Positions 1-32,000 of a stretch of 32,000 nucleotides of DNA are shown here, in pieces (the first letter of the stretch is position 1; the number at the start of each line of letters is the position of its first letter). The stretch is from Vibrio alginolyticus NBRC 15630 = ATCC 17749. GTDB lineage: Bacteria > Pseudomonadota > Gammaproteobacteria > Enterobacterales > Vibrionaceae. The stretch spans positions 630,001-662,000 of the forward strand of contig NC_022349.1 of NCBI RefSeq assembly GCF_000354175.2, given 5' to 3'. The notes beneath the pieces are model-generated. The model made no database searches. It saw only the letters and a list, made by a program, of their open reading frames with translations, and was not told where the DNA came from. The position numbers were made by a program, and so were the translations under genes.

Positions 1-182
1 AGTGCTTCTGGACGCGAACCTAGCGTCATGAGCGTGACCACTTCTTTCCAGTTCAGCATGACCGTAAGAGGACGCTCGCAAGCGATTTGCTTCGTGAGCT
101 TTTCGCCGTACTCGTCATACACATCGACTTCAATGGTTTGCAGGGGATTTTCACTGGTTTTAATAATATTTGGTTTCAGCAC
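1..182 (-). CDS. fdhD: Formate dehydrogenase accessory sulfurtransferase FdhD, N-terminal part (gene runs off the window start)
   Basis: Absent from the ORF track because it is truncated. My minus-strand translation from GTG at 180-182 gives VLKPNIIKTSENPLQTIEVDVYDEYGEKLTKQIACERPLTVMLNWKEVVTLMTLGSRPEAL. This resembles the FdhD N-terminal block (E.P....N......M..P.D.E.LALGF). An in-frame stop lies just upstream, AGGA sits 7 nt before the GTG, and the gene is divergent from an FDH cluster. Confidence 0.6.
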   Translation of the reverse strand, partial: MLKPNIIKTSENPLQTIEVDVYDEYGEKLTKQIACERPLTVMLNWKEVVTLMTLGSRPEA

Positions 183-505
183 AGTCGTGTCCTAGTGATT
201 AAGAGCGTTAGGTTGCTACGCATTTTAGCTTTTTAAATGGCTAGCAAATCTCATTCCAAAATAGCGGTTCCCACAGAAATTGCGAGGTTTTATGTCAACA
301 ATGCATTAAAACTGCGAGTTCGCAGTAATGACACATCAATACATTTGAGTTTCGTCTAGTTTGGTACTTATAGCCTGAGGGAGTATATAGACTAAGTTAT
401 ATCAGCTTGGCGCGTTTATTGCTTCGAAGACAATAAAAATGGTCGAAAACGGGGGCAAAATGTCCTGTGTGTTTTCAGACCAAAAATAGAAAGACTGGGT
501 GAGTT

Positions 506-970
506 ATGTCGGATAAGAAAGATTTCGAAAAAAATTACGAAAAGACTGAGGATACATGGCCAATCGGCGTAGAGCTTGTTGAGCATGAGATCAGTACAGG
601 GATTTGGGTGACAACCCAATGGCAGTTGACAGGATTTGCGCTGAATCCGACGGAAGAGACTCCAGATGTTTGTCCGTTGCAATTACATAAAGATGAACGT
701 ACAGACTACCGCTTTAACTTAAGCTCTCTGCAACCTAAACTCTTTTTAGTGATGGATAACGTCGAGTCTGGTGAAAAACCAGCGATACAGTTACTGACGG
801 CTTCACAATCTGTTGCGGCGCAATATATGGATGGTGATAACCTTGTACTATCTAACGATATGCCGTTAGCCGTTCAGGCTTGGATGGAAGCCTTTATCGG
901 TCGCCACGGTGAGTTGTTAGAAGTAAGACGTAAGAAACGCAAAGGAGCGGGCAGAGCAAATGGCAACTAG
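506..970 (+). CDS. Conserved FDH-cluster protein, DUF3305-like (function unknown)
   Basis: 154-aa ORF whose stop overlaps the next gene's ATG (960), suggesting coupling. It sits at the head of an FDH cluster, where DUF3305/DUF3306 pairs occur in gamma-proteobacteria. The family assignment is from memory and was not searched. Confidence 0.55.
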   Translation: MSDKKDFEKNYEKTEDTWPIGVELVEHEISTGIWVTTQWQLTGFALNPTEETPDVCPLQLHKDERTDYRFNLSSLQPKLFLVMDNVESGEKPAIQLLTASQSVAAQYMDGDNLVLSNDMPLAVQAWMEAFIGRHGELLEVRRKKRKGAGRANGN

Positions 971-1586
971 TTTTTTAAGCCGTTGGTCGAAACGTAAGTT
1001 AGAAGAATCTTCCCAACATGATGAAGAGATCACGCCGATAGCAGAGACGGCGCAATCCGAAGATAGTGTCACAGCGCTTTCAAACGCTGACGAAAGCTCA
1101 GATGCTTTGAACGTCAATGAGGATAGTCAGGCTCCAGACATTACCGCGAGTGTAGAGACTGAAAAAACCGAAAAAATGTCTGTGGCGCAACTGCTGGTTT
1201 CTGAAGCTTCAGAAAGTGTCAAGAAAGCTGCGCTGCGCAAAATGTTCTTGTCCGAAGAATTTAACGTGCGTGACGGCCTAGACGATTACGATGATGATTA
1301 CAGTAACTTAAAGTCACTTTCTCAAGACGTCGCTGAGACGCTGCGTGATTGGGTTAAAGACAAAGTGGAAGACGAACCAGACGCTGAAACTGCGCAAGGG
1401 TCTGAGCTTAACGCTAACGATATCGCATCTGAGGTAGTTGAAGACGCAGAGTCAAACACCGACAAAAATGCCCAAATTACTCAAGATGAAAATGAACTGT
1501 ATATAAACACAGTGTCTAGTGAAAGTGATACTTTTGCTGAAGAATCACAGTCTAACGAGGTGAGACAAAATATACCACATAAATAA
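960..1586 (+). CDS. Acidic, low-complexity FDH-cluster protein, DUF3306-like (function unknown)
   Basis: 208-aa ORF with a basic N-terminus (FLSRWSKRKLEE) followed by a very D/E/S-rich sequence. It overlaps the preceding ORF by 11 nt and is followed by a terminator. Confidence 0.5.
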   Translation: MATSFLSRWSKRKLEESSQHDEEITPIAETAQSEDSVTALSNADESSDALNVNEDSQAPDITASVETEKTEKMSVAQLLVSEASESVKKAALRKMFLSEEFNVRDGLDDYDDDYSNLKSLSQDVAETLRDWVKDKVEDEPDAETAQGSELNANDIASEVVEDAESNTDKNAQITQDENELYINTVSSESDTFAEESQSNEVRQNIPHK

Positions 1587-1617
1587 TAGGTACATTTTGA
1601 CTAAACACTCAATGAGC

Positions 1618-1651
1618 CGGCTGAGACAAAATGTCTCAACCGGTTTTTTTA
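1618..1651 (+). terminator. Rho-independent terminator after the DUF3305/3306 pair
   Basis: Stem CCGGCTGAGAC / GTCTCAACCGG (with one bulge) followed by a T7 run. Confidence 0.7.
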
Positions 1652-1674
1652 TCCCTACTATTTGTCAGTAAAAT

Positions 1675-1700
1675 TGATAACCTATTGATTTTCAGTTGAT
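1675..1700 (+). promoter_or_regulatory. Three direct TTGAT repeats at 10-11 bp spacing (candidate activator/architectural protein sites)
   Basis: TTGAT occurs at 1675, 1685 and 1696. The TTGG of the sigma54 -24 element follows at 1707, keeping the same phasing. Confidence 0.3.
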
Positions 1701-1707
1701 ATTTTAT

Positions 1708-1723
1708 TGGCATGACACTTGCT
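1708..1723 (+). promoter_or_regulatory. Sigma54 (-24/-12) promoter candidate for the FDH operon
   Basis: TGGCATGACACTTGCT compared with the consensus TGGCACG-N4-TTGCW. GG and GC are in the exact 10-nt register. The motif lies about 175 nt upstream of the 1898 ATG. Confidence 0.55.
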
Positions 1724-1897
1724 ATTTGTTGCTCAATACCAATCTGGTTGAAGTTAGTACGGACGCACTGCGTAGTATTCATCGCCTATAGATGGCGGAA
1801 TAAGAATTCTCATTGATAAGTTAATCAGCAGAATCTCCGGCGCTAACTACACTAAGAGATGGAAAAGACTATCCATGTTCATAAATGGAATTGAGCA

Positions 1898-3559
1898 ATG
1901 CTGAAACAATTATTAGAACAAGCAACTTCCAATAACGGTAAAGCGAGGCTGTACGCTTTCGAAAATACCGTAGAGTTGACCAATCTTATTCCACCAACCG
2001 TAAGCTATGAAAGCGGCGGTAATACTTTGATTGTGGGCCCAACAGCAATCATCGAAAGTGCGGCAGCGCAATTGTCGCAAATGAACAGCCTAACGCTGCT
2101 TTCTACCGATGGCGAAAAGGGCACAAATCCCGAGCTTTATTACGCCAATTCGGTTCAGGTTTCAGGGTTCTTAGGTACGTTTGAAGTTCTGATTGAAAAT
2201 CATGGTTCGACCAACAATCTTGCCAAGGTCGCGATCAATAGCGATTGTTTCGATATCGTACTCGATCTTTGCCTTAACAGCTGCATGTCGGAAGAAGTCC
2301 CAGTACCGGGCTACTACCCAGTAGGTCGTGGCTATCCGAAACTGGCTGAAGCGTTGGAAGAGATTCCAACCTTAATGGGGACGTTCGATAAACCGAAATT
2401 CTTCCGTTTAGATACCGATTTATGTGCACACAGCTCTCGTGGCGTAAAAGGTTGCGAACGGTGTGTGGATGCTTGTCCGGCAGGGGCACTATCGAGTGAA
2501 GGCAGCGACAAAACGGGCCATCGCATCGAGATCAACCCATACCTATGTCAAGGCGTGGGTACTTGTGCTACAGCGTGTCCGACAGAAGCAATTCATTACG
2601 CACTGCCAAACCCTGAAGATACGCAAAAGTTTATTGAACGTACGCTCGCCAACTATGAGCAAGCGGGTGGTTTAGATCCTATCGTATTGATTTGCAGTTC
2701 TCGCCACGAGAGCTACAACGTGATGGCACTAAAAGCACTGCCAGATAATGTGATTCCAATTGTGGTGGAAGAACTGCCTTCGGTTGGTATTGATACTTGG
2801 TTCGCCGCGCTTGTGAATGGTGCTACTCAGGTGCTGTTTGCGGCTTCACGTTTTATGCCTCAAACCATTATTCGTGTGCTTAATAGCGAAGTAGGTATTG
2901 CTCAAGAGCTGCTCGGTCAGCTTGGTATCGCCAAAGAAACCATCGACATTCTGTATCTAGAGTCACTACGTGAAGGTGCTCCGACACTTTGTACTGAGTC
3001 TTTTGATTTGGCATTAGGTGATTTGCAAGGTAACAAACGTCAGCGTCTATTTACGGCGTTGGATGCGTTGTCGTCTTCTCGTATTCCAGTCGAGAACATT
3101 GTTGAGCTGCCAGCAAACGCGCCTTACGGCAATGTTTCTTGTGAGAGCAAAGATTGTACGTTGTGTATGAGCTGTGTGGCAGTTTGTCCTACACGTGCAC
3201 TTCATACCGATGGTCAATCTCCGTCGCTTAAATTCGTCGAGCAAGACTGCATTCAATGTGGGCTGTGCGAGAAAGCGTGTCCAGAGAAAGTGCTGACGCT
3301 TACGCCTCGTATGAACTGGGTGAAAAAAGAGCGCCAAAAAGCGGTTGTGATTCACGAAGAGAAAGCAGCGGAATGTATTCGCTGTCATAAGCCATTCGCA
3401 CCTCAGTCTATGATCGACATGCTACAAAACAAGTTACGCGGTCACTCTCATTTCTCTGATGAAGCGGCGATCAATCGTATCGCGATGTGTGAAGACTGCC
3501 GTGTGATCGACATGTTTGAGTCGATGGCAGAAGACCCAATGAAACAACTGAAATACTAG
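1898..3559 (+). CDS. Poly-[4Fe-4S] ferredoxin-domain protein of the FDH cluster
   Basis: 553 aa with four CxxCxxCxxxCP motifs (CERCVDACP, CQGVGTCATACP, CTLCMSCVAVCP, CIQCGLCEKACP) plus a C-terminal CxxC...CxxC. Confidence 0.8.
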   Translation: MLKQLLEQATSNNGKARLYAFENTVELTNLIPPTVSYESGGNTLIVGPTAIIESAAAQLSQMNSLTLLSTDGEKGTNPELYYANSVQVSGFLGTFEVLIENHGSTNNLAKVAINSDCFDIVLDLCLNSCMSEEVPVPGYYPVGRGYPKLAEALEEIPTLMGTFDKPKFFRLDTDLCAHSSRGVKGCERCVDACPAGALSSEGSDKTGHRIEINPYLCQGVGTCATACPTEAIHYALPNPEDTQKFIERTLANYEQAGGLDPIVLICSSRHESYNVMALKALPDNVIPIVVEELPSVGIDTWFAALVNGATQVLFAASRFMPQTIIRVLNSEVGIAQELLGQLGIAKETIDILYLESLREGAPTLCTESFDLALGDLQGNKRQRLFTALDALSSSRIPVENIVELPANAPYGNVSCESKDCTLCMSCVAVCPTRALHTDGQSPSLKFVEQDCIQCGLCEKACPEKVLTLTPRMNWVKKERQKAVVIHEEKAAECIRCHKPFAPQSMIDMLQNKLRGHSHFSDEAAINRIAMCEDCRVIDMFESMAEDPMKQLKY

Positions 3560-3568
3560 GAGCTCGCA

Positions 3569-4195
3569 GTGGACACACAACAAGAACAAACACTGAGAAC
3601 AGACATTTATCTCGTTTTATCCGCACTTTTTCGTAGTGCGCCTAGTGATGAAATGCTGGCGTTCCTGAAATCGCTAGAAATTGAGCCGTCTGAGAGCGCG
3701 ATGCAAAAAGCTTGGCTCGCACTGCAACAAGCCGCGAACGAAGCGCAGCGAGAAGCGTTAGAAGAAGAATATCAAGATCTGTTTATTGGCATTGGACGTG
3801 GTGAAGTTGTGCCATTCGGATCTTGGCATCGTACTGGCTCGATGATGGAAAAGCCGTTAGCGGAAATTCGTCGCGATTTGGATCTTTTAGGCATCGAACG
3901 AGAAGAGAACGTGAAAGAGCCTGAAGACCATATTTCTGCACTGTGCGAAGTGATGGCAATGCTGACAGGTGAAGAGGAAGAACTTCAACAAGCGGTGTTT
4001 AACAAACACATTGCCCCTTGGTTCCAATCTTTTACGCGCCAACTAGAGAGCGCAGAAAGCGTGAACTTCTACAAGCCAGCTGCACAGCTTTGCGATGCGT
4101 TTTTAACGTTAGAGCAAGTGCGCTTTAGCGTGAACACCAAAAGCAGTAAGAACAAATTAAAAATTGATGTGAAAAACGTCACTGATTACGAGTAA
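3569..4195 (+). CDS. TorD/DmsD-family redox-enzyme maturation chaperone (FDH-specific)
   Basis: 208 aa. GTG start with AGGAG 6-7 nt upstream. Carries an EEEYQDLFIG-type motif typical of TorD-family chaperones and sits immediately before the Tat-dependent molybdoenzyme. Confidence 0.7.
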   Translation: MDTQQEQTLRTDIYLVLSALFRSAPSDEMLAFLKSLEIEPSESAMQKAWLALQQAANEAQREALEEEYQDLFIGIGRGEVVPFGSWHRTGSMMEKPLAEIRRDLDLLGIEREENVKEPEDHISALCEVMAMLTGEEEELQQAVFNKHIAPWFQSFTRQLESAESVNFYKPAAQLCDAFLTLEQVRFSVNTKSSKNKLKIDVKNVTDYE

Positions 4196-4265
4196 TCGAG
4201 CAGTACTTGGTCATATCGATAGAGAGGCATGAGTCTCCAAAGATCTACCGTAAGGTAAGGAAGCA

Positions 4266-4469
4266 ATGATGAAAGATAATAAAGAAATAAACACAAGCCG
4301 TAGGGATCTCCTAAAAGGCTTCACAACCGCTGCCGTTGCCGGTGCTGTTGTTGCGGGAACCACGAAAGTGGCCGTTGCTTCAGAAACGGTTGAGCCTTCT
4401 GAAAACGACGTGAAGAAGAAAGGGTATCGTGAAACTCAACACATTCGCGATTACTACGACACACTTTAG
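4266..4469 (+). CDS. Small twin-arginine-signal protein (FDH-region Tat target)
   Basis: 67 aa with SRRDLLKGFTTAAVAGAVVAG, a canonical Tat signal. AAGGA ribosome-binding site. It ends 10 nt before fdhA. Confidence 0.75.
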   Translation: MMKDNKEINTSRRDLLKGFTTAAVAGAVVAGTTKVAVASETVEPSENDVKKKGYRETQHIRDYYDTL

Positions 4470-4479
4470 GAGATAACGG

Positions 4480-7335
4480 ATGAAACTTGTCAAACGCTCC
4501 GACAGTGTGAGCAAAGAAACGAACCAGCTTGGCGTATCTCGTCGTGCATTCATGAAAAACACTTCGCTTGCCGCTGGTGGCGCAGTGGTTGGTGCTAGTC
4601 TATTTGCACCGGGAATGATGAAAAAAGCGCAAGCAAAATCTGTCGATCCAGAAGCGAAAACAGAAATAAAACGTACTATCTGTTCTCACTGTTCAGTGGG
4701 TTGTGGTATTTACGCAGAAGTTCAAAATGGTGTTTGGACGGGTCAAGAGCCTGCATTTGACCACCCATTTAACGCCGGTGGTCACTGTGCAAAAGGCGCA
4801 GCACTGCGTGAACATGGCCACGGTGAGCGTCGTCTAAAATACCCAATGAAGCTTGAAAACGGTAAGTGGAAAAAGCTTTCTTGGGATCAAGCGATCGAAG
4901 AAATCGGTAACAAGGTGATGGACATCCGCAAAGAGTCTGGCCCTGATTCGGTTTACTTCTTGGGAAGCGCAAAGCACAGCAACGAACAAGCGTACTTGTT
5001 CCGCAAAATGGCATCACTTTGGGGCACTAACAACGTTGACCACCAAGCGCGTATTTGTCACTCAACAACCGTGGCGGGTGTAGCAAACACTTGGGGTTAC
5101 GGTGCGATGACCAACTCTTTCAATGACATGCACAACTGTAAGTCGATGCTGTTCATTGGTTCAAACCCAGCTGAAGCACACCCAGTGGCGATGCAGCACA
5201 TTCTGATCGCGAAAGAGAAGAACAACTGTAAGATCGTCGTAGCGGATCCTCGTCGTACACGTACGGCAGCAAAATCGGATCACTATGTATCACTTCGTCC
5301 AGGTTCTGACGTAGCATTTATTTGGGGTGTGTTGTGGCACATCTTCGAAAACCAATGGGAAGATAAAGAGTTCATCCGTCAACGAGTATTCGGTATGGAT
5401 GAAATCCGTGCTGAAGTAGCGAAGTGGACGCCAGCAGAAGTAGAGCGCGTAACAGGCGTAAGCGAAGAAGACGTTTACCAAACAGCAAAACTGCTCTCTG
5501 AAAATCGCCCAGGCTGCATTGTTTGGTGTATGGGTGGTACTCAGCATACTACTGGCAACAACAACACACGTGCTTACTGTGTGCTTGAGCTAGCGCTTGG
5601 TAACATTGGTAAATCAGGCGGCGGCGCAAACATCTTCCGTGGTCACGATAACGTACAAGGCGCAACCGACCTTGGCGTACTTTCTGACACGTTACCTGGC
5701 TACTACGGCCTTTCTGAAGGCGCTTGGCGTCATTGGTCAAAAGTGTGGGAAATCGATTACGAATGGATCAAAGGTCGTTTCGATGACAACGCTTATAGCG
5801 GTCAGAAACCAATGCACAGTGCAGGTATCCCAGTATCTCGTTGGGTCGATGGTGTACTGGAAAACAAAGACAACATTCGTCAACGCGAAAACATCCGTGC
5901 AATGTTCTACTGGGGACACGCAGTGAACTCTCAAACACGTGGTGTTGAGATGAAAAAAGCGATGCAGAAGTTGGACATGATGGTGATTGTGGACCCATAC
6001 CCAACGGTTGCTGCGGTAATGAACGACCGTACCGACGGCGTTTACCTGCTTCCTGCAACAACACAGTTTGAAACACACGGCAGCGTTACCGCATCTAACC
6101 GCTCTCTACAATGGCGTGATCAGGTGATTGAACCTTTGTTTGAATCAAAACCAGACCACGAAATCATGTATCTGCTTTCGAAGAAACTGGGCTATTCAGA
6201 TCTTCTGTTCAAAAACATCCGTGTTGAAAATAACCAGCCGGTGATTGAAGACCTAACGCGTGAATTCAACAAAGGCATGTGGACGATTGGTTACACAGGC
6301 CAAAGCCCTGAGCGTTTGAAAGCGCACCAACAAAACTGGCATACGTTCCACAAAACCACATTGGAAGCGGAAGGTGGCCCTGTCAACGGTGAAACCTACG
6401 GTCTACCTTGGCCATGCTGGGGCACACCAGAAATGAAACACCCAGGTACACACATTCTGTACGATACGTCTAAGACGGTTGCAGAAGGTGGCGGTAACTT
6501 CCGTACGCGCTTTGGTGTGGAATTCGAAGGCAAAAGCCTTCTTGCAGAAGACAGTTATTCGAAAGGCTGTGAGATCAAAGACGGTTACCCAGAGTTCACT
6601 GATAAGTTATTGAAACAACTTGGTTGGTGGGACGACCTAACTGCTGAAGAGAAAGTGGCAGCAGAGGGTAAAAACTGGAAGACTGACCTTTCTGGCGGTA
6701 TTCAGCGTGTCGCGATCAAGCACGGTTGTATTCCATTTGGTAACGCGAAAGCGCGTGCGATTGTTTGGACGTTCCCAGACCGTGTGCCACTGCATCGTGA
6801 ACCACTTTACACACCACGTCGTGACCTTGTAACGGATTACCCAACTTGGGAAGACAAAGATGCAATCTTCCGTGTTCCTACGTTGTATAAATCCATTCAA
6901 GAGCAAGACAAATCGGGCGAGTACCCAATCGTTCTGACTTCTGGCCGTCTGGTTGAATACGAAGGTGGTGGTGAAGAGACGCGTTCAAACCCTTGGCTTG
7001 CCGAGCTTCAACAAGAAATGTTTGTTGAAGTGAACCCGAAAGACGCGAACGATCTTGGCTTCAGAGATGGTGATGATGTTTGGGTTGAAGGTGCAGAGAA
7101 GGGGCGAATCAAGGTGAAAGCGATGGTAACACGTCGTGTGAAACCTGGCTTGGCGTTCATTCCGTTCCACTTTGGCGGTAAGTTCGAAGGTGAAGACCTA
7201 CGTCCTAAATACCCAGAAGGTACACAGCCTTACGTTGTTGGCGAATCGGCCAACACGGCAACCACTTACGGTTACGACCCGGTTACCTTGATGCAGGAAA
7301 CCAAAGTAACCCTATGTAACATTCGTAAAGCCTAA
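4480..7335 (+). CDS. fdhA: Formate dehydrogenase alpha (catalytic Mo/W-bis-MGD) subunit, Cys-type, Tat-exported
   Basis: 951 aa. Tat signal SRRAFMKNTSLAAGGAVVGA...AQA, N-terminal [4Fe-4S] motif CSHCSVGCG, and the HQARICHSTTVAG active-site block with Cys193 (TGT 5056-5058) where FdnG/FdoG carry Sec. Confidence 0.93.
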   Translation: MKLVKRSDSVSKETNQLGVSRRAFMKNTSLAAGGAVVGASLFAPGMMKKAQAKSVDPEAKTEIKRTICSHCSVGCGIYAEVQNGVWTGQEPAFDHPFNAGGHCAKGAALREHGHGERRLKYPMKLENGKWKKLSWDQAIEEIGNKVMDIRKESGPDSVYFLGSAKHSNEQAYLFRKMASLWGTNNVDHQARICHSTTVAGVANTWGYGAMTNSFNDMHNCKSMLFIGSNPAEAHPVAMQHILIAKEKNNCKIVVADPRRTRTAAKSDHYVSLRPGSDVAFIWGVLWHIFENQWEDKEFIRQRVFGMDEIRAEVAKWTPAEVERVTGVSEEDVYQTAKLLSENRPGCIVWCMGGTQHTTGNNNTRAYCVLELALGNIGKSGGGANIFRGHDNVQGATDLGVLSDTLPGYYGLSEGAWRHWSKVWEIDYEWIKGRFDDNAYSGQKPMHSAGIPVSRWVDGVLENKDNIRQRENIRAMFYWGHAVNSQTRGVEMKKAMQKLDMMVIVDPYPTVAAVMNDRTDGVYLLPATTQFETHGSVTASNRSLQWRDQVIEPLFESKPDHEIMYLLSKKLGYSDLLFKNIRVENNQPVIEDLTREFNKGMWTIGYTGQSPERLKAHQQNWHTFHKTTLEAEGGPVNGETYGLPWPCWGTPEMKHPGTHILYDTSKTVAEGGGNFRTRFGVEFEGKSLLAEDSYSKGCEIKDGYPEFTDKLLKQLGWWDDLTAEEKVAAEGKNWKTDLSGGIQRVAIKHGCIPFGNAKARAIVWTFPDRVPLHREPLYTPRRDLVTDYPTWEDKDAIFRVPTLYKSIQEQDKSGEYPIVLTSGRLVEYEGGGEETRSNPWLAELQQEMFVEVNPKDANDLGFRDGDDVWVEGAEKGRIKVKAMVTRRVKPGLAFIPFHFGGKFEGEDLRPKYPEGTQPYVVGESANTATTYGYDPVTLMQETKVTLCNIRKA

Positions 7336-7346
7336 GGAGTCTGACA

Positions 7347-7955
7347 ATGGCACGAATGAAATTTCTATGTGACACCAAACGCTGTATCGAGTGTAACGGC
7401 TGTGTTACTGCATGTAAGAACGAAAACGACGATGCTCTTGAATGGGGCATTCAACGTCGCCGCGTGGTAACACTAAACGATGGTGAAGCCGGTGAAAACT
7501 CCATCTCTGTTGCTTGTATGCACTGTACCGATGCGCCTTGTATGGCAGTTTGTCCAGCAGACTGTTTCGAACATACCGAAGACGGCATCGTTCTTCACAA
7601 TAAAGATCTGTGTATCGGTTGTGGTTACTGTTTGTTTGCTTGTCCGTTTGGCGCACCTCAGTTCCCTAAACAAGAAGCGTTTGGCGAACGTGGCAAAATG
7701 GATAAATGTACTTTCTGCGCGGGCGGCCCAGAAACAGAGCCAGGCTCTGAGGAAGAACGTCAAAAATACGGTGCGAACCGTATCGCAGAAGGCAAGTTAC
7801 CGATGTGTGCATCGCTTTGTTCAACCAAAGCACTGCTTGCGGGTGACGCAGAGAAAGTCTCTGACATTTTCCGTCAACGTGTGGTAGAACGCGGCGCGAA
7901 AAACGCAGGTTGGACAGACGGAAACGATCTTTCTTACGATGCGACGAAAAGCTAA
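7347..7955 (+). CDS. fdhB: Formate dehydrogenase beta (iron-sulfur) subunit
   Basis: 202 aa with multiple 4Fe-4S motifs (CIECNGCVTAC, CMHCTDAPCMAVCP, CIGCGYCLFACP, CTFC). AAGGAG ribosome-binding site. Confidence 0.9.
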   Translation: MARMKFLCDTKRCIECNGCVTACKNENDDALEWGIQRRRVVTLNDGEAGENSISVACMHCTDAPCMAVCPADCFEHTEDGIVLHNKDLCIGCGYCLFACPFGAPQFPKQEAFGERGKMDKCTFCAGGPETEPGSEEERQKYGANRIAEGKLPMCASLCSTKALLAGDAEKVSDIFRQRVVERGAKNAGWTDGNDLSYDATKS

Positions 7956-7969
7956 GTAAGGAGAGGCAC

Positions 7970-9022
7970 ATGTTAAACACGCTTAAACGTGCGTCTCTAG
8001 CAATGCTGTCAATGATGACAGCATTGCTGCTGACTTTCGCAATGCCTGCTTCAGCAGAGGAACAATCTTCTAAAGTTATTCAACAGGAGATCACGCAACT
8101 CGCCGGGGCAGACTATTGGCGCGAAGTCAGAGAGGGGCAAGAAGGTTATACCACGTCTAAATCGCCAGAACATGGCGTATTAATCAGTAAACCTGGTGAA
8201 ACTTGGTACATTCTAAAAGAGAAATGGATGTCTCCTGCTGGTGCTGTCGCGATTTTCGGCAGTATCGCGATGGTTATCATGGCTTACGTATTTGTTGGCC
8301 CTTTGATGCTAAGTAAGCCTCGTACAGGCAAAAAGATGAAGCGTTGGTCTCGTTTAGACCGCGCGCTTCACTGGAGTATGGCGTTTACATTCTTAACGTT
8401 GGCATTCAGTGGTTTGATGCTGGTTTACGGTAAGCACTTCTTAAAACCGTATGTTCCTACTGAGTTCTGGGGCTTTATCGTCATGTTGGCGAAGCAGTAC
8501 CACAATTACATGGGGCCATTGTTCTTCATTTTGCTGATGCTCGTGCTCTTTAAATGGTGGCGCAAGTCGATTCCAAACATGACTGATGTTCGTTGGTTCA
8601 TGAAAATGGGCGGTATGGTTGGTAAACACAAAGGCACACATCCGTCAGCTGGTTTCTCAAACGGTGGCGAGAAGGCAATCTATTGGTTGTTGATCTTCTT
8701 TGGTGCTATCGCGGCAGTGAGTGGCTTAGTTCTGGACTTTCCTATCTTTGGCCAAACTCGCCGTGACATGGAGCTTTCTAACTTAGTTCATGCGATTTCG
8801 GCACTGATTCTAATCTGTGGCTTTATCTTCCACATCTATATTGGTCTATTCGGTATGGAAGGTGCGTTAGAAGGCATGGTGACTGGTGAAGTTGATGAAA
8901 CATGGGCGAAAGAGCATCACGATCTTTGGTATGAAGAAGTGAAATCCAAAGAAGCAATGGGCGAAACAGATACGGCACAAACGGAAGTAAAAGGAGCGAA
9001 AGCGAATGAACAAACCTCATAA
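7970..9022 (+). CDS. fdhC: Formate dehydrogenase gamma (cytochrome b, membrane) subunit
   Basis: Start moved to ATG 7970, which has AAGGAGAGG 6 nt upstream. The track's 7910 start would overlap fdhB by 46 nt. The protein has a signal/anchor sequence (MLNTLKRASLAMLSMMTALLLTFAMPASA), four or more TM helices, and His residues typical of FdnI-like cytochrome b. Confidence 0.85.
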   Translation: MLNTLKRASLAMLSMMTALLLTFAMPASAEEQSSKVIQQEITQLAGADYWREVREGQEGYTTSKSPEHGVLISKPGETWYILKEKWMSPAGAVAIFGSIAMVIMAYVFVGPLMLSKPRTGKKMKRWSRLDRALHWSMAFTFLTLAFSGLMLVYGKHFLKPYVPTEFWGFIVMLAKQYHNYMGPLFFILLMLVLFKWWRKSIPNMTDVRWFMKMGGMVGKHKGTHPSAGFSNGGEKAIYWLLIFFGAIAAVSGLVLDFPIFGQTRRDMELSNLVHAISALILICGFIFHIYIGLFGMEGALEGMVTGEVDETWAKEHHDLWYEEVKSKEAMGETDTAQTEVKGAKANEQTS

Positions 9023-9422
9023 CGGGATTTGGGTTGCGTACATCCTGAGCTGTCTGACCCCGTTTACGTTTCTGATCTCAGGCGTTATCGCAATTATCTA
9101 TGCGGGTTACCGATTAGATAAGGGAGAAGACAGTGACGTAGTGATTTCTCATTACTACGGTTTAATTCGTACCTTCTTTCTCTACCTGACGTTTTTTGTT
9201 GTGTTGATCGTCACCGTCGCGACTTCTAACGGTGTACTCGTTGGCGTGAGTGATTATTGGTTGCATAGTACTTTGCTTGAAACCATCGCTTACTTTATTC
9301 CTTGGGTAGGGATGGTGTTTGCTGCATTAGCCATCTTGGTGTGGTTTATGCGAATGTTTCAAGGGATGCAGCAACTGCTCAATAACCAACCACACAGACC
9401 ATCGACAGGTCCAAACCTTTAA
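9006..9422 (+). CDS. Small polytopic membrane protein, unknown function, overlapping the fdhC 3' end
   Basis: 138 aa with 3-4 hydrophobic helices. Its ATG lies 17 nt inside fdhC, and the gene is followed by the operon terminator. Confidence 0.55.
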   Translation: MNKPHNGIWVAYILSCLTPFTFLISGVIAIIYAGYRLDKGEDSDVVISHYYGLIRTFFLYLTFFVVLIVTVATSNGVLVGVSDYWLHSTLLETIAYFIPWVGMVFAALAILVWFMRMFQGMQQLLNNQPHRPSTGPNL

Positions 9423-9440
9423 TCAGTATTCTTTAAGCAA

Positions 9441-9467
9441 AACCGCCGTAATAGGCGGTTTTTTTTG
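9441..9467 (+). terminator. Rho-independent terminator closing the FDH operon
   Basis: ACCGCC / GGCGGT stem followed by a T8 run. Confidence 0.8.
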
Positions 9468-9846
9468 TTGCTGTTTTGTCTCAAATATGAAGCGTTGAGT
9501 CGCAGTGGTGATACTTGATGCAACTTATTGAGTGAATTTACGTAACTGGGCAGAAAATCATAGTTAAGTAAGAAACATGTAAAAAAATCGCGTCACGATG
9601 AGACATTAGTCTCACTCACGCTATTGTTCATTTACTCAGGATTCATCGTCCCGTTAAAGTACGCTGCGCTCAGAAATTCAAAGAGTTGCATACGTGAAAA
9701 TTGCCATCAATACATTCAGTCTACTCATACAGAGGAATCTCTATCGGAGGATGTTTGATTAAGGCATCTTGCTCTCACAAATAAAAAGAGCGAAACGAGC
9801 ATTAAATGATGCGGCAAGGTAAGAAAAGGACAAACACGTTACGGCT

Positions 9847-12800
9847 ATGATCCCTCAATTCGTCATTCCTATCACGAATCGCTTTGGCGAAAGTTATCAC
9901 TTCTCTGGTCAGTTACTTACTAGCGGCGAACCTAAAACATTCGTGACCAAACAAGAGGCAATAGAGTTTCTTGAGAGCTTTGGTGAGCTTGACCTTCGCT
10001 CTGTCGAGGACTTGTTCTATGCGATTGGTCAATTCAAGCCAAACATACCTGACGGTGAGCTTACTTCCCAACACTATAATTCAACGTTTGCCAATGCTTT
10101 GGTGAACGGTGACTTGCATGTCGCTCGAATTGTACCTACCGGCGAAAACTACGCACTCTCGTCAGCGGTTACGCCTCCACCGACTCAAAATACCGTCAAT
10201 GCAAAACCATCGAAGGGAAAGGGGAAGTCGAATAAAAAGAGTGGCAGAAGTGCCGCATCCGACAAGCCTCAGCAACAAAGCAGCGAAAAACATGAGAAAG
10301 CCGGTGATCCTGTATCACTTGTGACGGGTGAAGAAATTCTCGAACTCTATGATATCGAGCTACAACAAGGTACTACTTGGCAGCGTACTTACCGCTCTTC
10401 GCAGTCGGATGTAAATCATGGAATGGGCTTTGGTTGGCGACATGCATTTCAGTTTGAATTACGCGAAAAGACGAACGAGAAAGACAATGTTATCGCTTGG
10501 GAGTTTGTTGACGATAAGGCCGATATCACAGAATTTGAGCCAGTAGATATTGGAGCAACAAGTTATCAAATATACGCTGGTGCGAGCTGTTATTTCCTGA
10601 GCTCAACAACTCGGATTGTAACGCTCGCGAATGGGCATCAATATCGATTTGAACAGAAAGATGATCGTTGGGTTGTTAAACAAGTCAGAAATGGCACGTT
10701 TTCAACGTTTCAACTGCAGTATTCTCGAAACCATCGATTGATCGAGATTGCATACAACAAGCGTCCGGTTCTTGAATGTCAATATGATAAGCAAGGACGC
10801 CTTGTAGAACTGCTAAATGCAAAGTCCCAAAAAGTTCTGACAACTTATACCTATGATGAGCACGATGATTTGGTCAGTGCAACTAATCATTTAGGCTTAA
10901 AGGAACAGTATCAATACCGCGGGCATTTAATTGTTAAACGTGTACGACCAACTGGCTTTACTCATTATTTTGAATGGGATGGCGAAGGTGCAAAAGCGAA
11001 ATGCATCAGAAACGTTGGGGACGCAGGAATTTATGACTATCGCTTCCATTATCAAGGAAATCACTCTTCTTATTCTGACTCGTTAGATCATCAATGGTCT
11101 TTCTTGCATGACGAGCAGGGTAACTTACTCGAGAAAATAAGCCCCACAGGTAAAACTTGGCGATGGCAATATGATGAATTAGGGCGAAAAGCGCAAGCTA
11201 TCTATCCTGATCAGTCAACGGTCAATTATCAATATAATCAGCATGGTCAATTAGTTTCTAAGTTTCATTCCTCTGGCAAAGAAATTCAATATGGTTATGA
11301 CGGCTTAGGTAAGTTAGTTAAAACGGTTTCACCTGACGGGGATATCGAGAAGGCTTACTACAATAGCCTCGGTCAAAGAGTTTGGGATACCGACCAGTTT
11401 GGCTGTGTCACGGAATATGATTACGATAAACACGGTCAAGTCGTCAAAAAAGAGTCTGAAGATGGTAAGAAAAGTCAGTGGTGGTGGGATGAACAACAAA
11501 GACTTATCGCGAATGAAATAGACGGTACATTACTTCGTTATAGCTACAATGAAGAAGATTTAGTGAATGGCGTTGCTTATCCCGATGGGTGTATTGCTCA
11601 ACTCGCTTATGATCAATTTGGCAGGCGTACATCAGTTCGTTATTTTAACGACGAAGACAAAGTCGGTTATAGCGAAGAATATTCTTACGATGAGCACAGC
11701 CGTGTTGCTCAGATTCGAACGCCAGCAGGCATTACCTCATATCAATGGGGAGCACTCGCGCAACAAGAAGCAGTCATCTTTCCCGATGGCAGCCATATTT
11801 CTTACGAATACGATCAACAACGTAACCTGACTAAATTAGTTCGGAGTGACGGCTTAGAGTTCGAATTCCTGTATGACGATGAAGGCCAGCTGTCAGGAAC
11901 TGTCGGGTTTGATAATCTACAAAGCCAATTTGATTATGATCATATGGGACGGATCCATCGTAAGCAAGTCGCCGATAGGACTGTGCTGTATCGCTATGAC
12001 GCTGCGGGTTATCTCAAGCACGTCAAAGCAGGAAATGGTAGCAGTATTGTAGAGAACCACTTCAACTATACGCTTGGTGGTCGACTTACTTTCGCATCCA
12101 ATCGCCATCAAACATTGCAATACCAACACTCTTCATTCGGGCATTTAACAAAGCGCATTCAAGGTCAGTTTGAGATAGCGCAGGAGTTTAACAGAGTTGG
12201 CCAACGCGTATCTCAGGTACTGCCAGATAATACGGAGCTGAACTTCTCTTACGATCGATATGGGCGTTTTTCAGCGATTCGGTTTGGAAACCTAGATTTA
12301 CCTCAAATCAAATTTCATTACGATGAAATGGGACGAGTTTCCCAAATTGAAACGGCATATTTTAATGAGCGCATCATTTATGATGGTGTTGGTCGTTTGG
12401 TCGAACAACATTGGCCTGATAGAGAGAAAAAGTACGTTTACAATGCGCAAAACCGTATTTCATCAATCATTGATAATACGGCAGGAGCAACACACTATCA
12501 GTACGATGCCTTAGGGCAACTGAAACGAGTCAATGCTTCCGGAGAAGTGACTAAGTTTGAATACGATAGTTTTGGCAATCCTACTTTGCCATCTTCAGAG
12601 GTATTCGCTGATCGTATTGAAGTACACGATGGTGTCCGGTTCAAATATGACGCGCAAGGAAACCAGACAAAACGTGAGGGGCAAGGACACGTTCAGACTC
12701 GCGTATTTGATGCGTTAAATCAGCTCATTGAAGTTCACACCGACGATGGCATCAGTCAATATGAATATGATGCATTAGGGCGCAGGACGAAGAAAATTAC

Positions 12801-14226
12801 ACAACAAGGCGTTACGGAGTTCTTGTGGGAAGGGGAACGTTTAATTGGTGAACGCTCTTCATGCGCTTTCCGCTGGTACCTATATCAACCAGAAACCTAC
12901 ACGCCAGTGGCACTGCTAGAAAATGACGTTATTTATTGGTACCAGTGCGATCAAGTTGGTAAACCAGAGCGACTGATCGATTGCGAGGGGAATGTTGTAT
13001 GGAGTGCCAGCTACGATGCTCATGGCTTTGCTCATGTACATATTGAAAAAGTAGTAAATCCACTGCGTTTTCAAGGGCAGTACTTCGATCAAGAAACCGA
13101 CTTACACTACAACCTCGCTCGGTATTACGATCCTAAGCTAGGACGCTTTATCCAACAAGATCCGATATCTATTGCTGGTGGCATTAACCATTACCAATAT
13201 GCAGTCAATCCTATCCAGTGGATTGATCCAACAGGTTTCCTTTGTGAAGAAGGGTTAAAACGCTTGGGTCAAATGTTGGCAGCGTATCAGGCGCAAAGCG
13301 ATGTCCCCCAAGAGGTTTGCGATCAGATTTTAGAGGCAGCAAAAGAATCATCCGTCGGAGAAGATGGCGTTCGCTCGCAAGTCAAAATCCGAAAACCCAA
13401 AGGTAAAAATCATATTCGATATGAATACGATTTAGACCATATTGATTGCGAGAAAAATGAAATTACTTTTTATCGTCATATCAATCATTCAGATGGCAGC
13501 AGGCACGAAGTTCAGTATGTTGTTGGGATTGAGGAATTTGTAAATGCGCATGTTTTTGACTCAGAGAAAGTTGGCGGGGAAGAAGGTTGCACGATCTTTA
13601 CTGAAGATCTTGTGCTGAATAAAGCAGAGTATAAAGAAAACTCTGAACTCAATACGAGTGATTATGAGCTAACAGAAAGAAACAAAGAAAAAATTGACGA
13701 ATGCTTAAAAGAGCGTCAAGAGGCAATCGACGCTCGAGCTGGCGAAGAGGGATATAACGCTCAAATTGGTAATATTAACCAACAGTCTGCAAAAATAGGT
13801 GAGTTGGCCGCGGATGACTTTGTCCGGAGTAAACGTCCTAATGCTAAGCTGCTTCATCCCAAAGATATTGGAACCTCAATTTCGAAGCCGGGCGACTTTG
13901 ATATGGTTTACCTCTCAGATGATCCTGAAGAAATCATCATCGTTGAGGCTAAGGGGGGCAGCAGCCCGCTCGGCAGTCGTAAAATTGGCAATGAAGCATA
14001 TCAGCAAGGGACAAGTAAATATGCGGCGGAAATAGTTAAGTTAATGTCAGAGAATAAAGAAGGAACGACTGAAAAATTAGCTGCCGACGAAATCCAATTT
14101 GCAGCTTTCTCCGGCATACCTATTCGATATATACATACTCAAGCAAGCATCCCAGAAAGTGGAAAAGCCTCGGACGTAAAACTAGAAGTGGCAGAATTTA
14201 AAATTGATTCAGAAGGACTAAAGTAA
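9847..14226 (+). CDS. Rhs/YD-repeat polymorphic toxin (PAAR-less) with a C-terminal PD-(D/E)xK nuclease-like payload
   Basis: 1459 aa with about 20 YD repeats (e.g. QYDKQGRLVEL, YGYDGLGKLVKT, YEYDALGRRTKK). The shell opens with DPVSLVTGEE (aa 154) and closes with RYYDPKLGRFIQQDP...PIQWIDPTGF. The only in-frame start is ATG 9847, because TAA lies at 9820. Confidence 0.93.
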   Translation: MIPQFVIPITNRFGESYHFSGQLLTSGEPKTFVTKQEAIEFLESFGELDLRSVEDLFYAIGQFKPNIPDGELTSQHYNSTFANALVNGDLHVARIVPTGENYALSSAVTPPPTQNTVNAKPSKGKGKSNKKSGRSAASDKPQQQSSEKHEKAGDPVSLVTGEEILELYDIELQQGTTWQRTYRSSQSDVNHGMGFGWRHAFQFELREKTNEKDNVIAWEFVDDKADITEFEPVDIGATSYQIYAGASCYFLSSTTRIVTLANGHQYRFEQKDDRWVVKQVRNGTFSTFQLQYSRNHRLIEIAYNKRPVLECQYDKQGRLVELLNAKSQKVLTTYTYDEHDDLVSATNHLGLKEQYQYRGHLIVKRVRPTGFTHYFEWDGEGAKAKCIRNVGDAGIYDYRFHYQGNHSSYSDSLDHQWSFLHDEQGNLLEKISPTGKTWRWQYDELGRKAQAIYPDQSTVNYQYNQHGQLVSKFHSSGKEIQYGYDGLGKLVKTVSPDGDIEKAYYNSLGQRVWDTDQFGCVTEYDYDKHGQVVKKESEDGKKSQWWWDEQQRLIANEIDGTLLRYSYNEEDLVNGVAYPDGCIAQLAYDQFGRRTSVRYFNDEDKVGYSEEYSYDEHSRVAQIRTPAGITSYQWGALAQQEAVIFPDGSHISYEYDQQRNLTKLVRSDGLEFEFLYDDEGQLSGTVGFDNLQSQFDYDHMGRIHRKQVADRTVLYRYDAAGYLKHVKAGNGSSIVENHFNYTLGGRLTFASNRHQTLQYQHSSFGHLTKRIQGQFEIAQEFNRVGQRVSQVLPDNTELNFSYDRYGRFSAIRFGNLDLPQIKFHYDEMGRVSQIETAYFNERIIYDGVGRLVEQHWPDREKKYVYNAQNRISSIIDNTAGATHYQYDALGQLKRVNASGEVTKFEYDSFGNPTLPSSEVFADRIEVHDGVRFKYDAQGNQTKREGQGHVQTRVFDALNQLIEVHTDDGISQYEYDALGRRTKKITQQGVTEFLWEGERLIGERSSCAFRWYLYQPETYTPVALLENDVIYWYQCDQVGKPERLIDCEGNVVWSASYDAHGFAHVHIEKVVNPLRFQGQYFDQETDLHYNLARYYDPKLGRFIQQDPISIAGGINHYQYAVNPIQWIDPTGFLCEEGLKRLGQMLAAYQAQSDVPQEVCDQILEAAKESSVGEDGVRSQVKIRKPKGKNHIRYEYDLDHIDCEKNEITFYRHINHSDGSRHEVQYVVGIEEFVNAHVFDSEKVGGEEGCTIFTEDLVLNKAEYKENSELNTSDYELTERNKEKIDECLKERQEAIDARAGEEGYNAQIGNINQQSAKIGELAADDFVRSKRPNAKLLHPKDIGTSISKPGDFDMVYLSDDPEEIIIVEAKGGSSPLGSRKIGNEAYQQGTSKYAAEIVKLMSENKEGTTEKLAADEIQFAAFSGIPIRYIHTQASIPESGKASDVKLEVAEFKIDSEGLK
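13210..13239 (+). other. Rhs C-terminal autoproteolysis motif (PxxxxDPxGF)
   Basis: PIQWIDPTGF (aa 1122-1131), preceded by the YDPKLGRF aspartyl-protease block. The payload is predicted to start at L1132. Confidence 0.8.
13240..14223 (+). other. Rhs C-terminal toxin region (aa 1132-1459): unassigned ~178 aa plus PD-(D/E)xK-like core
   Basis: Candidate catalytic residues are E1319 (helix GELAADDF), D1350/D1352 (PGDFDMVYL) and E1367-A-K1369 (IIIVEAKGG). The 15-17 residue spacing is typical of the restriction-endonuclease fold. Confidence 0.6.
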
Positions 14227-14228
14227 AA

Positions 14229-15128
14229 ATGCAAAGCAAAGAATCGGTCAAAGTTGTAGAGCGCAAAGCAAATCCTGAACTTGACACTCAAGCCATTGTG
14301 AATCGGAAAAAATTTATAAACCGGGTCTTAGATAACAGAAAAGAAGGTCTTAAAATCAGGCGGGAAAACCTGGTCAGTCTTGGTGATTTTGCCATTGACC
14401 AGGTTCGCTGGTATACCTGGTTTCAAGCCTCACATGAAGATGAGCAAATATGTACCTTGCGTCTTTATGAAACTTCGCTAATGGGCGCATGTTATCATCG
14501 GCTCGCTATGTATCAGAAAGAACCATTAAGTATCCAGATACTCGGCTATCCAGAAGTGACATGGGATGGGGAAGGTATTTTAAAAACAGGCTTCATTTGT
14601 CCTTCAATGTGGCTAGATGCGTATTTTACTTCGGTGATTGTGCGTGATAAACCTAGCATGGACGTATTGGCGAACTTTCCGATTTCTTTGATGAGACAAA
14701 GCTCTACTAAAGCGGGTGAATTGTCTTACATGTTAGTAGATGTCATCCAGTCGTTTCATAATCGCACATCGGACTATCCTGATAAGCTCGTCGCAGCAAT
14801 GGACGCAGCGGTAGCCCAAGGGGATAACTGGGCGTTGGAAATTGCGATGGGGCTCCTAGAAACCTTCGCAGCGCTCACTACTAACATTGGTTATGATTTT
14901 GAGGAAGTGCTCGTTAAAAACCTACAGTTTCAAGAGAAATATCATCTTAGAGAATTGGGACCAGATAGAGTAGGGATCCGCACGTTCATTAATTTCCCTC
15001 TGCTTGGTATGGCATGTATGTGGTATGACAAAGGTAACCGTTTATCTGTTGAAACTGGTTGGCTCCCCCCCTATCTCGTTGAAGGACGTTGGCTAGAAGA
15101 AGTAAAAGCCGGGAAGATCACTCGATAA
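14229..15128 (+). CDS. Cognate immunity protein candidate for the Rhs toxin
   Basis: 299 aa. Its ATG is 2 nt after the rhs stop. It has no signal peptide or TM segment, shares the low GC of rhs, and is followed by a terminator. Confidence 0.7.
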   Translation: MQSKESVKVVERKANPELDTQAIVNRKKFINRVLDNRKEGLKIRRENLVSLGDFAIDQVRWYTWFQASHEDEQICTLRLYETSLMGACYHRLAMYQKEPLSIQILGYPEVTWDGEGILKTGFICPSMWLDAYFTSVIVRDKPSMDVLANFPISLMRQSSTKAGELSYMLVDVIQSFHNRTSDYPDKLVAAMDAAVAQGDNWALEIAMGLLETFAALTTNIGYDFEEVLVKNLQFQEKYHLRELGPDRVGIRTFINFPLLGMACMWYDKGNRLSVETGWLPPYLVEGRWLEEVKAGKITR

Positions 15129-15155
15129 ACTCCTTTAGTTAGCAATTCCGTATAT

Positions 15156-15184
15156 AAGCCACCTCTCATGAGGTGGCTTTTACG
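15156..15184 (+). terminator. Rho-independent terminator after the immunity gene
   Basis: AAGCCACCTC / GAGGTGGCTT stem with a 4-nt loop followed by TTT. Confidence 0.7.
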
Positions 15185-15220
15185 TTTATCGTATAAAGTT
15201 TGCTGTTTGTTGAGCTATAT

Positions 15221-15261
15221 GGTGCGCATTATGTTGGTGCACTAAAACCATATTGGTGCAC
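15221..15261 (+). promoter_or_regulatory. GGTGC(A/G)C repeat cluster, possible NtrC-type enhancer
   Basis: GGTGCGC at 15221, and TTGGTGCAC at 15234 and 15253. GGTGCA is the NtrC half-site, but the dyad spacings are not canonical. The cluster lies 100-135 bp upstream of the sigma54 motif. Confidence 0.35.
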
Positions 15262-15357
15262 TTATTAGCGTGTTAAGCGCCATTTTAAGAATGCCTAATT
15301 TTATTAAAGTTCATACAAAACAATAAATTAAATCGTAAGTGTTAGAAATGTAAATTA

Positions 15358-15372
15358 TGGAATGAGAATTGC
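15358..15372 (+). promoter_or_regulatory. Sigma54 promoter candidate for amt
   Basis: TGGAATGAGAATTGC has GG and GC in the consensus register (TGGCAC-N5-TTGC). It lies about 100 nt upstream of ATG 15471. Confidence 0.45.
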
Positions 15373-15470
15373 TCTGATAGACGCTCTATAAATTAAGTTC
15401 ACCAAATTGGTGATGAGCCTAACTTTGATGCACAGGATAAGTGCGCTACAGATCAACGGAGACAATCATA

Positions 15471-16691
15471 ATGAGTGTAACTGCCAATCAGGTACACGGC
15501 GCTGTACAAACTCTCACGCAAAGTTCCGACACACTTTTCTTACTACTTGGCGCAATCATGGTTTTTTTGATGCATGCTGGTTTTGCTTTTCTTGAAGTAG
15601 GAACCGTGCGCCAAAAGAACCAAGTTAATGCTTTAGTTAAAATCTTGGCCGATTTCGGTATATCCGCCATCGCGTATTTTTTCATTGGATACTGGGTCGC
15701 TTATGGCGGCACCTTCTTCGCTGATGCTGAGACATTATCTCAAGGCAATGGTTACGAGTTAGTGAAGTTCTTTTTCTTGCTGACCTTCGCTGCAGCGATT
15801 CCCGCTATTGTTTCAGGTGGTATCGCAGAACGAGCTCGTTTTTATCCGATTTTAATCGCAACATTTTTCACTGTCGGTATTGTATACCCACTATTTGAAG
15901 GAATGATCTGGAACGGAAACTTTGGCGTTCAATCTTGGTTTGAAAATAGCTTTGGTTATGGCTTCCACGATTTTGCAGGTTCAGTCGTTGTGCATGGTGT
16001 TGGCGGCTGGATAGCGCTTGTTGCCGTCGTGTTTTTGGGCATGAGAAAAGGCAGAGTTCGAGCAGGAAAGCACACCAGCTTTGCACCTTCGAATATTCCG
16101 TTTTTGGCTTTGGGAGCTTGGGTCTTATGTGTGGGGTGGTTTGGCTTCAACGTCATGTCAGCTCAAACTGTGTCAGGCATAAGTGGCTTGGTGGCTATGA
16201 ACTCATTGATGGCAATGGTCGGGGGCATTGTCGCGTCACTGTTGGCTGGTAAGAATGACCCTGGCTTTATTCATAACGGCCCACTAGCTGGCTTGGTTGC
16301 TGTATGTGCGGGCTCAGACTTAATGCATCCTATCGGTGCTTTAGTGACAGGTGCGATTGCTGGCGTGCTATTTGTTTATCTTTTTACCCACCTACAAAAC
16401 AAAACCAAGATTGATGATGTGCTAGGTGTCTGGCCTTTACACGGTGTATGTGGCGCTTGGGGTGGTATTGCCGCTGGGATTTTTGGTCAAAGCGCATTGG
16501 GTGGGCTAGGTGGCGTGAGCATTATCGTTCAGCTTCTAGGAACGCTTTTGGGCCTTTCCATCGCAGTGCTTGGTGCACTTGTAGTCTACGGTGCGATTAA
16601 TACCAGTATGGGACTGAGGCTTTCAGAAGAAGACGAATTCAATGGCGCTGACCTAGCCATTCATAAAATATCTTCGACCAACGAGGATTGA
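15471..16691 (+). CDS. amtB: Ammonium transporter (Amt family)
   Basis: Start moved to ATG 15471 (MSVTANQ..., GGAGA ribosome-binding site). About 11 TM helices and Amt signatures (FLLLGAIMVFLMHAGFAFLEVG, DFAGSVVVHGVGG, GVWPLHGVCGAWGG). Confidence 0.9.
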   Translation: MSVTANQVHGAVQTLTQSSDTLFLLLGAIMVFLMHAGFAFLEVGTVRQKNQVNALVKILADFGISAIAYFFIGYWVAYGGTFFADAETLSQGNGYELVKFFFLLTFAAAIPAIVSGGIAERARFYPILIATFFTVGIVYPLFEGMIWNGNFGVQSWFENSFGYGFHDFAGSVVVHGVGGWIALVAVVFLGMRKGRVRAGKHTSFAPSNIPFLALGAWVLCVGWFGFNVMSAQTVSGISGLVAMNSLMAMVGGIVASLLAGKNDPGFIHNGPLAGLVAVCAGSDLMHPIGALVTGAIAGVLFVYLFTHLQNKTKIDDVLGVWPLHGVCGAWGGIAAGIFGQSALGGLGGVSIIVQLLGTLLGLSIAVLGALVVYGAINTSMGLRLSEEDEFNGADLAIHKISSTNED

Positions 16692-16702
16692 GGCCAATAT
16701 GG

Positions 16703-16725
16703 GAGCGGCATAAAGCCGCTCTTTT
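16703..16725 (+). terminator. Terminator after amt
   Basis: GAGCGGC / GCCGCTC stem followed by TTTT. Confidence 0.65.
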
Positions 16726-16897
16726 AGCAATTGTCTTTCTTGGCTTGGCCCGGAGGACAGAAATTACCATTACCTCGATGGTCATCATCATTGGTGCTGA
16801 CTCTCACCTTTACATCATCGACTTCGCCTTCAACATTGGTAAGTTGACAGCCTGCCAAAGTCAGAAGCAATGTAAACGTTAGAGATACTTGTCTCAT
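16724..16897 (-). CDS. Small lipoprotein (57 aa), absent from the ORF track
   Basis: My translation: MRQVSLTFTLLLTLAGCQLTNVEGEVDDVKVRVSTNDDDHRGNGNFCPPGQAKKDNC. Lipobox L-A-G-C, AAGAGGA 6 nt before the ATG, and the stop is adjacent to the hairpin. Confidence 0.5.
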   Translation of the reverse strand: MRQVSLTFTLLLTLAGCQLTNVEGEVDDVKVRVSTNDDDHRGNGNFCPPGQAKKDNC

Positions 16898-17015
16898 TGC
16901 TGTTCCTCTTAAATTGTAATTCTAATAGTGACCATTACGACTATGGTCTAATCCATATTACTACTGTTGCTATTCTTTCAGTGTTAAGCTAATGAAAAAA
17001 CAGCAAGGATGAGTT

Positions 17016-17747
17016 ATGAATTTCCCTTATAGAAATATTGTAGTACTTACTGGTGCAGGTATCTCGGCCGAATCTGGTATTCAAACATTTCGTGCGCAAG
17101 ATGGCCTATGGGAGAATCACCGTATCGAAGATGTAGCAACGCCTGAAGGGTTTGCTCGCGATCCGGACCTTGTTCAAGATTTTTACAACCAACGCCGCAA
17201 GAAACTTCAAGATAATGCGATAAAGCCTAATGCAGCGCATGAAGCATTGGGTCGTTTAGAGGCTGAGTTAGAAGGTAAAGTGACGGTCATCACTCAAAAT
17301 ATAGACAACCTTCACGAACGAGGCGGCAGTCAGAATGTGATTCACATGCATGGTGAGTTGCTCAAGGCCCGCTGTAGTGAATCTAACCAAGTAGTAGAGC
17401 ACAATGAGGACATTAAGACCGGCGAGCTTTGTCACTGTTGTCAGATCCCTTCACAAATGCGACCACATATTGTTTGGTTTGGTGAAATGCCATTGCGAAT
17501 GGGGGATATCTACGCGTCATTAGAAGAAGCAGATTTGTTTATTTCTATTGGGACTTCTGGCGTTGTGTATCCCGCAGCAGGTTTTGTTCATGATGCAAAA
17601 ATGCACGGCGCACATACCATTGAAATTAACCTAGAACCTAGTGCGGTAGAAAGTGAATTTGAGGAAAAACGCTACGGAAAAGCAAGCGTTGAGGTTCCAA
17701 AATTAGTTGACGAGATACTGGCTCTAGAAGGAAAAGAAAGAGCGTAA
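17016..17747 (+). CDS. cobB: NAD-dependent protein deacylase (Sir2 family, CobB)
   Basis: 243 aa with [25 protein letters not shown] and a Cys-rich Zn module. The size and motifs are typical of CobB. Confidence 0.9.
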
Positions 17748-17789
17748 TAACTTCAACAGGAAGAGTTTTTGTCTTGTCATTAAGAACAA

Positions 17790-17814
17790 AAAAGCGGCTC
17801 ATGAGCCGCTTTTT
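17790..17814. terminator. Bidirectional terminator between cobB and potD
   Basis: AAAAGCGGCTC / GAGCCGCTTTT, with A-run and T-run flanks on both strands. Confidence 0.75.
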
Positions 17815-17835
17815 CATATCTTTAAAACTAACGAA

Positions 17836-18873
17836 TTAGTTGTTCACTTTTAGCTTTTGGAAGTACTCATCGTACATTACGCTCGCTTCGCCAACTTCAT
17901 CTTGCCAAGTACCGCTGTCCATCACTTCTTGTGGTGGGAAGATGCTTGGATCATTAGCAAATTCTTTCGGTAGCAGATCGTGTGCCGTTTTAACTGGCGT
18001 AGGATAACCAATCTCAAGTGCAATCTTAGCTGCGTTCTCAGGGCGCAGTAAGAAGTCAATCATCTTATGAGCCGCATCAACGTTCTTCGCACCAGCTGGA
18101 ATTGCTAGGCTGTCCATCCAGAAGATAGTGCCTTTTTCTGGCCAGATGATGTCGATGTTCGCGCCTTCTTGACGAGCCATGTATGCAGAACCGTTCCAAA
18201 GCATGCCTAGTGAAACTTCACCCGCAAGGTAAGGGTTTGCAGGAAAATCTGAGTTAAATACTAATACGTTTGGCATTAGCTTTTTCAGTTCTTCGTAAGC
18301 GGCTTTGATTTCTTCTGGGTTAGTCGTGTTTGGTGAGTAACCAAGCTTAGTCAATGCAATGTGGAATACTTCGCGAGAATCATCCATCAGCATTAGTTGA
18401 CCTTCCCACTTGCTATCCCAGAAATCATCCCATTTAGAAACCGATGACTTGTCTAGCATGTCAGCATTGATACCAATACCGGTCGCACCCCAAATGTATG
18501 GGATAGAGTAGTTGTTGTTCGGATCGAACGGTTTGTTTAGGAAGTTAGTATCAAGATCGGCAAAATGAGATAATTTCTCTTTGTCGATCTGTTGTAGCAT
18601 GCCTTCTTTACGCATTTTAGAGACGAAATAGGTAGACGGTACTACCAAGTCGTAACCAGAACCTTGAGTTTTTAGTTTTGCATACATACTCTCGTTAGAT
18701 TCGTATGTAGAGTAAATAACTTTGATTCCAGTTTCTTTTGTAAAGTCTTCAAGAACTTCGTTTGGAATGTATTCCGACCAGTTGTAGAAATACAGTTCTT
18801 GATCAGCAGCCATTGCAGGGGTAGCGATGAGCGTCGCTGCACATAGAGCGCTTGCGTAGAATTTACTTTTCAT
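17836..18873 (-). CDS. potD: Spermidine/putrescine ABC transporter periplasmic binding protein (PotD paralog 1)
   Basis: Start moved to ATG 18873 (MKSKFYASALCAATLIATPAMA signal peptide). Strong PotD-like sequence throughout. Confidence 0.88.
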   Translation of the reverse strand: MKSKFYASALCAATLIATPAMAADQELYFYNWSEYIPNEVLEDFTKETGIKVIYSTYESNESMYAKLKTQGSGYDLVVPSTYFVSKMRKEGMLQQIDKEKLSHFADLDTNFLNKPFDPNNNYSIPYIWGATGIGINADMLDKSSVSKWDDFWDSKWEGQLMLMDDSREVFHIALTKLGYSPNTTNPEEIKAAYEELKKLMPNVLVFNSDFPANPYLAGEVSLGMLWNGSAYMARQEGANIDIIWPEKGTIFWMDSLAIPAGAKNVDAAHKMIDFLLRPENAAKIALEIGYPTPVKTAHDLLPKEFANDPSIFPPQEVMDSGTWQDEVGEASVMYDEYFQKLKVNN

Positions 18874-19064
18874 TTGTTTTCCGTTTTGTTTCGCGATTGG
18901 ACAAATCAATACTAGTTGGAGTTATCAATTTGAGCCAAATCGCAGTAAGCACAAATATGTTCATTTAGCTTGAATATCGTTGTCTCCTTGTTATGAGACG
19001 ATAAATCTATGATACCAAGACAAATAAACCTAGCAACGCGCGATTATATCAGCCTAAGACAAAA

Positions 19065-19087
19065 ATAGGCAGCGTATTGCTGCCTAT
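19065..19087 (-). terminator. Terminator after potD paralog 2
   Basis: Perfect 9-bp stem ATAGGCAGC / GCTGCCTAT, followed by a T5 run on the minus strand. Confidence 0.7.
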
Positions 19088-19122
19088 TTTCCTGTGGTTG
19101 ATGACTTGTTACACAAGCTAGA

Positions 19123-20154
19123 TTATTGTCCCGCTTTCAGCTTGAGGAAATAATCTTCGTACTTAACGGTTAGATCACCAACCGCATCTTGCCATTCAAC
19201 GCGGTCAAGGTCTTCTTGAGAAGGGAACAGTGGGGCAACGTCTTTAAACTTAGCATTCGATTCTTCCACCGCCGTTAGGTAGCCAGTATCACGAGAGATT
19301 TGCTCTGCGATTTCTGGGCGCAGTAGGAAGTCAATCATCTTGTGAGCGGCTTCTACGTTCTTCGCACCGGAAGAGATAGCGAAGTTATCAACCCAGCCGA
19401 TACCGCCTTCTTTAGGAAAAACGAGTTTAAGGTTCAGGCCTTCACTTTGTGCCGCTGCGGCGCTACCGTTCCAAAGCATACCAACGCCCACTTCACCAGA
19501 CATGTAAGGTGCGCCAGGGTTGTCAGAGTTGAAAACTAAAACGTTAGGCATCAACTTTTGTAGCTCAGCGTACGCTTCATCGATTTGCTTAGGGTCTTTT
19601 GAGTTACCTGAGTAGCCAAGTTTACGCAGAGCGATATGGAACACTTCACGAGTGTCGTCCATCAACATTACTTGACCTTCAAGCTCAGGCTTCCATAGGT
19701 CAGCCCAGCTATGGAAGTCGTTTGGATCGTACATATCTGCGTTAACCGCTAGGCCTGTAATCGCAACAACGTGTGGGATAGAGTAGTCGTTACTTGGATC
19801 GTAAGGCTTGTCTAGGTAGTTTTTATCTAGGTTGCCGAAGTTTTTCAGCTTAGTCTTATCGATCTTTTGTAGCATGCCTTCGTCACGCATCTTCGCCACG
19901 AAGTACGTTGAAGGTACTACTAGGTCATAACCTTGGTTATGGGTTTTTAGCTTTGCATACAAAGTTTCGTTCGACTCGTAAGTCGAGTAGATCACTTTGA
20001 TGCCAGTTTCTTTAGTAAATTGCTCTAGGATATTACTGTTGATGTAAGGACCCCAGTTCATAAATACTAGTTCTTTATCATCCGCTGTCGCTGTACCAGA
20101 GAACAGAGAAAGCGCACATGCACTACCAGCTAATAGAGTAGCCCATTTTTTCAT
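19123..20154 (-). CDS. potD: Spermidine/putrescine ABC transporter periplasmic binding protein (PotD paralog 2)
   Basis: Start moved to ATG 20154 (MKKWATLLAGSACALSLFSGTATA signal peptide). Collinear similarity to the other PotD (e.g. FTKETGIKVIYSTYESNE, YDLVVPSTYF). Confidence 0.88.
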   Translation of the reverse strand: MKKWATLLAGSACALSLFSGTATADDKELVFMNWGPYINSNILEQFTKETGIKVIYSTYESNETLYAKLKTHNQGYDLVVPSTYFVAKMRDEGMLQKIDKTKLKNFGNLDKNYLDKPYDPSNDYSIPHVVAITGLAVNADMYDPNDFHSWADLWKPELEGQVMLMDDTREVFHIALRKLGYSGNSKDPKQIDEAYAELQKLMPNVLVFNSDNPGAPYMSGEVGVGMLWNGSAAAAQSEGLNLKLVFPKEGGIGWVDNFAISSGAKNVEAAHKMIDFLLRPEIAEQISRDTGYLTAVEESNAKFKDVAPLFPSQEDLDRVEWQDAVGDLTVKYEDYFLKLKAGQ

Positions 20155-20256
20155 TGACGTTAGCTCCAAACCAAACGTTGTCCAATTTTGGACGATAGAT
20201 AGAAAAACAGAATGGCATGTAACCATTCTGTTTCGTGATGTTAACAGGTGCGGATT

Positions 20257-21027
20257 CTACTTCACTTTTTCTCTTGCTAGCAACTGAGAAATTACTACCA
20301 AGACCAAAGAAACAATCAACATCACCGTTGCTAGGGCGTTCACTTCCGGTGAAATGCCCACCTTAACCATGGAGTAAATCTTCAATGGCAAGATTTCGTA
20401 TGTTGGACCCGTTACAAACGAGCTGATGATCACATCGTCCAAAGACAGGGTAAAGCTCAATAACCAACCTGCGGCAACCGCTGGTTTAGCGAGAGGAAGG
20501 ATGATCTGTTTCAAGATAACCCACTCGCTTGCACCAAGGTCTTTTGCTGCTTCCAACATTTTCACATCAAAGCCATTTAAGCGGCTGTATACAGTTACCA
20601 CAACGAATGGTAGACAAAAGGTGATGTGAGCAATCAATAGTGTAAAGAAGCCAAGCTGTGCGCCTAATACTAGGAACAGAGCAAGTAATGAAATCGCCAT
20701 TACAATATCGGGAGACATCATCACGACAAACAGCATGCCGTTTACCGCACCTTTACCTTTGAACGAGTAACGGAATAGGGCAACGGCCGTTAAGCTACCA
20801 ATGATGGTTGCTGCTGTCGCTGAGAATACCGCTACGTTCAATGAATGCCATGCAGCTTGCATTAGGCTGTCGTTATTTACTAAGGTTTCGTACCATTTCG
20901 TGGTGAAACCACCCCATTTCATACCAAATTTGTTGGCATTAAATGAGTTAACAATTAAGACGATGATTGGCAGATACAAAAATGCATACACCAGCGCCAT
21001 AAAGCTAAATCTAACTGTGCGTCCCAT
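20257..21027 (-). CDS. potC: Spermidine/putrescine ABC transporter permease PotC
   Basis: 256 aa, 6 TM, EAA-loop region ([11 protein letters not shown]). TAATG overlap with potB. Confidence 0.9.
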   Translation of the reverse strand: MGRTVRFSFMALVYAFLYLPIIVLIVNSFNANKFGMKWGGFTTKWYETLVNNDSLMQAAWHSLNVAVFSATAATIIGSLTAVALFRYSFKGKGAVNGMLFVVMMSPDIVMAISLLALFLVLGAQLGFFTLLIAHITFCLPFVVVTVYSRLNGFDVKMLEAAKDLGASEWVILKQIILPLAKPAVAAGWLLSFTLSLDDVIISSFVTGPTYEILPLKIYSMVKVGISPEVNALATVMLIVSLVLVVISQLLAREKVK

Positions 21028-21887
21028 TAGTCTAGCTCCACTTTCTTATTCAATAGTTTGCCTGCTCTGTAGTAAGCGTAAAGCATCACAGCCATTGCGA
21101 AGGTGAGGGCGATACTGGTCGCAGCACCAAATGGCCAGTCACGAGCGTTCAATACTTGGCTCTTAATAACGTTACCAATCAGTAGGTTCTTCGCACCACC
21201 AAGAAGGTCAGAGATGTAGAACATACCTAGTGCTGGTAGCAGAACCAACAAACAACCACCGATAATGCCAGGCATTGTCAGAGGTAGAATCACTTTCGTA
21301 ATGGTTTGGAACTTGTTCGCACCAAGATCTTTCGCCGCCTCGATATAAGTGTTGTCCAACTTCTCGATTGCCGAGTAAAGCGGCAGAATCATAAATGGAA
21401 GCAGGATGTACACAAGACCAATCATTACTGCTGTTTCGGTGTACATAATACGTAATGGCTTATCGATGATTTCCATCGCCATTAATGATTTGTTCAAAAT
21501 ACCTTGTGTACCCAGAACAATCTTCAGGCCGTAAGTACGGATAAGAGAGTTTGTCCAAAAAGGTACGATAACTAAGAACAACATGAATGGGCGCCATTTC
21601 TCTGGCATTTTCGCTATGATGTAAGCAAATGGGTAACCAATTACTAAACACAACAACGTCGCCACGATCGCCATGTAGAACGAGTGCATCAGCACTTTCG
21701 CATACAAGGGGTCGAGTAGACGTAAGTAGTTGTCGAAAGTAAATGTCATTTCGATTAAGTTTGCTTCATCACGCGTTAAGAAACTCGTACCGATAATCAT
21801 CACATTTGGTACCAACACGAAAAGTGTTAACCAACCGACGATTAAGGTAATGATCGCGTTTTGAAGATTAATCTTCTTGCTTATCAT
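21027..21887 (-). CDS. potB: Spermidine/putrescine ABC transporter permease PotB
   Basis: 286 aa polytopic permease with [11 protein letters not shown]. Overlaps potA by 20 nt. Confidence 0.9.
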
Positions 21888-23007
21888 TGAGGACTACCTC
21901 CCAGCTCTCAACCCAAGTGATAGCGACTTTCTGGCCAAGTGAGTGGTCCACATCAGGATCATCTTCGTTAAAGAATTCGCTAACCATTACACGCATGCCC
22001 GAATCCAATTGGATAACTGAATCAAGCGTCATACCTTTATAGGTACGCTCTGTTACGTGACCTACGATGCCTTTTTCTTCAGACTCTTTGATCTCTTCGA
22101 TACGTAAGTCTTCTGGGCGAAGTAGTACTTGCAGTTTTTCACCTGCTTGCGCTTCCTGATCGTAGTAAACAACAGATTCGACACCTTCGATTTCTGCACG
22201 GATACGTTTCTCGTCGATACGCTCTAGCATGGTTGCGTTGAATACGTTGATCTCACCGATAAAGCGAGCAACAAATAGGTTCTTCGGCTCTTCGTAAATC
22301 TCACGTGGAGAACCATCCTGCTCGATAACACCATCGCGCATTACAATAATGCGGTCAGACATCGATAGGGCTTCTTCCTGATCGTGCGTAACGAAGATAA
22401 AGGTAATACCAAGTTGACGCTGAAGCTGTTTAAGCTCGATTTGCATTTGCTTACGCAGTTTGTAATCAAGTGCCGATAGAGATTCATCTAGCAGCAGTAC
22501 TTTTGGTTTGTTAACAACCGCACGCGCAATGGCGATACGTTGTTGCTGACCACCAGAAAGCTGATGAGGCTTACGCTGTGCCATTTTTTCTAGGCGCACC
22601 ATGCGTAGCGCTTCCATTACTCGTGGTTCAATGTCCGCAGTAGGCGTTTTCTGCATACGAAGGCCAAAAGCGACATTCTCATATACGGTCATGTGTGGAA
22701 ACAATGCGTAACTTTGAAATACCGTGTTGACGTGCCTTTGCTCTGCAGGAACCTGTGTTACATCCTGGTCATCCAAAATAATTTGACCGTTATCTGCCGT
22801 TTCAAAACCTGCAATCATGCGTAAAACTGTTGTCTTACCACAACCAGAAGGCCCGAGAATCGTCAGAAATTCACCATGATTAACATCCAGATTTAAATTA
22901 CCGATGATTTCCTTACCATCGAAACTTTTACTAATACCAGATAAACGAATAACTGGCTTTCCTGCTTGCGGTTTTGCGTTCAACGTCTGTATTTCCCCCA
23001 CGTTCAA
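21868..23007 (-). CDS. potA: Spermidine/putrescine ABC transporter ATPase PotA
   Basis: Walker [10 protein letters not shown], signature LSGGQQQR, Walker B LLLDE. Near-collinear with E. coli PotA as I recall it. The start is uncertain: TTG 23007 or GTG 23001, with no ATG and a weak SD. Confidence 0.9.
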
Positions 23008-23335
23008 GCCGGGATTATCCCAGCTGATGTGACACTAACCATTCACTTTTGAGGCGCGCATCATAATCACCAAAAGTGTGAAATTAAAGCATTTTCTTAT
23101 CTTGAAACAGAAATAATTTTGCAGGAAAAAGCCATCATTCCTTACCATACTGTTTTTATGAGATTAATTGGCATCTAGACACAGTTTGATAGCACTAAAC
23201 TTTGTTCAACAATTGTTTCAATTTCATGACCTTGAAAGTGGTCAATTATCAACCATACAGTTGAGATTGCAAGGATTGTAGGTGAGTTGTGATGTTAGAT
23301 GTGGAAAGATTTCTTTATAATGACGATTACATTAA

Positions 23336-23355
23336 TTGACTGGAATTCCAGTCAA
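23336..23355. promoter_or_regulatory. Perfect 20-bp palindrome (candidate operator)
   Basis: TTGACTGGAATTCCAGTCAA, ending 28 nt before ATG 23384. Confidence 0.35.
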
Positions 23356-23383
23356 AATTTTACAAGTTAGTCTTGGATAAACT

Positions 23384-24181
23384 ATGAACGACGATTTTGA
23401 GAAAGATTTCAATCTTGGGGGGAGTGTAGAGCGAGCTTTGTCTGGCAACTACGAGCTTAAAGCTGGCGCGGTTTTTAACGAAGCTTGGCGAGCAACCATC
23501 CAGCACTTTTTATCATTTTCTCCTGCCATTATTGTATTGCTTTTTGTCCAGTTAGGTATTTTCTATATTGCATTAAAACTGCAGTTGGGCGATTTGACCG
23601 TTATTCTTGATGCGTTTGAGAACCCAGAGTCGTTCACAAACGATATTGTGTCTTCTATTTATGTCGCGAATTTCAGTTATGAGGTGATTAGCGCCCCAAT
23701 TTATGCGGGGATAAGTTTGATGGCTATGAGTCATGTCGCTGGCTTAAAGACTAAGTTGCGCCATGTTGGAAAGGGGTTGCAGTTCACCATTCCTGTTATC
23801 CTAGCAACGCTCATGAGCTTAATGCTACAAGGTGTGGTTGGTATGATTTTTCCTTTACTGTCGCTGTATCTTTCCTTGGCATTTAGTCACTCTATTTTGT
23901 TGATTTGTGAGAAAAGGGTGCCACCAATGCAAGCGTTGCTGTTATCACTTCGCGCAATCAACAAGAAGATTTTTGTGGTCGCGGGGCTTTACTTAGGCGT
24001 GATGTTAATGTTTATTATTGCAGCAATGTTCTACGGTATTGGCTTGATTTTTGTGCTGCCATTCTTCTTCCATTTGAAAGGCATACTCTACCGCGAAATG
24101 TTTGGAATTAAGCTTAAGATCGTTACAACACAGAAAAACGATAATGATCACGATGGTAACTCACAGGTGTTTGATGCCTAA
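23384..24181 (+). CDS. Polytopic inner-membrane protein, unknown function
   Basis: 265 aa with 5-6 hydrophobic helices. Its 3' end overlaps the next gene's ATG by 8 nt. Confidence 0.6.
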   Translation: MNDDFEKDFNLGGSVERALSGNYELKAGAVFNEAWRATIQHFLSFSPAIIVLLFVQLGIFYIALKLQLGDLTVILDAFENPESFTNDIVSSIYVANFSYEVISAPIYAGISLMAMSHVAGLKTKLRHVGKGLQFTIPVILATLMSLMLQGVVGMIFPLLSLYLSLAFSHSILLICEKRVPPMQALLLSLRAINKKIFVVAGLYLGVMLMFIIAAMFYGIGLIFVLPFFFHLKGILYREMFGIKLKIVTTQKNDNDHDGNSQVFDA

Positions 24182-25010
24182 TTCTTTGAAATCAATAAGT
24201 TTACGAGTGGCGGCAACCTGTATAGCCGCCACTTTCATTTCTATAGGCCCATATTTACACTACGAGAAACAGTTTAAATATGTGGAAAATCCTGACGTAC
24301 TCTCTGGCAAGATTAAGCATGTCGATTTATCACACTTGCCATACATCGGTGATATCCCAGACTTCAATTCAATAAAAGATACGAAAGAGAAAAAAGCTGC
24401 TTTTTTTGATTTTTTAAGGCCTAAAATTGCTCTTGAGAATCAACGAATTCGTCATGAGCGGGCCTTTCTTACCTCTTTAAAGGTGGGACAAGTGACGCAA
24501 GAACAACAAGAGTATGCTCAGCGGTTATCATCTCTGTATTCGTTGCCCTTGAGTAACGATAAGATTGATCAAGCATGGCTAGACGAGATGCTTGTGAGAG
24601 TGAACGTCTTACCAGAAGCGTTGGTTCTAACTCAAGCGGCAAATGAATCTGCGTGGGGCACTTCTCGTTTTGCTACTCAAGCAAACAACTTGTTCGGCCA
24701 ATGGTGTTATAAAAAGGGCTGTGGAATTGTTCCAGCGCAACGTGGCGCTAACAAAGTTCATGAAGTTGAAAAATTCGATTCTGTACAACAGTCTGTTCAT
24801 GGCTACTTTATGAATGTTAATCGAAACCCAGCGTATGCAGACCTGCGTGAAATCAGAACATCTCTGGCTGAAAAGAACAAGGGCTTGTTAACGGTTGCAA
24901 CCGCGTCAGAGTTAACGCATGGGTTGCTAGCCTATTCTGAACGTGGCATCGCCTATGTACACGATCTTCGCGCTATGATTCGTCATAACAACGCCTACTG
25001 GACGCAATAA
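24174..25010 (+). CDS. Bax-like glucosaminidase-domain protein (peptidoglycan hydrolase family)
   Basis: Start moved to ATG 24174 (MPNSLKSISLRVAATCIAATFISIG anchor). AANESAWGTSRFA...NNLFGQW matches the FlgJ/Bax glucosaminidase-domain signature. Confidence 0.75.
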   Translation: MPNSLKSISLRVAATCIAATFISIGPYLHYEKQFKYVENPDVLSGKIKHVDLSHLPYIGDIPDFNSIKDTKEKKAAFFDFLRPKIALENQRIRHERAFLTSLKVGQVTQEQQEYAQRLSSLYSLPLSNDKIDQAWLDEMLVRVNVLPEALVLTQAANESAWGTSRFATQANNLFGQWCYKKGCGIVPAQRGANKVHEVEKFDSVQQSVHGYFMNVNRNPAYADLREIRTSLAEKNKGLLTVATASELTHGLLAYSERGIAYVHDLRAMIRHNNAYWTQ

Positions 25011-25023
25011 AATAACGGATAAA

Positions 25024-25686
25024 ATGAAAAAGTTAAGCCTAAGTCTATTGGGAAGTGCGGCGCTAATTCTTGTATCGCCGATAACCCAAGCTCAAGAGTA
25101 CATGTTCACGTACTCAAAGTTATACACTCAACTAAAAAACAACAATAAAGAAGGGCATGACGATGTGAAAGTTGGTGTCTTTTTTGTGGACGCAAAAACT
25201 AAGCAAATTTGTACGATAGAAAAAGCTTGGATGGAAAAAGAAGAGCACTATGAAGAGTTTGTTATCCCTGCTTCACAAGAGTTGCCTTTACCAGTTGATA
25301 AAAACTTAAAGTCAGCAAATCCGTTGGTTTTTGTCGATACCCCAAAAGATACACGTTGCGATTACTCACTTGTCGTGATGACCAAAGAACCATTACAGGG
25401 TAACGTTTCTTACGACCAACTTAAGCCTCTTCTACCTCAAATGCAGACGATGCTGGAAGATTTAGGCGGTATGTTTGCGGGTTGGTTTACACCGGAGGTT
25501 CAAGGTGTGACGATGGAGTTTGCAAATCAACTGAATGATAAAGTGATTTTCTCAAACGGAACCGAAAAGCCAATTGTCAATGGCAAGATACAAGTCGCAC
25601 TAAGTGAAATAGGGCAAGGTGGCACAATGACACTACCAGAACCGACGATGCGAGTGTTACCTTATCTACCTAACGCAAAGAAATGA
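25024..25686 (+). CDS. Secreted protein of unknown function
   Basis: 220 aa with signal peptide MKKLSLSLLGSAALILVSPITQA-QE, followed by a terminator. Confidence 0.6.
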   Translation: MKKLSLSLLGSAALILVSPITQAQEYMFTYSKLYTQLKNNNKEGHDDVKVGVFFVDAKTKQICTIEKAWMEKEEHYEEFVIPASQELPLPVDKNLKSANPLVFVDTPKDTRCDYSLVVMTKEPLQGNVSYDQLKPLLPQMQTMLEDLGGMFAGWFTPEVQGVTMEFANQLNDKVIFSNGTEKPIVNGKIQVALSEIGQGGTMTLPEPTMRVLPYLPNAKK

Positions 25687-25704
25687 ACACTGAACGTTTA
25701 GAAA

Positions 25705-25729
25705 GGGCTGCAATCGCAGCTCTTTTTTA
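25705..25729 (+). terminator. Rho-independent terminator
   Basis: GGCTGC / GCAGCT stem followed by a T6 run. Confidence 0.65.
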
Positions 25730-25791
25730 ATTTTGACCGTAACTAAAGTATCTTTCACACTCTTTTCTTAAAGACTCAATAAGACAAACAT

Positions 25792-25819
25792 TTAATCCTG
25801 CGTAAAAAGCTCGTATAAT
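25792..25819 (+). promoter_or_regulatory. Sigma70 promoter candidate for ttcA
   Basis: -35 TTAATC, a 16-nt spacer, and a perfect -10 TATAAT (25814-25819). Confidence 0.4.
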
Positions 25820-25884
25820 CCACGCCCCAAAGAAACCCATGTTAGGAAGTCCTAGTCGATTTATCGGCGATGTGAGAGCCCGCA

Positions 25885-26778
25885 ATGAACCAAATAGATA
25901 CAAGAAAAGAAACCCTAGAATTCAACAAGCTTCAGAAACGCCTAAGAAGACATGTTGGAAATGCCATTACTGATTACAACATGATCGAAGAAGGCGATGT
26001 TGTAATGGCATGTATTAGCGGTGGTAAAGATTCATTCGCGATGCTTGATATCCTGCTGAATCTTCAAAAAGCCGCACCGATCAAATTTGAAGTGGTTGCG
26101 GTAAACCTAGACCAAAAACAACCGGGCTTCCCTGAGCACATTCTGCCAGAGTATTTCGAAACACTGAATATCCCTTACTATATCGTCGATAAGGACACGT
26201 ATTCCGTCGTAAAAGAGAAGGTACCAGAAGGCAAAACCACTTGTGGTCTGTGTTCACGCCTGCGACGTGGTACGCTGTATTCATTTGCAGAGAAAATTGG
26301 TGCAACTAAGCTTGCGCTAGGTCATCACATGGATGACATCGTCGAAACAATGTTCTTGAATATGTTCCACGGCTCTCGCCTTAAAGCGATGCCACCAAAG
26401 CTACGCTCTGATGATGGCCGTAACGTGGTCATTCGTCCATTGACTTACTGTCGTGAAAAAGATTTGATCAAATACGCTGAGAACAAGGATTTCCCAATAA
26501 TTCCGTGTAACCTTTGTGGCTCTCAAGAGAACCTTCAGCGTCAATCTATAAAAGCAATGTTGATTGAATGGGATAAGAAGACGCCAGGGCGTGTGGAAGC
26601 AATTTTTAAATCAATTCAAAACGTAAGCCCAAGCCAACTAGCAGACCGCGAATTGTTCGACTTTGTTAACTTACCGCTAGAACGTGAAGGTAACCGCGAA
26701 GAGTATGAATTTAATGAGGCTGTCGTTTCTTCGACGAATATTGATGAATCGATGTTCATCGATGTTACGAACATCTAA
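25885..26778 (+). CDS. ttcA: tRNA 2-thiocytidine(32) synthetase TtcA
   Basis: 297 aa with PP-loop [16 protein letters not shown] and CNLCGSQ motifs. Confidence 0.92.
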
Positions 26779-26784
26779 CTCGTA

Positions 26785-26814
26785 AAAAAGGAGGTCAATT
26801 AGACCTCCTTTTTT
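26785..26814 (+). terminator. ttcA terminator
   Basis: AAAAAGGAGGTC / GACCTCCTTTTT. Confidence 0.8.
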
Positions 26815-26844
26815 GTACCCAACGCTTTAACTGTTCCCAAGTAA

Positions 26845-27445
26845 ATTACCACCTTCTAAAGAAGGTGGCTTTGTGTGAGCCCCCTAAAAGGGGGCCTTTG
26901 TTTAGTCCAGCGCCAATTGCTGCTGCTCTACTCGCTCTTGCTTCTCTTGATGTCTTACATATCGGCGTATTATTTCTTCATTGATTCCAACACTATCGAC
27001 AAAATAGCCTCTTTGCCAAAAGTGATTACCCCAAAGCCTGTTCTTCCTAAGGTGAGGAAACTTGCTAAATAGCTTTAAGGCTATTTTGCCTTTCAATACC
27101 CCCATCAACTTGGATATCGAAAGCTTTGGTGGGACCTTTACAACTAAATGTACGTGGTCAACTTGTACGTTTAGCTCTACGACTTCACATCCAAGTTGAT
27201 TACAGTAAACATAAATACATCGATAAACTTCTTTACCTATATTGTTCTTCAAGATCCTAAATCGATACTTTGGCGTCCACACTATATGGTATTGACAACG
27301 CCAAAATACGTGGGAAGCTTGATTGTATCTACTCATGTTATTTGTCCTCTTTGACTTCTGGAAAAATCAAAGACGCATTTAGCATGAGTAGTTTTACAGG
27401 CAAAGCCGAAACGGATGATAACCACCTACTGAAGTAGGTGGTTTA
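26845..27445 (-). mobile_element. IS200-type insertion sequence (IS200/IS605 family, tnpA only); ends approximate
   Basis: A Y1 transposase gene is flanked by same-orientation subterminal hairpins (26849-26868 CCACCTTC/GAAGGTGG; 27421-27442 ACCACCTAC/GTAGGTGGT). There are no inverted terminal repeats, as expected for this family. The element lies between the ttcA and uspE terminators. Confidence 0.8.
26902..27336 (-). CDS. tnpA: IS200/IS605-family Y1 (HUH) transposase TnpA
   Basis: 144 aa with HUH motif HVHLVV, YHIVWTPKYR and catalytic-Tyr region RGYFVDSVG. It looks intact. Confidence 0.92.
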   Translation of the reverse strand: MSRYNQASHVFWRCQYHIVWTPKYRFRILKNNIGKEVYRCIYVYCNQLGCEVVELNVQVDHVHLVVKVPPKLSISKLMGVLKGKIALKLFSKFPHLRKNRLWGNHFWQRGYFVDSVGINEEIIRRYVRHQEKQERVEQQQLALD

Positions 27446-27459
27446 GGGCTGAAACCAAA

Positions 27460-27482
27460 AATCCCCCTGTATTCGGGGGATT
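27460..27482 (-). terminator. uspE terminator
   Basis: AATCCCCC / GGGGGATT stem, followed by a T5 run on the minus strand. Confidence 0.7.
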
Positions 27483-27520
27483 TATTAGCGCGCTCAATAC
27501 ATAGCAATACTAAGGAGAGA

Positions 27521-28468
27521 TTAGGTTGCTGTATTTGGATCGAGAGGACTAATGTAACCTTTTGGTTTTAGAGCCAACACATCGCAATTTATTTTATCAA
27601 TTACGTGCTCCGCTGTATTACCAATAAAGACAGCAGAAAGCCCAGTTCGCCCTGTAGTACCTAAAATAACCATTGCAGCATTTAAGCGCTCTGCAGCTGC
27701 CGGAATGACATCTTCAGGTAAACCTTGCTCAACTATCGTTTGTTCTTCATCAAGACCATGTTTTTGGCGTAGTGCTTTCATAGCCGTTAAATGATGACCT
27801 CGCACCGCATCGGTATAAGTCGTTGGGTCAAATTCAGGAAGTTCAATCGTAATGTTCGCCGGTGTAACGGGGTAGGCGTTAACAAGATATGGCTTGGCCT
27901 CAAGCCGAGTGGTGATTTCTTTTAATCGCTCGACCATCGTATCGTTGAGATCAATATGAGTCGGGTTTTCTGAGCCCACATGTACTGAGGCAAGGATACT
28001 TGCTTGTTCCGGCCAAGCAGCATTCTTAATAAGAAGCACTGGAATAGGGCATTTTCGCAACAAGTGCCAATCTGTCGGTGTGAAAATGACAGACTCTAAA
28101 ACATCATGCTTACGTGTGCCTTTGATGACTAGGTCATGATTGCCTGCGTAGACTTCAGCAATAATCGCCTCATAAGGGCGGTTGTGCCAGACAACACAAG
28201 CATCAAAGTCGAAGCCATCGTTTAGGTATGGTTGAGCAATTTTACGCATCCACTGCTCACGCTGATGAATGACACCTCGACGCATAGCATCTCTTTCATC
28301 CACTGACAGCATTGACGTCATGTCATACGAGAAATCGTAAATGGATAAAAAGAAAGTGATTCGGCTTCTAGATACACTTTTCTGAGCTAATTGAACAGCT
28401 CTTGCAAGTGCGGGCTGCTCATCATTATTGATGTCAGCTACAACAAGGATCTTACTGTATATACTCAT
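27521..28468 (-). CDS. uspE: Universal stress protein E (tandem Usp domains)
   Basis: Start moved to ATG 28468 (MSIYSKILVVAD); the track start is a GTG 12 nt upstream. 315 aa with two Usp domains (GTTGRTGLSAVFIGNTAEHV). Adjacent to fnr, as in enterobacteria. Confidence 0.85.
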   Translation of the reverse strand: MSIYSKILVVADINNDEQPALARAVQLAQKSVSRSRITFFLSIYDFSYDMTSMLSVDERDAMRRGVIHQREQWMRKIAQPYLNDGFDFDACVVWHNRPYEAIIAEVYAGNHDLVIKGTRKHDVLESVIFTPTDWHLLRKCPIPVLLIKNAAWPEQASILASVHVGSENPTHIDLNDTMVERLKEITTRLEAKPYLVNAYPVTPANITIELPEFDPTTYTDAVRGHHLTAMKALRQKHGLDEEQTIVEQGLPEDVIPAAAERLNAAMVILGTTGRTGLSAVFIGNTAEHVIDKINCDVLALKPKGYISPLDPNTAT

Positions 28469-28607
28469 AACTAAGCCCACTTCTATTGCAAAACCAGATA
28501 CTGAATGTAAATTAAATCAGTATTTTGGAGTACTCACCGTACATTTTTACTGTAGCTTAGTTTGGAGAACTTTTTGAGGACTTTCGAAAGGAATTTATGA
28601 GAAATAT

Positions 28608-28633
28608 GATGTAGCTCATTTTCGAGCTACATC
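28608..28633 (-). terminator. fnr terminator candidate
   Basis: 10-bp stem GATGTAGCTC / GAGCTACATC, 15 nt after the fnr stop. Confidence 0.55.
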
Positions 28634-28648
28634 AATAATTAGGGTGTA

Positions 28649-29395
28649 TTATTCTTTAGTTACACCAGCAAGTTCCATCAATGCATCGTGGTCTAAGATA
28701 GTGATATATTTACCTTTTACGCTTAGGATCTCTGATTTCTGGAAACGACCTAACAAACGACTGATCGTTTCGACTGTAAGACCAAGGTAGTTGCCAATAT
28801 CACCACGAGTCATAGTTAAACGAAACTCTCTAGGGCTGAAGCCACGCTGAGAAAAACGCGTTGATAGGTTGTAAAGGAAAGCAGCTAGTCGCTCTTCTGC
28901 ATTCTTTTTAGAAAGAAGCAAAATCATTTCCTGATCACCTTTAATTTCGTTACTCATCAAACGCATGATTTGCTGGCGAAGCTTAGGCATCTTACCCGAT
29001 AGATCGTCTAAAATTTCGTATGGGATTTCACATACCATCGACGTTTCGAGTGCTTGAGCAAAGCTAGGGTGGGAGTCACCAGTGATAGCATCGAAACCGA
29101 CTAAGTCTCCAGCTAAGTGAAACGCTGTGATTTGCTCATCACCTTGCTCTGTGATCGTATAGCTCTTGATGGTACCAGAGCGGATAGCGTATAGCGATTT
29201 TAGCTCATCACCAGCCTTAAAAAGCTCTTGTCCTTTTTGAATAGGCTTCTTACGTTCGATGATTTGGTCAAGCTGGTCGAGTTCTGCCTCATTTAGAGTG
29301 AACGGGATACACAGTTGACTAATGCTACAATCTTGGCAATGAATGGCGCAACCGCCTGATTGGATACGCTTTGTTGCAGGTTTTTCAGAAATCAT
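28649..29395 (-). CDS. fnr: Anaerobic global regulator FNR (CRP/FNR family)
   Basis: 248 aa with the N-terminal cluster ligands [14 protein letters not shown] and the C-terminal [25 protein letters not shown]. Confidence 0.95.
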
Positions 29396-29411
29396 AACAA
29401 CCTTTCACTAT

Positions 29412-29425
29412 TTGATATACATCAA
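29412..29425. promoter_or_regulatory. Perfect FNR box in the fnr promoter (autoregulation)
   Basis: TTGAT-ATAC-ATCAA, 17 nt upstream of the fnr ATG. Confidence 0.75.
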
Positions 29426-29485
29426 TATTTTAGCATCGCTTAATCCTAAAGGGTAGCAAAAATGTCACCTCAATAGAGTTTATCG

Positions 29486-30166
29486 TTATATGAAACCGAG
29501 TAACGCTAAGGCTCCTATAGCGGTATACGAACCATACCCAATAAGGATTAATGCTGAAATATTTCTAAATATTAATGATTTTTGTAATTTCTGAAAATGA
29601 TTGGCACCATATCCAATAATAAGCATTGCAGGTAGCGTTCCGAGCCCAAACGCAAGCATAATTAGGCCGCCGTTGATCGCACTACCAGAAACCGCCGACC
29701 AAGTAAGCGCTGAATAAACTAAGCCACATGGTAACCAACCCCAAATAAAGCCAAATGGCAGCGCGTGAAGAGGATGCTTTAATGGCAACAAACTCTTCCC
29801 TGCCGGCGAGATAAAGCGCCAGAGATACTGCCCTAGCTTTTCTATTAAAAGTAAGCCTTGCCACCATTTAGCAATATACAGCGCGACCAGAATCATGAAT
29901 AACGCCGCAATCAGCCTTAACCAAGCAAGAGAGTGCGTTAACCCACTAAGTTCAGATAAACCTGATATAGCACCACCGACTAATGCTCCTATTAAGGTAT
30001 AACTGATCAATCGTCCGAGGTTGTAGAAGAGGGGGATAAGAGGGGTAGTTTTATTTTTAGCAGAAGAGCCCATGGTAAGCAGAGACGCGATACCACCACA
30101 CATACCCATACAATGACCGGCTCCTACTAAGCCGATCATCAACGCACCGATAAAATCAGGAGTCAT
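29486..30166 (-). CDS. DsbD_2 / TauE-SafE-like membrane protein of the cco maturation cluster
   Basis: Start moved to ATG 30166 (MTPDFIGAL...). 226 aa, 6-7 TM, GHCMGMCGG motif, immediately downstream of ccoS. Confidence 0.7.
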   Translation of the reverse strand: MTPDFIGALMIGLVGAGHCMGMCGGIASLLTMGSSAKNKTTPLIPLFYNLGRLISYTLIGALVGGAISGLSELSGLTHSLAWLRLIAALFMILVALYIAKWWQGLLLIEKLGQYLWRFISPAGKSLLPLKHPLHALPFGFIWGWLPCGLVYSALTWSAVSGSAINGGLIMLAFGLGTLPAMLIIGYGANHFQKLQKSLIFRNISALILIGYGSYTAIGALALLGFI

Positions 30167-30173
30167 AAAGTCG

Positions 30174-30338
30174 CTACTTTTTATCACTATTAGATTGGTC
30201 TTCTTCGTCGAGAAGAATGTTGTGCCCTTGCCGTTCAAGATCTTCAAACTGATCGCTTCTTACCGCCCAAAGAAAAACTGCGACAGCAACACAAACGAGA
30301 ACGATAGCGATGGGAATCAATATATAAAGACTTTCCAT
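30174..30338 (-). CDS. ccoS: cbb3 oxidase maturation protein CcoS/FixS (54 aa), absent from the ORF track
   Basis: My translation: MESLYILIPIAIVLVCVAVAVFLWAVRSDQFEDLERQGHNILLDEEDQSNSDKK. One TM followed by the W..RS.QF.D motif typical of CcoS. It starts 16 nt after the ccoI stop. Confidence 0.75.
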   Translation of the reverse strand: MESLYILIPIAIVLVCVAVAVFLWAVRSDQFEDLERQGHNILLDEEDQSNSDKK

Positions 30339-30353
30339 GTTTGCTTTCTCTAC

Positions 30354-32000
30354 TTATTTCTCTTTGAGCAGGCGCAAAGAGTTAGATACAACGATAATTG
30401 AGCTTGCAGACATGCCAACTACTGCAATGTAGGGAGCCACTAAACCTGCGACCGCCAAAGGCAAAATTAACAGGTTGTAACCCAAAGACCAAGCCAAGTT
30501 TTCTCGAATAATCTTTCTTGTACGCAGTGCAAGCAAACGTGCTTCTAGTAGCTTTTCGAGATTATCCCCAAGTAACGTCATATCAGCAGAAGCTTTAGCG
30601 ACATCTGTACCACCACCCATTGCGACAGAAAGGTGAGCTCCGGCGAGAGTCGGCGCGTCATTGATTCCATCACCAACCATCATAGTGATACTGTTTTCGT
30701 CCAAGCTCTTAAGGTATGCAAGCTTATCTTCTGGCTTTGCTGACGCGACGATGTGATCGATACCAATTTCATTCGCCACTGGTTGGGCGTTTGAGAGAGA
30801 ATCACCAGTTAGCAGGGTTGTCTTAATTCCAGCGTCAGCAAAACGTTGAATAAAGGCTTTGCTTTCTTTTCGGATAGGGTCGCGGTAGTAAAAGCTAGCG
30901 ACATGCTTGCCATCAACCGACAGATAGACCGCCTGGCTTTCACCACTTTCTTTGCCTTGAACAAAAGCAGCACTACCTATCTTAACGATTTTGCCATTCC
31001 ACATACCCTCAATCCCTGAACCAATCACGTTTTGCACGTCAGACACGATAAAGTCATCATTGGTGTAAGTTGCAAAAGAACGAGCGATAGGGTGGTTTGC
31101 ATGAGCCTCTAAAGCTGCAGCTAGTGATAGACAATCTTTCTGTGGGAGATCACTAAGTACCTTTGTTTCACAGATCTCAATATCACCTTTCGTTAGAGTG
31201 CCTGTTTTATCTACAACTAAGTGGTTGATCTTACATAGTGTCTCAAACACATGGCCTTTACGAAGCAAAATGCCAAAATTACCCATTCTAGAGGTAGCAC
31301 AAGTGAGAGCGGTCGGAGTGGCCAGAGATAGCGCACATGGGCATGTAGCAACTAACACAGACAGCATGATCCAAAACGCATCATCTGGTTTTGTTTGATG
31401 CCAGTAAAACCAAGTACCAGCAGAGATGATAAGAATCACACCAACAAAGTAACGGGCGACAATGTCTGCAATTTCCGCAATTTTAGGTTTGGAGTGTTGA
31501 GCTTCATCTTGTAAACGCACGATGTTAGAAATCATTGAATCGGCCTTTGAGCTTACTACCTCAAGTTCAAATGATTCGTCTCCGTTTAGCGTTCCTGCAT
31601 AAACAATATCGCCTTCTCGTTTCACAACGTGCACTGACTCGCCCGTTAGCATGGATTCATCAATATGAATACGGCCTGAAATAACTTTACCGTCAGCGGG
31701 GATATGTTCACCAGGTAGAACGCGAATGCGATCGCCAACTTTTAGCGTCTTCACGGGTATCTGATCACCGTCCAGCGTTGTAGCAATTGCAGGAATCAAC
31801 TTAAGAAGGTTACCACTCGCTGCAGCAGCTTTGCGACGAGCGCGCATCTCTAAGAATCGACCTACTAACAAAAAGAAGGTAAACATCGAGATAGATTCAA
31901 AGAAGACTTCGCCTTGTTCAGTTACTGTTGCAACTAAACTTGCAACATAGGCAAAGATCAACGCGATAGAAACCGGGACATCCATACCAAGGGTTCGGCC
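30354..32000 (-). CDS. ccoI: Copper-translocating P1B-type ATPase CcoI/FixI, C-terminal ~548 codons (5' end outside window)
   Basis: TGES, CPC (ATCPCALSLATP), DKTGTLT and GDGINDAP motifs. The frame stays open to position 32000 (GRTLGMDVPVS), so the track's ATG 31985 is internal. Confidence 0.88.
   Translation of the reverse strand, partial: GRTLGMDVPVSIALIFAYVASLVATVTEQGEVFFESISMFTFFLLVGRFLEMRARRKAAAASGNLLKLIPAIATTLDGDQIPVKTLKVGDRIRVLPGEHIPADGKVISGRIHIDESMLTGESVHVVKREGDIVYAGTLNGDESFELEVVSSKADSMISNIVRLQDEAQHSKPKIAEIADIVARYFVGVILIISAGTWFYWHQTKPDDAFWIMLSVLVATCPCALSLATPTALTCATSRMGNFGILLRKGHVFETLCKINHLVVDKTGTLTKGDIEICETKVLSDLPQKDCLSLAAALEAHANHPIARSFATYTNDDFIVSDVQNVIGSGIEGMWNGKIVKIGSAAFVQGKESGESQAVYLSVDGKHVASFYYRDPIRKESKAFIQRFADAGIKTTLLTGDSLSNAQPVANEIGIDHIVASAKPEDKLAYLKSLDENSITMMVGDGINDAPTLAGAHLSVAMGGGTDVAKASADMTLLGDNLEKLLEARLLALRTRKIIRENLAWSLGYNLLILPLAVAGLVAPYIAVVGMSASSIIVVSNSLRLLKEK

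Follow-up and report, generated by a model that had tools for sequence, protein, structure and literature searches.

Among the closest described systems to the locus analysed here is that of Vibrio parahaemolyticus, in which the Rhs effector RhsP, also named VP1517 or T2Rhs-Nuc (PDB 8H8A, 8H8B, 8H8C), is paired with the immunity protein RhsPI (VP1518). The T2Rhs-Nuc gene is near-universal in V. parahaemolyticus and its deletion abolishes Hcp2 secretion in two strains of this species (PMC9980498). A validated effector/immunity pair with T6SS2-dependent secretion, Va18287/Va18282, has been reported from V. alginolyticus 12G01, where Va18287 was described as ‘RhsA, Nuclease’ and as a VP1517 homolog (PMC4549250). 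Strains from which the effector/immunity pair has been deleted are killed by their wild-type kin (PMC4549250; PMC9980498). The N-terminal autocleavage motif of these proteins, PVxxxxGE, was defined in PMC11461821, itself citing Tang 2022 and Pei 2020, while a VgrG2-interacting region (VIR) is described in bioRxiv 10.1101/2024.02.26.582050, the available text of which gives the exact bounds of the region second-hand and attributes to Tang 2022 the finding that it binds VgrG2. The retracted 2018 Nat Commun paper on RhsP (PMC6156420) was excluded as evidence.

Two nuclease toxin families are also relevant. Tox-REase-6 has a restriction-endonuclease fold with the signature E, D, ExK, Q, Y and Imm49 as its listed immunity partner (Zhang et al. 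2012, PMC3482391), and the DNase PoNe with its immunity protein PoNi was characterized as V12_14465/V12_14460 (PMC6688995), with structures 9VY2, 9WAQ and 9VYD. Here we describe an rhs-imm49 locus of V. alginolyticus which is, with high probability, the counterpart in this species of RhsP/T2Rhs-Nuc, a T6SS2 cargo effector, by orthology, and of the immunity protein that goes with it, and which would act as set out below.

An rhs-imm49 operon inserted between the FDH operon and amt

The window, that is the whole stretch of 32,000 nucleotides of V. alginolyticus DNA that was analysed, presents the following features at this locus.

9439-9462, + strand: intrinsic terminator ending the FDH operon, with a 9-bp stem and a T8 tail
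~9465-15218, no strand: segment missing between FDH and amt at the syntenic site in four other Vibrio, bounds approximate to ~+/-30 bp
9847-14226, + strand: rhs, 1459 aa, an ORF call, ortholog of V. parahaemolyticus RhsP/VP1517/T2Rhs-Nuc
14229-15128, + strand: imm49, 299 aa, beginning 2 nt past the rhs stop codon
15156-15179, + strand: intrinsic terminator, a hairpin, ending the rhs-imm49 operon

The Rhs protein is identical to V. alginolyticus AGV16404.1 and the immunity protein is AGV16405.1, annotated as an ‘immunity 49 family protein’. An earlier sequence-only reading of this DNA had placed two genes between two terminators with core metabolic genes on either side, and this layout is borne out: the hairpin at 9439-9462 has a folding energy of -15.9 kcal/mol (z -3.2) and that at 15156-15179 one of -19.8 kcal/mol (z -6.9), and the pair is flanked by a formate-dehydrogenase-type operon on one side and the ammonium transporter gene amt on the other. 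It was also correct in seeing no vgrG, PAAR, DUF1795, hcp or integrase gene, none of which was found by Pfam scans of the other sizeable ORFs of the window. Its further remark that orphan toxin/immunity cassettes are missing holds for the window, where tblastn detected no extra toxin or Imm49 remnant, but not for the locus as such, since V. parahaemolyticus strains carry such cassettes at the same site.

Comparison of the FDH-amt interval with related Vibrio, which that reading had proposed, uncovered both empty sites and alternative toxin/immunity alleles. An amt-based scan of the genome collection provided the empty sites among 80 listed loci, all from genomes other than V. alginolyticus and V. 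parahaemolyticus, for which the locus context was taken from exact-protein look-ups. Among the loci listed, those of a Vibrio MAG (L001), V. bivalvicida (L002), V. nereis (L003) and V. chagasii (L007) are empty, with a gap of only 273-360 bp between a gene for a 138-aa membrane protein and amt; relative to these more distant Vibrio, the rhs pair is indeed an insertion. The alignment of L001 to the window extends up to ~9464 and resumes at ~15219, and the inserted segment is ~5.75 kb in length. The FDH terminator at 9439-9462 is retained in L001 and thus falls immediately to the left of the inserted segment. No flanking direct repeats were found other than short chance repeats, and neither an integrase nor a transposase is present within or beside the insertion. 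The same insertion occurs in V. parahaemolyticus (L086-L088), in the gene order FDH cytochrome b, 138-aa gene, Rhs, Imm49(s), amt, Sir2, potD, and its junction sequences align with those of the window. These matching junctions suggest that the insertion is probably older than the divergence of V. alginolyticus from V. parahaemolyticus.

The suggestion of a low-GC island, made from counts of 32-35% in individual lines of sequence, does not survive a computed profile, these values being local fluctuations. The island has a GC content of 43.0% and the remainder of the window one of 44.1%, and 40% of equal-sized windows have a GC content at or below that of the island; by gene the values are 43.2% for rhs, 43.7% for imm49, 48.5% for fdhA and 46.8% for amt. 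The codon-usage distances of the island, 0.099 and 0.123, fall inside the range of 0.054-0.155 seen across the window. Both profiles are flat and the island is not compositionally distinct, a native composition that would be explained by acquisition before the V. alginolyticus/V. parahaemolyticus split.

Architecture of the Rhs protein

The Rhs protein is divided as follows.

9847-10308, + strand: N-terminal region, aa 1-154, aligned with RhsP from residue 1
10309-10332, + strand: PVxxxxGE motif P155-V-S-L-V-T-G-E162, inside the DUF6531 plug of aa 153-210
10309-13239, + strand: Rhs/YD-repeat cage, whose last part is the Rhs-associated core with D1127-P-T-G-F1131
13240-13557, + strand: conserved first part of the C-terminal fragment, aa 1132-1237, near-identical to residues 1-106 of 8H8A chain B
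13558-14223, + strand: variable toxin domain, aa 1238-1459, a predicted PD-(D/E)xK domain of restriction-endonuclease fold

That the two genes form an Rhs toxin/immunity pair is confirmed by profile matches, to Imm49 (PF15575, E 2e-46) for the smaller protein and, for the larger, to RHS_repeat (PF05593, E 3.7e-68, six stretches), to RHS, to YD repeats (TIGR01643, E 9.6e-51) and to YD_repeat_2x. The cage aligns with the solved cages 8H8B, 8QJA, 7Q97 and 8UY4, and aa 1-1237 align with residues 22-1258 of RhsP (PDB 8H8B) at 2134 bits. Pfam and NCBIfam scans of the protein found no PAAR domain. Pfam matches to PIN-TPR-GreABC (E 0.03, below cutoff) and to T4_baseplate/DUF4722 (E ~0.1) were discarded as noise.

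The N-terminal 154 aa match no Pfam or NCBIfam family, and the first 152 aa share only 47% identity with a V. parahaemolyticus ortholog. The region appears to combine a small alpha/beta domain (aa ~1-97) with a disordered linker behind it that is rich in Lys, Ser and Gln, although a single-sequence AF2 model of aa 1-154 is of low confidence (pLDDT 57). A homology search with aa 1-153 returned two near-identical fragments only and was uninformative on other carriers. What had been taken for an unassigned N-terminal module is nevertheless collinear with the N-terminus of the solved RhsP/VP1517, after which the published PVxxxxGE motif follows: the DUF6531 match (E 1.2e-11, aa 153-210) contains the sequence DPVSLVTGE, from which N-terminal autocleavage is predicted at D154|P155. 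At the other end of the cage the Rhs-associated core (TIGR03696, E 1.1e-26, aa 1056-1130) contains the sequence WIDPTGF|L, predicting a C-terminal aspartyl autoproteolysis after F1131; in PDB 8H8A, chain A stops at the equivalent of F1131 and chain B starts at the equivalent of L1132.

The segment following this site, aa 1132-1237, would correspond to the VIR. It is the most conserved region of the protein, with 88% identity to the V. parahaemolyticus ortholog compared with 78% for the cage, and it is near-identical, with a few substitutions, across V. alginolyticus alleles with differing toxins. The bipartite payload, part of the combination that the sequence-only reading took as most likely to be undescribed, would be the already described VgrG2-interacting region joined to a polymorphic toxin, just as the supposedly undescribed architecture is collinear in its whole layout with RhsP and belongs to a family characterized in both V. 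parahaemolyticus and V. alginolyticus.

These comparisons bear on the view that the locus is a recently acquired low-GC orphan island with an undescribed Rhs architecture and no assignable delivery route. Although the four empty sites (V. chagasii, V. nereis, V. bivalvicida and the Vibrio MAG) lack the pair, the window contains no T6SS gene, and both the N-terminal 154 aa and the toxin fall outside Pfam and NCBIfam families, the GC and codon profile is flat, mobility genes and flanking repeats are absent, the insertion with matching junctions is found also in V. parahaemolyticus, probably from before the split, and the N-terminus and first half of the payload are collinear with the solved RhsP. 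This view is largely refuted, and we consider it very improbable. The sequence-only reading had itself named what would speak against it, namely a flat GC/codon profile with a single, already characterized rhs allele fixed in all relatives. The flat profile and the functional characterization of the family were found; fixation was not, the C-terminus being polymorphic between strains.

A predicted PD-(D/E)xK toxin domain paired with Imm49

The variable domain matched no Pfam-A family at E <= 10, either by itself or through ten distant homologs, no NCBIfam model, and, when its family profile was run against PDB sequences, nothing at E <= 10. Two candidate distant homologs, P0075 and P0077, were excluded as frameshifted translations. 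The AF2 model of the domain (pLDDT 78.9, pTM 0.78) presents the order alpha1-beta1-beta2-beta3-alpha2-alpha3-beta4-beta5. Its best Foldseek matches in the PDB were HindIII, HincII, EcoRV, tRNA-splicing endonuclease and Shedu, all below significance (E >= 0.028, TM 0.2-0.3), and matches to viral structures were likewise weak (E >= 0.023), a few of them annotated as PD-(D/E)xK-like.

The homolog set comprises 521 representative clusters, with carriers that include Rhs, eCIS-core, DUF4781 and other proteins, and conservation was scored in 62 diverse homologs. D1352, E1367, K1369, Q1387 and Y1392 are 100% conserved among these 62 and E1319 is conserved in 79%; Y1428 is also listed as invariant in the family. 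The family consensus reads Sx3GE...G[DE]FDx[VI][WYF]...[YF]x3EAKGG, with an additional invariant QG[TS]xxY. E1319, D1352, E1367 and K1369 are the predicted catalytic residues, and in the AF2 model the E is placed in helix alpha1 (H66-92), the D at the start of beta2 (E116-121) and the ExK in beta3 (E124-133). By these residues the toxin is a predicted metal-dependent PD-(D/E)xK nuclease and matches the signature of Tox-REase-6, an assignment made by signature, not by profile, which does not distinguish Tox-REase-6 from Tox-REase-1. To our knowledge Pfam-A and NCBIfam contain no Tox-REase-1, Tox-REase-6 or PoNe profiles, and none of these families came up in the scans. With no curated model covering the toxin, the family label rests on the residue signature together with the immunity partner.

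The Imm49 match of the 299-aa protein scores 158.8 bits (cutoff 30.1) and pairs its aa 69-283 with positions 4-217 of the 217 in the profile. Of 56 ORFs lying downstream of toxin homologs from metagenomes, 34 encode Imm49-like proteins, and all ten neighbouring ORFs of distant toxins (10/10) exceed the Pfam Imm49 threshold. We conclude that imm49 is the cognate immunity gene of the toxin, whose product is predicted to neutralize it.

DNA is the most likely substrate. Some PD-(D/E)xK toxins are tRNases, and the same effector, delivered in the same way, might carry an RNase specific for, e.g., tRNA or rRNA in place of a DNase. We judge this unlikely, given that the top fold matches are type II restriction enzymes, that Mg-dependent DNases make up most of the characterized T6SS toxins of this fold, PoNe with its similar motif among them (PMC6688995), and that all other alleles at the locus are of the DNase-type HNH, AHH or GHH kinds (alleles collected here; PMC9980498). 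The searched literature held no biochemical study of the Imm49-linked PD-(D/E)xK family as a whole, and for this family it is conceivable, though unlikely, that the target is not DNA but, e.g., one particular tRNA or rRNA, or that the all-alpha Imm49 inhibits the toxin in an unusual way. Were either to prove true, the Vibrio T6SS2 allele would offer the first experimental model of the family, and a genetically tractable one. The toxin tip is in any case a member of a large nuclease family that pairs with Imm49 and is not known to have a curated model or a biochemical characterization.

Probable exchange of toxin and immunity modules

At least four types of toxin tip, REase-, AHH-, GHH- and HNH-type, occur among V. 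alginolyticus strains, in each case after a near-identical core and VIR. At one locus, L083, no Rhs gene appeared to have been called, which raised the possibility of a pseudogene; its DNA is 99.95% identical with the frame intact, and the case was dismissed as an annotation gap. At the same FDH-amt site V. parahaemolyticus harbours arrays of orphan toxin/Imm49 cassettes, which keep fragments of the VIR. A segment of ~92 bp containing the terminator at 15156-15179 is repeated after each Imm49 cassette in these arrays, and window positions 15102-15191 match four sites in one V. parahaemolyticus locus (L087). We infer that toxin and immunity genes are exchanged by way of two homology arms, the VIR on one side and the terminator segment after the immunity gene on the other. 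The rhs locus would illustrate toxin swapping of a kind where the conserved segment that docks on VgrG2 appears to act as a recombination arm as well.

Proposed mode of action

In the mechanism that we propose, the 1459-aa Rhs protein would fold into a YD-repeat cage around its own C-terminal fragment and, as its orthologs do, cut itself twice, at D154|P155 in the PVxxxxGE motif and after F1131 in the DPxGF site. The VIR would then attach the effector to VgrG2, the spike protein of T6SS2, again by reference to the orthologs. The toxin (aa 1238-1459), a predicted metal-dependent PD-(D/E)xK nuclease of the Tox-REase-6/PoNe-like group and most likely a DNase, would kill neighbouring bacteria devoid of the cognate Imm49, while Imm49 expressed from the same operon would shield sibling cells. 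The toxin/immunity module would be traded between strains and species by recombination through the VIR and the terminator segment. The window contains no T6SS2 or VgrG2 genes, in agreement with the earlier proposal that the delivery machinery is encoded elsewhere and that the rhs pair lies apart from its secretion genes, and the delivery route is read from the orthologs, the literature on which is the source for dependence on T6SS2, binding to VgrG2, autocleavage and the need for the effector in firing.

If V. parahaemolyticus is a guide, T6SS2 firing itself probably depends on the effector as well. This raises the question of whether the main selected role of the effector might be structural, as a checkpoint licensing the assembly and firing of T6SS2, with the toxin tip a secondary, swappable passenger. 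The loss of Hcp2 secretion on deletion of T2Rhs-Nuc in two V. parahaemolyticus strains and the near-universal presence of the gene (PMC9980498) would fit such a role, as would a conserved cage (78%) and VIR (88%) ahead of a variable tip. The two roles are compatible, however, neither excluding the other. The killing of effector/immunity deletion strains by wild-type kin, and the way in which the toxin/immunity arrays diversify, point to killing and protection as targets of selection. We put the chance that the structural role is the main one at about even.

Comparison with known systems

Like PoNe, the toxin would be a PD-(D/E)xK domain in a Vibrio T6SS effector, and its model has the same order of secondary structure elements. 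The PoNe motif, Kx3GE...GIDx2Y...Yx3ExK, has a skeleton similar to that of the family described here (Sx3GE...GxFDx[VI][WYF]...[YF]x3EAKGG) but differs in its signature residues. The present family has in addition the invariant QG[TS]xxY, and its immunity partner is Imm49 and not a DUF1910/DUF1911 PoNi. PDB sequence searches with the single sequence and with the family profile yielded no PoNe match, in a copy of the PDB that possibly does not include the PoNe entries. The toxin also resembles Tox-REase-6, the invariant residues fitting its signature, the neighbouring gene encoding Imm49 and the domain being found at the C-terminus of Rhs and other polymorphic toxins. Va18287/Va18282 of 12G01 comes from the same species and is linked to the present pair through its description as a VP1517 homolog, possibly with a different toxin/Imm49 allele.

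The Rhs protein as a whole resembles RhsP. Shared with it are the N-terminal region, the PVxxxxGE motif, the DUF6531 plug, the YD cage, the DPxGF site and the VIR, collinear over aa 1-1237, as well as the absence of a PAAR domain, the chromosomal locus and a position outside the T6SS2 cluster. What looked like an undescribed architecture is the known RhsP/T2Rhs-Nuc effector, and a false lead is thereby removed. The difference lies in the tip: RhsP of V. parahaemolyticus RIMD 2210633 ends in an HNH/WHH-type nuclease with its own immunity protein, whereas the V. alginolyticus effector described here carries a predicted PD-(D/E)xK nuclease paired with Imm49.

Relationship to RhsP

The Rhs protein and the Imm49 protein encoded between the formate dehydrogenase (FDH)-type operon and the ammonium transporter gene amt are identical to AGV16404.1 and AGV16405.1 of V. 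alginolyticus ATCC 17749, and represent a new allele and member of an effector family that is already known and has been studied experimentally. Both ORFs and the two terminators said to enclose them were recovered:

9439-9462, upstream hairpin terminator (-15.9 kcal/mol, z -3.2)
9847-14226, + strand, rhs, 1459 aa (RHS repeats E 3.7e-68, RHS, DUF6531; Rhs-associated core TIGR03696 at aa 1056-1130)
14229-15128, + strand, imm49, 299 aa (PF15575, E 2e-46, 158.8 bits against a cutoff of 30.1)
15156-15179, downstream hairpin terminator (-19.8 kcal/mol, z -6.9)

Residues 1-1237 of Rhs align end to end with PDB 8H8B (2134 bits), and the cleaved C-terminal peptide in 8H8A/8H8C is nearly identical to the window protein over its first 106 residues; all three entries are V. 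parahaemolyticus RhsP (VP1517, T2Rhs-Nuc). The V. alginolyticus 12G01 homolog Va18287 belongs to the T6SS2-dependent secretome and forms with Va18282 a validated effector/immunity pair whose genes lie outside the T6SS2 cluster (Salomon et al., 2015; PMC4549250). T2Rhs-Nuc, validated in two V. parahaemolyticus strains, is encoded by 73 of 75 complete genomes, and Hcp2 is no longer secreted once it is deleted (Tchelet et al., 2023; PMC9980498). Tang et al. (2022), as cited in other papers, reported dimerisation triggered by autoproteolysis and a VgrG2-interacting region (VIR); a retracted 2018 RhsP paper was excluded from the evidence. Given this collinearity with an experimentally studied family, an undescribed architecture, which the sequence-only reading had thought likely, is not supported.

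The N-terminal module (aa 1-154) is indeed without a Pfam or NCBIfam match, but it has a collinear counterpart in the RhsP N-terminus, with 47% identity to one V. parahaemolyticus ortholog; a weak single-sequence AF2 model (pLDDT 57) points to a small alpha/beta domain with a disordered, Lys/Ser/Gln-rich linker behind it. PVSLVTGE (aa 155-162) fits x/PVxxxxGE, a motif for N-terminal autocleavage that has been reported in RhsP and Aeromonas TseI (PMC11461821). At the other end WIDPTGF closes the cage; to judge from the 8H8A chain break, the C-terminal cut falls just behind the F1131 equivalent. The first part of the released fragment, aa 1132-1237, is the most conserved region of the whole protein, with 88% identity to V. 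parahaemolyticus and few substitutions among V. alginolyticus alleles bearing differing toxins; judged by sequence it corresponds to the VIR, which, according to a preprint, immediately precedes the effector domain and is confined to Vibrio and a few Shewanella and Pseudoalteromonas Rhs proteins (bioRxiv 10.1101/2024.02.26.582050). The true variable toxin is aa 1238-1459. The payload thus has the two parts described from sequence, but the first is a conserved docking segment and only the second a toxin.

Most likely the effector would, as its orthologs do, cleave itself at both ends, dock on VgrG2 through the VIR and be fired by T6SS2 into neighbouring bacteria, where a metal-dependent nuclease would kill those devoid of the cognate Imm49. 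The effector probably also licenses T6SS2 firing.

Locus and insertion

The pair has metabolic flanks, as described: 5' of rhs an FDH-type operon (Fe-S protein, chaperone, molybdopterin subunit, 4Fe-4S subunit, cytochrome b and a 138-aa membrane protein), and 3' genes for the ammonium transporter, a Sir2 deacetylase and a pot-type ABC system. In family scans no sizeable ORF of the window matched VgrG, PAAR, Hcp, DUF1795 or an integrase, and tblastn across it returned no extra toxin or Imm49 remnant. In agreement with the sequence-only reading, the window holds a single toxin/immunity cassette. A conserved DUF3305/DUF3306 protein pair of unknown function heads the FDH-type operon (506-1586, + strand). 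The gene for the 138-aa predicted membrane protein (9006-9422, + strand; no Pfam family) overlaps the 3' end of the cytochrome b gene and may encode an uncharacterised accessory subunit of this operon.

The low-GC island envisaged for 9468-15184 disappeared once GC and codon-usage profiles were computed. This segment has 43.0% GC against 44.1% for the remaining window, a value reached or undercut by 40% of all 5.7-kb windows; rhs (43.2%) and imm49 (43.7%) compare with 48.5% for fdhA and 46.8% for amt. The GC3 of rhs is low (37.9%), and lower still in sir2 (35.8%) and the usp gene (37.0%), while the codon-usage distances of the pair (0.099 and 0.123) lie within the window range of 0.054-0.155. 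Spot counts of 32-35% GC were local fluctuations. The observation of the locus is real, but neither the compositional claim nor the interpretation as an undescribed architecture is supported. The only clear mobile element of the window is an IS200-like transposase gene (26902-27336, - strand; Y1_Tnp E 7e-40), 11.7 kb from the Rhs locus; of all genes in the window, this transposase gene is the poorest in GC (39.3%) and deviates most in codon usage (0.155).

Scanning species-representative genomes with amt revealed, among the matches listed, at least four Vibrio loci where a mere 273-360 bp separates the 138-aa gene from amt and the remaining neighbourhood is syntenic: L001 (a MAG), L002 (V. bivalvicida), L003 (V. 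nereis) and L007 (V. chagasii). All four keep the 138-aa protein at the same position (73-84% identity). L001, the closest of these four, matches the window to about 9464, just beyond the FDH terminator, and again from about 15219, leaving an extra segment of roughly 5.75 kb whose borders nearly coincide with those first proposed. Flanking direct repeats and mobility genes were sought at the insertion and none was found. By exact-protein look-up the pair recurs at this position in many genomes (identical Imm49: 76 index blocks). Since the V. parahaemolyticus Rhs lies at this very site, with junction sequences that align, the insertion probably predates the V. alginolyticus/V. parahaemolyticus split, consistent with its native composition. 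At the Rhs position of one V. alginolyticus genome (GCA_015782615.1; locus L083, 5619-9998) a gene of just 204 aa is called; a pseudogene was rejected, the DNA being 99.95% identical to the window with its frame intact, and the call is an annotation gap.

Upstream of amt (15220-15261 and 15358-15373) lie repeated GGTGC(A/G)C boxes (TGGTGCGCATTATGTTGGTGCAC, then TTGGTGCAC) and a TGGAAT-N5-TTGCT element, which look like NtrC sites and a sigma-54 promoter. Both the first box and the final ~130 bp are retained in the empty site L001, placing the amt regulatory region outside the insertion.

Toxin variation

Alternative toxin alleles do exist at this locus. Among V. alginolyticus members of the same 90%-identity Rhs cluster, differing tips follow the same VIR: subtypes of this PD-(D/E)xK toxin, and others with AHH-, GHH- or HNH-like motifs. 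On sequence grounds this is classic Rhs C-terminal displacement, with the junction at the VIR end (about aa 1232-1237), not at the DPxG motif. Three V. parahaemolyticus loci carry the full Rhs-Imm49 pair followed by up to six further Imm49 genes and an ankyrin gene:

V. parahaemolyticus arrays (4 to 7 Imm49 genes)
L086, 6274-11614
L087 and L088, 6273-16565

Truncated toxin ORFs (45, 109, 182 and 237 aa) that retain VIR pieces are interspersed, the Imm49 paralogs share 67-94% identity, and a ~92-bp terminator segment (window 15102-15191) ends each cassette. This is a polyimmunity/orphan-cassette array, absent from the window.

Toxin domain

A Pfam search with aa 1238-1459 gave nothing at E <= 10. 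An AF2 model built with 13 homologs as input (pLDDT 78.9, pTM 0.78) has the order alpha1-beta1-beta2-beta3-(hairpin)-alpha2-alpha3-beta4-beta5, and its best Foldseek PDB matches, none significant (E >= 0.028), are HindIII, HincII, EcoRV, a tRNA-splicing endonuclease, a cap-snatching endonuclease and Shedu. We infer that the substrate is DNA; that the toxin targets RNA instead is possible.

When 1.84 billion representative proteins were searched with a profile, 521 relatives emerged at E <= 1e-3, of which 181 reached E <= 1e-10; long proteins are matched at or near their C-terminus, and many other matches are short fragments. Carriers include Rhs, eCIS-core (PF13699), DUF4781 and Ntox1-containing proteins; of ten scanned, four lacked any Pfam family, and none had a Pfam match in the aligned toxin region. 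Two database proteins, P0093 and P0096, join an N-terminal eCIS_core to a C-terminal toxin domain, which suggests that the family also serves as cargo of extracellular contractile injection systems. Two further entries, P0075 and P0077, were rejected as homologs, being frameshifted translations of the same gene, out of frame from the ExK motif in P0077 and from farther upstream in P0075; such entries could mislead alignments and could suggest inactivated toxin copies in some strains.

D1352, E1367, K1369, Q1387, G1388 and Y1392 are invariant in 62 of the 521 relatives, with Y1428 and E1319 conserved in 98% and 79%. For an independent test of the pairing with Imm49, metagenomes were scanned with an alignment of diverse toxins, which gave 67 loci: 34 of 56 ORFs downstream of toxin homologs were Imm49-like, and all ten distant ones checked passed the Pfam Imm49 threshold.

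The toxin/immunity module has been known from an in silico catalogue since 2012; the Pfam and NCBIfam scans gave no curated profile for the toxin, and the literature searched holds no biochemical study of it. The family resembles PoNe in its motif skeleton (Kx3GE...GIDx2Y...Yx3ExK; PMC6688995), and the topology reported for PoNe equals that of our model; however, its signature residues and immunity family are not those of PoNe. The window pair matches Tox-REase-6 in its signature 'E, D, ExK, Q, Y' and in Imm49 as listed immunity (Zhang et al., 2012; PMC3482391); Tox-REase-1 ('E, D, ExK, Q') likewise pairs with Imm49.
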